Origin: Ginglymostoma cirratum
Taxonomy: Eukaryota
Reading direction: 5' to 3'
NCBI GenBank assembly: GCA_024137785.1
Contig: JAHRHZ010000062.1
Location: 27,390,244-27,454,243 of the forward strand
DNA: 64,000 bases
Shown here: positions 1 through 64,000 of the stretch, piece after piece
Layout: every line of letters starts with the position of its first letter
Numbering within the stretch: position 1 is the first letter of the stretch
Made by a program: the position numbers and the translations under genes
The notes under the pieces: model-generated
Told to the model about the DNA's origin: nothing
The model's database searches: none
Seen by the model: only the letters and a program-made list of their open reading frames with translations

Positions 1-769
1 ACTGCAGACCATTAAGATATGCAACGGAGCCTGCAATCCTTTCCCCATCCATCCCAATGATCCAGGCTCCCAGAAACAGACCAACAGGTCAGAGGTTTGT
101 TATGAAGATGTAATTAAGGCCAATTCCAGGGGATCCAGTAGACCAGCTATGCACAGTGTCTGCATGCATTAAGTCTGTTCAGTATCTGGCTGAACAAAAA
201 CTGACGTTCGGATATCAGCCTTTATACGTAATCCAATAAAGCAGTTATTGTGAACAAAATTAACTATTAATCCTTAGGCCACATGCATTTGCAAAGGGCA
301 GATTATCAGGACTTGGTCCACTTACAGGAACTGCTGTTAATCTATTGAAAGAGAAAATGTTTCTATAAAACTCAAAATGGTAACAGATGTACTCTAACCA
401 GTACAGACGGCAGCACTTTTTAAAAGCCAACGAATGGTATTCGTCAACTTCAAATTTCTTCGGTTATGCTTACATGGTAATTAGTTAGAAGAACAAATAT
501 AAATGGTTGTCTGCTTGTACTTTGTAGTTTGAAAAATTATATTGATGTTTTAAAGCTATAATTCATCCATAAAGTGCAATAGTTTCAGGCTAATAATTAG
601 AAGACTGCCTCAACCAAAATACCTTAAAATAAAATCTGTTCCAGATCTAATCTTTATGCCTCTGAGTGAGAATGAGCATTTTATCATGTGCAGTATTTAT
701 ACATCGTATGGATATTGGTGTTACAAGTGTACACATGTTTTCAAAAGGAATGTCGAAGAGTGACCCAAA

Positions 770-1070
770 AGAGGTCTTTAAAATCATGTAGGGGTTTCAA
801 AGAGTGGATGCAGAGAAACTGTTCTTGTGATGAAGAGGAAAACTAGAGGCCGCTAATATAAGATATTCACCCAGAAATCCACAGCAGAGTTATTATCCAA
901 AGAGTGGTGACAATATAGAACGCAGCATCGCAGGGAATGGTTGACACTAAAATGAATACATATAAAGTGAGGGTAAATAATAATACAAGAGAAAAAAGGG
1001 ATAAAGGGTTATAATGCTAGAGTTAGATCAGGGATAATGGGAGGAGAGTTGAGTGGAACATGAAGCAGCA
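770..1070 (+). mobile_element. Degraded CR1-type LINE 3' fragment
   Basis: gaggtctttaaaatcatg...gagtggatgcagagaaactgttc...aaaactagaggcc resembles the ORF2 C-terminus (EVFKIM...EKLF...TRG) seen in the other copies here. Confidence 0.6.
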
Positions 1071-3569
1071 TGAAATACTACAGCTGAAATAGGGTTTGAA
1101 CCAATGCTATTGGTGTCTTGAGCCTTTTCCACATTTCTTCCAACGTTAATTTTGAAGATGGTTAACTTTTCAAATTGCTTTGGTCTTCTCTCCATTCCTT
1201 TTGACTAAAATGACTACCAGTCCTATCTAAAGGCACTGTCATTGCTGCTCATTGTTGATCATTTTAATAACGCTGTGCTGATGTTTGGCTCACTCCCATT
1301 CAGTTACATTTTGTCTCCCATCTGCTTTTGGTCAGTGCATTGCCCATTAACAGATCTAGATTCATTAACTTGCATTATACAGTAGCAGAAGTCCAAATAC
1401 ATACGCTAGCTGAGTTAGAACTTCAAATTCACACCTGCCAGTGCACAACACTGTGCATTAATGCTTTGCAAATCTGCCTTGAAATGGGAGTTTCAATGGG
1501 TGACCCTCATGAACTGAATTTGCGATTATAACATATTGCAATAAGTGCTGGAGTTAAAATTTCACAGTAATCAATTGCTGATTATTCTTTGATAAATCTT
1601 CAGTGATGATACTGCGAGTGGTAAGCTCTAGTCTGAAAATCACTGTACATCAGTAAAATGGAGCATGTGGATAGATGTTAACTGAGTTGACAATGCCATA
1701 ATTTTAACCTTGGACAATATCAAAACAATAGTCCATTTTAAGTCACTTGTAATGCACTGAAAATCAGTAGAAGAGTATAATGGGATACCTTTTTGATCAT
1801 GCTCATTTACACTATTGCAAAAGTATTTCTGAAAAAATGATGCATTTTTTGAAGCTTCATGCCTTGTACACCTCAGGATAATTTGCAAGAAAACCAATTC
1901 AATAGGAGCTATAACATTTACACTGCTAATTAGTTAGCAAGTAGCAGAGGCATTGCCATGGAGAATGCAATGATCCATGCTGACAGTTAACTGCCAAGCT
2001 TTGATCAAATTTTAAATGAAGCAGTTTGATGCTGATTAGTCAGGGCATTGCCCTGAGAAATGAACCAGTGAATGGCTGTTTGTTGAACTGAAACAGGTGC
2101 AGTGCATACACGTTCTTTCTGTCTGCAAAGAATGAGGTCCTGTGCATTAACATATGTAACTTCCAATACACAGAGCCTGGCTGACAATCTGAAATTAGCT
2201 GTCTGCATAATTATTTGCACATTCAGTGTTATCCAGCAAATGTTATTCAAATGTAGAATCACATCTAACATTTGACACTGTGTTGTGTGTTTTGCAAGGA
2301 CAGGCTGGTTGGTCAGTTATGCAGTTTGCAGTTGTTGCAAGCAGTCAAAGAAGTATGTATTGATATAGTCTGCCAATCTTTGAAACATATGTCCTGTACG
2401 TCTGCATCATACCAGCACAGAAACTATTGCTCACATTTGTGTGATGCCTTACACTTTCTAGAGTAATATGAGGCAGATTGGGCACTTTTCAGTACCAAGA
2501 GTGATTGTCTTGGGGTGTTTCATGAGCTTGTGCTGTAACACCATCTCATTAGAAAAATAGTTTTGATTGTGAAATATGTATAACTATTCAGGTCAGGTAT
2601 ACACACATACATTAAAAACATTTAAAAATAAGGATTAATGCTGGAGTTGAGCATGAGAAACTATCGCAGCTAGCAGGAAAAGAATATACCTCGAAGGGGA
2701 CATGGAGATGATATACATATGCTATTAGTTAAATCAGTTCTTAGCACACACAACAAAATAGTATAAGCAATAGTTTAATCATGAAAAAGAAGGCCTGGAA
2801 AGATACATGGCAACATCACTCCTGGGCATGAAATTAATGTGTTAATTACTGAAGAAATACTGGAACCATCCAACTGATAATGATGCCAAAGATCCTTATC
2901 ACATGAATATCATTAGAAACCAGGATAAGGCAACACTCAAAGACAGAAATGAAACATCTTTACCGATAAGTCTTTGACAAAGGATTTTTTTTTAAGATTG
3001 GGAGAATAAGAGAGAGACAAAAGGAGTATGAAACATCATAAATAAATTGACTAGATAAAAGCTCACACCTTCATAAAGGAATCTTCACCAAATAATTAAG
3101 AAATAATGTTAAATGCTATAGCAGCTCATGAAAGTTGGGGAACCTGTAAGGGGGTTGACATCCATATTTGCATATGCTACTGGGGGGTGTTGATCCAAAT
3201 AATATAAAAAAAAACATGCTTTTACTAAGATTTCAGAAGTATTAGAAACCCTCAGATAATATCTTATCCACTTCTTTATTTTCTCAAGTGAAAAATTGCA
3301 GACCATTAAAATCCTCTGGGATATTTGTAGGATAGCTGAGGCTTATTAAAATTAGCCAAACTATTTGGAGAAAGGTCATATTCTTGAGCAGCTTCTTCTC
3401 CTTTGGGATGGTTATGTAAATCTTATAAAACTGAAACCAAGCATTTGTGGAACTGAGTAACTTAAACTTAGCAGACAAAAGATATTAGGGAAATACATCT
3501 GATTCAAGGCAGTTCTGAATTAGTTAATTCTGAATACGAGTTAAAAACTAAACTAAAAAACTATAAATC

Positions 3570-4800
3570 ACTTCAGCACTGTATACAGTGGGAAATGATC
3601 TGTTATCTTCTGGAAATATACCACATACACTAGTTCCCCTTTATCGATTCTATTTATTGTATCCTCAATGAACTTCAGCAAATTTGTCAAGTATGATTTT
3701 CCTTTCATAAAACCATGTTGAGTTTGCTTGATCGCGTTAAGCTTTTCTAAATATTCTGGTTTATCTTCCTTAATAATGGATCCTAGCATTTTCAAAACTA
3801 CAGATGTTACAATAACTGGACTATATTGTCCTGTTTTCTGTCTCCCTCCCTTCTTGAACAGGAGTACCACATTGACTGTTTTCCAATCCAGTGGAAACCT
3901 CCTAGAATGCAATGAGTTCTTGTTGAGATTGCTAGCCACTAAAGGATCCTTAACTACAAGGTCTCATATTAATCCTCCTTCCTTGCACATTACTAGATCT
4001 AAAATATTCTGGTCCTGGCCTGGTTGTGCAACATTCTATTCTAAGAAACAATCCCTGAAGCACTTTACAACATTTTCTTCCATGTTACTCTTGCCAATCT
4101 GATTTGTCCAAACAGTATGCAGATTAAAATTACTCACGACAATCCTAGTGCCCTTCTTACATGCTTCAATTATTTTCTGTTTTATATTTTGTCCTACAGT
4201 GAGGCAGCTTTTTGGTGGTTAAAAGACATGTTCCGTCCGTAACTACTTTCTTCCCTTGTTATTTCCTTATTTCCACCTAAGTTGATTTCTCCAGCACAAT
4301 CTACTGCACCTATATCACTACTCACCACTGCACTGATACTTGCTTTATTAACAACACTACCGCACATCCGTTTCATTTTTGTCTATTTTTCGGGAACATC
4401 AAATATCCTTGAGTATTGAGTTCCCAGTCTTCTTCAATTCACAACCACGTCTCTGTAATAGCTATCACGTCATAATCGTTTGTTTCTATTTCTGCCTTTA
4501 AGTAATCTATCTAATTATAAATCCTGAAGCTATGACTTATAACCATTATTACTTTTTGTTTCTAATCCCTACTGCACTCTTTTCCTTTTATGCCCCTTCC
4601 TGACACATTTTGATCATTATTCATCTCTTCATTACCCTACATCTCTCTTTTCTAATTCCATTTTGACTTTTTAAACTTCCCTTCAATTGAATCTTCCTTC
4701 CCTATTTTTGAAGCTTAAAGGCCTATCAACAATCTAGCTGTATAATTTGACTGGCACTGGTCCCAGCAAGCTTAAAATGAAGCTCATCCTAACAGGACAG
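3570..4800 (-). mobile_element. CR1 LINE relic (ORF1 end, endonuclease, RT start) with internal deletion
   Basis: ORF 3568..3939 has PLDWKTVNVVLLFKKG...QHGFMKGKSYLTNLL (CR1 RT N-terminus); minus-strand YDVIAITETW at ~4445-4475 and ILDLVMC at ~3985-4005 (APE endonuclease). Confidence 0.9.
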
Positions 4801-5250
4801 TGCATTGAATTGTATGAATCCAATATGTGTACCGACCAGTGAAAGTAGATTTATGGTCAACAGTAAATTTCTCACCTAGGCCATCAAGGAAAGGGAGCTC
4901 ATTTGACTGTTCCAATTCAAATGTGACTTTGAGAGAAAGATAGAGTTCATGAAGAAATCTTACTTGCAGCTGTGGATTCGAATGTAGCAAAAGTATCCAC
5001 TCCATTTGGTCATATGCAAGGCGGGGGAGGTTATGTGACAGTCTGTTATTGGTATTTTTCTCATGGAATCCAGCAAAAATGTTTTCAAGAGTTGTACCTA
5101 GTGGGGATCCATGGAACATCATCACTTTGTGCATGCATGGTGTTGTTAAACTGATCTCAATTGTGCAAGTTGCTGAGTTCATTGGTTCCATGAATACTGA
5201 TTTACAGGTAAAGTTGGCAGGTCTGGATCACCATGATATAGAGAGGATCA
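4800..5250 (-). mobile_element. Penelope-like element reverse transcriptase fragment
   Basis: ORF 4784..5191: GSPLGTTLENIF...LKVTFELEQSNELPFLD...HKSTFTGRY matches PLE RT motifs MGSPL..LANIF, FT.E.E....LPFLD, YRKPT.TG.Y. Confidence 0.8.
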
Positions 5251-8200
5251 GCCAGTGCTTGTGTCGTATGTGATAAATAATCCATCATTCAAATAACTTG
5301 AAAATGCCTCATAAACGTCTACATAACTTGTCTCACTGAGTGGGTTATTTTCTTCATTTCCTTTTTATAGCAAAGAAAGTGCACATTGTGGCATTAAACC
5401 CCTCAGTTCTTTGGTCACTGTTAAAAATAGTCCATCATTCATCACTATTGCTGCTCCTTCATTAACTGTGATAATTCGCAGATATGATTGATGCTGCTGA
5501 TGCAGTCCTTGGAACATTTAACGTTGCCTCGATTTTAACAAGCCCTTCATCATCTCAATCTCTCCCTCCAATATCTGAGCACTGTCTTGTTTATCATAAT
5601 CTAAAGATACTTAAAGCATGCACCCAGCAACTTTTTAACACAGAGGTTCAATTGCTGCACAGAAATCTCCACTAGACCCTGACTATACATTGATTGATGA
5701 ACCATGGGAAGATATATCCACATACATTACTCATATGATATATTAACATTTAGCTTCCTTGAATCTCCAGACTAGCTGGTTCATTTTTCATTATTGTACT
5801 CTAAAAATGATACTTTTAATTGACAGTGCCATTTTCTGTACTGTCTCTTTGTTAATTTCAGGCCAGGTTCACATTTTCAAAGACCACATAGACAGTCAGT
5901 ATTTTATATGTTGCAAGATGATCTTGTAACAGAATTATCAGTATATGAAAGAATGCAATGAAACTTTAGGTAACAAAAAGAAACTATGAGAATAAAATCA
6001 CAAACAAATTAAAGCGAGCAAAAAGTTCACGTTTCAGTAAAACCTCATCAAATTGTTTCAGAAGTGTGTGGTTTTGAAATAAAGTATCGTTTTGCCCTCA
6101 TTCCATCATAGGGACTTTTAAAAATAAAGACTAAAATATAGACAATGTTCTTTTGAATTCCTTTTTACTATTCAGGAATTGTTGCACTGCAAGGTCACAT
6201 AAGTGCCCTTCTGAAAGAAATGATAGCTTGTTCATGACATGTTTGTACCCTGCTTTGGATATTCTGCCCACTGATGCAATTTAGAAGGTGCATTTCTGAT
6301 GGGAAATATTTCCTCTATGCATGTGGTGCTGCAAAATCATAGGGTAGGGAGCTACACAGCGCACAAAATAACCCTTTGGCTCATATAGAACAACAACAAA
6401 TAGAAATTCCTACAAGAGCCCGTCAGTATATCAAGTTGAGATTTGTAATATCTGGTAAATTTTCTAAAATTCTCTGGCCTTGCATGGAGATTCCACCTGA
6501 AAATGCTCGTCTTTCTTTTAACCCATAGTTAAATTCTTAAATTTTCATTTTTGCTCGTTTTATACCCTAATACAGTAAGATTAATCTGCTTAATATCGTG
6601 AACTTAGATATAGGCTTAAGTAAAGCAAAGTTTGAACAATTTATTTTCAAACATGCAAATCTTCCAGTGATCTAAATCATGATGTTCAAGATTTTTTAGA
6701 TAGACTTACTCAAGTAATGGAACAGTTATACTTCACAGCCAACTCATCTTTATGTATAAGCTTCTCGTACTGTTAAATTGCAGCATCAGTTAGGCTGACA
6801 GAAAGGGCTTCTGTCTCTTTATCCTTTGTACTGTGCTGTGTTAGAGTGTTACCATTAGCATGTGCTGTGCAGCAGGTCTAGTTATCAGACAGACTGTGTA
6901 AAATGATACTTTTTGTCAGACTGACCTTTCTCCAGTACTCAAAACCTTACAAAACCTCGGAGGCCTCCTTTGCATTTTATCAAGTTGTTGACTTGTTATT
7001 GATGTTTCATTCAACACCTTGTGTGAAATAGACTAGAACCAGTTTTTTTGGATCACTTTTACTAATGCCTTCACTTGTCCCTTTATTAAGATCATGGCTG
7101 TCTCCAGCACTGTTTTAATATTTATTAAGGGCATGTGAAGTTTACTCAAAGTTGCCATCCAACAGGCTCAGAGTTATGAGTTGGATTAAACATGCATTGA
7201 AATAAATCCAATCAGAAAAATGCCCATTTTGTGGTACAAGTTCTCAGATATGAATACATGTCCTGTGGAGTTAAGTGTATGAAAAATGGAAAATATTTCT
7301 GCATGTGTTCACCATTCAGAAACACAATTAATGCTTAATCAATTCATAGCTATATCGCTCTGTTCATTGTGATCTGTAAAATATGTACAGTTTTGGTATG
7401 TTGTTTGGAATATCACTCAGTTGATCTACTTAAACATGACGTACAGTTCCAGGTACCATAATACAAATCACAGTTGAAAGCCAATGCATCAGACTGTGTA
7501 ACCAAGTATTTTCAATCAGTATATTCACTGTAGTGTAATTTATTATTTTAAAGCAGTAAGTTACTACTAATATAAATATATATTCCAGCATTTTGCACTA
7601 TCCAGAAACAATGAAAATACTGTGTAGTGTACTCTACAGCTCTCCCATGTAATATACCATGTCTAGATCAATCAGATGCCAGGCTATATATCCTACATTT
7701 CCAAATTAATGTTTTCCTTGAGTCCTATAGCTTATTGTTCAAAAAAAAAAGTTACAATGCAGCACATTGTATAGATTTAGGTCCACACAGTATGCTTACA
7801 TTGTAATATTATTCAGACTCCTAAAATGATAGGTCAGTGTACAGTGTCCTTAACCAATATGACCCCCCAGCATGAGGTACATTTCTGTACAGTTTGACAC
7901 GCTGTTCTAGAAGAGTGAGGTACAATGTAGCATTCAATCTTCAAGCAGTTCCAAGTTATCCTTTTGCTGTAAGTGTAAAAGCATATATTTTGAAATACTT
8001 TCATTTTATTTGTAATGTTTTATATTTCTAACTCTAAATTTCTTGTACAATTGAAAGACTTCTTAGAACTTTGTATAATTGGGCAAGTGTCATTTTGACC
8101 ACACAGTACCTCCCAATAAAACAAAGTCACATCAGTTCGGTTGGTAATTATTAGGAATGAACATGCATTTCAATAAATGAAGAAGGCATGTTTCTTGCGC

Positions 8201-9930
8201 TTGTAAGTCTCTATTTTGCCCAGTGTAGGCTATGGCACTGGGTAAGATGAAAGCAGGATAAAGGTGCTTCCCTACAGTTGATAAGGGAAATTGTTGATCA
8301 CTCACTCAGGTCTTAGTGGCTGGCTTAAAAGCGCACTGTTGAAGGTTTGAAATTGAAGAAGTAAAGTGTGTGCGTAGAAGAGGAGAATTCACTTGTTGAA
8401 ATAAATCTGTTTGATATGCACTTCAGAAAGAATGCCATTTGATTGTATGGAGGCAACGAAGCAGAACAAGCTGAACTGGAACAGGTCATTTAGGAGGCAA
8501 GATGGTCAGTATCCATTCAATACTGATGAACAGATTTTATGTGTCTTTCATAAGGGACTGAAAGAAGTTTTTGTGAACTGAGTACAAGGGAATGAAGTTA
8601 AACTGGAATTATTAACTTTTTGAGATAATATAATTATAGAGGGGCTATTTTCTTTTGTTTCCTATTAACAGAAAAAAATAGTGCAATTAAGTAAAAAGAA
8701 GTCATTTACTGCATGACATACAGAAAGAAATATTTAAGGTTACAGATAGTTTGTGCAATGGTGAGTTAGAGTTCTGTTCTGTCTGCATGGATCTAGGTTA
8801 CTGTAGTTCAGGTAGAAGGGACCAGAGTCTTCTCTTAATGCAATTATTAAGGATTTCAAGTGGACTATTAAGATAATTTCTACTCAATTCCTCAATGGAT
8901 AAGCATCAACAATGTAACACCACAGCATAACATCTTTTCATAACTTGGCATAATTGACTACTCTGACCATTGGAGATGATAGTTTCCAATTTGGTAAAGC
9001 AGCAATTATCAGTCTACATCAGTAATATGAATAAATAGATATTAAAAATGACTGGAAAAATAAAAGCAGTTAATGGCTCCATTGTCACCAGTATGAAGTG
9101 ATTTTTTTGTGATTTCATTGAGTTTGAACCCAAATAGCTTACTTCTATTTCCACAATTTCAAGTTGTCTTTAATCTTCTGAATGTTTTTCATTGAAGTCT
9201 GTATAAGCAGATTGTGTTAAGCAGTGCTTCCTGTAAGAGAGTGTAAAATAGCTGGAAAGCCAGTCTGTCTTCAGATTTGATCAAAGGTGACTGTCATGGA
9301 TGAACATGTGAATTTACACCACAGATATTCCTGAAGGAGGACATCAGTTTGTCTATAGTTGACCCCACCTCTTAGTTACAGAACAGATAAATTCATTCTC
9401 AATTGGAAATAAACTTTTAGTCCTGCACCACACTTTTTCGACCACTCCATTTCTAGTTATAAATCAGATCATAATTTATTCCAGGTGTTCTTCAAAGCCG
9501 GTGTTCTTGTGAATGAGACAGTTTGCTATTTTGTTTCTCAAAAATAGTGTTAGGAGCAGGCAATGATCTGCCCTTATATAATGCATCACTATGATAAAAA
9601 AGTCACAAAATTTTCAGCTCTCTGGGCTGCTATTTTACTGCTCAAAATGTAAGCAGATATGACTTTTAATATTGTTTCATACTGATAAAGGGAGCATTGA
9701 CAGGCTTTCCATATACTGAAATATTACAATCTGTTATGGTATCTCATTTGAGTTTGAAATAGCAGGGTATAAGGAGTCAAACACGAGTTAGGTTCCTTGA
9801 GGGTAAAAAAAATGGATGAATAACTAGTAAAGGCTGGATGCTGATCCAGCAGCACTTAACGCTGCCAAGATTGACACAGTGACTGTCACACAAAAAAAAA
9901 CTAACAGATTTTTCTGTTCTTTCTATGTAG

Positions 9931-10039
9931 GAACGGGTGCCCTTTGAGAATCTTGCACAACAGCTGACAGGAAAAACAGGGGAGGATGTGAAGGTTGGTC
10001 CAGGGGTCATTGACCTCACGAGACCAGAAGACGCAGAAG
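9931..10039 (+). CDS. SOX6: SOX6 internal coding exon (109 nt), [36 protein letters not shown](G)
   Basis: Acceptor ttctatgtag|GAA with CTAAC branch point at 9901; donor GAAG|gtgagt. Peptide matches the recalled SOX6 segment [37 protein letters not shown]. Phase 1 joins the next exon in frame. Absent from the ORF track. Confidence 0.93.
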
Positions 10040-11209
10040 GTGAGTGGGTAACCCTAAGGTCTAACAAAAGTTTGCATTGTCAATGAGTAGTCAACTCAAG
10101 TAGGTTAACTGTTGGTGCTTCTACATTGGCTTCACAGTTTCTCTTTTCTCATCCTTATTTCCCATGTTTCGCCTTGAGCATAACCAGAAACCTACACATT
10201 GTAATTCCAATTAACACAATGATTTGTGCTGCCATTACTGCTTAATTATAAGCATTTTGGAAAGATCACAATCTTATGGAGAGTAATTTGGAGTCAATTC
10301 ACATTTAAAAATGCACATTGAATTTACATGATTCTATTTGAGGTATTTGTACATGTGCCCAGATGAATTCATACACGGGCCATCTCATCTCAGATCAAAG
10401 CAAGTTAAATAAAACCTGAATCTCAAATCATCAAGGCACACCTGAACCCTCAAAGCAGTTCAGAGATCTGGGGGAGCAAACAGAGAGCAGGTAAAAGACT
10501 CCTATTGCTTTTTATTTTAACACTGAGTGTAAACCTGGTGAATTTTGGCCTCACCACTGGCTACATCCTCCCAATCCCTCGAATATCATGCTCAGGGCAC
10601 ATCTAACCCAGCTTCTCTGCAGTCTAAATAAGCAATTTTCATTTTGGTGATGTACGTGCTGGTGGAGATCAACGTGCCTTGCACCAAATGGAGATCATGT
10701 TTTAAGGATTTGTCAGAGAGAACTAGTGGTCTGGCAGCAAGGCAACTGTTTAATTCTCTGAGGACCTTATGGGAGTCATGTGTTCCGTGGTTTTCCAGTG
10801 GATAAATCATTGTAAATTCCCTGTAGGCTCTGAAACTGTTTCAAAATGGTTGGAGTGAAGAGGACAGTGTGAGCCCAAGAATGAAATGGCAACAGGTTCC
10901 ACATTTTTCTCAAATCTTCAACAATGATGCAGAAATTCATCCAAAAAATTGCCAATAATGCACAAATTATGCTTATAATCTTATTAGCATATTTACTAAA
11001 TTTGAATAAATCTCTCAAGGTGTTGTCAAGTATTCAGCTAGTTTTGTAGAATATTTGGATCCAATGCATAAATGTAATTTTAAAAAAAAGGCCCTGATGC
11101 TAATGGGGCTGTTATTTTACAAATAACTATTTTAGCAAAAGATCAGAATCAGATCAGGAACACGTTCAGCAGAAACAAGCGACTGCTTCATCAGTAAATT
11201 ATATTAGGA

Positions 11210-11262
11210 TCTGATGCTGCCTGGCCTGCTATGTTTCTCCAGCTCCAAATTGTGTTGTCTTA
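11210..11262 (+). mobile_element. Short fragment of Penelope-terminus-type repeat
   Basis: ctgatgctgcctggcctgctatgtttctccagctcca is near-identical to 31967-32003. Confidence 0.7.
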
Positions 11263-12094
11263 GGATCTGGTGGTGATGTTTTGATCCCAAGCAATTCTGA
11301 CCATGAGGAGCAGCTTCTATTGAGCTATTGCAAGACAGCTGTATACTTTACCATCTCCTTGGCCAATGCTAACTGCAGTAGTAGAAAGTCAACTGGGCTT
11401 CACAGCCTCAGCAACAGTCAAAAGCTGCAGTTTGTGGCACGTTCTCAAAAGCTTGATCTCCCAGAAGTTGCTGGCCAGAAGCATTTCAATGGTCCTGATG
11501 TGAGCAGCAGAAATATTCCAGCAACTATTGCTGAAGCCATAAAGAGGGGGAACCAGGAGAAGGGTTTGATTTAGGAAAATGTCTTTAAATAAATTCACTG
11601 GAAAGCCAAAAAAATTCCAGCAGTCGGTGTTCCAGCTGCAAAAACACCAAGAGGTCACATAGTCCTCCATGGTTTTAATCTTCGCTCCGGTGCTGTACGG
11701 AGAGGAAGACAGACTTCTGTTTGTTGCACAGAGAGCAGAGAAGAGAAGAGGCAAGAATATACCTCCCTATCCTATCATGGGAAACAAACCTTAACAAGTA
11801 TATATTGCATTTCTTGGGGAGGGAGGGAACCCAAATGGACAAAAGAAAATGCTAACAAAACACATTCTGAATGTATTGAAGTAGAAACCATTTAATCAGG
11901 AAAGCTGCTTCTTTCTAATTAACTGATCATAGCTCCAAACAGAAGTCACAGCTGACTAGCATTTCTGTCAGCTGCCATGTCAGTCTGTTTTGTGTTGTGT
12001 TAGAACGGCTGAGTCTCACAGCTGACTACTAAGCCAACAAGGGGAGATGGAGTTTGCTGATTTGCCCAAACTGAGAAGTCAGCTGTAAGACATG

Positions 12095-12150
12095 ACTTGA
12101 ACCCAGACCTTCTGGCTCTGAATTGGGGTCACTGTGCCACAAGGCCCTTA
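12095..12150 (-). mobile_element. Short tRNA-derived SINE fragment
   Basis: Minus strand reads gggccttgtggcacagtg...ccagaaggtctgggttcaagtc (B-box-like); same family as 22869-22970. Confidence 0.6.
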
Positions 12151-12444
12151 TTCTGAATAGATGTATGTTTGGACTCCTAACTAATTACACCTGTGCAGTT
12201 GTTTTAAAATCACAAATCATGACTTCACTTTTCAGATCAGTGAATGAGAATCCACATCGGTGGCCCATGTGAGCCTCCTGAGTGTTCAGCGCATCTGAGA
12301 TGGGAGAGGATTGCATCCTCTCCCTCTGGTGGCTGCATTTATAACCGTGGGTTGAACATTTACTGCATTCAGGTGTACTGGCATGAACCATCTCTTTAGG
12401 TGTGTATCCGTGTCAACTGTACATCAGCAATGTAATCTTCTCTT

Positions 12445-12755
12445 TAAATCAGGAAAATTGGTTCAGCTCAGAGACTTTAACACAAAAATCAAGGATAATG
12501 CTCCGGTACAGTAAAGAAGGAACATTGTACTGTCAGAGGTGTTGACATTTATTTAAGTAAAGTGTATCCTCCCAGATGGACATAAATGACCCAATGCCAT
12601 GCTTTTATAGAAGGGGTATCTACTGTGCCCTGGTTGATATTTGTGACTATCAGATTTCGACATTACAACAGTAACGACAAATCAATAAAAGTATTGTATT
12701 TGTTGTAAAGCGCCTTGGGGCATCCTGAGATCATGAAAGTTGCTTTATAAATGAT
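12445..12755 (+). mobile_element. SacSINE1/DeuSINE-type SINE, degraded
   Basis: cagagactt...tactgtcagaggtg...cagatggacataaatgaccc and 3' tail gtaaagcgccttggggcatcctgagatcatgaaagttgctttataaatg match the recalled shark Deu-SINE consensus. Confidence 0.7.
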
Positions 12756-13095
12756 CTCCAGAGAGAGGTTTCTATGTTATATACTTTATTACAGCGATTC
12801 CCCCACGCTGGGTTGCCATTGCTGGCATTGTTGCAAAATAAAGTCAGCATCTGTCTGCATCTGTACGTGTCCTCAACTATTTCTGCCCATCTGTTCCTTT
12901 TTGTGTGTTTATGATGCCTTGCTGTACATGTTTGCATTTCACTCTTTGTGTATTCTCACTTTTTGTGCATGTTTGCATCTCTCTATCTTGTTTGTTTGAC
13001 TCCCTTTCCTTGTTTGTGTTTCTCTCTCCTTAAATTTGTTTTTCACACTTCACAACTCTTTCTGCCTTGTGCCTGTTTCTGTCTGATCCCTGTCT

Positions 13096-13142
13096 TTGTG
13101 TGTCTCTCCCTCTCTCTCTTTCTCTCTCCCTCTCTCTCTCTC
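13096..13142. repeat. (TC)n microsatellite at the end of a pyrimidine-rich tract
   Basis: Directly visible. Confidence 0.85.
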
Positions 13143-16100
13143 ACAGGGAGTGATGGTATGAACTGGGTGATGTCAGCTTAACCACCTGCTAAATCCTTTT
13201 CCTGAAATTCATTTCCATGGACTTCGCCATTGCATGTTTTACGCTGTTGACCAAAGTGAAAATGATTTCCAGTATGTGAATTTGGCATGGGTTTTTTTGA
13301 TTAATTTTACAGAAATATCTTAACAATCTTCCCAGAGCATATGATTAAACAACAGATTTTTGATTTTCAAAAGCCTTTTGCAAATTTGTCAAATTGCTAC
13401 TCCTGAATTCATTGGATCAGCAACTGAGTAAAATTACCACATATCTGGTTAAACAGAGGCAACGTTAGAGCAAATTCCAACTATAACATAACAGATTTAA
13501 TGTCCTGCAACATTTAGGTGTAAACTGTGGGTAGCTCCTGCATAACAACGCAACGTCTACTTTTGTGCTTCTCATCTATAACTGCAAAGAGAAACAAATC
13601 CCCTGCGCCAATATTGGTCATATATAAATATTTGTAATAGTTACCATGGTAGTTTAGAAAGAAAAGGCAAGAAACAGTAAATGTTGAAAGTTACACCAGG
13701 AACAAAGATAAATATTTCTGGACAAGAATTTAAACTTTAGATAGCAAGTAGGTGAAACAGTGGAACAGTTATCATCCGGAGTGACTGTGGTCAAAAGTAA
13801 AGACTAAGATTTTCCTTTCCGTTCAGTCAACTGTGTGTTCCATTTGTCTACTCACTTCCCAATCTCTTGGTCTTTTTAAAATGCTCAGATGTAAAACATT
13901 AGCAGATACCACAAAGGTTTCAGTGAAGCCTTTTGTTCTCTCACATAGCGGGGTTTGCAGCTTCCATGCAGCCTGCGTCGTGTGTTTGTTTTAGTTTATT
14001 TTGTCAGAAGGGGATGGGGATAAGAACACAAGACATATAAGCAGGAAATGGACTAATCCGAACGTGGTTTGCAACAATATTAGACATTTAAAAAGGGTCT
14101 GATTACCCATTACGATGGAATTAACTCCATATGGACTTGACAATAAGAACTCTATTTTTTTTTCCTTAAGTTTGAATTGATGGTTCATATTTCCTCTCTC
14201 TAAGAATTAGTACAGAGGGAATTCTTTAAGATTCTCAACAATCAAGGCTGTTGATTACAAATTTAGATGGAAAACTTGTGATCCAAAAGGTTTCTTTTCA
14301 TCCTATCATAATGAAGAAAATTGCACAGTGTTCAACGTTTGTCTAGTTGTTCAAAAAATGAAGTGCAGTTTAGTTCTTGGCTGGTTACATGGTATGGGTA
14401 ATACATTACCTGACTTGCTGCATTACAATTCCACAGTCGTTCTCTGTTTTGTAAAATCCACTGCTACTCCCTACCCGTCTCCTGTCCCAGAGGTGCTGCC
14501 TCACATGGCTTTTACAGCTGCCAGCCATCCGCTGGCATCTCTCTCAATTGGTGTGTCTTTACCGTGAATCTGGGTAATGAGTGGTAGCAAGCTGCTCAAT
14601 TATGAGAGTCATCACAAGCTTTCCTGATTCAATGCTCACCCTATAATTTTTATAAACATACAGGCTTTTGTACAGGGGTCATTGGGCAACAATTAACACT
14701 GGAAACTCCAGCTGATTTTGTTTTCTCTTCCTTCTCAATTATCATGACCTGGTACCACCCAGGTGGAGATCAACTAACTCAGCATGAATCAAAGATCAGG
14801 ATTGCAATGTTACTGTTGTCTCTGGGTCAGTTTGATTTTCGGCCATTCATTTCACAGCAGCTTTCAACACTACAATTTTGGTAGACCGTTTAGACAGTGG
14901 AGTGATCCTTAGGAACAGTGAATGGCAAAAATAGAGCCCAGTTAGTGATAACTCTTCCATAAATTAGAGATGCTAAGTTAATTACTTAGGGAGCAGTTAG
15001 CTATCCTTCAATTGCATGCAGACTGTTGAAAACTCCACTGTTTATTAATCAATATTTTAATTCCTAATTACTGCTTTCTGTCATCTTGAAATGTTATATT
15101 ATAATTCAAATTGAAGCTGATTAAGCATGTCTTGTGTGGGTTTTTTAAAGATTGCAACTTGAAAGCTTTTGAAAAACAAATCCTTAAATCAAAATAAAAA
15201 TAAATAACATAAATTGGACTTTGGCTTGAAGGTAACATTATAGTGAAGCCTTGTAAATGATATATTGTCACTTAAAAGAAATGCTATTACTTTTATTGGG
15301 ACACACCAGCTAGAATTTGAGGTGGTTACAAATCAAATGTACATAGCACACTATTCAAAATGAATCTGCCTTAGGAGGAAAGAGAAGGCTGTGTTGTGCT
15401 TTTTTAAAAAACAAATTCAGTATTGAAGTGGATGGAGACAAATTGTGTCATAAACATCAATACTAGTATTGGGATATAACTTTAGCGTTCCTGCTGTTTG
15501 GCTGATCCGAAGACGCATGCTGCTTTAGGAAAATTAAGAAATTATTTGTCTTCTAGTGTAATGTCACATGGTTAAAATAGAGAGGGTGTTATCTGTTGTT
15601 TAAGCAAAATACGTTCTACATATAAGTAAACATTGGGATAATATCTAGGCATATGCACTAAGAAAGCTGTAGGCTCCGGCATCACACTGTGCTGGCTTAG
15701 CTGGACTGCTGCTGGACTAGTAACTAGGGCATTCCAAATGAATTTAGGAGGAAAAGGTAATGTTTCTGTCAGTTGTTATCCAATTTCTCCTGACCATCCA
15801 AAACCATTTCCTTTACAGCTGATTTTTTGACTCGTATGAGCTCAATGCCTCAGAGTCAGCTTCAGGTGTCAACATTGTTATATCTGACTTCTGGATCCCA
15901 GTTGTTTTGTGTTTGCCAGCTTGACACAAAGACACAGTTCATGGACGCTGGTCACTCAGACTCCAAACAAAAAGATCATCTACCCAGTAGCATCTTTCAC
16001 TCAATTTGAGGAAGTCGTGATTCAGGACTGTAGGTTTATGCCATGGCTCTCCATGTAACAGAATAGGCTGATTATTGATGTGCAGATCTTTGAACACGTG

Positions 16101-16827
16101 GGATAGGATGTTCTGTGAGGTGGTGGGATTCGAAGTGAGGATTCTTTTCCTTTCTTTTTCTGTCTTTGCCACCACACTGCCTCACTAAGTTGTTGTAATT
16201 CAACGCTTCGTGCAGCTTGATGAACAAATTGTTGCTATTTTGAATGACCGAAAACAAACTCTTTGCAGTCATTCATGTCACTGCTGTGGTACTTCAAGGA
16301 GCACTCCAGAGTATCATTGAAGGCTTTATTTGGCCCTCCCTGCAATGTTAACATTTGAACATTGAATAAGCAGGTCCTGGCAGGGGAGACATTTTGTAGT
16401 CATCCAGATACAGGATTTTGATTTGACTTTATAGGACTTTTGCCTGAATGTATGTAGAGCTGAATTCAAGAAGGACACAAGCATTTGTTTGATGGTCTTA
16501 TTAAATCTAGAGCATATGCCAGAGCTTTCGCTGGTGGATTATTTTTAACCATTCTTCTGTATTGCTAATGATTCACAGTTCAATCTCAGTGATTCAGCTA
16601 GTCACACTCCTGCCTCTGTGCTGGAAGGTCCTGGATTCAAATCCAATTCCAGGGCTTTTTGGCTGTGGAAGGAATGATCTCACAGCTCAAAGCAGGTTGT
16701 CAATCCTGTCAAAATCTTTCCAATTATCCACATAATTCTCTGAAGAGAGAAATAAGTGTGAAGCTGTGCAAAAAAAATTAAATAAGGCAGCTTGAACAAA
16801 GTCCAGTTGAGTAAATATGGCATGGAC

Positions 16828-17065
16828 CATAGAGTTAAAGAGTCATAGTGTCATATATCATGGAAGCAGAACCTTCCCTCCAACCCTTCCCAAACTAAAC
16901 TAATTTCACTTACCTGCATTTGGCCCATATCCCTCTAAACATTTCATATTCATGTACCTGTCCAAATGTCTTTTAAATCTTGTAACTGTACCTACACTTA
17001 CTCCTTTCCTTGGCAGTTCATTCCACACAAGAACCAAACTCTGTGTGGAAAATATCGCCCCACTG
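16828..17065 (-). mobile_element. CR1 LINE 3' end
   Basis: Reverse complement of 20510-20720 (ttagagggatatgggccaaatgcagg) with a ...gagtcatag tail. Confidence 0.85.
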
Positions 17066-20000
17066 TGTCATTTTAGACTCAATGTTCTAACCTATAAGGA
17101 GTCCTGACAGACTGATATCAGTGTTATCTTTGTTTCCACTTTGACACCCCCCCCCACCGTGATTGTTTTTCAGTGCTGGGTTATTTTAATGTCATTGGCA
17201 GTGGCGAGAGTCATTCCCATGACTGTCCAGGTTGACCATCTCTGATGACAAGACCAACCAGGGTACAGCTAGAGTGACTGCTTTAAAAAGTTTTCTTTTG
17301 TTAAGAGAATGTAATCATTTAATTTTTAATTATGCCACCCCCCGCCAATCCCAAGTCTACCTCAGCCACCTTAGTAGCATTGTAACAGGAAACAATCAGT
17401 ATATGCTAGTCACCAAGGATTTCAATAAAGATTTCAGACGACACAGAGTTTTTGCTGTCACCAATACATTATTATTGTCTCTATCTGTCTGCTGCACTGC
17501 CAGTAAATTTTGAAATTTGGCTGTTTTGTTTATTCTTGAATCTGGCTCCATTGTTTTACCAAGTTGGATTGTTGTTAGCAGCCTTCCATGTCCAATATCT
17601 GTAACTCCTTAATCAAGTGTAAATGAAAACTAGAGATGAAAGTTTCTCAATCCCTTACTCAGTTGATTGTTTCTAATGTTTTTAGCTAAAGTGGTAATTT
17701 CATTTCAGATGATTTTGTTTATTCCATATTGGCTACCTGAACATGCTTCAATCTGCGGTCAGGTGAACATTACAGCCATTTTAGGTCAATGTTTCTCACT
17801 TTTTAACAGTCATTCTAGTCCGAGAAGGCCTCAGGTATTAAAATCAGATAATGCAAGTTAATACTTGGTACTCCACATTTTACCATTACCATAACAGTTA
17901 GGATAAGACTTGAGTGGAGTTCCAGTGTTGATATGCACTAGCTGGGTTAAATACCCTGTTTCTGTGCTGTATATCCAATGTAATCCTACGTGTGTAGCAT
18001 GGAAGTTAATTATAGGAAGTACATTACATGATATGTTCCCGTCATTAACCTATCAACAGATTATGCTTGCCACATAGGAGGTGACTTACAGAATGTCGAC
18101 TGTAACTTTGATCGACAGCTATTAGATTGGCTCCCCACTAAATATACTGATCCTGTGTGCTACAAATTCAATTAAAATTCAGCAGACATTTCACACTTAA
18201 GTTACTTCTGTGCCTCAAACTGCTTATGACACGTTGTAACTACATTAGCTGCAGCCTCTTTGGTGACACTCTAGGAGCCTGGTTTTACATTATCTGTTCT
18301 TGGGCTGTGGATTAAGAGAGTACAGTAATTATTGTTGATCCCTAGTTTTCTAAGGTAATTAAGAGAAAACCACATGATAGGAACCAAATTGAGTGGCCAG
18401 CTCCTTTCCTTTAATGGCAATTAACAAAACAGACACTATGCCATTCTCAACTGTGGGATTGGTTTGTGGAATGACATTGCAGGCAAACATTCTTGCAAGT
18501 ACCTCGTGATGCACAACCTGATGCTGATCTGATCCATTATCTGTCTGCAGACCTGTGCCCACACCTTGAGTTTCTCGTGTGCAAATATCACTTTTCAGCT
18601 TTGACAGTTCCCACCCTGACAAAGGCTGCTTTAGATTGAAAGTCCTCCAAAGGCATTGAAAGTGTTGCCTCCTTCCATCTCTGAATTTAACACTCCTCAT
18701 TAATTGATCAATACTATTTGATTTCAGTTACATCACTCTTTTTGGTCCTGCAACTTTATATGATAAATGCATACTTAAGCCAATTTTCTTATACATTTAA
18801 GAATTTGAAAGCAGTCTCCTCAGACCACCTTTAAATATCCTGAATTAGAAAAGAGGATACTGTCCTGTTAGAAAGGTCACCACGAATCAGCAGTCTAGAG
18901 CTCTGCATTATATACATTTTTGCAGAGCTTTGCTTTCTACTGACAAGGCTACACAATATTATTCACTGATGTTAACTTGTACTTAAATGCATGTTACAGT
19001 GTGAAAAGATACCTGCAACGCAACCACAGCAATGAATAGAGGTCATTTGTATTCCAAGACTTAGATTAAATCATTTTCTTCGAAGTGCATTTGTTTATAT
19101 TCCTTAAATTCCCCTCTTCTCTCATTACATTGTTTCCTAAAGCTGAACATACAATGTTTGCGTGAGTGCTAATTCTTTGCAGGAGCCCAATTCACACAGT
19201 GGATTCTTTTGTGACAGACTGTCTGCTTTAGCACAAAGGCATAGTCAAAGATCAAGTGAAAAGGTTTTGTTTTTGGCTGCATATCTCAACTGTTTCAAGT
19301 TCAGGCGTGTTTTAGACAGGTGTGATTAGGCACTATAGTTTTAAGGACATATTTATGGTCCCTGTGGGGAACTGTTCATAAAGATTGTCATACTGTAACC
19401 ACAGTGTAAACGTACACTGTAAATCAAATTCTCAAATAAATTATACTCACAAAGACTTATCAAATGGATAATGTTCCTGTCAAACGTTCTTGTTTATATG
19501 TGTGCTTGAGCTAAAAATCCCCATTACCTGACCTAAGGTGTAATAATTTGTTCCTGTCAACTCGGTTACTTACAACAGATGGAAATAGGAATAATATTCA
19601 TTTAATCCCATTTATGTTCATTTAAAATAAAGAAAACAGTACAAATACTTATCATAAATGCTGTACCCAATAGTGTAAAACATCTGAGTGGGCTACTCTT
19701 CCACAATGCAACCTGGTTAGAATTTCCAATTAGATTTCTGCAGGTCATTTCTCAATAGATATATACTGGACACGACAATCATTAATCTTCATATGCAAAT
19801 ATTGTTGTTGATGAACAACATGGAGGCAAACCTGTGCACCATTGGAAATCAGTTTTAATTTGGCGAGAGTGATGGGTATTTTATGGCGATTTTTGAGGTT
19901 GGAATATAATTTCAGAATTCAAGTGAAAGGTATAAAACATGATGTTAATGTAGGGCACAATGTTGTATTATTCCAAACCTTGAATCCTAGCCGATGTTTT

Positions 20001-20384
20001 CCAGCTGACTTCAACTTCCATTTATAAAGTCATTAGATAGAAATTGTGTAATACGGTATTGGTCATAAATACATTGATCTGCTTACCCCCCAACCCCTTT
20101 CAATAGTTGACTGGTTTAATCAAAACAGAGATTGAAGAAGTTTCATATTGTTGCATTATTGTTTTAGTTCCTGCTATTGTGCAGCGTGATGCTGACTTTA
20201 AACAGGTTTTGATACTTATCTCTTTATTGGTATCCCTTGATCAGATCACTGTGTGTTGCAGATAGTTGCTATTCTTAACTTGTTCTTCAGTTTTCTGCCC
20301 AAAGGCAAGTCTTTGCTGATTATTTGCCTAACCATGGTAAATTACCATGATATTTTGCTACAGAGAGAGTAAAGAGGCAGCCCC

Positions 20385-20720
20385 TTAACTTAGATTGTAG
20401 AGGTTTATAAAATCATGAGGAGCATCGATAGGGTGGCTAGCCATGGTCTTTCTTCCCAGGGCAGGCGTGTCCAAAACTAGAGGGCATAGGCTTAAAGTGA
20501 GAGGGGCAACTTTTTTTATGCAGAGGGTAGTGTGTATATGGAATAAGCTGCCAGAGGAAGTGGTGGAAGCTGGTACAATTGCACCATTTAAAAGGCATCT
20601 GGATGGGTGCGTGAATAGGAAGGATTTAGAGGGATATGGGCCGAATGCTGGCAAATGGGTCTGCGTGGACGTGTTGGACTGAAGGGTTTGTTTTTGTGCT
20701 GTACAACTCTATGACTCTAC
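20385..20720 (+). mobile_element. CR1 LINE 3' end with ctctatgactcta tail
   Basis: ORF 20443..20682 SKTRGHRLKV...FFMQRVVCIWNKLPEEVVEAGTI..FKRHLD is the CR1 ORF2 C-terminus. Confidence 0.92.
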
Positions 20721-21314
20721 AAAGTCAGAGTGGTAATTAAATTCCATGCAGTTGGCTTCACCCTGATCCACACACTTGCCACCTAGCCAGCTTAAGCAAA
20801 AAAAGGAAGACCAGTTAGTTATTCAGAGAATATTGGGAAAGCAGTTTATGAAGCTCTGAACATTTTCTTTGCATTTATTCAGCTGTAGCTAGTCAATAAA
20901 ATCTCAAAATGCTACATCATATTGTTGCTGTAGAAATGCAGAACTTAAGAGGTTAAAACATTGTTAGAACAACTGGAGTCTGTTTGGCAATCACAAAATG
21001 ATTGAATAGATTTAGATATCACAGGCATGCATGTGACTATAGATAATACAGACATGTCAGTACACACTGCAGGAGTGTGTAAAACCTACTTCATCAAATG
21101 CCTTTCTAGTGTCTGTTTAATCAAGGACAATATATCTAAATTCCTATAACAGCATTTTCTATTTAAATTCAAATTCATTTTTAGTGAAATCTAAAAGGAT
21201 CCACAGCCAATCTATCCCTAACTATCCAATAATCGCTGTGTCTGTAATAGACTTGAACTGTTTAGCTGGCTATTACTGGAAAACAGACCTCATTTTCACA
21301 TAACTAGCAGGAAA

Positions 21315-21425
21315 AGCTGAACAGACTGGACTTTTTTCTCCAGAAAAGGGAAGACTGAGAGCTGATCTGATAGAGATCTTTAAAATTATGACGGGGTTCA
21401 ACAGAGTAGACATAGCAGATGTTTC
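21315..21425 (+). mobile_element. CR1 ORF2 fragment
   Basis: Encodes LNRLDFFLQK/RLRADLIEIFKIMTGFNRVD-like peptide with a frameshift. Confidence 0.75.
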
Positions 21426-21857
21426 AATTGGGAGATGCATGAATGCCTCAGTTTGTAGTATTCCTGCTTCGCAATCAGAAAACTTTGGTTTAAAGTGCCA
21501 TGACTTGTAGCTGTGTTGATCTGTGCCTCAAAACAGACTGTTAATCAATAAGTACAAAATAATCATTTATAATGGATTTAGGGGAACTACTTGATACAGA
21601 AAGGGCATGATTTAAGCAGGTGTCATTAAGCACTACACTCTGAAGGATATTAAAAATTGTGGTCCCTGGACAGAACTAATTATCACAGTGCCACAATGCA
21701 AAAGTTGCTTGCAGACATGCCTCAGAGAGATCCAGAGTGTTGTGATCTAAAACCAAATTTTTGATATGACCAGAGTTTTCACAGGCAGCGTTCGCCACAA
21801 TGAATTCATGTGATACAACACATATAACTTAAGAGGTACTCTCAGTGATTTTCTAAA

Positions 21858-22605
21858 TTCATTCATGGGATGGTTTCTGCTTCGCTGGTTAGGCCAGCAT
21901 TTATTACCCATCCGTAAATGCCCTGGAGAAGACTGTCTTATTGAACAGCTGCAGCCTTTTGGGTATAGGGACATCTAGAATGCTGTTATAGAGGATGTTC
22001 CAGGATTTTGACCTAGTGACGATCAAGGAATGCAATAAGGTTTCAAGTCAGGATGATGAGAGACTTGGAAAGGAACTCACAGATGATGGTACTATCCTTC
22101 TAGGTAGTACAGGTCACAGGTTTGGAAGGTGCTGTTGACAGTGCCGTAGTTATTGCTGTGCATCTTGTCGGTGGTATTCACTGCTATCACTGTGTATTGG
22201 AGGTGGAAGTTATTAACATAGTGCCAATCTATAGGCTGTTTTGTCCTGGACAGTGTTGAGCTACTTGAGAGTTATTAGACTTGCACCCATTCAGACAAAT
22301 GGAGAATGGGGAGTCAGGATTTGAGTTGCTCACTGCAGAATTTCTGCCCTTGTAGCCACAGTGTTTATATGACTGGTCCAGTTCAATTTCGTAAATGGAA
22401 AAGCCCAGGATGTTGATAGTGGGGGATTCAGCAATGGGAATTCCATTCATCAAGGGGTGATGGTTAGATTCTCTGTTGTTGGAGATAGTCTTTTGTGCCC
22501 CACATGTGCAAAGCAATGTTACTTGCCGCATGTTTGCTAAATCCTGGATATTGTCCAGATCTTCCTACATGGATACAGTTTGCTTCAGCATCTGAGGAGT
22601 CAGGA
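21858..22605 (-). mobile_element. CR1/L2-clade LINE 3' portion (second family)
   Basis: ORF 22229..22531 HPLMNGIPIAESPTINILG resembles the post-RT ...ITESPTINILGVTID; minus strand ends ...aataaatgctggcct...cccatgaatgaat. Confidence 0.75.
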
Positions 22606-22868
22606 AATTTGCTTAGGCAGTTTATATTCTCGATTGTGTTTGCATTAATTGTAGTAGCAATAACTGCTATGGTGACCAAACATCTTTCTTTAAGATATCT
22701 ATCAAGCACAGTAAAGATGTGATTGACCAGGCTGTTACTTTAAAAAGAGTTTGGGTAGATTATACGATGTGGGTTTTCTCTCCTGACAAGAAATAAATGC
22801 TTTAATGAAAAAGAAGAGACTGATTTTAACTGGCTATGCTACTCCGATCAATAGATATTTTCCTACTC

Positions 22869-22970
22869 AACCTGTTAAGAGATATTAATCCACACCTCTG
22901 GATCAGGTTGGACTTGAACTCAGGCCTCTTGACCCAGAGGTAGGGAGACTACCGCTGTGCCATAAGAGCC
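22869..22970 (-). mobile_element. Short (~100 bp) tRNA-derived SINE
   Basis: Minus strand GGCTCTTATGGCACAGCGGTAG (A box)...GAGTTCAAGTCC (B box)...ccagaggtgtg...aacaggtt; related copies at 12095 and 31872. Confidence 0.8.
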
Positions 22971-23689
22971 TCACTCCTAGCTGTGTTTCTTGGCTGTGAA
23001 TTTCCACTGGGTGTCTTCCAATGATTACAATTTTAGCAGAATATCTGCAGGTGCCTATTTTAAAAAAAGAGGTAAATCATTGATGCCACTTCTGTACAGT
23101 TTTATGTCCAAATTATGATGGTAATTGAGGAAATCCCAATGGGAATTAAAATATCCTTATGCTCGATCACCTCAAATCTGCATTGTCCTTTTTAATTTCT
23201 CCACTCAGCAGCTTTAATTCTCACTTCCTTTCACAATGTATCATGTGGAAGAGTACTCAATGTAAAATGGAAGCAATGGATGCAGACAATGTTTTTTTAT
23301 CAAATTTTTCTGCATTGTAACATTGAAGTTTTAATGAGTTGGTATAGTCCTCAAATGTGGCCTTGAGGAATAATTTTATCAATGCATGTTTCTGGTGTTG
23401 TGTCTTAGCTGCTGAGAGTGCATATTGAGAATTTGAGCATGGTGCTTCCCATTATTTTCTACCTGTTTAAAATTATTGAATTAAAAATGATGTAGACTAC
23501 ATATCTGACATTTTTGAAAGCTCTACTGCTGAGGAGGGAGCACAAATTCAGAGAACTGCTCATTTAGTGCTGTATTTGTTCCGAAATGGAAATGGAATTT
23601 ATCATACCAAATGTTGTTCTGTCATATTTTTAAATATAGAAGTTTTTATTGATTCATAGGATGAGACTGTCATTAAAAGACCAGCATTT

Positions 23690-24030
23690 AATATAAGATC
23701 ACAATAAATAGGAACAACAGAAAGTCGATTTTTCCTCAAAGTCTGCTCCAACAAGATTATCGCTGTTTTTCTACTTGTATCCACTTTTCCTGTTTTATCT
23801 TCAGACCATTCAATTTTCTTTGTACCTCTGTTTTGGATATACTTACTACTGACCATCCACATATCCCTGGGGTAGCAAATTCTGAAGATTCACAACTATT
23901 TGAGTGAAAAAAAATCTCTCTTCAGCTCTGTCTTAACTGGCTAATCCCTATCCTGATACTATGACCCCAAGTCTAGAGACCCCCCAGCCAGGGGAAACAA
24001 CTTTCCTGATCATGTCAAAGTTTTAAGAAC
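23690..24030 (-). mobile_element. Degraded CR1 3' fragment
   Basis: ggtagcaaattctgaagattcacaac...tgtcttaactggc...gggaaacaac is homologous to 48330-48410 and 56575-56695. Confidence 0.65.
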
Positions 24031-24104
24031 TTGATGTTTCAAATAGATCACTACTCCCATTATTTACCACTACTTGGGAAGATGGTAGAGGGCCACTATC
24101 GTAG

Positions 24105-24380
24105 CTTACTCGGTCATTTCACAGGGCTGTTAAGATTCAACAAAATTGTTGAGTCTAGTGCCATATGTGTCACAGATTGGATAACATTCTTTTTTCCTAA
24201 AGGACACCAAGTAGGTTATTACAACAGTCCAGCGGCTTCATGGATGCCACTGCTGATTCTAGCCTGTTAATTCAGCTTCCAGGTTTATTTACCCCCACCA
24301 GCTGCTTTTCGGGATAAGAGCTTCTACTTCAGCCCATTAGCTTTTGGCTCTGGGTTACGTCAGCAGTAACATAACCAGTA
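24105..24380 (-). mobile_element. Degraded SINE-like repeat, same family as 63295-63440
   Basis: ggtcatttcacagggctgttaagattcaac...ttcctaaaggaca aligns by eye with ggccatttcagaggttagttaaaagttaac...ttccctgaaggaca. Strand is inferred. Confidence 0.55.
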
Positions 24381-25516
24381 TGGCATTGTATTCCAAAGTT
24401 GATCTTTTAAACCCATGATAGATGAAAACTGAATCATGGATACTTTTAAAAATTATGGACTTAAATTTGTAATTGAAAAGCCAATATGAGACAGAAACAT
24501 GTTGATATCTGAGAAACTGATCATCTGTATAGTGCTTTATTGTACAAGGTTATATCAGAATATTACTCTTAAAGTGAACTCATTTAATGAAAATTCAATT
24601 GCTTTACAACTATTTGTGTGATAATTCACTAATGAAATAGCATAATTAAAAAACATACAGAATATTATACTGAATCATATTGTATAAAATACCCCTATAG
24701 ATGGAGAGCTAGTGTTATGAGAGGGGAAAGAACAGCAAGAACGGTGACTAAATGCTAAAACAAGATTCATTCACTCCTGCTCTTAGTCAAACCTATGAAA
24801 AATGTTCATTCCAGCTTAGCTAAAAGAAGCTATCCTAGCATTGCAATTTTTGCTTGTAAAACGTGGCTTACAAACCTGAAGACACACCTCCATTAGATTA
24901 GAGACCCTTTCGAATTAGTGTCAAGAATGCAGCAATTTCAAATTCAGCTGAACCTGAACTTGCAGCTTTCTCCAGCTCATCAAACTGTCACTCAGTAATA
25001 CTCAGTCGTGACACATTGAACAATGTTTTGGTGCCAAAAGAGATCTGAGTATTCATTCTCTGAGGGCCCCATTGCTCAAGGAACCATGTGCTTATATTCC
25101 TAAAAGTAGCAGGAACCTGATGACTCAACATATTCTGATATGTAAGAATAAAGGCTGAACGTTTATGTATGCACACAAGCCTATTTATTCTGTTAAAACA
25201 GTGTCAATCAGAAAGCAATGGCACTGAGGGCATCATAAATTTCTGAACTGTTCCTGAGGAACAGACACTAGCTGTCATGTCTGAACTAGCATTTCACTGC
25301 TGGGGTAATGGATGCCTTCATCTGGCCCAGCAGTCAGCAGATTGCCCTGTGTTGATGGATACTGTCAGCTGAATGCTACACTAGATTTCACTGCACAATA
25401 AACACGGCTCTCTGAGCCCATGCAAAGTGAAATCAATTTATCCTGTATGCTCTGCGCATGCTAAATAAAATTAATGTACTGTGTTGCTCTCTTTTCTTCC
25501 TGCTCCGATGTTTCAG

Positions 25517-25750
25517 GGAGTAAGGCAATGAATGGGTCTCCAGCTAAACTACAGCAGTATTATTGTTGGCCAACAGGAAGCACTACGGTGACGGAGGCAC
25601 GGGTTTACAGAGAAACCAGGGGTCGCAGCAACAACGAGCCACATATCAAACGACCAATGAATGCGTTCATGGTGTGGGCAAAGGACGAGCGCAGGAAGAT
25701 ACTGCAGGCATTTCCAGACATGCATAACTCAAACATCAGCAAAATCTTGG
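25517..25750 (+). CDS. SOX6: SOX6 exon (234 nt), N-terminal part of the HMG box: [20 protein letters not shown]...[37 protein letters not shown](G)
   Basis: tttcag|GG acceptor and TTGG|gtgagt donor; [12 protein letters not shown] signature with SoxD-type [20 protein letters not shown]; phase 1-1. Confidence 0.97.
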
Positions 25751-25836
25751 GTGAGTGGCTGAAAGAAGTGTTTCAAACAATGCAACGGATACCCACTAAC
25801 AGCTTCCTCCTGGAGTAGTGTATCTTGTGTAAACTT

Positions 25837-26437
25837 GTATTGCTGATAAAAGATACATACTATTGAAGCATTTCATCCTCCACTCATCAGAGCAGGTGCA
25901 AGCATATCAAACTTGAAAGGGAACCACAATTTGCATCGCTTGAGAAAGGGTGCTGGTTGGATGGCAAGGGGAACCTATGGTATTGCCATAGGAATGCATC
26001 AGGGAACTATTGTCCCATATGCTTTTGTTTACTTCTGTTTTCAGAGAAGTGAGCCCTGTTTATGATTAAAAATATATCCCAGCAAAAATAAGTGAGCTGT
26101 GCACTGAGTCTGACTGATAATTTAATATTGGTTGTTAGTGTAATTCCTAGAACACCTAGGATTGTTCAGCTAGTGCTGTCCAAGCGCAAATGACATCTAA
26201 TATTGAACCCTATATTTTGGGTTTCGCAAAAATGGACTGGAGGAGAATCATTAGTACTCTGCCTCTTGCAAGCAGCCATATAAATATGCTGTTTGATACA
26301 ACCCACTTTCCAACCAAACAGCACTTTTTCTGAACCTGTATATAATGTTGTTCCCTTTGAAATTTGGTGTTCTTATATCTAACCTGAAGAGAGCAAGACA
26401 AAAAGCTTTGACAGCATATCTCTTTGTTCAGCAATAC
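25837..26437. mobile_element. ~600 bp element with ~135 bp diverged inverted arms, each holding a decayed hammerhead-like core
   Basis: Left arm reverse complement ...gttccctttcaagtttgat...CTGATGAgtggaggatGAAAtgcttc...cagcaatac versus right arm ...gttccctttgaaatttggt...CTGAAGAgagcaagacAAAAagctttgac...cagcaatac. Confidence 0.7.
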
Positions 26438-27299
26438 TTGAAACATTATTGTTACACTGTACGACTATGGAATCAGAAGTGTGGAGTAAGTTGGCGCTAG
26501 AAATTACTTACAAATCTGTAATCGATACATTAGCTAACTCTCACTTAGGAATAGAAATTTAGAATTTTAATACAGTTTCCCGTTTTACACTTAGTAGCAA
26601 TGACACCCTGATGCTGTCAATCAATGTAGGTATTCTGTCCACTCCACAGTGACAGATTATATTGGATACCACACCAACATTTCTAAGTCACATGATATTC
26701 CCTTATAATTACCGCTTGTTTGGATTTCCTCAAGTTCTTTCTATCATGGTTGTAGGATCCACTGAATCTTTGAAGTAACATGACAAAACTGACTTTGGTT
26801 CGTCATGAAGTATGTGCATTTGCTTTCCTGAATTAATATAGTAAAAAGAAAATAAAGGTAAGATGATTGCAGTTGCAAAAGATGTTAGCAATAGGAAGCG
26901 TAATCTTTACGTATAAGAATGCTGTTGAAATTCATCAAAGTCATAGAGTTATAAAAGATATTAGATGGTATTGATTAACTAGTTTACTTAATCGAATTAA
27001 GGATCAAAAGACATTAATGGAAAGTAATGTCAAATAAGTTGAGGATATGTATCATGAACAGCTTTTTCTTTTAAATTGTAATAAAGATTTCGATTAATCT
27101 AACGAATAATCTCTTTAAACAGCTGGTGAAAGCAAAAACAACATTTTTTAATAATTTGAAGCTATATTTCTCCAGCACAGATAAAGCCTGCATAAATTTT
27201 ACATTTTATGTTTGAAAGCTTTAAAGTTTTATTTTACTGTGACCAGCCTGAGTTTCTTTTCCTGCTAAACAAGAAAGCGACTGGTTTAGCTAGTGAGAA

Positions 27300-27520
27300 A
27301 CCAAAAGAACTGAAGATGCTGAAAAACAGAAACAAAAAGAGAAATCGATGGAAAAGCACAGCAGGTCTGACAACATCAGTAGAGAGAAATCCGAGTTAAT
27401 GTTTTGGGTCCAGTGACCTGAAGGTTCTGAGAAAGGGCCACTGGACCCCAAATGTTAACTCTGATTTCTCTCCATAGATGCTGCCAGACCTGCTGAGTTC
27501 TTCCGATAATCTGGTTTTAG
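27300..27520. mobile_element. Palindromic Penelope-terminus-type element
   Basis: 27359-27418 is the reverse complement of 27436-27495 with few mismatches. Confidence 0.8.
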
Positions 27521-27552
27521 CTTGGCTGGTGACTTAGCCTTGGGCACTCCTT

Positions 27553-28195
27553 GAACAGAATTTTAAGAGATGTCACTATGGGGAATGCACGTGGAAAGTT
27601 CCCATAAAATTCATTGCATGGCCTTCCAGCTACACACCTGCTTGCCTGCAACCTCTCAGAAATTTTATGGGACATAAGCAAGGCCTAGGGAGACCAAACC
27701 TCTTTTGCTTTAATTGAGTGGCTAATTAATTGTCAGTGCTTCCCCGCAGGCTGGAAATTTTAGCCGAGTAGGAGGCCAGGGATGTTGGGTCTTAGGTGGG
27801 AAAGTGGTAGAGGCTGTTCCATTTCTTATCCTTCTCTCCTGATCAGGTCAGCCTCCCTAAGTCTGCACCCCCTCATCCCAGTTGGAGTTCAATCTAGTCA
27901 GCCTTTTTAACTTCCCAACATCCTCCCTGGTGGCCTTGCACCTAATACCCCCGTCCTGTCCATGCCATAAGCCCTCTCTACTTAACTTTGTTTTCGGCTT
28001 CCAGCACTTAGGCTCATGGCAATACATTTTGACCAAAGGGTGGCCATCGCTCCTGGTGTTGTTTCTGGGACTGCAGAGCCTCCAGCCAAGAAATGTCAAA
28101 TGACTACAAAGCAGCTGATATTGGGATAGGCGCAGACCCTGCTGATATTTTTGGTGGCAGGGTGGCAAAATCCACTGTCCAAAAATTCCTGCCCA
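27553..28195. mobile_element. GC-richer non-autonomous DNA-transposon-like repeat
   Basis: Ends gaacagaatttt / aaaattcctgccc resemble the short TIR-like ends of the Harbinger relic at 51311-54377; local GC rise. Confidence 0.4.
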
Positions 28196-31100
28196 GTAGG
28201 TGAGAGTGCTGTTCACTTTAATAAGTGGAGAAAAATGGTTTGGTATTATGAGCAGCGTTTAGATTCAGAAACAGGCATGTAAGTTATTGAGTGCACTTAT
28301 AATCAGAAAATTCTTATCATGGAAAACCAAACAAATCTTCAGACACTGGACTTGCAGGTGAAATGATAGTCATTCCAAATATTCATCCTGCACAATCAAG
28401 CGATTTTGGTGGCTGATCTGGATACAGTCTCAGACAGAAGGGCAGCACTGTGGGAGCAGGAGCAACATCTTAGTTTGGTGTCGTGTCCAGCTAACAAAGC
28501 GGGAAGTAGTGCCTGCACTTTAGAAACCCAAATCCCATAAGCCCACTGGCAGATCAGCAGTTTATATCAATGAAGGGGATCAAAAGGCACAGGCTCCAAA
28601 GGCCAAAAAGCATTGAAAAACGGGTGGATCTGTCTGGCAGGCTGCGGTCTGGACACCACTGGCTTGGAATTTCTAATATCATGTTCAATAATTTAACATA
28701 CAGTTCTTTTATTTCTCCAGTTCAGCAGCTGAATTTATGCTGTAATGAAATGAGATATTACTTTCAGAGAAGTGCTGATTGGTATTTGTACAACGTTGAT
28801 TTGATTTAATTGAATACTGACTGATCATCACTCACACCACACCCCTGCCTCAATTGATAGCTACAAGGATTTATGATCGCATTATCCATAAAATAAAGCG
28901 TTAAGCATAACATCATAAATATCAATGAGTTCTATAATTATTAATTGAAAACTAGATCTTCTTAATATTAAATTGTTTCTACTGTGGAGAAGAATTTTAA
29001 AACTTAACTTTTGAAAGTTACTGAAGCACTTCCATTCACTGCTCTCAAGCTTAATTCATTGATAGTATGACCCAATTTATATAATGGATACATTCGGTTA
29101 TAAATTGAAAATCCTTCATTTCCCTCGATTATATTTCTGAATTTATGTTAGATTTAAAATATTTATTGGTCAAGTCTGCAATGGAACATGGCATGAAATA
29201 TGTCAATCCATTTCATTCAATTAGTTATTTATTATACGATCAAATAGTGTATCTCAGTACTTATTAATAATGTAATTTTGTTATAAAAGATAGGATCGTA
29301 CCACATGGGAAGGTTATCTCTTGCTGAATTGTTGTGAATTACTTTAACATGCAGATTATTTTCTGATATGACTGCCTCAAAAAGGAATTTCCTGCATATT
29401 TCTACTGAATAATAGATCTGTGCCTTGAAAGGATGGTGTGGAATGTTAAAGCATGAATAGTCCTATAAAATTTCTTAGCCACTTTAAAGATAACATTTAA
29501 TATCTTCGTTAAAGTGAATAGGGAGAAATTTCAGAGAACCAGATTATGCCTTTGTTTCAATGATCCCATGATGACATTCTAAGTCTGATTTTTACTGCAG
29601 TATAGACACAGAAATATGGATATGTTCATGGCAGAAATCTAGAGTGAGCGCACTGAAAGTACAGAACTGCGATAGCAATACATTCTCTGTGTATTCAAAA
29701 TTTGACGATCATTTTTGATTACGCTCAGACATATCAATAACAATTGGTTTCACGTGGTTGCAGTGCCAAAGTTTTGCCTTCATTTAATTTCACTTTTCAA
29801 TGATAGGTTCTTCTTGAAATTAGCTTTTTATACAATATTTTCGCAAATTATAGGTTTATGAAAAATTAACTTATTTGTTGAATAGCTGCTTGGGAACTAG
29901 AATCAGGTGAGCAGGTTTTGAATCATTCTGAAAGACCAAACCTACTTCCATTCATTTTTGTCATAGAGAACATCTGGTCTGTTAAACATGGAAATACAAA
30001 TTCATAGGAGAAGTATAAAATATTCTGCAGGTTTCTAATGCTTTTTAAGTCTATTCTGATGTCCAAGTTTGTGAAGTAGATTTGTGTTTTATTCTGTGTT
30101 GAGACTGAGCTGCCTAATGAATGACGAAGTGGCTTAGGAAACACAGGAATACCATTTTGCAATATTTATTCACAAGTCATAGAATCTTGACTTGAAACAT
30201 TATATTTGATAGCAAAGGCATCCATGAACAGTTTTTAAGAATTCAATTAAATATCAATATATTTCCTCTATAAGCAGTGATGTTCTAAATCTTTGGTGCC
30301 ATACAGTGCAATAAAAGCCCTGAAGAATGCCGACAAATAAATCCCCACCTTCTCCCCAACCCCACAGCCCCAAACACACAAATGTGTGGTGTGGAGAAAA
30401 GTGAGAAAAAATTGTATTTTTTAAAGTGAGTCACTCTGCAATCCAATTAGGAACCATAACTTAATACACCACGATGGTCATACATTTAATAGAATTTTTG
30501 TCTCGATCCTTTTTGTACTCATTGAGGTGAAGAATGCCAATCCTGCTGAGCAGAATATGTTTTATACCCAAAATTGACCTCCAAGGTTCCATTCAAAGGT
30601 TAGGTCAAAAATTGTTTGCTGAGCGTTACTTTATTGAAGCCTTGACCATACTAATGCCTGGTAAGAGTTACACTTGAATGGAAACAATTAATAAAAATAT
30701 TGCTCATTTAGCAGCCCAAGACTCAAGCCTCTCAAGACTGGAGACCCGTGACATATATATTGTGGTTCAAGCAGAGTGTGAACCTGCCCATATGCACCTT
30801 GCTCACAATTAAATTGCCAGTCATCAAAATGGAAAGCCTTTTTCTCCTTTAAGTACATTAAGTGATGGCATTTGCTTCTGCAATTTTTTTCAAGATGATG
30901 GGCTTTTAAAGTCACACAGGGTGACATAATAATACAAACAAAAGCAGCTTCACTTGATGTGCCCAGATGTAATAGCACATGAATTCCTGACCGCTGGTAC
31001 AGCACACCTGAAACCTGTAAAGGCAATCCTTTTGAGTACCCAAATCATTTGTTGTTTAAAAAAAAGTTAGTTTTCTCCTTTTAGAGCATTTTAAATTTGA

Positions 31101-31915
31101 GTAATAAATGAACTTGAGATTTTTTAATGTAGCATCTGTGAATGTGTTCTCACAACAGAAATTATTTTAAATCGGATTTGTAATTGTATTCAAAAGTATT
31201 AGAAGCGCAGAATTCATGGGTGGCAAGACAAGTGATGTTTTCATCTCTTCTCCCATGCTCTGAGGCAAAACATGCACCCCTAAAGACTCGAGTAGTACTA
31301 CTGGAAATGCAATCCAGATGTGTCAGGCAGGTTTCAGTACTGTACAGCTCTAACTGTTGAACTTACAACTAACTCTTTAGGGAGCTGTTGAAGGACCAAG
31401 CTGCTTCATTACCAGACATGCTTGTATGCATATTGAAAGTAAACGGTGCAGGTTCAAAGCAAGGAAAGTGGATCTTTTCTGGTGGGCATTAGCTGAGAAT
31501 GTACAATGTGAAAATTACAAATCATTTTGTCTTCTTGAAGAAAGGAATATTGTTTGGCACCAGCCTTGGATTTCATGGACAGATGGCTGCAGAAATTCTT
31601 TAAAGTGCAGGAAAGCTGTGATTGTGGCCAATACATATTGCAAAATAACTGTACAGCTATGATACAGGGCAGCTCTGTTTAAATTTAAAATGAGGAGTTC
31701 AGAAGTAAGTTACAGTAATTTCCAGGTTTATCAACTGATGGCAATGGGTAGAGGAAAACAAAAGAAAGCTATATTTACAAGATGACGAGAGGCTGGAACA
31801 GTGGCTTAGTGGGTTAAAACACTTGCCTTGTAAACAGGTGATACTGAGTTTGAATTGGCAATGCCTTTTAAAGGGCTCTTGTGGCACACTGGCTCAGAAG
31901 TAGGAGCACTACTAG

Positions 31916-31956
31916 AAGTTTTTCTGAAGAAGGGTCTCGACCCGAAACGTCAACTT
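31916..31956 (+). ncRNA. Minimal type I hammerhead ribozyme-like motif
   Basis: CTGAAGA-A-GGGT(ctcg)ACCC-GAAA-CGTC: core boxes, stem II, palindromic ACGT in place of stem III, GUC cleavage triplet at 31949-31951. Activity untested. Confidence 0.6.
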
Positions 31957-32017
31957 TCCTGCTCCTCTGATGCTGCTTGGCCTGCTGTGTTCATCCAGCT
32001 CCACAACGTTTTATCGT
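31919..32017 (+). mobile_element. 99-nt Penelope-terminus-type insertion with 11-bp target-site duplication
   Basis: Flanked by ACTACTAGAAG at 31908-31918 and 32018-32028. Confidence 0.85.
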
Positions 32018-34169
32018 ACTACTAGAAGGTGCAGGTTCAAGCTCCACCTGCTCCAAGGGTGTGTTATAACACATCTGATCAGATTGATTGATTTAAAAAT
32101 ATCTACAAGATGACTAGGAACAAAAATTTGATTAATCTCTTTAGCACTCAGCTAACCCTCTTGAAATTTGACTCATTGGCTCATTATTAGAATCTGTCCA
32201 CTTCACAGATGCAAAATTCTATGCACATTCCATAGGACCAAGAAATGTTTTAAATGTGTAAACTAAGGCCAATAGTAGTGGGAATCCAAAAACTTGAAAG
32301 GAGTAGTGTGGCAGTAATAATTAGGTGACACCGGACTTCAATTTTGAAAGCATGTGGGATGTAGGCAGCTTTAAGTTTCTGTAAAAGAGAGATAAATGGA
32401 AAAGACTCTACAGTGAGTCTTCATTTCAACTTAGTGAAGATGCAGGGAAGAAGACAAGTGATTATGATGTTGAGATGCTGAAGATGAAAGTGACAAATTG
32501 GGATGATGCCAAGGAGAAATTCAAAGTTGAGGGTGACGATAAACTGAAGGACAATGACTTAACATGGATCACCTGTATGAGCATATTTAGAAAGGAATGC
32601 ATCTGGTGATGTGGCAACAGTTGCCAATCAGCATTTTGATGAAAAAGTTCTTGTTTAAGATCTTAGATTAAAATAATGCACTACTAAAATATTACCATGC
32701 TAAACTGCCATTCCAAAAAGCATTTAAGACTCTCATTCTACATATTAGTGTTTTTGTGCAGAGAGGAATATGGTTCCCTGAGCGAGATCAGAATATACCC
32801 CAAAGCAAGACTAAAACATAGTAATCATAAATAATGGAAAAAAGATCTGTGGTCCTTCCGTATGAAGCTGATTCCATCTTTGATAACCATGAAAGAAAAA
32901 TAAACTCTTACCACAATTGTTCCACAGAATCTGTTTCTTGTTAAGTGATTTGTTGATGTTCTGTTTCCTCCATATTGGAAAAATCTGTTGGAAATTATGC
33001 CCCTTTATATAATATTTCTTCTACCATTTTCAGACAAGAGGGTCTACCTGTTGTAATTTTCCAAGGCAGGGACTCTTCCTTCAAAATTTTTCATTGTACA
33101 TCAATGGATAGTGTTTGTAATTTGTCTACGAAATCTAGGACAGTTCTGTTGGCAGCAATAGTGTATCTGTCGGTTCTAAGCTGTTGAGTGTATCAAGTGG
33201 CAAAATCAGGCCTGTCTTTAGCAATGCCCTGACTAAAATTTTGTCAGAAAGCACCAACCCTTAATTATAATTGATACCTTTATAATCACTGCATTTACTT
33301 TATTGCAGTAATGTCTTGAGCAACACCACACACACAAAAAACAAGATTTGTTACACTGTATCTCTGCCCAAAACAAAAAAAATACAAGCAGTTGGGATTA
33401 ATGCATTCTTGAAAATCCTATTTTTCTTTGTTAAACATTTGCAGCCTGAGAAAGAGTAAGTGACCTAATAAAACAGCTTACATGGGAGAGTGTGGACTTG
33501 TGTTGAAAACTTCATGTCACCTTATTTTAAATGTTCAAGATAAAGGAACTAGAGTCAGATTTACCATTAAAAAATTCCAGAGTTTTCATTTTTCTTTCTC
33601 TTTTGCCTGCTACTGCACTCTGCAGTTGTCCCCAGGAGAATTGTTAGTGTACAGTAGGGTTAAGCCTTCACATCCTTAAATTAATGCTTTCAACGTTTTT
33701 TACTTGGCAGTCTCCTCTGAAAGGAAGAGTTTAATGATAAAATGAAACATACGGTAGCTGGTTAACTACTTCAAGTTGTGCTTGATGTTTTTGGGCATTT
33801 TCTTTAAAGTAAGTATGTGACAGTGCAAGTAGACTGAATGCTTGTTTTCAAAGAATACTTTTTTTTGACAAATTAATCCTTTGGAATTTAGAGAAGAAGC
33901 ATTATTGTTCTGCCAAATTCTAAAAGAATAGAAATGTTTCAAACTCTTAATAAGCAGATTGGATTTAGAAATAAGTTATTGTGTAGGTTTCATATTGTGA
34001 TAGTTGCTTCAATAGTCAGAGGACTTCCTTATTTATAGAGTACATACACCTGCAGAATAACATTTGCAGATTGAATATTCATTTCAGCCAAATCAAGTGC
34101 TAACCCAAGATAACACAGTTCAGAACAGGAGAGAGAGAGAAGCTAACCAAATAACTAGACAATAGTAAA

Positions 34170-34345
34170 TAAAAACTGAAAGAACTGCAGATGCTGTAAA
34201 TCAAAACCAAACACAGAAATTGCTGGAAAAGCTCAGCATGTCTGGCAGCATCTGTGGAGAGAAATCAGAGTTAATGTTTCAGGTTGGGGTACCCTTCCTC
34301 AGAACTGATGATAGCTAGGAAAATGTCAGTTTATATTGCAGAAGA
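34170..34345 (-). mobile_element. Penelope-terminus-type repeat with hammerhead-like core
   Basis: Minus strand agtt-CTGAGGA-agggtaccccaacct-GAAA-catt-aact; remainder homologous to 27436-27500. Confidence 0.75.
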
Positions 34346-34701
34346 TAGGGTAGGGGGAGGAAGGAGTAATCTAAACAATGGTTCTGAGTAAATGAATCAG
34401 ATGGTACTTCCCTGGCGATAGGACATTCTTAAGGTACTGGTTTCAAGTCCACGGAGGAAGCCAATGTGTTTCAATGCAGCACCTCATACTGAAAAATCTG
34501 AGTACTTTGTCAGGATAACATTAAACTTATTTGTGGTGTCCTGCACAGTAAAATAGATTACTGATGCTCATAATCTTTGTTAGCCTTTTATTCCCAGTCA
34601 TTTTTAACCAGGCATAACTTAGCATTAACATTGAATTGTGTGCTTATGCAAACAGTGTCTTGATTACAATATCAGACAACCCATGTTCTCAGACAGTTTA
34701 A

Positions 34702-34980
<279 letters not shown>

Positions 34981-35469
34981 TAATAGAAACATTTTCTAAG
35001 GTATGAATTCGCAAAGGTTAATTTGGAAAGAAGTGTTGTTCAAGAGAAGCAGCAAACAGGTTATAAATATATTGGCACCTGAACCTCTCCAAACCAGCAG
35101 CCACTTCGCATATATTCCAGACAGGAAATAGGCCAGTTGCATGTTAAAATGCAGCAAACCAGCAGAAACACATTGGGAATTAATATACATGCAAATAGCT
35201 TTTTTGTTAATTTTATTTATTCAATTTCTGTTCAAATAATTTTGCAATCAGTAATCTAAGACTTCTTTTTGACATTTCTCTTCAACATTTCCGTTGTCAG
35301 TTAGTTGAATTGTCTAATTAGCATTATACAATTTACCAATCTTAGCAGTGGGATAATTTACATATTTAGTTCAGAGCAAGTGCCTATAAGAGATACCTGC
35401 CCTGGTTCAAGCCAATCCCAGAGCAAAACTGTGCCTTGTTTTTCCAAATGTGATCCCCCAAATACCCAA

Positions 35470-35600
35470 GGAAAAACAAAAACAGAAATGGCTGAGAAAC
35501 TCAGCAGGTCTGGCAGCATCTGTGGAGAGAGAGAGATATAGTTAACATTTCAGGTTTAACATGGATTTATTGATGAGTTTCTCCAGCATTTTCTGTTCTT
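35470..35600 (-). mobile_element. Internally deleted palindromic copy of the same repeat
   Basis: acagaaatggctgagaaactcagcaggtctggcagcatctgtggagaga ... tgagtttctccagcattttctgtt, with inverted ends. Confidence 0.7.
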
Positions 35601-37242
35601 AGCATCCGCTTTTAGCTGAAGAAAACATGTTTTCCTCCCAAGTCCTCAGCTTTTACAGAAGAGATATCAGCAATAGATTACCTGTGGGATTGATGTGCCT
35701 TACTCTAGGAAAGGACAGGGACTTTCAAGTATCACAAGGCAAGGATACCAAATGTTGAGAGTTCTTATGAAGGCTTTCCTGAGTATAAAGGGAGAAATTC
35801 AAAGTGAAGTTCATGAACTGTCAGGTTCCCCTGAGAAGCAGAGGTGAGTAGGATGTATCTGGTTATCCCCTAAGCAGAGCTGAGTAGTCCAGTTTAGAAA
35901 AGGCAGAATCTCAGCAAGAATTCTGCCTCATATTCTGAGCCCTTTTGGTGAAAATGGAACCTCTCCTGACCTAGGAGGCTTTGGGACAGCATTTTTAAAA
36001 TACACAGTGTTTAACCTGTGTCCCTGTTTTGTGGTTCTTAATTGGTTGGTCAAACATTGGTGGAAATACTGTTCTGTCAGTATGTTGTGAGACAAAATGG
36101 AGAAAATAGTTAGGAGAGTGCAGGGTGTATTGGTCTATTAGTGTGATAAAGGCACCCATCAGATTCAGACAGATCCAACTGTCTTTCTTTGCAGCTGTTG
36201 CTGACAGAACAAATAATGCAAGAACATGATGACATTTGATCTACTAGTTTTATAATAAACTTGAGTCTACTAGCTATGATCACACATGCAGTCTAACAAA
36301 TCCACCATGGCATGGGCATGGTCATTTGGAAGATTGTAATGGGATCTGTGTGAAAAATGGAAAAAGGTACATGAACAAAGTGTAATACTCAACGGAATTC
36401 ACTTATCACTTAATGGCTAATAATACCTCATCTAGGTACATATAAAATGAAATGGAAGTTGCATCTAGCCCACACCCTCTGAAGATTTCATACCAGAAGT
36501 GATATACAAAGCATCACACATTGTTGCTAATGCTGTGAAAAAGGGGACAAGCTTTGACTTAATCAACTTTTCTGCATTAAGAGGGAACAGTTGGATTTTT
36601 CCACCCTTATAAAAGGTTCTGGGATTAGAATTATGGAGCTCAGTCCAGGCGATTTGACTGTGATTGTCATCCTTGGATTATTTGGGCCATGATCTACTCG
36701 ACGTTTATCGGATTGTTAAAGGAATGAATGAAAGTAAACCTAGAACAATACTTTGAAATTAAACTTGAAATATAGAACAAGAAGACACAGATACTAATTT
36801 TAGGATTAATTCCTGGAAATTGTATTACACACAAACAGTGATCAACATATGGAATTAATTTCCAGATAGAGAAGTGGAAACAATAAGCACGGATTTATTA
36901 AAAAAGTGACAATGGTTGCAATAGTGATACTAAGATTTAGCCTGTCTTTATTTTATGAACATTTGAAGTAAGTGGAATGGAAAGTGCAGTCCTGTTCTGT
37001 GATGGGATAAGAGTCATAGAGTATGCTGACAAGGAGTTATAAAATGGGGGAATCTGACAGCATGAAATGTCCCAACCTCCTCTACGGGTAGAATGTTACT
37101 CATGATCCTTATACCACTGCTGTCAACTGCTACCAATAGCAATATTATTAGGTTCAAGTAAATGAGTCATGTTCATCACGTCTTCAAAATAATTTATTTG
37201 TTGATTTCAGTTGCTAACAAATCAGTTTTCACCTCTGCATAG

Positions 37243-37546
37243 GCAACAACCTCAGATTCCAATCACCACGGCAGCAGGCGTAGTGTATCCTGGTGCTATC
37301 TCCATGGCAACCACAGCAGCATCACCACAACTGACATCCGAGTGTTCCAGTGAATCTGGCAGTCCAGAGCCAAGCATCCCAGTCATCCAGAGCACTTACA
37401 GCATGAAGGGAGAAAGCGGCAACCTGGGCGTGAACGAAATGATAAATGGTGAAGATGAAATGGAAATGTACGAGGACTATGAGGATGATCAGAAATCAGA
37501 CTATAGCAGTGACAATGAGAATCAGGAGGCCATCAGTGCCAACTGA
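37243..37546 (+). CDS. SOX6: SOX6 terminal coding exon: [24 protein letters not shown]...[34 protein letters not shown]
   Basis: ctgcatag|G acceptor with ttgCTAAC branch point about 25 nt upstream; phase-2 junction restores Gly; acidic tail ending SAN-TGA matches the SOX6 C-terminus. Confidence 0.96.
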
Positions 37547-37634
37547 AGAGCAACTGCAATCAGACTGTTATTTTGAACAAAAAAGAGTTATTGATGAGCC
37601 TGCATGTGTGGCTCCAACAGATTCATCAGCAATG

Positions 37635-39127
37635 GTCTTAAATGTTTCTTAATGTGTGAAGCATTCTGATTGTTCTTTTTATTTTTACAAAGTATCATGG
37701 ACATTTTACATTACTGGCTACAGCCTGAAAACAAAAAAAAAGTCAGGACTTGAAAGCTGTTGCTTAATATAGATTCACAGCTATCTGGCAGTCTTAAGTT
37801 TTTTTTTTTCCTTTCTCTTTTTTGAGCTTGTTTTAAAATGCTTTAGTTACTGTTTTCTTAAGGGGTGGGGGGTTTTATTCTCACTCAGGTATGCTGTGCC
37901 AACCAGCAACTTGTGAATGTGTTTTTAATCTGAACTATTTAAAATAACTTAAATTTCGTAGTTTTAAAAAGATTGGGGTTGGGGGGGTGGGATGGGAACC
38001 AAAACAAAAATGGCAGCACGTGTGCACAAAGAGCACAGCATAAAGCAGAACAACAAAGAGCTGAGCCCTGACTGGCTTTCCTTTTTTTAAGAATTCTTTA
38101 TTTTTGAGTTGCATATTGTACTGTTTGAATTAAGAAAGTGCCAAACTTCGAATAGCATTTTAATCTTAACACTCTGAAAAGTCTTATTTGGGAGACGCTA
38201 CAAAAGTCTTAGACAATCTTCTGTCATCTTAATGCGGAACAAAAAATATGTAGCCACACTTACCAATATGGTTCTTTCCAGACAACAGTGACGTTACTCA
38301 GGAATACGAACGAAGGATATCTATTTGAGACAGAGGAGGAGCTTGCCAGAGTGCATGTGTCCAAACACTTTTTCTTGATGTGTCACGATAGGGTGTTCAA
38401 CAGTTATTTTTTGCTGCAGCCATCATGACTAGTTGCTGCCTCACTTGTCACTGAAGCATAGTTTCCAGCCCTTTACCTCATTATGTTGGTTTCCGTTGAG
38501 AGTATCTTAGTCATTCCAGTGATCCATGGGGCCAATAATCTAGGATTATTGAGTTTAAAAGTAAACACAAAGGGGGAAAGAAAAGTGTAAAACCTGGGGG
38601 GTAAAATCAGTAACCATAAGTTTCTGGGTGGTCTGACCAAATGGAAAATACCTTGATCAAACCAGCTAAAAGGGTAAAATTTGAGCAGGAATAATTCCGT
38701 TACTCTGATTTTTTCCCCATGTAATTGGCACTAACGTTCATCATCCTTTGCTTCCCCCCACAAAACACCCCTTGAATTAGGAAGGTTAGACTGGGCTAAT
38801 CTTATTTCAGCCTCACAGGAATGTTGTTGAGGTAACAGAGAGAGAGAGAGAGAGAGAGAAAGAGAAAGAGAAAGGAGAGAGGAGCCTCGATGTTACATTT
38901 GATTTATGTTCCATCTGACCCTAGAGCCTTACCTGCTGTTCAACGGTGTTAAGTAACTTAAAGAAAAACCATTTTCATTCCTCTGCATAGTTAGCTTTCA
39001 CCTTGATAAGCAGAAATAGGGTAGGGATGAGTAGGGAGGGAACTAAACACTAACATTTTACTTAATTTCACGATGTCTTAATTCAGCTACTGCATTGCTG
39101 TGAGCATTATGCATTGTAAGGTCTTAA
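37635..39127 (+). promoter_or_regulatory. Cluster of six miR-499/miR-208 seed matches
   Basis: GTCTTAA 37635, AGTCTTAA 37790, AGTCTTA 38180, AGTCTTA 38205, GTCTTAA 39075, GTCTTAA 39121; seed UAAGACU. Confidence 0.75.
38837..38881. repeat. (AG)n microsatellite in the 3'UTR
   Basis: Directly visible. Confidence 0.9.
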
Positions 39128-39881
39128 ACATTAATATGATTTGATATGCACGAAGTGGGTGAGGTTTACCACACGTAGAAACAAGACAGGTAAATTACAA
39201 AAATATTATGGTACATCTCCATTAACTTGCCCTGTGTATTCAAATCATCCATCCCAAATACTTAATATGTGATGGAAAATATAAATGACCATTATTAAAT
39301 TTAAAAGGCACTATTGATAGTTCCATTGCATTTGAAATTGGGGAGAAGTGAGGCAGAATTCTGCTTATTATTTAAACTTAAAATGAATACTGATACTCCA
39401 TTATTTAATGTTGGATTAGTTTAATTTGGACTGTGATGCTTTAGTTGGAATGTCATGCAATGAGAATAACTGATGAACACACTATTTATTTAGCAAATTA
39501 TTCAAAGTACTAAGAGAAGTTATTCCTTTCAAAAAAACACTTTGAACTTTATATCTGGCTTCAACTTGAGGGAGGGAGGAATGAGGGGATGGTCTCTATT
39601 TCACATGATATAATTTATTAAGGTTCTTATAAATTCTGAGTAATAATCAGCTCCCCTCAACTGCTTTTATTTTTAAAATTCAGTTTTACTTAGGACAGTG
39701 TATGGCTTGTAGTTTGAGAGTACATATTTTAGTTCATTTTTCAATGCACACAAACATTTAGTTGTTTTAGCTGTTTTGTTGCCATGCCAATATGATATAG
39801 TGCAGGCTGGTGGGAAAACAAAGGACTGTTTTTTTGGGACTGAAACTTGATTATGCTTGTAGTGTGTGTATGTAAATATTT

Positions 39882-39963
39882 TTATATATATGTAATATAT
39901 ATAATGATACACATACACACATGGACACACACATTACATACACGCTCACACACACATACACAC
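39882..39963. repeat. (TA)n/(CA)n compound microsatellite in the 3'UTR
   Basis: Directly visible. Confidence 0.85.
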
Positions 39964-42900
39964 AGGATGTTTTAAAGTGTTATGAGCACTGGATATAAAT
40001 GATATTTTTTATCACTTCTGACTAATGTGAAACTGTTGTAAGAGATACTACATGAACAAAATGTCACCTGTTCCGACTCGTGTGGGCCTGCCTCACAGTT
40101 GCCAGATTTGAGTCATTTTATGTCTAGTAACTTTATTTATGCAAAAAAAATGTTATGTATGAATACTTTGTTTTAGCTCCTGCCCAGTGTCCCTTTCTCC
40201 CTCACTCCTGTCATCCTTCCTTACCCTGAATTTTTTACATCTTCCTTTCCTCTCTCGCCAACCAACCCCACAAACATTCTTCATTTTCTGTATGACCGCT
40301 GATTGGCTAAACAGACATTGCCAAGCTCATTATTTTTTATTAAATGGTCATAATTATTTCTTTGTAAATTGCATTTTAAGGTTGACTAGATCAAATAAAT
40401 GTTTGTGTAATATTTATTAGCCGAATTCAGGCTCTAAAATATCACTGCAGAGTTATTCAACCAAGACAATCAGAAAAGGAAATAATACGAATTTACTTAA
40501 ATTGGAGCTTAAAACAAAGTTACAACAAAAAAAAATCCACCATCTCATTTTAGATTTTTTTAAAATTGTAAATATAACATAGGAAATAGAATTCTATTTT
40601 TGTTCATGATACATAGTGAAATATAAGTTATGTATTTACTGTTTTGTTATACATCATTGTATGTTGGTCCACATTTTTAAATGCTGACAAATCGCTGTAC
40701 CTCATGTAGATGCTGAACTCACACCCGCAATGATATAACAGTATTGGACCTTTAGCTGAGGCGTTCAGACACCTTGCTTGTGGTCAATTTCTCATGTTTT
40801 TGTATTGTAATTATTATTATTAAGGATATATATATAGCGTTACAGTTAGTAATGTGCAGAGTAGGGAAATAATTTTATTTAAAGAGAAAAAAAAATCACT
40901 TTTTGAATCATTGTACTGTGCCCATTTCATGGTAGGAAAAAAAAACAAACAAACAATCAGACAAAATTTGTAATTTCTTTTTATGTATTCACCTTTTCCT
41001 TCTGTGTAAAAGTAAGGTTATCAACCTGGGGTTGGTCAGTTGGGGGTGGGGGGAGGGTTTGTGGAAATCAAACATTGTCCCATTCGCTCTAAGTCACTTC
41101 CCAAAGTGAGTTGTGATTATGGGATTGTGATAGCCAGCAACTCACTTTTAACTGTTTCTAAGTGGCATGATGGTGTTGATGAATTAGCAAGTCCTGGCAC
41201 AATGACATGTAGCAATATGCGCCAACAGAGTCAGGAATATAACAACGAGCACCAGATGGTAATGAGATACAAGATAAGCAGGGAACATGACAAATAGAAG
41301 AGGCTCTCACTTGATGCCACTGGTTCAACCAGTTAAGTCAATCTTACCTCAGTTGTATTTAAATAATAATTGGCCTCAATATTCATAGCTTTTGTGGCGT
41401 AAGTAAATTAGTTTGGAACTTTTCAGGTGGCTGCAGCCATGAAGCAAATTGCCTTTCCAATTTTAGATCATTGCTTGCAAATATCATGCAAAGGCAGGCA
41501 TGTCAGCAAACCTTGTCTCATTGTTATTGAATAAGATACTTTTTAAAAAAAAGTTTCCTTAATTATCTCACACAGAAGAAAGGTAATGATTATTGTGAAA
41601 GGGGCAATGCCTTCCTTTAGAGTGTTTGACAAGCCTTTATTTGGAAAGGGGAAAATACCAAGAGCTGTGCATCATTTTCAACATGTGCAATTAACATTTT
41701 TGACTTTCTTCTTTGTGTCATGTGTTACATTAAATGGAAAATAAGTTTGCCAAACACTTCCTTTTCCTAAATTTGGGTGATTATTATGTCTGATTATTTC
41801 ATGCATCAGCAAAGCAGATGGGATCTGAATAAAAATGGGCAATTGTGACTGCAGCAAATTCACCCAAATCTGGCAGAAGTACTTAAGTATATGTTTAAAA
41901 TATGTGTATAACACGCAGGAGATAGTCCTGATTCCTAGATTAGTAGCTGCACTTTTTGTGATGCCACATGTAGTAGGGTGGAGTAAGCAATGATGCAAAG
42001 GTTGTTGTGCATTGAGAGCAACACCCTTCCTGGAAACTACCATTCTTAACAGTTCAGTGATAATTTCCCAGGCTGTGGCATCGTTTAAAACAAAACATAT
42101 GTTGCATTAGTTGTTCTGTTTTAGAAAATAATAATTTTACCCAATAACTTGATCTGCCATATGCATTAGTCTCAAATTTGACCCCAGTGTCAAAATGATT
42201 TGAGTATGTTTTTTCTACGTTTAACGCAGTATTGATAATGTGGAGTCCTTGCAGCAAACCAGTCATGTGGTTAACTGTGGAGTGACAAAGTGTATTTACT
42301 TTTTGGTGAATGCAGTTAGGACTTGTTCCTAAATTTCACCCACCCTTCTTCCCCTGTAATTGTCACAAGCCAGCAAACATGCCCGGCTTCTGTGAAACAC
42401 ACAAGCGAGGTGTTTGCCGCTTTTGGGAGTATGGGGAAATGTGCAAATAACATTTTTTTTGTATCCTGCACACTGCAGCCTTGCTATGTGTATCTGCTGT
42501 TTATCTTTGTCACTTGTGTTCTGTGCTGGAGCGTGCAATTTTATAAAATGGCCCGCTCTCAGCTTTAAGAAGAGTAACAGGAGTTCTTATATCATTTTGG
42601 TTCATTCATTAAGTATTTGCCTTTTTTTTTGTTGAAAAACTACAATTAAGACACGCTTATAAGCTGTTCCTACATAGCTTCTTACTGTAACCTTTGTCTT
42701 CCAGCATTGGAAGCTATATTTTTCATTGTGATGTATATTGTGATGTTGTTTTCCATGTTAATTTAATCAGCACAATTCACTGACTTGCTGGACTGACATG
42801 CTAGCTGCTGGTAAAGAGTAAGAGGTTTGATTAAGTTTTATTTTGTTTAAGCGCACGTATGACTGACAACCTGGACTCTTGACACCATGGTACTATCTAA

Positions 42901-43769
42901 TCTTTTGTCCCAATTGCAACACTGTGTGTGGCTCTTAAGAAAAAGGGCTGCTCCACATGTGTCTTGTACAGCAGAATTTAATAATTTAATTTTTTTTAAA
43001 AAGTTCAACTTCTCCATATTTTGAATTTATAACAATGCAGATACCTGGGCCCACAGCAGGTAAATGTTTGGATGTTTAGAAAAATAGTGTCTGCTGCTGC
43101 TTTGAAAATGTTAGAAGTCTGACAAAATGTAAATAATTTATCAAAAAAAAGAAAAAAAAAGACTTGTACAGTCTCGTGTAAAGTTTGTAATTGAACATAA
43201 AAAGAAACTCCATCACATGTTCCTGATATTCTGCTCTTAATACAGTACAAAAGACAACTTGTTTGCAAAAGATGATGTGCAACCTTCTTGATTATGTTCA
43301 ATGTCCTACTGTCACTTTTTTCCCTGCTTGGCATTATTCATAATGTAAACCAGCCTTTATTTTCTGCAGTATTGACGTGAGGTAAAGAAAAGAAATAATT
43401 AGGGTTAAATTTACTTTAGCGGTACTAGTAGTCTGACCTTCTCTGCCTCCATTATATTTGAAATAATAAAAAAAAATGTTGAAAACACCAGTCAAAAGAC
43501 ACCAACCTGTTATTTTCTGGCGTTTACAGGCACCTTATCATTATGTACAATTTCAAAAAAAAAAAGGCCTTTTGCACAAGGTGGTATTACAGACTCTGGG
43601 TAATAATGCCATCTTCTTATTGTTACAAATAATGGATATGATAAGACAGGGATTTGGGGCCTTATGGGGAGTGGCTCTGAGACTGCCTGAGTTCATTTTA
43701 CCTCAACTGTCCTTCTCTCTCCTTCTATATATATACATATATATATATATTCACCATCACTCCATCTTT

Positions 43770-43830
43770 TGTACTGCTGTTGACACTTAATTAAAGATAA
43801 ATTTTGTTTTATGATGCTTGTGTTTCTTCT
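43770..43830 (+). terminator. Candidate distal polyadenylation site
   Basis: TGTA at 43770, ATTAAA at 43790-43795, GU/U-rich tgcttgtgtttct downstream; TE-rich DNA resumes at ~44400. A further AATAAA lies at 43465-43470. Confidence 0.55.
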
Positions 43831-44394
43831 ATGATTTATTGAGTGAGTAAATTGTTCTTTGAATTTAAAAGTAAACTTGGAGTAAGTTAACTTACTAGCT
43901 CATTTATTCAGATTCGTTTGGAAATTGCCTCAATGTAGATAAGAAAAATGTTTATCTGCAGAACAAAGAATCAATGAAACAGCAGACAATTTTGACGCAA
44001 ATTTTAAACATTTCGGTTGCAACTTGTCTTTTTTTCAAATGCATGGAAACAGATCAGGTCTCATTTCTAGATTTGCTAAATGTGGAGAATGAATCTAGGG
44101 CCTAATCCAGTTTTCGAGTATGTTTCCCAACATTTCTGCATTTGTAGGGCACTCTTTCTAATAATACATGAGTAATACATGAAGCATTTTAACAAGGAGT
44201 AGAGCATTTATCGTTGAGCAAAATCTTTTGGGACGAGACTATATGCAAAGTCTGAAAATTTTAAAGAGAGAGTAAGTGAGGTAGCACAGCTAAGTGGTTA
44301 TATGAGAGAATTATAGAGGAGAGGTTCATAGTCACTGTAAGATTGCTACATCCACGAAACCACTGGAAACAAAAAAAAAGGAATAATCACAGAA

Positions 44395-44960
44395 GGTGTA
44401 AATAAAAGTAGGGAGATTATACTTCAGTTATGCAGGGCATTGATGATGTTGTATTGGTGTACTCTGTACAGTACTGGATACTATACATATGGAAGGATGT
44501 TGATGCGGTGGAAGCAGTTCAGAGAAGTTTTACAAGACTAATCACTGGAATGAGTGGATTGACTTATGAGGAAATGCTATGCACCCCGGAGTTTAGAAGA
44601 GTCAGATGTGATTTAGTTGAAACTCGTGAGATCCTGACGGGACATAACCAGGTGGATTTTGAAATGAGGGAAAATATAGAGCTGGGGGGTGCCCGTTTAA
44701 AACAGAGATGACAAAACATTTTTTTTTCCTCTCAGAGCATTGGTAGTCTTTGGAATTCCCTTCTTGAAAAGATAGTGGAGACAGACCCTTTAAATATTTT
44801 TAAGGCATGGGTTGGATACATTCTTGATTGCCAAGGTGATGAAAGATTGTCAGGAATTGCAGGAATGTAGAACTGTATTAAAAACATGTTATCCATGATA
44901 TAATTGAATGGTGGAGCAGACTTGAAGGGTGAGTGGGCTACTCCTCTTCCTTGTTCATAC
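44395..44960 (+). mobile_element. CR1 LINE 3' portion
   Basis: ORF 44430..44711 YSVQYW...KDVDAVEAVQRSFTRLITGMSGLTYEE; 3'UTR-like gaatggtggagcagacttgaaggg...ctactcct. Confidence 0.9.
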
Positions 44961-47900
44961 AGGAGGCAGAACATAAAAGAGAGACAGAGAGCAGAAATGA
45001 ATGGCTGTGCCAGGAGGCCCATGCACAGCTGGAAAACTGATGGCAGTTCTGCCACAGCCATTATCGGAAGGCCTGATGAGTTGGATTCAGCACCAATCTG
45101 CCTACCATCAGACTTCCTGTCTTCCAAGCATGTAATTTCACCACCCGTCTCCTCCCAGAAATCCTGCTACACAATGATGTTTTACCTCTAAGGGCTGCCA
45201 GCTTTCCAGTGTTGGCACTAAAGGAAGATTATGTTGAACTCAAAATATTAGTTGTTTCTCTCTCCGTTGTTGTGGCCAAGCGGTCCTGAACTTCTCTGGC
45301 ACTTTCTATTTTAACTGCAATATATATTTGTGTGAAATTAAGAAAATAAGACAGGAAAATGAATGATCTTTGCTCTTTGAAAGTAAACAAGACTCTGAAA
45401 TATAAATCAATGTTTTTTTCTGTCTTACCTAACATCTGATGAACTTTGAGCTTTCTGTTAATAGAAGCAGACCAGTATCAAAGGAGCCATGTTGCCTCAT
45501 TGCATTTAAATATTGCTGCCTCTTGACTAACATCAATTACTCTCTGCTTCAATCTCATTTCCTTGTCTCCTGTTACATTCTTCCTTTTGATGATGATTTA
45601 ATCTCTGTTCTAACAATCACCACAATTGCAAAGTCTAATTACTCTATGTTTGGAAAAGGTCCCCTATCTCCCCATTTTAATGTTCGTTTGGTAATCATAA
45701 CTCTTTACCAATCTACCAACGCATGGAAACAAAAGCTCCCTGTTGCCCTGTCAAAAACCTACATGTTCACTAGTCATAGATGTTTTCACAACTGGCAAAT
45801 TTAACTGAGGATTTCTTAAAATCTGCTTTGAGATCATTTTCATACATAAATGAGATTATCTTAGCCAGTGCTGCCTTAAATGCAGATGCCCCCACATAGT
45901 AACAAAACACAAGCCCCCTTCCTTCCTCACCACACACTCAACACAAGACCAATTCTCAGAAAGAGAAGGGAGACCACCGCTGGAGAGGACTAGTGGTTCA
46001 AATGGAATTCACCAAGAATGTTCAATTAGTTCCTCCTGCTAGCCTTCCCTACATTTTGTATACTTTCACCTTCCCCTTACAACCTTTGTTGATGGTGCTG
46101 CAATTCCCAAAGAGCAAAATAAGCAACAGTGTGAAGACAACCGAAATCAAGACAGTGTTGTGCAACATATCAGCCTGTGTAACCAATATCTCATAACTCT
46201 AGACTGAGCCCCCAACAAATTTTACCAAGACCAAGTGGTCATTGAAAGGTTGTAGCCAGCAACTCAGCCCCTTTCCCTTGTCCAACTCCTTAAGTTTCCC
46301 TCCCAGATAAAAACTAGACCTTAGTTTGTAACAATAAAGAATAACTACCTAGTTCTGACCCAAGATGATTTTAAGCAGGGCAGATGACAAACCATGAAGG
46401 ATTTCAAGAGTGGTTGTCTGATTATATAGGGCAAACTCAAATCAGTTAAAATTAAGTCTTTTACTAGCCGCTCTAATTAATACATTCTCAGTATAAAACT
46501 GTAATTATAGGATATTTTTCTTCATAGTTAAAACTCTTGAAAGCTGTTGTATATTTTTACAGATGAAAATAATTAGGGAAATTAGCATGATAATTTACAG
46601 AAATCTTGATTCACTGAAAGTTAAGTGGCAAACCTGCCTTAGACAATGTACTATGGTTAGCCACAAATTTGGATAGCTTCGTCCTCCCAGCTCCCCAGCT
46701 CCCCCCCCTCCACCCCTGCCTCATTCCATCAGTCAGAGCGACAAGCAATCTGGTCTAAATTCCAAAGGACTTTATATTGTCTAATCTCTTCTTGGAGAAG
46801 TCTATTCTAGAACCATTGACCTTACCATTTTGCTCCATCTGCTTTTACTTTTCCCCCACTCATTCTCTGTTTTAGAAGGACCGCAATGCTGAATTTTTAA
46901 CTTTATTTTTCTAATTTACCCCTAAGATTTTCTACCTAGGCACCTTTGTACCTAAGGTGGCACTGGAAATGGTGACTTTGTGCACTTTTCACTGTACTCA
47001 TGTATCCCCGTACTTGAGTATATGTGACAAGAAAACCTATTTCTAACAAAACCTAATAATAATTCATTCTTTGCCATTACTGCTCAAAAGTGGCATTGCA
47101 AATCACTTCCTAAAAGAACAACACAAGCAGTAAGGATTAGATCAAATTGTAGTGTCAGAATTAGGGAGAAATTGACTATATTTTCCTTAAATAATTTGTA
47201 GATAACACATTAAATTAAAAACCTGCAGCAGCAAAAGCATCCCTCCAAATCTAGCTGTATTTGTGCACATACCTGGTGAACAAAATAAATCTCTGAAATA
47301 AATAGTCCATCTACTCAAGATGATAATGTAAAAAGTCGTTTCAAACATCAACAAAGCAGCAGGGTGAAATGACAAGACTGAAAGTTGTAACTACAAGACC
47401 ACAGGGAGTAGTATCAAGTTTGGATAGCACCACCACAAGATCAAGGATAAAGGTACTACTGAACTGCATCAGGAAATTTGCAGAACGAGGCATGGGAAAG
47501 TAATAATAATTTTGAAACATTTAAAACAGGAAAACAAACAATTGCTATCACACCACACAATGAAACATTGGTGCAAGTGACACAAGAATCAGAATGGCAT
47601 GTTGGATAATCAGACCAGGGATTAGGGGCTGGTGGAGTCCTTAACCCCTTGAAGCCAACAGTAAATATTTAGCCAAAGTTCCAAGGTAAAGGCAGTTCAT
47701 AGAAACCAAAAGGTCCCAGCTTATATTCCTGGTCTGTTTTGAGTTGATGGATTTCAACAAGTGGCCAGTGATCTGACATCTCCCGAGCTCAGAAGAAAAA
47801 CATTCCAAGGCTTCTGCTGTCAATTGCTAGCTACTGACAGCCCAAAGAAAGTATGAATGTATGGTCGTCGGATAAAATGGGGATTCAGCTTGATTGAACT

Positions 47901-48139
47901 TCTGAAGGTATCACAATCTCTTGTAGGGCAATTCATTGAAAAAGTTAAAAATGGAGACTGACCATTTTGGTAATGTATAGAAGTTAATACCACAGAACCG
48001 TATAATATCAAGGAGCTAACAGAAGTCATTTTCATTCGGGAATTCTATTTTACAATGTGGAACTAGGATACGTGATACAGGTTCAAATAAGTAAAAGATA
48101 ATTTTAGGGCTTTTATCAGAAGCTTCCATTTCATGGGTA

Positions 48140-49500
48140 GATCATTAGGTGTAGGAACAGAAGTAGGCCATTCAGCCCATCAAGTCTTCTCTGCTTTTCA
48201 ATGAGATCATGGCCGATCTGATACTCTTCAACTCAACTTTCTTGCCTTTTCCCCATAACCCTTCATCCCCTTCCTAATTAAAAATCTGTCTATTTCAGCC
48301 TTGAATATAATTAATGATTCAGCCTTGACAGCACACTGTGGTAAAAGATTCCACATATTCACAACTTTCTGAGAGAAGAAATTCTTCTTCATTTCTGTCT
48401 TAAACATGCAACCTCTTCTTTCTCACTAGAATATATTTTTGCTATGAGCCATGAGTTACTTTCTTAAATGTCTGCCATTGTTCTGCAACCATCTTTGCCA
48501 ATAAACTCCTTTCTTAGTCCACTGCAGCCAGTTCTGCCCTCATTTCTTTGTAATTATCTTTATTTAAATTCAGCACAGTTGTTTCTGACCCAATTTCATC
48601 TCTCTCAAATTGAAATCAAAATTCTACCATGTTATGGTCCTTGATTCCAAGGGAATCTTTCACATCATTTATGAAACCTGCCTCATTACACATCACCGGA
48701 TCCAAAATAGCCTGATCCCCAGTTGAATCCATATAGATGTAACAGAATTCCAGGCAGAGTAATGGAATGACTAAATATTTTTAAGATAGGGACCCTAAAA
48801 AAAAATTCAAAATTCATTCCCCTTACGATTGCAGCACAGTTCTAGGAAACTGTCCTGAATACACATTATAAGTTGTGCCTGATGGCTTCCTCTGTCAATT
48901 TGCCTAACCCAATCTATATGAAGGTTAAAATCACCCATGATTAATACACTCACCTTAGTTACATGCCTTCATTATCTCCTGATTTATTCCCTGTCCCACC
49001 ATATTGTTATTGTTAGGGGGCCTATAGACTACTCCTACCAGTGTCGTCTTCCTCTTTTACTTCTTAACACCATTCATATTGATTCTACATTTTCTGATTC
49101 AAGATCATTTCTTGCTATTGTACTTATTCCATTCCATATCAACAATACAACCACACCACCCTTCCCTTCATGTCTGTCCTTTTGACAACTTACATACTCC
49201 TGCATGCTTAGTTCTCAATTTTGAAATCCCTGCAACCATAATCTCCATAATGGCTATAAAATCATACCTGTCAACTCATATTTTTGCAATTTTGTTCTGA
49301 ATACTACGAGCATTCAAGTAAAGAGCCATCAAGTTTTTCTTTTTGAATTTTTCCCCCCTTTTGAACTTATTCACAGCTATTTTCATATGTTTGTAATTCT
49401 GTTTCTTCCTGTCCCACTGGGTATCATTATCCACATGATTTCCTTTGGGAAGCCAGCCAATTGCCTTCTCATCCACAATCTTCCTCCCCCCCACCACATT
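48140..49500 (-). mobile_element. CR1 LINE relic: 3' end joined to endonuclease region
   Basis: 3' tail taggaacagaagtaggccattcagccc at 48150; ORF 49276..49503 LMALYLNARSIQNKI is the CR1 endonuclease N-terminus. Confidence 0.8.
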
Positions 49501-51310
49501 CATCCAAACACCTTAGCGTAATGAGAAGATGGGTGTCAAATTTTTATAGCCAATCAGCCAATTTTTTAAAAAAAAGATAATCAATAGAAAATTGAGCTTC
49601 ATAACACATTTATTGCCCTAATTATTATGCTGAACACACTGTAAAATGTTTGGCACAGGTGGGAAGACAAGATTCAGAAGTCCAAATAAAACTTGGGGAA
49701 AAGAGAGAGAAGAAAAGGGGGCCTATCTTTTGGGAGGTAACCTGTATGTAATGGGGGCACTACTCCAACACCGAAGATCCTCCCTTTGTACCTTCTCATC
49801 TGAACCTTCAAACCTCTCCTCACCACTACCCTAGAGTCCCTGATCTAATCCCACTCTAAAAGCCCAGGACTACCTTAGTCTAAGTCCTCAGTGTCCCATC
49901 ACCTCTTTGTGAATTTATTAGCAGTCCCAAACAGCAACCACTGCTGCGTTCTGGCTGTATTTTCCTGTGTAGAACTGTCAGTGAATCACATTTGTCAGTA
50001 GCAGTCAAGGCAGGACTCCTTCCCATTGAGTAATGAGTCATTGCAGCAGGATAACTGGTCAGTGTTTCCTTCTCGGATGGACAACCTCCCCATTAATTCA
50101 GAGCATAGACTCTCTACTAAAAGAGCTACTTATGCAGCAAATAGGTTCCACATACTGATAGTTGATTTGGATTTAATCAATCTTGTTGCAGCAGCAGGGA
50201 AGAAAAACTTACTGTCACCGAGTTGCTTTGGTTGCAATTCATTCTGTTTTGGAAGACTGTACTAAAGTATACTATTTATAACATCTTCCCAATGCATCAC
50301 CAAATACTGTCCTCAAACAAAATTCCTTATACTGTTTGCTCTAGTCTCAATAGGACTTGTGAATTTGCCACGATAAGAACATTGCTGCTTTATGAAGACT
50401 TAAGTCAGCAGCTGGAAGCACACAAACAGACATGCCTTCAGTTGTGGAGACAGCAGCAGAGTAAATACAGGATTCAATAAGAAAAACTTCACATCAGAGC
50501 CAGTAAGAGGCAGATGAGAAAGAGGGTGTGAGCTAGGAAGTGAGTTAAAAACAAGTCACACTGAGTAGTGACAGAGTTCATTGAGAAGTAGAAGCTTTGA
50601 GGGCAATTTGGAGCCCTGAGACAAAAGTTAGAAATCTCCATAGAAAAGGAACAACAACATAAAAAACAGGGAAGGAAAGAAGATGACAAAGAAAATACAT
50701 ACCCTTCAAATTGTACATTGCTGCTATTGCGAGGAGGCTCCATGTCTCATTGCTTCAATAGATAGAGCATAAGGACTAGAGAATTAATTTATATTGAGGC
50801 TACAGTACCAGAAAGGTCACAGAATGCATTTAAAGGGGATGAAAGGGCAATTTAAAAGTATTTCAAAGCAAGAGGTAGTTAGAAAAAGAATTATAATAAA
50901 ACACAATTTAAGCCACAATTTTGATGGGAATGTTTATACAGGTCACAGCCACAGAGTTTATTTAAAACATTTTGCAAAGGTGGATGCATTATATTTCAGT
51001 TGGGAGAGGCAAGAAAATGTCCTATTTACCTGTGAAAAGTGGGAAGATTCAATTTAGGTTGTAGAAAGTGGAAACAATTCCATAATGTGATAAATCACTA
51101 TTTTGATAGCAGGATAGGCAGAAAAAGTCCCAGTAAGCAGTACAAGGGTACAGTTTTGCAACAAAAAATAATTTTACTTTTAAAAGAAGTAATACACTAC
51201 AGCACTTGCATAATTCAGTGCAAGATTTTGAAAACATAACTAATATTTAGGGTTACTATATCACCTTGAAGTAACATTTTATGATTTAGCCTTAGCTTAG
51301 TTCTTACACC

Positions 51311-54300
51311 GTGTTGAATTTTCCCAGTATTGAGTGGCACGGGTGACACTTCGTTGTAAATACGATGTTACATCTTTAAAAATATATGTTTTAAATCATT
51401 GAAATTTGAGAGAATAAGAGTGCAAGAATGAAAAAAAAATTGAGACAAGAAGTCCAATTTTCCTCTTAAGATTCTAACAACTACTTAAGAATTTCATTAG
51501 TAAGCCATGAGCATCTGATTTCCATCTGTTAGTCGAATTAGGGGTAAATAGGGGATATTGATAGTTAAACAAAAGTATTGGATGGGTATGTAGAGAGCCT
51601 CAAAGCTGAGGGGTTCACAGGAACCACAATGCTCAGGGTACATGTAGGGGTTAGGGGGAATCTTGACTTTCAAGTGCAGCCTGGAGTTCCCCACGAGCAT
51701 GACCTTGATCATGGACCATCTTTCATCAAATCTCAACTGTGCGTGAAGAGTGAACAATGGTTGCTGAAACATCCACTATGAATAGAGTAAGTTTCCGGTT
51801 TTTTTATTTGTGGGAGCAGGATGGATATTTTCGTCCTGAGGCAGAATTTGGATGTTCATGAGGCAGTGAACATTATCTATCCTGAAATGAGTGGGTGCTC
51901 CCTTATAAGACCCATAGTTAGACTGAACCTTTGCTGCCAGAGAGGGATGCACTAACAAATGATCATGTAGCAATAGACACAAAATTGCCATGCGTGTGGA
52001 ACACGAGTAGAGGTAAGGACCTAAAGCTGATTTCCTCATTTGTGCTAAATATTGGCTGCATTGATGAACGTAATGGTTGAAGGATGTCTCAAATTTGTTG
52101 CCATTTATGATCCTTCTTAAAGATGAGCAATGGCCCACCACTATAATTTTTCTGCTGCTTGAGCTACATGAAGGGGCTGCTTAAATCTGACATGGTAGCG
52201 ACTTAACTAGGCCCCACAGATAAAGAGACACACAATGATTTAAAACATATATTTTTAAAGATGTAACATCGTATTTACAACGAAGTGTCACCCGGGCCAC
52301 AATGTCCTGTCGGAGGGGTTTTCTTCTTGCTTTCCCCTAATATCTAGATGCAGTTCCGGGGTCTGCAGCTGGCTGGATGGCCCTACTTTGTACTGGACAC
52401 CATTAGTCTGGAAGAATTGCACAGATGACCATGGGGGTAGCTAGTGGCGAGGGGCCCCAGACATACTCGACTCAGCGTGCCATGCCCAGACGCAGGCTTG
52501 CCCTTCTGCGCTACAACTTCCACCTAGTTAGGGGTCACTGAAAGGATGGGGGAGCCTGCTTTTTCTGGAATCTCCTGTGAGAAGGCTTGTAGCTGTATGA
52601 CTTAGGTGTTTGATTCCTCTTCTGTCTGCTGGTTCTATGCTGTTTCCATGAGAGCAAAGGTCGCGTTGGGTGAGGTCAAGGTGTCTCCTTGGCCACTCTC
52701 ACCTTGCCATTGATGCTGAGCAGTAATGGCTAAAACATTGGAATGCATTGCTGGCAGTCAATGAGTGTTCTGTTGGACTTGGCTTTTTATGCTGACATTC
52801 ACCTCCTCACAGAGACAGACAGATGCACAAATGTCTGAGCCAGTGTAGAACTGATAACATTGGCATAATTCACCAGCCTTCAATCCAATTTACTGAATGG
52901 CACCAATAACCTTACCTACTGGTCTTGTGTCTGTCTGTGCAGCTGCATTAACTTATTAATGGCTGACATCACGGGGCTATCATTTGCCTGGTGTTGAGCA
53001 AGGGCCTGGTCTTTGAGTGCCAGTGACCTGCGGCATTTCTTCCTCGACCAGCCGTAGACATATGCCTATAATGTGATCCCGAATCAAGTCTAGGAAGCGA
53101 ACTCACTAAAAGAAAATGTCTCTGAACTGGTAGAGGGTGCAGGAGAAAGCTTTGCTGGTGCATTCTCTGAGAGATCTGTGCCTTCATTCTCAGAGATGGA
53201 GTAGGAGCTGAGGGACTAATAGGCTGAGCTCTTAGCAGCAGAAACTTTGAGGATGCCACAGGTGCCTTCTTTGGAGAAGAGTGGCCGTCAGTAGTGCAAT
53301 TGTGGTAGAAGCATGAGCATGTTAAGCCAACGTAAACAGTAGTAGTGATGGGAGAGCAATATAGCACGACACAAGTAAGGTTTACTTGGCTGCTTCAACT
53401 TGATGGTTTCGGCATCCCCATATGAGTGAACTCAATCCTTTCCAACCAAGCTGAGGATCTTCTCTTCATGTGGGGTGAGGATATGAATGTCAGCCACTCC
53501 ATCATCCTTTCTTGAAATTGTCGTGCTACATTTTACGCCTGTAATGCGACAAAATGGCGGGGTTGAAAGTGATGAAAGTGGTTGGAAGAGCTTTTCTGGG
53601 CCTTGCAGGAGCAGGGAAAATGGTGAGTGACCCCGTTGTGTGTGCAGGAAGCACAGAGGGTAGGAAGTGTTATTTGTTTGGAAGAATGAGGTGAATGAGA
53701 GCCGGAGACTGGAGATGCTGCATGCAGTAGTGACAGCTGTAGACCATCAGTCATGGCGGAAGGTGTGTGCAGAGTTAGAGTAAGTGTGTGGAAGCACAGG
53801 GAAGATGATGGCACTTACACTTGCACAAGGTAGAAGATCTGTCAACATCTGCTGGGTATTTCTTTTCACGGTGCAGACAGCATGGAATCAAGTGGCCACC
53901 AAGTGGCATCCAGGTTGTCAGCATCAGCTGGTATGGCCTTCTTTGGCCGTTTGGAGGAAAGCAGATGTCTCTCCTCTTCACCAACCCACTCACCAGGACC
54001 TCCAGGGCTCCTGTTGGCAATGCGCGGTGCCAGCTTCCCTTTCTGGCCTAAGTGCTCAGTAACGATGTCAACCCAGCAGAGTGTGAAGGCCAGTTCCTGG
54101 CTTGCAGCATTTGAAGTGTTGTGGAGCTGGGGTTTAAATATGCTGTCTGTGATGTGAATGCCGGAAGATCCCAGCAAACTGTGATCTATAGTTGGCGAGC
54201 ACTTGTGCCTCTCTGCGATTTCACGATTCTTGGAAAAGGTAGTGGGAAGTTTGGTTGTATAATTAATGGGGTGAGCAGCAACAGTTTGCTTGAGAAAACT

Positions 54301-54377
54301 CACAACTGGCCGAGTCAGGAAACCCTTCATGAAATTACCCAAAAGTGAAACAGCCAGAAAATATAAAAATTCAGTCC
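51311..54377 (-). mobile_element. Decayed PIF/Harbinger-type DNA transposon relic with Myb/SANT-like ORF remnant
   Basis: Minus-strand APRI/ALEVLVSGLVKRRDICFPPNGQRRPYQL...W (53900-54030) resembles the trihelix Myb/SANT domain of the Harbinger second ORF; weak TIR-like ends gtgttgaatttt / aaaattcagtcc. Confidence 0.55.
51334..52300. repeat. 68-bp inverted repeat (51334-51401 and 52233-52300), 67/68 identical, 831-bp spacer
   Basis: gtggc[a/c]cgggtgacacttcgttgtaaatacgatgttacatctttaaaaatatatgttttaaatcattg, read directly on both strands. Confidence 0.95.
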
Positions 54378-54696
54378 ACACTTTTTAAAAAGCATGAATT
54401 ACTGCGAGTGAATCAATTAACAGGACACTTGCTTGCAAAGAACTAATTTTCCTGGTTTAATGATCTAAAGGTGCCAAAGGGTCTAGGTTAAACATTTGTG
54501 TTAGTTTTAATTACACTAGGTGCAATTTAAGATTTATTTTTGTCAGCTTCAAAGAAATAAGTAGAAGGTTTGAAATTAGCAGCTAGAACTAAATATGACA
54601 CCCTTTCTTTAAACAAGCATAACATAATTTGAAAAGGTTGAGTTTGCTGACTTTATCAATCAATTGTTTCTGAAGAACAAGAAAGCTACATTTTTT

Positions 54697-55650
54697 GAGT
54701 CAGAGTCACACAGCACAGAAACAGGTCCTTTGACTCAACCTGTCCATGCTGAGTAGGTTTCCCAAACTGAACTAGTCCCATTTGCCCGCATTTAGCCCAT
54801 ATCCCTCTAAACCTTTCCTATCCATGTACCTGTCTAAATGTCTCTTAAATGTTGGAATTGTACCCGCCTCAACCATTTCCTCTGGCAGCTGGTTCCATAT
54901 ATGCACCAAATTCTGACTGAAAAAGTTGCCCCTCAGGTCCCTTTTAAATCTTTCCTCTCTCACCTTAAATCCATGCCCATTAGGTTTGACGTCCTGGGGA
55001 ATAAACCTTGGCTATTCATCTTATCCATGCCTTTCATGATTTTATAAACCTCTAAGGTCAACCCTCAGCCTCCTACACACCAGGGAAAAAAGTCCCAGCT
55101 GATCCAGCATCTCCTTATAACCCAAAATTTCTAGCCTCAGTAACATCCTTGTAAATATTTTTTGTACCCTTTCCAGTTTAATTACATCTTCCCTACAGCA
55201 GGGCAATTAGAATTGTACTCCAAATGTGGCCTTAAATATGTCTTGTACAGCTGTAATATGACATCCCAATTTCTGTACCCAATGTGCTAACCAATGAAGG
55301 TAAGCATATGCCTTCTTCACCACCCTGTCCACCTGAGACACCACTTTCAAGGAACTATGTACCTACATCCCTAGGTATCTCTTTTCACCAACAATTCCCA
55401 GGGCCCTACCATTAACTGTATAAGTCCTGCCCTGGTTTATTTTACCAAAAATACAACACCTCTCATTTATCTGAATTAAACACCATCTGCCATTCCTCAA
55501 CCCACTGGCCCAGTTAATCAAAATCCTGTTGTAGTCTGTGATAACTGTCCACTTTACCACCAATTTTGGGGTCATTCGCAAACTAACTAACCATGCTTCC
55601 TACATCCTCATCCAAATCGTTTATATAAATGATGAGCAACAAAGGATCCT
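54697..55650 (-). mobile_element. 5'-truncated CR1 LINE (~950 bp)
   Basis: ORFs 54772..54963 (RGNFFSQ..VHIWNQLPEEMVEAG) and 55363..55581 (frameshifted FADDTK region). Confidence 0.92.
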
Positions 55651-56379
55651 TTTTAAAAATTATATCCTGATACTCTGCTAGATACATTTGTTCTTAACTG
55701 CTCAGTGTTCCTGCAGATGTTGGGTGGATGGATTTACAATAATTGGTTTTATTCATAAGATGATAAAGTATCTTGTATAATATAAGGTTTGTATAACTTT
55801 CTGTATTGAGAAGGATGTGTAATTTGTTTAAGTAATGCATTGTTAGCTGCTTAGCTGTATGACTCAAGGACAAAAGATGGTGTGACACATGATGATCCCC
55901 ACCTTAAACAATGGAGGTAGAGTTAACTTGGAACATTTCTTAATAAGGAATGAACACACCTCAGAATTAAAGATAACAGTTTGAAGCTCAGAATATGTTG
56001 TTGTACAGTTTTACCATCGCTTCTGTTGTATAATTATTCTGGGACGTGATTCAAACTATCATCACTTCACGGTCAGAGAGAGAAAGGCATTGTCTCATGT
56101 TCAACAGAGCTGGGCATTGAAGAATAGGAAACTTCTGTGTTGTCTTTGTTGTTAGTTTGTTAAGTTTTTATAAAATCCTTCCTAATGAATTCTACTTGAT
56201 TGACAACTACTGGTTGTTCATATCATGAGCTGTAGGTGTTCTTTTCTTCAGTCAAGGCTCATTTCAAACCTAAAGAAATCCAGTTAATCTTTCCTTTCGA
56301 AGGAAACAACAAAGCAACTTGAAGGGAAAATGAAGCAATTTGAAGGAAAATATGTTTTAAACAGCCTTGTTAAATTAAT

Positions 56380-57120
56380 ATAGAAACATGGAAAATAGGA
56401 GCAGAAGTAGGCCATTCGGCCAGAGTCTGCTTCACCATTCAACATGATCATGGCAAACCATCCAGCTCAGCATCCTGTTCTTGCTGTCTCCTCATACCCT
56501 TTGATCCTTTTAGCCCTAAGAAACATACTTAATTCTTTGTTGAAAATGTTCAATGTTTTGACCTCAACTACTTCTTGGGCAGTCAATCCCACAAGCTCGC
56601 CATTCTCTGGGTGAAGATATTTCTCTTCATCTCAGTCATGTGTGGTCTACCCCTTACCCTTAAACTGTCATCCCTGGTCAGTGGGAACATCCTTTTTATG
56701 TTTACACTGTCTAGTCCTGTTAGAATTTCATGGGTTTCTATGAGATTAACCTTCACTCTTCCAAACTCCAGCAATTATAGCAATAACCAATCCTGTCTAT
56801 CTTCATTTATCATTCAGACATTAAGGAATCAGTTTGGTAAGTCTTCGTTGCACACACTCCATACCCAGATCACCCTTCATCAGGTAAGGAGAACAAAACT
56901 GCACATAATACTCCAAATATAGCCTCAACAAGGCCCTGTACAATTGCAGCTAGAGTCTTTGCTCCTGTACTTGCATCCTCTCACTATGAAGGCTAACATA
57001 ACATTTGCCTTCTTCATTGCCTTCATGCTTACTTGCAGCAACTTGTGTGCAAGGACACTCAGATTTTATTGCACCTTCCTGTTTCTTAATCCATCATGAA
57101 TCAAATTACAGGATCTCCTC
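56380..57120 (-). mobile_element. 5'-truncated CR1 LINE
   Basis: ORF 56583..56774 LIETHEILTGLDSV...MKRNIFTQRMASLW; tail atagaaacatggaaaatagg. Confidence 0.88.
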
Positions 57121-59074
57121 ACACCAGTTTAGCTTATCGTCATCAGACTTACTGATGGGGAGAAAACTGACAGCTCAGCTTTCTGTCCTACCAAAGAGGT
57201 TGACTTCACAGTTGAATCCATGGAATTATAAACATTTTTATAGCAAGGGACAGAAGGGTCTCCAAAATAGACATTACCGTGTATGTTGGTTGTCACATTT
57301 GAGAAAAGTGATATGGGTAAAGGAATGGGACTGTCATCCAAGACTGAGCAGATGAATAGCGATCATATATTGTCCATACAGCACTGAGGAATAATCATCC
57401 ACTAATGTGTGACAGGGATGAACATGATAAGGAACACCGCATTTCACAAACCAACAAGATCAAGAACAGAATCAAGGAGAAATTTCCTCAAATCAAAGAC
57501 CTAACAATCCTCCAAGTCTGAATCAATGCATTCTGAAAAAAATTATGGAACCCATATTTCCAGAATCTGTGAAGTCAGAGACTTGAGGGGAAGATGAGAT
57601 AATGGTAAATGTAAATGCAGTTATATACATAAATGTTAAAAACACTAACTATGTATTGGAAAAAAAGTTTGGGGAATATGTTGCATAAGATAATGGTTCT
57701 GAAGCAGTTAATGTTTAAGCTAATCAAGCAAAATCTTTGCATGGGGAAGAAACAGTCTACTATAAAAGGTCTTCATTGAGACAGATCTGTGATCTCAGGC
57801 TCCTGATAAGCTTTGTAATTCTGCTGAATCAGTCAATGTAACTGATACCTATTGCTATCATACAATAAACTACATCTTACTGTGTAACACAAGGGCTGCT
57901 TCTTATTAATACACAATAGTGGTTTATTCTCTATCATTGTGAATTAAATAAAAGGAGAACCAGTGACAAATCTCTACTCCAATCACAAGACCCGAGTAAT
58001 TGGCATTGCACCGTCAAGACACTACTCACTGAGTGTGACCACAAATTCCTCAGACTAGCATTTTAGTAATTTCATTGTATATTACAACACTTTATGGCTT
58101 TGTTTAACAATGTATGGTATTGCTTGGACATAGGAATGTAAAGTCTATTGGCTCTTTTTCGACTTCATCTCATAGGTTTCAATCTCATTTAAACTATTTC
58201 AGGCAGTCAAATCGACTTTTAGAACTCAAGAAAATCAGTCAAACCAATATCCATTGTGACGGGTAAAATAATAATTAAAAACTTTTCACAGGAAGCTATA
58301 AATTTCAAACTGGTGGAGCCAACAAAACAGCAATTACACATCTAAATTGGAAGCAAGGCAAGCTTTATTGTAGTTATTATTATTTCAATGAAGTTTAACT
58401 GAAAACATATATAATTATCTTAAAATCCCATGTTATCTAAGACATTTTTTTTCTATAGTGTAAACCCTTCAAGTAAATGAAGCAGGCAGACTTACATTGA
58501 ATAGCTACATTGCATAAACGGGGCAAGTTTTCAGTTCAGGTTGTGCACATCATTCAGCACATAGGAGAGAGCAATTTTTGTATTGCAAAATATCCAGCAT
58601 TATATTATATACATCTTACAGTATTGATTGGTGCAGACTGTTTTAGTAAGAACATCCTATTCTATTGATTAGGAGGCCCAGTTATTCTCTATACATAAGT
58701 AATATTTACTTGAACATTCAATTTTGCCATTTACATTCCAAGTATCTATCGGAACGAGCACCTGTTATGTATATGCCACTCTATCTGTTGGAGCAGACTT
58801 ATTTGTTGTGCGCATTCTCCAGTGTATGGTTTTCCATTTTCTCTTTCTTCTTCACTCTCAGAGACGTTAAAAATAATTTTCAACTTTGCCATTCTTGGCA
58901 ACTGGTAGTAGTGGATCAACCACCCCTTGGATTACAACAGCATCCCATATTTAAATAGTATCTTTATAGTTGGTAAATATCCTAAGACCTTTGAAAGGAG
59001 TGTTTTCAAACAAGTGGATGTTGAGAGGTGAATAAAACTTTAGTCAAAGAAGTAAGATTTAACAAGTTTCTTTT

Positions 59075-60650
59075 GGTCTTCACAAATTCCTTTGTGCTTC
59101 AGATTTCCAAAGTCTTTCGCCAGTTAGAAAACAGTCTGCACCTCTAATCTTCCTACTAAAAAAAAAGTGTAACCTCTCACTTTCCCACATTGTATTCCAA
59201 CTGCCACTTCTTTGCCCACTCTCCTAGCCTGTCCAAGTCCTCTTGCAGCCTTCCCACCTCCTTAACACTCACCGGTCTGCCACTTATCTTTATGTCATCG
59301 AAAACTTAGCAACAATGACCTCGGTTTCTTTATCCAGATAATTAATGTATGTATAGTGTGGTCCCAACACTGATCCCTGTGGAATTCCTCTAGCCATTGG
59401 CTGCCATCCCGAAAAGGACCCCTTTATTCCCCGTCTCTGCCTACTGTCAGGCAGCCAATCCTCTATGTGCCAGTACCTTACCTCTAAGACTATGGGGTTT
59501 TATCAGCAGCCTCCTTTTCGGCATCTTGTCAAAGGCCTTCTGGAATTCCAAACAGATCATGCCCACTGACTCTCCTTTGTTGAACTTGCTCATTCTCTCT
59601 TCAAATAATTCTAACATGTTTGTCAGGCATGACCTCACCTTAACAAAGCCATGTTGACGCAGCCTTATTTTACGATGCACTTCCAAGTAGTCCACAACAT
59701 TATCTTTAATAATGGATTCTAAAATATTACCAACGACTAAGAGAGGCTAATTGGCCTATAATTTCTTGTCTTCTGCCTCCATCTCTTCTTAAACTGGGGT
59801 GTTACATTAGCCATTTTCCAGTCTTTGGGACTGTCCCTGATCCAGTGATTCCTGAAAGATCACCACCAATGCCTTCATATTCCCCTCAGCTATCTCCTTC
59901 AGAACGCTGAAGTAGTCCATCTCATCAGAATGATTTATCCAAGTTCATATCTTTCAACCTCCTCAGCACCTTTTCTTTAGTCATGGCCACTACACCCATC
60001 TCTGCCAAGTACTCTCTTGAAGTTCTGGTATGCTACAGGTGTCTTCCAGCATAAAGACTGATGCAGATTACCTATTCAGTTCCTGTCATTTCTTTGTTCC
60101 CCATTACTATTTCTCCTGCCTCATTTTCCAGCAGTATATCATCCATTTTTGACTTTCTTAACTTCTATATATCTAAAAAAACTCTTGCAATCTTATTTTA
60201 TATTACAGGTTAACTTACCCTCATATTTCAAGTTTTCCTCCCTTTCCTCCCTTACCGTCTTTGTCATTGTCCTCTGCTGGTTTTTATGGGTTGCCACTAA
60301 TTTTTTTATGCTCTTTCTTCCCCCTTTTGCTTTTACGTTGTCCCTGACTTCCCTTATCAACCATTGTTGCCTTGTCCTCCCTTTAGTATGTTTTTCTTCC
60401 TCCCAAATTACCCAGAAACCCCTGCCATTGCTGCTCCACTGTCTTCCCTGCTAGGGTCCCTGCCAATACAATCTGGACACTCCTCTTTCATGCATTTATA
60501 GTTATCCTTATTCAATTATAATAGTTACATCTGATTTAAGCTTCTCCCTCTCAAACTGCAGGGTGGATTTTATGATATTATGGTCATTGTTCCTTTCGAG
60601 TCCCTTCACATTAAGCTCCCTAATCAAATCTGCCTCATTTACATATCCAT
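59075..60650 (-). mobile_element. CR1 LINE internal ORF2 relic
   Basis: ORF 59447..59695 QHGFVKVRSCLTNMLELFEE...LEFQKAFDKMP..RLL (RT motifs). Confidence 0.92.
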
Positions 60651-61459
60651 AGCCAAAAAGTCCTGGAATGGGACTCAAACTGCAGAGCTTCTATCACTGC
60701 ACCACCAGATATCTTCCCAATCTTAGAAGATCTCTTTGAAATTTCCAGGATCTGGATCCGGTGCAAATCTGCCAAAAGTAACTGGTACCCCTTGGAGCAG
60801 AGCCTAGCTGTGCACTAATTTTTTTTTTGCAATCTGTTCATTAGTTTTTGAGGTACATTATTTACAGACAAGCCAACCAACAGATTAACAAACAGGGACA
60901 GAAACATTACCTTCAGTGGGCGATGTATAAGTTTCATGCTGCTTTCAACTTGCTCAGGAACATTTTGGAAATTTATCAAACATTTTTGAGAATGTCTGCC
61001 GCCACTCTCAAAACGCTGTCAGCATGGTGTGCAAAACTCTCATGTGCAGTACTCCTGCTTGTACTGCCAGTGGCATTGTTCCTTTCTTTTCACAGATATT
61101 TATTAAGCCACTTGTAATGTTTTCTTTCTACAAGCGAAGAATTTCACAAAGTGTGCATTTGCAGAACTTTTCCGCATGCGCAATGTGAACCTTTCATGGA
61201 TGTCAGAAGACATAGTCAATGTCTTTTGGAAACCTGAATGAATGATGACCTACATTAGTCACAGTTCATTTGGATTGCCATTAGCTCAAAGCCAACCAAG
61301 AAGCGTTTTTTTTTGGGCATGCCTGCTAAAGCCATGTTTATTTCTGTTTCACAGGCTAGCCTCAAGTTTTTAATCTGGTAATCAGTTCTATTATTTTTGT
61401 AAAATTAAGTTGTGAAATTATCTATGTTTGCCTCTTTCTCAGTTTGAATAAATAGCTGT

Positions 61460-61935
61460 ATTCTTGCCTCTGAATCAAAAAGCTGTGAATTCAAGCCCCA
61501 CTCGAAGATTAGAGTTGGCCGACAGTACAATATCTGAAGGAGTGTTGTTTCCATTTGGATGAAATGTTTGAATAGACAGAGTCTTGGTCTGATTTGTATG
61601 ATTTATTTGTACCATTCATAAAAGGGATCCCAGTGTCACAATCAAGTTTCATTCCTGAAACGTGTCAAAAACTAATTGACTGATTATTTGAGAGATAGTA
61701 GGAACTGCAGCTACTGGAGAATCTGAGATAACAAGGTGTAGAGCTGGATGAACACAGCCGGCCAAGCAGCATCAGAGGATCATTTGACTGATCATTTGTC
61801 TTGCTTTTCTTAGTGTCACAAGAGCAAACTCACAGCAGTGCGTACCTACGCAACAAGAAAGAATATGGTCCAAGCAGGTTAGGATGTTAGGGTGTGCTTA
61901 TGACATTAGAGGCATTATAGCAATGCAACTTCTTC
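61460..61935 (+). mobile_element. Highly degraded SacSINE/Deu-type SINE with a nested insertion
   Basis: ttgcctctgaatca...gaattcaagccccactc head and gaggcattatagcaatgcaac tail, similar to 12445-12755. Confidence 0.55.
61691..61783 (-). mobile_element. Penelope-terminus-type short insertion with a probable 15-bp TSD
   Basis: Overlaps the reverse complement of 31963-32015; flanked by ttgactgattatttg (61676-61690) and ttgactgatcatttg (61784-61798). Confidence 0.75.
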
Positions 61936-63294
61936 CATTTCTCCACAATTATTTCACCTTCTGTCCAACAGTAAGAACCTTTGTAACAAACCATGCTTCG
62001 GTTCAATAGTCACAAATTTACGCTTGAGGCACAATATCCTTTCTTTAAACCATTCTCTGGAGATAATTAGTATTGAATATTGTTGTTGAATAAGAAGCTT
62101 AGAAGATGTGTAAAACAAAAAAGATTGTTCATATATTCCACAATGAATTCTTCCCATATCCAAACACTCAGTTGTATTATTATTGGAACTTAGTAAATTG
62201 GTAATGCAGAAAAGCTGAAAACAGATGCAGTATTTGATCTGCAGTGCTAGTCACACTAATATTTTAAATGATTTAAGAGATTTCAGACAAAGGGAGAAAC
62301 TTGTCTGACCTATTAAATAAATTCCCAGGCAGATTGCACCGTACTGCTGGTGTGTTAGTTGGCACCTCGTGTGAGAATGCCCTCTGCATTGGAGAAGGCT
62401 AGGACACGATGATAATGGTGATGAGGTGGGAATGGGGGACAATGATTGCAGGACGGGTGGTGAAATGCAGTGGTGGATGAGTCACCAGTGCTGGAAATCT
62501 AAACTTCTACATGTTTATTCATGACTTTGCTGTGCATGCAATGCCATTGTTACTCTCTAACGTTGGCCCTAATCCAAACTGTGACATCAAGATTTTTACA
62601 TATCCATTTGAGGTTCAATCACAGAAACTCCATTAAAACAGAATGGAGAAAATTAAAGTGCTTGCTTTCAGAAAGCAAGAATCGGTAAAGATTATAACAG
62701 CAAGGGAATAAGGAAGCAGGAGAGTGTTCTGCTAAATGAGGTGACTATCAGTTATCTGCAATGGCTGGATTAAGTCTGATCTCTGCCATTTTCAAAGCTT
62801 GGCAACCAATAAAGCACCTCGCAATGCCATGTGAAGAAAGGCTCAATGCTTAGCAAGGAAACGAGGGAAGAAAAAAATAACTTTAATGAGGTTGACCTAT
62901 AGATGTTAATTAATGAAATACAACAAAAACAAGAAGGAATAATGGGTGGCCGTGGCACATACAATACTATCTTGAAGTAAGTGATTACTTTTTGTTTGTC
63001 AGCAGTAGTATTCAGATTTCTAAACAAAGCAGGTAGGTGCAACAAACTTGCAATGTTATCTACGAGTTGCCAGGCAAAGTAATTAACCTCAAAAAATATA
63101 GACTAGGTCTTTTGTTTGTGTCCCACGTAGTCATTGCTGAGCATGAAAAGTAATTGCTGCAAAGTACATTGTACCCAGTGTAAACACAGTTATGGCTATG
63201 AACTTCAAATTATGCTGCAAAAATTAAATTTTATTCTTGCATGGGATAACCGTATTTGTTGCTCATTTCTATTTGCCTTTAAATTGAGTGGCTT

Positions 63295-63440
63295 ACTAGG
63301 CCATTTCAGAGGTTAGTTAAAAGTTAACCACATTGCTGTGGTCTGGAGTCCCATGTAGGCCTGACCAGGTAAGGACAGGAAATTTCCTTCCCTGAAGGAC
63401 ATTATTGAAGTAGATTTTCTTATGACAATTAACAATGGAT
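63295..63440 (-). mobile_element. SINE-like repeat fragment
   Basis: Homologous to 24105-24230; resembles a common shark SINE body (recalled). Confidence 0.6.
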
Positions 63441-64000
63441 ACTGTTTATTAATTAGATTCGCAACTGAGTTACCAATGAGTAAAGAAATTTTACATACAG
63501 CCCTTAACGGCTTTCAAACCTTAATATAAAATTTTAAAGTTAAAGCAACTGTTAAATTACCCTCAAGTTGCAGTTGACTGACTTGTTTTTTATCCTATTA
63601 TCTGCTATCAGGAGATTTTGACGTGACCTTTTCGATGACCTCTGCAGAATTGTTGTATCTATTGAATAAGTGTAAGCGTATAGAACGAAGATTACATATA
63701 TACCAACTCTATGTACAAAATTATATCAACTTATATGCAGGGCAACGACATTTCTAAAGTAATTGGGAAAGGAATTTCACAGGTTCGTTGGAATTCAACG
63801 ATGCATGTTTTCAATAATTGTCTGTTAGTATTTACAAAATAACAATAGAAATATACATTCTTATTTAAATGCTGCCCACTCAATTTTACTCGGAATGGCC
63901 AGCATTTGAGCAAATGAAAAGAAATAAAACAGCATTAAAGAAGGGATTGGAAAAGAAAAATTTGAAATTTAGTCTAAAGAGGAGACGAGATGTTTAATGT

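What the first reader, a model, noticed from the sequence alone, without database searches (positions are those of the whole stretch)
31908..32028. Young 99-nt mobile insertion placing an intact minimal hammerhead-ribozyme core in the sense strand of a SOX6 intron
Seen: a 99-nt insert bounded by a perfect 11-bp duplication (ACTACTAGAAG), nested in an older tRNA-SINE, with its CpGs intact. It opens with CUGAAGA-A-[GGGU-cucg-ACCC]-GAAA-CGUC. Stem I could be UU/AA, or AAGUU(31916-20)/AACUU(31952-56) with a bulge, partly supplied by the target site. Established: Penelope-like elements carry minimal type I hammerheads whose stem III is a short palindrome and which cleave as dimers; an extra nucleotide after A9 is tolerated in a viroid hammerhead. 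Inference: a tiny non-autonomous PLE-mobilised unit puts a potential GUC cleavage site (after 31951) in the intron splitting the HMG box. It could cleave only by pairing with another copy.
Basis: partly seen in the sequence, partly recalled or inferred. Interest (0 to 1): 0.72.

Follow-up and report, generated by a model that had tools for sequence, protein, structure and literature searches.

The report
Penelope retrotransposon stub in SOX6 intron
This 99-base insert in an intron of a cartilaginous-fish SOX6 gene is one of about 40,000 genome-wide end pieces of a known kind of jumping gene that carry a tiny self-cutting RNA motif; it was likely made when copying ran off the front of the element's RNA, and it is likely harmless to SOX6.

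Summary
The 11-bp duplication is a true target-site duplication: two related organisms have the empty site. The insert lies sense in the SOX6 HMG-box intron and carries a minimal hammerhead core.

It is not a separate mini-element. 96 of its 99 nt are identical to the end of a longer copy that runs into an endonuclease frame; the parent looks like a Neptune-type Penelope-like element. The genome holds 41,486 intact cores. SOX6 carries four sense-strand cores with intact stems II and III and shows no sense depletion. Stem I here is only 2 bp, and the predicted fold is inactive, so cleavage of SOX6 RNA is unlikely.

The point of interest is family-wide. 33 of 80 young copies start within 10 nt of the CUGA and none at the cut site, often with extra Ts. 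This likely marks the element's RNA start, copied from RNA that was uncut or rejoined. No usable RNA data were available. The scan reached the same reading earlier on other DNA of this genome.

The parts
31908..31918 (+). Left copy of the 11-bp target-site duplication
   Evidence: single copy at the empty site in related organisms
31919..32017 (+). 99-nt insert: terminal repeat (pLTR) / 5' UTR piece of a Neptune-type Penelope-like element, ending at the short, tail-less 3' site
   Evidence: 31921-32016 is 96/96 identical to the end of long copy L004; 3' ends of the family are bimodal near +94 and +128
31919..31920 (+). Two extra T not present in long copies (likely RT or polymerase stutter at the template end)
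   Evidence: long copies read CATTT-CTGA; T-run longer than 3 in 13 of 30 short and 1 of 25 long copies
31922..31923 (+). 5' strand of the 2-bp stem I (UU)
   Evidence: 43 of 45 copies of this subfamily have a 2-bp stem I
31924..31931 (+). Hammerhead core CUGAAGA plus the extra A between positions 9 and 10.1
   Evidence: sequence; descriptor in PMC4209133
31932..31943 (+). Stem-loop II, GGGU-CUCG-ACCC
   Evidence: pair probabilities 0.65-0.93
31944..31951 (+). GAAA, loop-less palindromic stem III ACGU (31947-50) and C17; putative cut after 31951
   Evidence: sequence
31952..31953 (+). 3' strand of the 2-bp stem I (AA)
32018..32028 (+). Right copy of the target-site duplication
31871..32107 (+). 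Old tRNA-like SINE-type host repeat, split by the insert (ends approximate)
31887..31912 (-). ~26-bp micro-inversion inside the host repeat, older than the insert
   Evidence: reverse complement matches 7 of 7 paralogues tested; related organisms align through it
25576..25750 (+). SOX6 exon with the first half of the HMG box (start approximate)
34745..34962 (+). SOX6 exon with the second half of the HMG box (end approximate)

Best explanation
The insert is a short, recent copy of the hammerhead-bearing terminal repeat of a very abundant Penelope-like retrotransposon (likely Neptune clade), likely made when reverse transcriptase started about 95 nt into the element's RNA and ran off its 5' end, and it is likely inert in the SOX6 intron. 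Steps: (1) shown: the same sequence sits at the 3' end of long RT+GIY-YIG copies and, in one copy (L158), directly ahead of the ORF start; (2) inferred from TSD and empty site: the endonuclease nicked both strands 11 bp apart; (3) inferred from the two 3' ends and the Anolis PAc biochemistry: RT began at the tail-less one of two internal start sites about 34 nt apart; (4) inferred: transcripts start at the initiator-like CCATTT just before CUGA, so copying from the 5'-UTR start site gives 100- or 130-nt products with a fixed 5' end and some T stutter, while copying from the 3' repeat gives long products; (5) inferred: templates were uncut or rejoined at the hammerhead; (6) predicted: this copy does not cleave alone, and its 2-bp stem I makes even a dimer weak without the element's protein.
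For: Parent: 96/96 identity to L004; RT motif LRYIDD, linker CX4CX2C and GIY-YIG (Pfam E 1.6e-5) upstream in L011 and 13 other long copies examined; repeat + tail + MPTLKK ORF start in L158. Abundance: 41,486 intact cores, control 0; 41 BLAST pieces in 264 kb. 5' ends in a sample picked by a 3' 26-mer: 33 of 80 unmasked arms at -7..+2, 1 between -8 and -80, 0 at +26..+32. Independent listing: 44 short, 55 long, 1 unclear of the first 100 of 1467 (counted by eye). T-run longer than 3 in 13 of 30 short and 1 of 25 long, Fisher p=0.0013. Short copies split 16 tailed and 14 tail-less; 23 of 31 head-to-head pairs have exactly one tail. Inertness: folds; 25 sense and 15 antisense pieces within SOX6, p=0.15; 4 sense and 3 antisense cores with intact stems II and III; no second core with <=1 mismatch on the sense strand of this intron. 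In PAc the hammerhead needed the element's protein and was dispensable for insertion in vitro (PMC11167929).
Against: No RNA data: no RNA holder was listed and only contigs could be laid, so the transcription start is not shown. I saw no extra cap-like G at the junctions of short copies with a clear TSD (by eye). Some extra Ts may be target-site microhomology. Spacing from CCATTT to a DPE-like motif does not match exactly (by eye; consensus from PMC2377424 and recall). Only one copy (L158) shows repeat joined to ORF start, and it lacks the hammerhead itself. Nearest-neighbour energies do not model the hammerhead core. The SOX6 orientation counts are small and cannot detect weak selection. Clade assignment rests on the linker motif, not a tree.
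Confidence: 0.72

Rival explanations
1. Same origin, but the fixed 5' end is an RT stop or a nuclease cut rather than the RNA start: RT stalls before the C-rich tract (for example under a poly(C)-binding protein), or the endonuclease trims at the ATT motif.
For: The boundary abuts CCCCTTCCCCTCCCCC. PAc endonuclease prefers ATT at its ORF-pLTR junction (PMC11167929). No cap G was seen.
Against: Other C-tracts further upstream collect almost no ends (1 of 80 between -8 and -80). A DNA cut would not add Ts, though a stall could.
Confidence: 0.2
2. The short form is a self-propagating non-autonomous element: short copies keep an internal promoter and RT start sites and are themselves recopied.
For: About half of core-bearing copies are short with a common start. 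Penelope promoters are internal in Drosophila (PMC2377424 passages). Non-autonomous pLTR derivatives are described (bioRxiv 10.64898/2026.07.22.740005).
Against: The focal variant, including the rarer TTATCG end, is shared with long copies. Short and long copies share the same core. No tandem units lie near the locus. I did not build a tree to look for short-only lineages.
Confidence: 0.15
3. The insert cleaves SOX6 pre-mRNA after 31951 by pairing with another copy and so lowers or truncates SOX6.
For: All core nucleotides and the ACGU palindrome are intact and in sense. An engineered fast hammerhead in a zebrafish intron cut expression up to 20-fold (PMC11856399 abstract). Potential partners are abundant. 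A second family has a 5' strand that could give 4 bp of stem I with this copy.
Against: 2-bp stem I; the hammerhead-shaped dimer scores -1.9 to -3.1 kcal/mol against a -24.1 minimum. The nearest intact sense partner found is 108 kb upstream, and the second-family copy in this intron has a broken core. No sense depletion. Minimal hammerheads cleave slowly even as dimers (PMC4209133); 1 of 9 Xenopus dimers cleaved.
Confidence: 0.04

Closest known systems
[quoted passage not shown]
   Same: CUGANGA-N-stem II-GAAA core, extra nucleotide before G10.1-C11.1, loop-less palindromic stem III, mostly single dispersed copies related to truncated PLEs, several families per genome.
   Different: Stem II is 4 bp and stem I only 2 bp here (4-5 bp in Schistosoma; 2 bp also in D. 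virilis). 41,486 intact cores against about 4,000 and 9,000 reported for coelacanth and Xenopus (other descriptors). No cartilaginous fish is named in the parts read.
Neptune-clade EN+ Penelope-like elements (PMC8557442, passages read)
   Same: RT followed by C-terminal GIY-YIG, CX2-5CxxC linker, pLTR, inverted 5'-truncated partner, 30-40-bp tail at one end.
   Different: The passages describe variable 5' truncation; a dominant fixed 5' end just before the hammerhead was not in what I read.
Poseidon of Anolis carolinensis, PAc (PMC11167929; parts 1-2 of 4 read, text supplements searched)
   Same: Two internal RT start sites that define the tail; hammerhead at the pLTR-ORF junction; no RNA ends found at the cut site.
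   Different: In PAc the ORF starts inside the hammerhead; here the ATG lies about 170 nt downstream of CUGA (inferred). The clade is probably different.
Non-LTR retrozymes (bioRxiv 10.64898/2026.07.22.740005; parts 1-3 of 5 read)
   Same: Short non-coding, hammerhead-bearing, pLTR-related sequence; monomers dispersed, many in introns.
   Different: Retrozymes are defined by tandem units each with a hammerhead; this is a solitary TSD-flanked copy identical to an autonomous-type terminus.
Conserved intronic hammerheads of amniotes such as RECK (recalled; only search listings seen)
   Same: Sense-strand hammerhead in a vertebrate intron.
   Different: Those are recalled as conserved and stable as monomers; this one is lineage-specific, absent from close relatives, and minimal.

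Membership tests
min-HHR of metazoan PLEs | Core CUGANGA...GAAA...UH | tested here: met
min-HHR of metazoan PLEs | Extra nucleotide before a G10.1-C11.1 stem II | tested here: met
   A at 31931; A in 136 of the 141 cores of the census (summed over families)
min-HHR of metazoan PLEs | Palindromic 15.2-16.2 with no loop III | tested here: met
   ACGU; a third family has AGCU
min-HHR of metazoan PLEs | Covariation across families | tested here: met
   Three families: stem I UU/AA, AGUU/AACU, UCAC/GUGA; stem II GGGU/ACCC versus GGAG/CUCC. Few lineages; the third family has 2-3 copies; no formal statistic, because alignment A1 misplaces it.
min-HHR of metazoan PLEs | Stem I of 4-5 bp next to the core | tested here: not met
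   2 bp in 43 of 45 copies of this subfamily; 3-4 bp in 32 of 39 AAG-subfamily copies. A 2-bp helix I is described for the D. virilis variant (PMC4209133), so this makes it a variant, not a non-member.
min-HHR of metazoan PLEs | Self-cleavage as a dimer | not testable with these tools
   Energy model disfavours it; needs an assay
EN+ PLE (parent) | Single ORF with RT and C-terminal GIY-YIG | tested here: met
   Every copy seen is broken or truncated; Pfam did not score the RT fragment, so RT rests on its motifs.
EN+ PLE (parent) | pLTR at both ends, inverted partner, optional 30-40-bp tail, TSD | tested here: met
Neptune clade | CX2-5CxxC linker between RT and EN | tested here: met
   CNRSKCYTC in long copies; the feature is shared with Nematis (PMC8557442)
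Neptune clade | RT phylogeny with reference PLEs | not tested
   No reference PLE set was fetched
Non-LTR retrozyme | Tandem units each with a hammerhead | tested here: not met
   Single unit between TSDs
Non-LTR retrozyme | Circular RNA | not testable with these tools
   No raw RNA reads were listed
Independent non-autonomous element | Own ends and lineage distinct from the autonomous element | tested here: inconclusive
   Fixed 5' end yes; sequence identical to a long copy; no tree built

The most novel reading that the evidence does not exclude
Tens of thousands of intact minimal hammerheads in shark introns, this SOX6 one included, are latent cut sites. When Penelope elements are expressed, their protein or a partner transcript (for example the second family, whose AGUU strand could supply a 4-bp stem I to this copy) completes the ribozyme in trans and cleaves host pre-mRNAs, making transposon activation a genome-wide knock-down switch.
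Probability: 0.05. Interest if true: 0.8.

Novelty: new member of a known kind. Interest (0 to 1): 0.24.

Why it matters
For SOX6 it probably does not matter: it is a recent passenger among about 41,000 like it. The family matters modestly. How Penelope-like elements replicate, and whether their hammerheads cut during the cycle, are open questions (PMC11167929, PMC6765202 passages). Thousands of young copies record where RT started (two sites) and stopped (one sharp site just before the hammerhead, no clear peak at the cut site). That gives a testable prediction for the RNA start and suggests templates are uncut or rejoined. The youngest subfamily spread with a 2-bp stem I while another has 3-4 bp, which fits a ribozyme that is dispensable or protein-dependent. 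If the trans-cleavage reading were true, it would link transposon activity to host gene knock-down.

Tried and rejected
Rfam scan: no hammerhead hit; uninformative for minimal forms.

RNA evidence: no RNA holder listed; only contigs could be laid, so no ends or expression. Organism A runs did not bridge the site.

A fixed 'G-TTTTT' start (cap G, or a vestige of a second arm ending at the cut site) was suggested. Rejected as query bias: 0 of 44 short copies show G before a run of 5 or more Ts (by eye).

Peak of 5' ends at the cut site: 0 of 80. The genome-wide pattern (3555 matches) was swamped by a subfamily with an extra A (87 of the first 100 begin CA). Of the 5 fetched non-CA matches, 2 were true junctions, 2 internal deletions and 1 masked. 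Controls gave 242 matches at +30 and 100 at +26, with about 6 and 2 of 12 fetched being true junctions. With assumed filter efficiencies this is roughly 460, 380 and 70 ends, against roughly 20,000 at the fixed start. There is no large peak; a small excess is not excluded.

Target-supplied stem I: rejected as an active fold. Partner in the same intron: none intact. Formal pair counts were not run because alignment A1 shifts the third family by one column. Sequence look-up in earlier findings gave nothing.

Lunse et al. (PMC5785218) was not held; I know it only through a review's passages. The PAc text supplements had no hits; its supplementary figures and the bioRxiv supplements were not seen and could show a 5' boundary. 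Paper searches and the parts read showed no description of the fixed 5' end; that is not proof of absence.

Full report
Observation. The 11-mer is at 31908-31918 and 32018-32028. It is a true TSD: a contig of run X15 skips exactly 110 nt with 11 letters fitting both sides, and contigs of X2 and X11 go from 31918 directly into the right flank. These runs differ from the window by roughly 3-6% in the flanks, so the insert is younger than those splits. The hammerhead letters are as described. The descriptor hit once in the window and never in 100 shuffles. Rfam did not score it. The flanking exons encode the two halves of an HMG box; the downstream one is 100% identical to cartilaginous-fish SOX6. 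Eleven SOX6 exon pieces map in order on + across 228 kb, and the intron is 25751-34744. The host is an old tRNA-like repeat.

What it is. The first genome search returned near-identical copies, several continuing upstream into shared sequence. That sequence is a C-rich 3' UTR, a GIY-YIG domain (Pfam E 1.6e-5), a CX4CX2C linker and an RT. Window 31921-32016 is 96/96 identical to the end of long copy L004. In L158 the 3' part of the same repeat and its tail run on into the ORF start MPTLKK, so the repeat is both terminus and 5' UTR, as in PLE pseudo-LTRs. The linker points to Neptune or Nematis (PMC8557442 passages); no tree was built. Exact counts are 1206 for a 26-mer of the youngest subfamily and 41,486 for the intact core across subfamilies. 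There were 41 BLAST pieces in 264 kb, which would extrapolate to about 680,000 if that region is typical.

Ends. I sampled 90 loci from the first 100 listed matches of the 3' 26-mer, which does not select on the 5' end. This gave 93 arms, 13 masked at the 5' side. Of 80, counting from the C of CUGA: 33 start at -7..+2, 13 at +4..+58, none at +26..+32, one at -39, and 33 at 81 nt or more upstream. For two arms the aligner picked a neighbouring arm. An independent listing gave 44 short, 55 long and 1 unclear of 100 (by eye; the pattern drops short copies with T at -13). 3' ends cluster near +94 and +128, the PLE tail. 23 of 31 head-to-head pairs carry the tail on exactly one arm, and 20 of the 21 pairs with an outer repeat do (loci not a random sample). 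Short copies more often have a lengthened T-run (13 of 30 against 1 of 25).

Mechanism. In Anolis PAc, RT starts at two internal sites that define the tail, both strands are nicked and extended, and the hammerhead needs the protein and is dispensable for insertion (PMC11167929). A transcript starting in the upstream repeat (internal promoter in D. virilis, PMC2377424 passages) and reading through the downstream repeat holds the RT start sites twice. Starting at the 5' pair gives 100- or 130-nt run-off products; starting at the 3' pair gives long ones. This accounts for the near even split, the sharp boundary at an initiator-like CCATTT (consensus recalled) and the stutter. It is inference; an RT stall at the C-tract is the main rival. 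Copies span the cut site and none of 80 begin there, so templates were likely uncut or rejoined. The genome-wide test of this was confounded and gives only a rough 'no large peak'.

Is the ribozyme real and active here? Across three families in the fetched DNA the core is kept while stems I, II and III change in compensating ways, so the motif was selected in source elements. In this subfamily stem I is 2 bp (43 of 45), against 3-4 bp in the AAG subfamily. For the focal RNA, stem II forms, the core-adjacent UU/AA pairs have p<=0.001, and the minimum-energy fold pairs the core UGA across the cut site. The hammerhead-shaped dimer is about 21 kcal/mol above the dimer minimum (the model ignores core and tertiary contacts). 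Published minimal hammerheads are inactive as monomers and slow as dimers (PMC4209133; review passages). SOX6 carries 25 sense and 15 antisense pieces, with 4 sense and 3 antisense cores intact in stems II and III. An efficient intronic hammerhead strongly lowers expression in zebrafish (PMC11856399 abstract), so this tolerance argues against efficient cleavage, though the counts are small. The nearest intact sense partner found is 108 kb upstream, and the second-family copy in this intron is broken. For the other side: the core is intact, partners are plentiful, and a second family could supply a 4-bp stem I in trans.

Comparison and novelty. It works like, and belongs to, the dispersed single min-HHRs that Cervera and De la Pena linked to truncated PLEs, as a short-stem-I variant. 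It is not a retrozyme by the tandem criterion. I did not find the fixed 5' end in five paper searches or the parts read, but Lunse et al. and several supplements were not seen. I wrote my reading down before opening earlier notes; the eight notes listed on other DNA of this genome also call these PLE end pieces, most with the same fixed-start idea. They are not independent evidence.

Verdict. Real and correctly seen, but an ordinary member of a known kind with no sign of a role in SOX6. Interest 0.24, owed to the family-wide record of how PLE copying starts and stops.

Noticed in passing
window 31887-31912: A ~26-bp micro-inversion inside the host repeat, overlapping the TSD and shared with related organisms; it creates the apparent A-box TGGCTCAG.
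   Followed up: partly
window 31794-31856: A second tRNA-like old repeat just upstream of the host, with one paralogue found at 81%.
   Followed up: no
window 27390-27520 (+) and 34200-34330 (-): Decayed copies of a second hammerhead family (AGUU/AACU stem I) in the same SOX6 intron; it shares a downstream GATGCTGC...CCTGCTG...TCCAGC stretch with the focal family, a candidate protein-binding or RT-start structure.
   Followed up: partly
window 11210-11263 (+) and 61691-61782 (-): Two older fragments of the focal family lacking the hammerhead.
   Followed up: no
L215:2868-2912, L140:3109-3153, L196: A third hammerhead family with UCAC/GUGA stem I, GGAG/CUCC stem II and AGCU palindrome.
   Followed up: partly
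L004 and L006: The two arms of single head-to-head insertions differ at +93 (G versus T), as if copied from two different RNA molecules or from two repeats of one transcript.
   Followed up: no
L032: A focal-family copy appears to be inserted into the start of a second-family hammerhead copy.
   Followed up: no
subfamilies: Stem I length differs by subfamily (AAGU 4 bp, AAGC 3 bp, AG and AA 2 bp); the youngest-looking subfamily has the shortest.
   Followed up: partly
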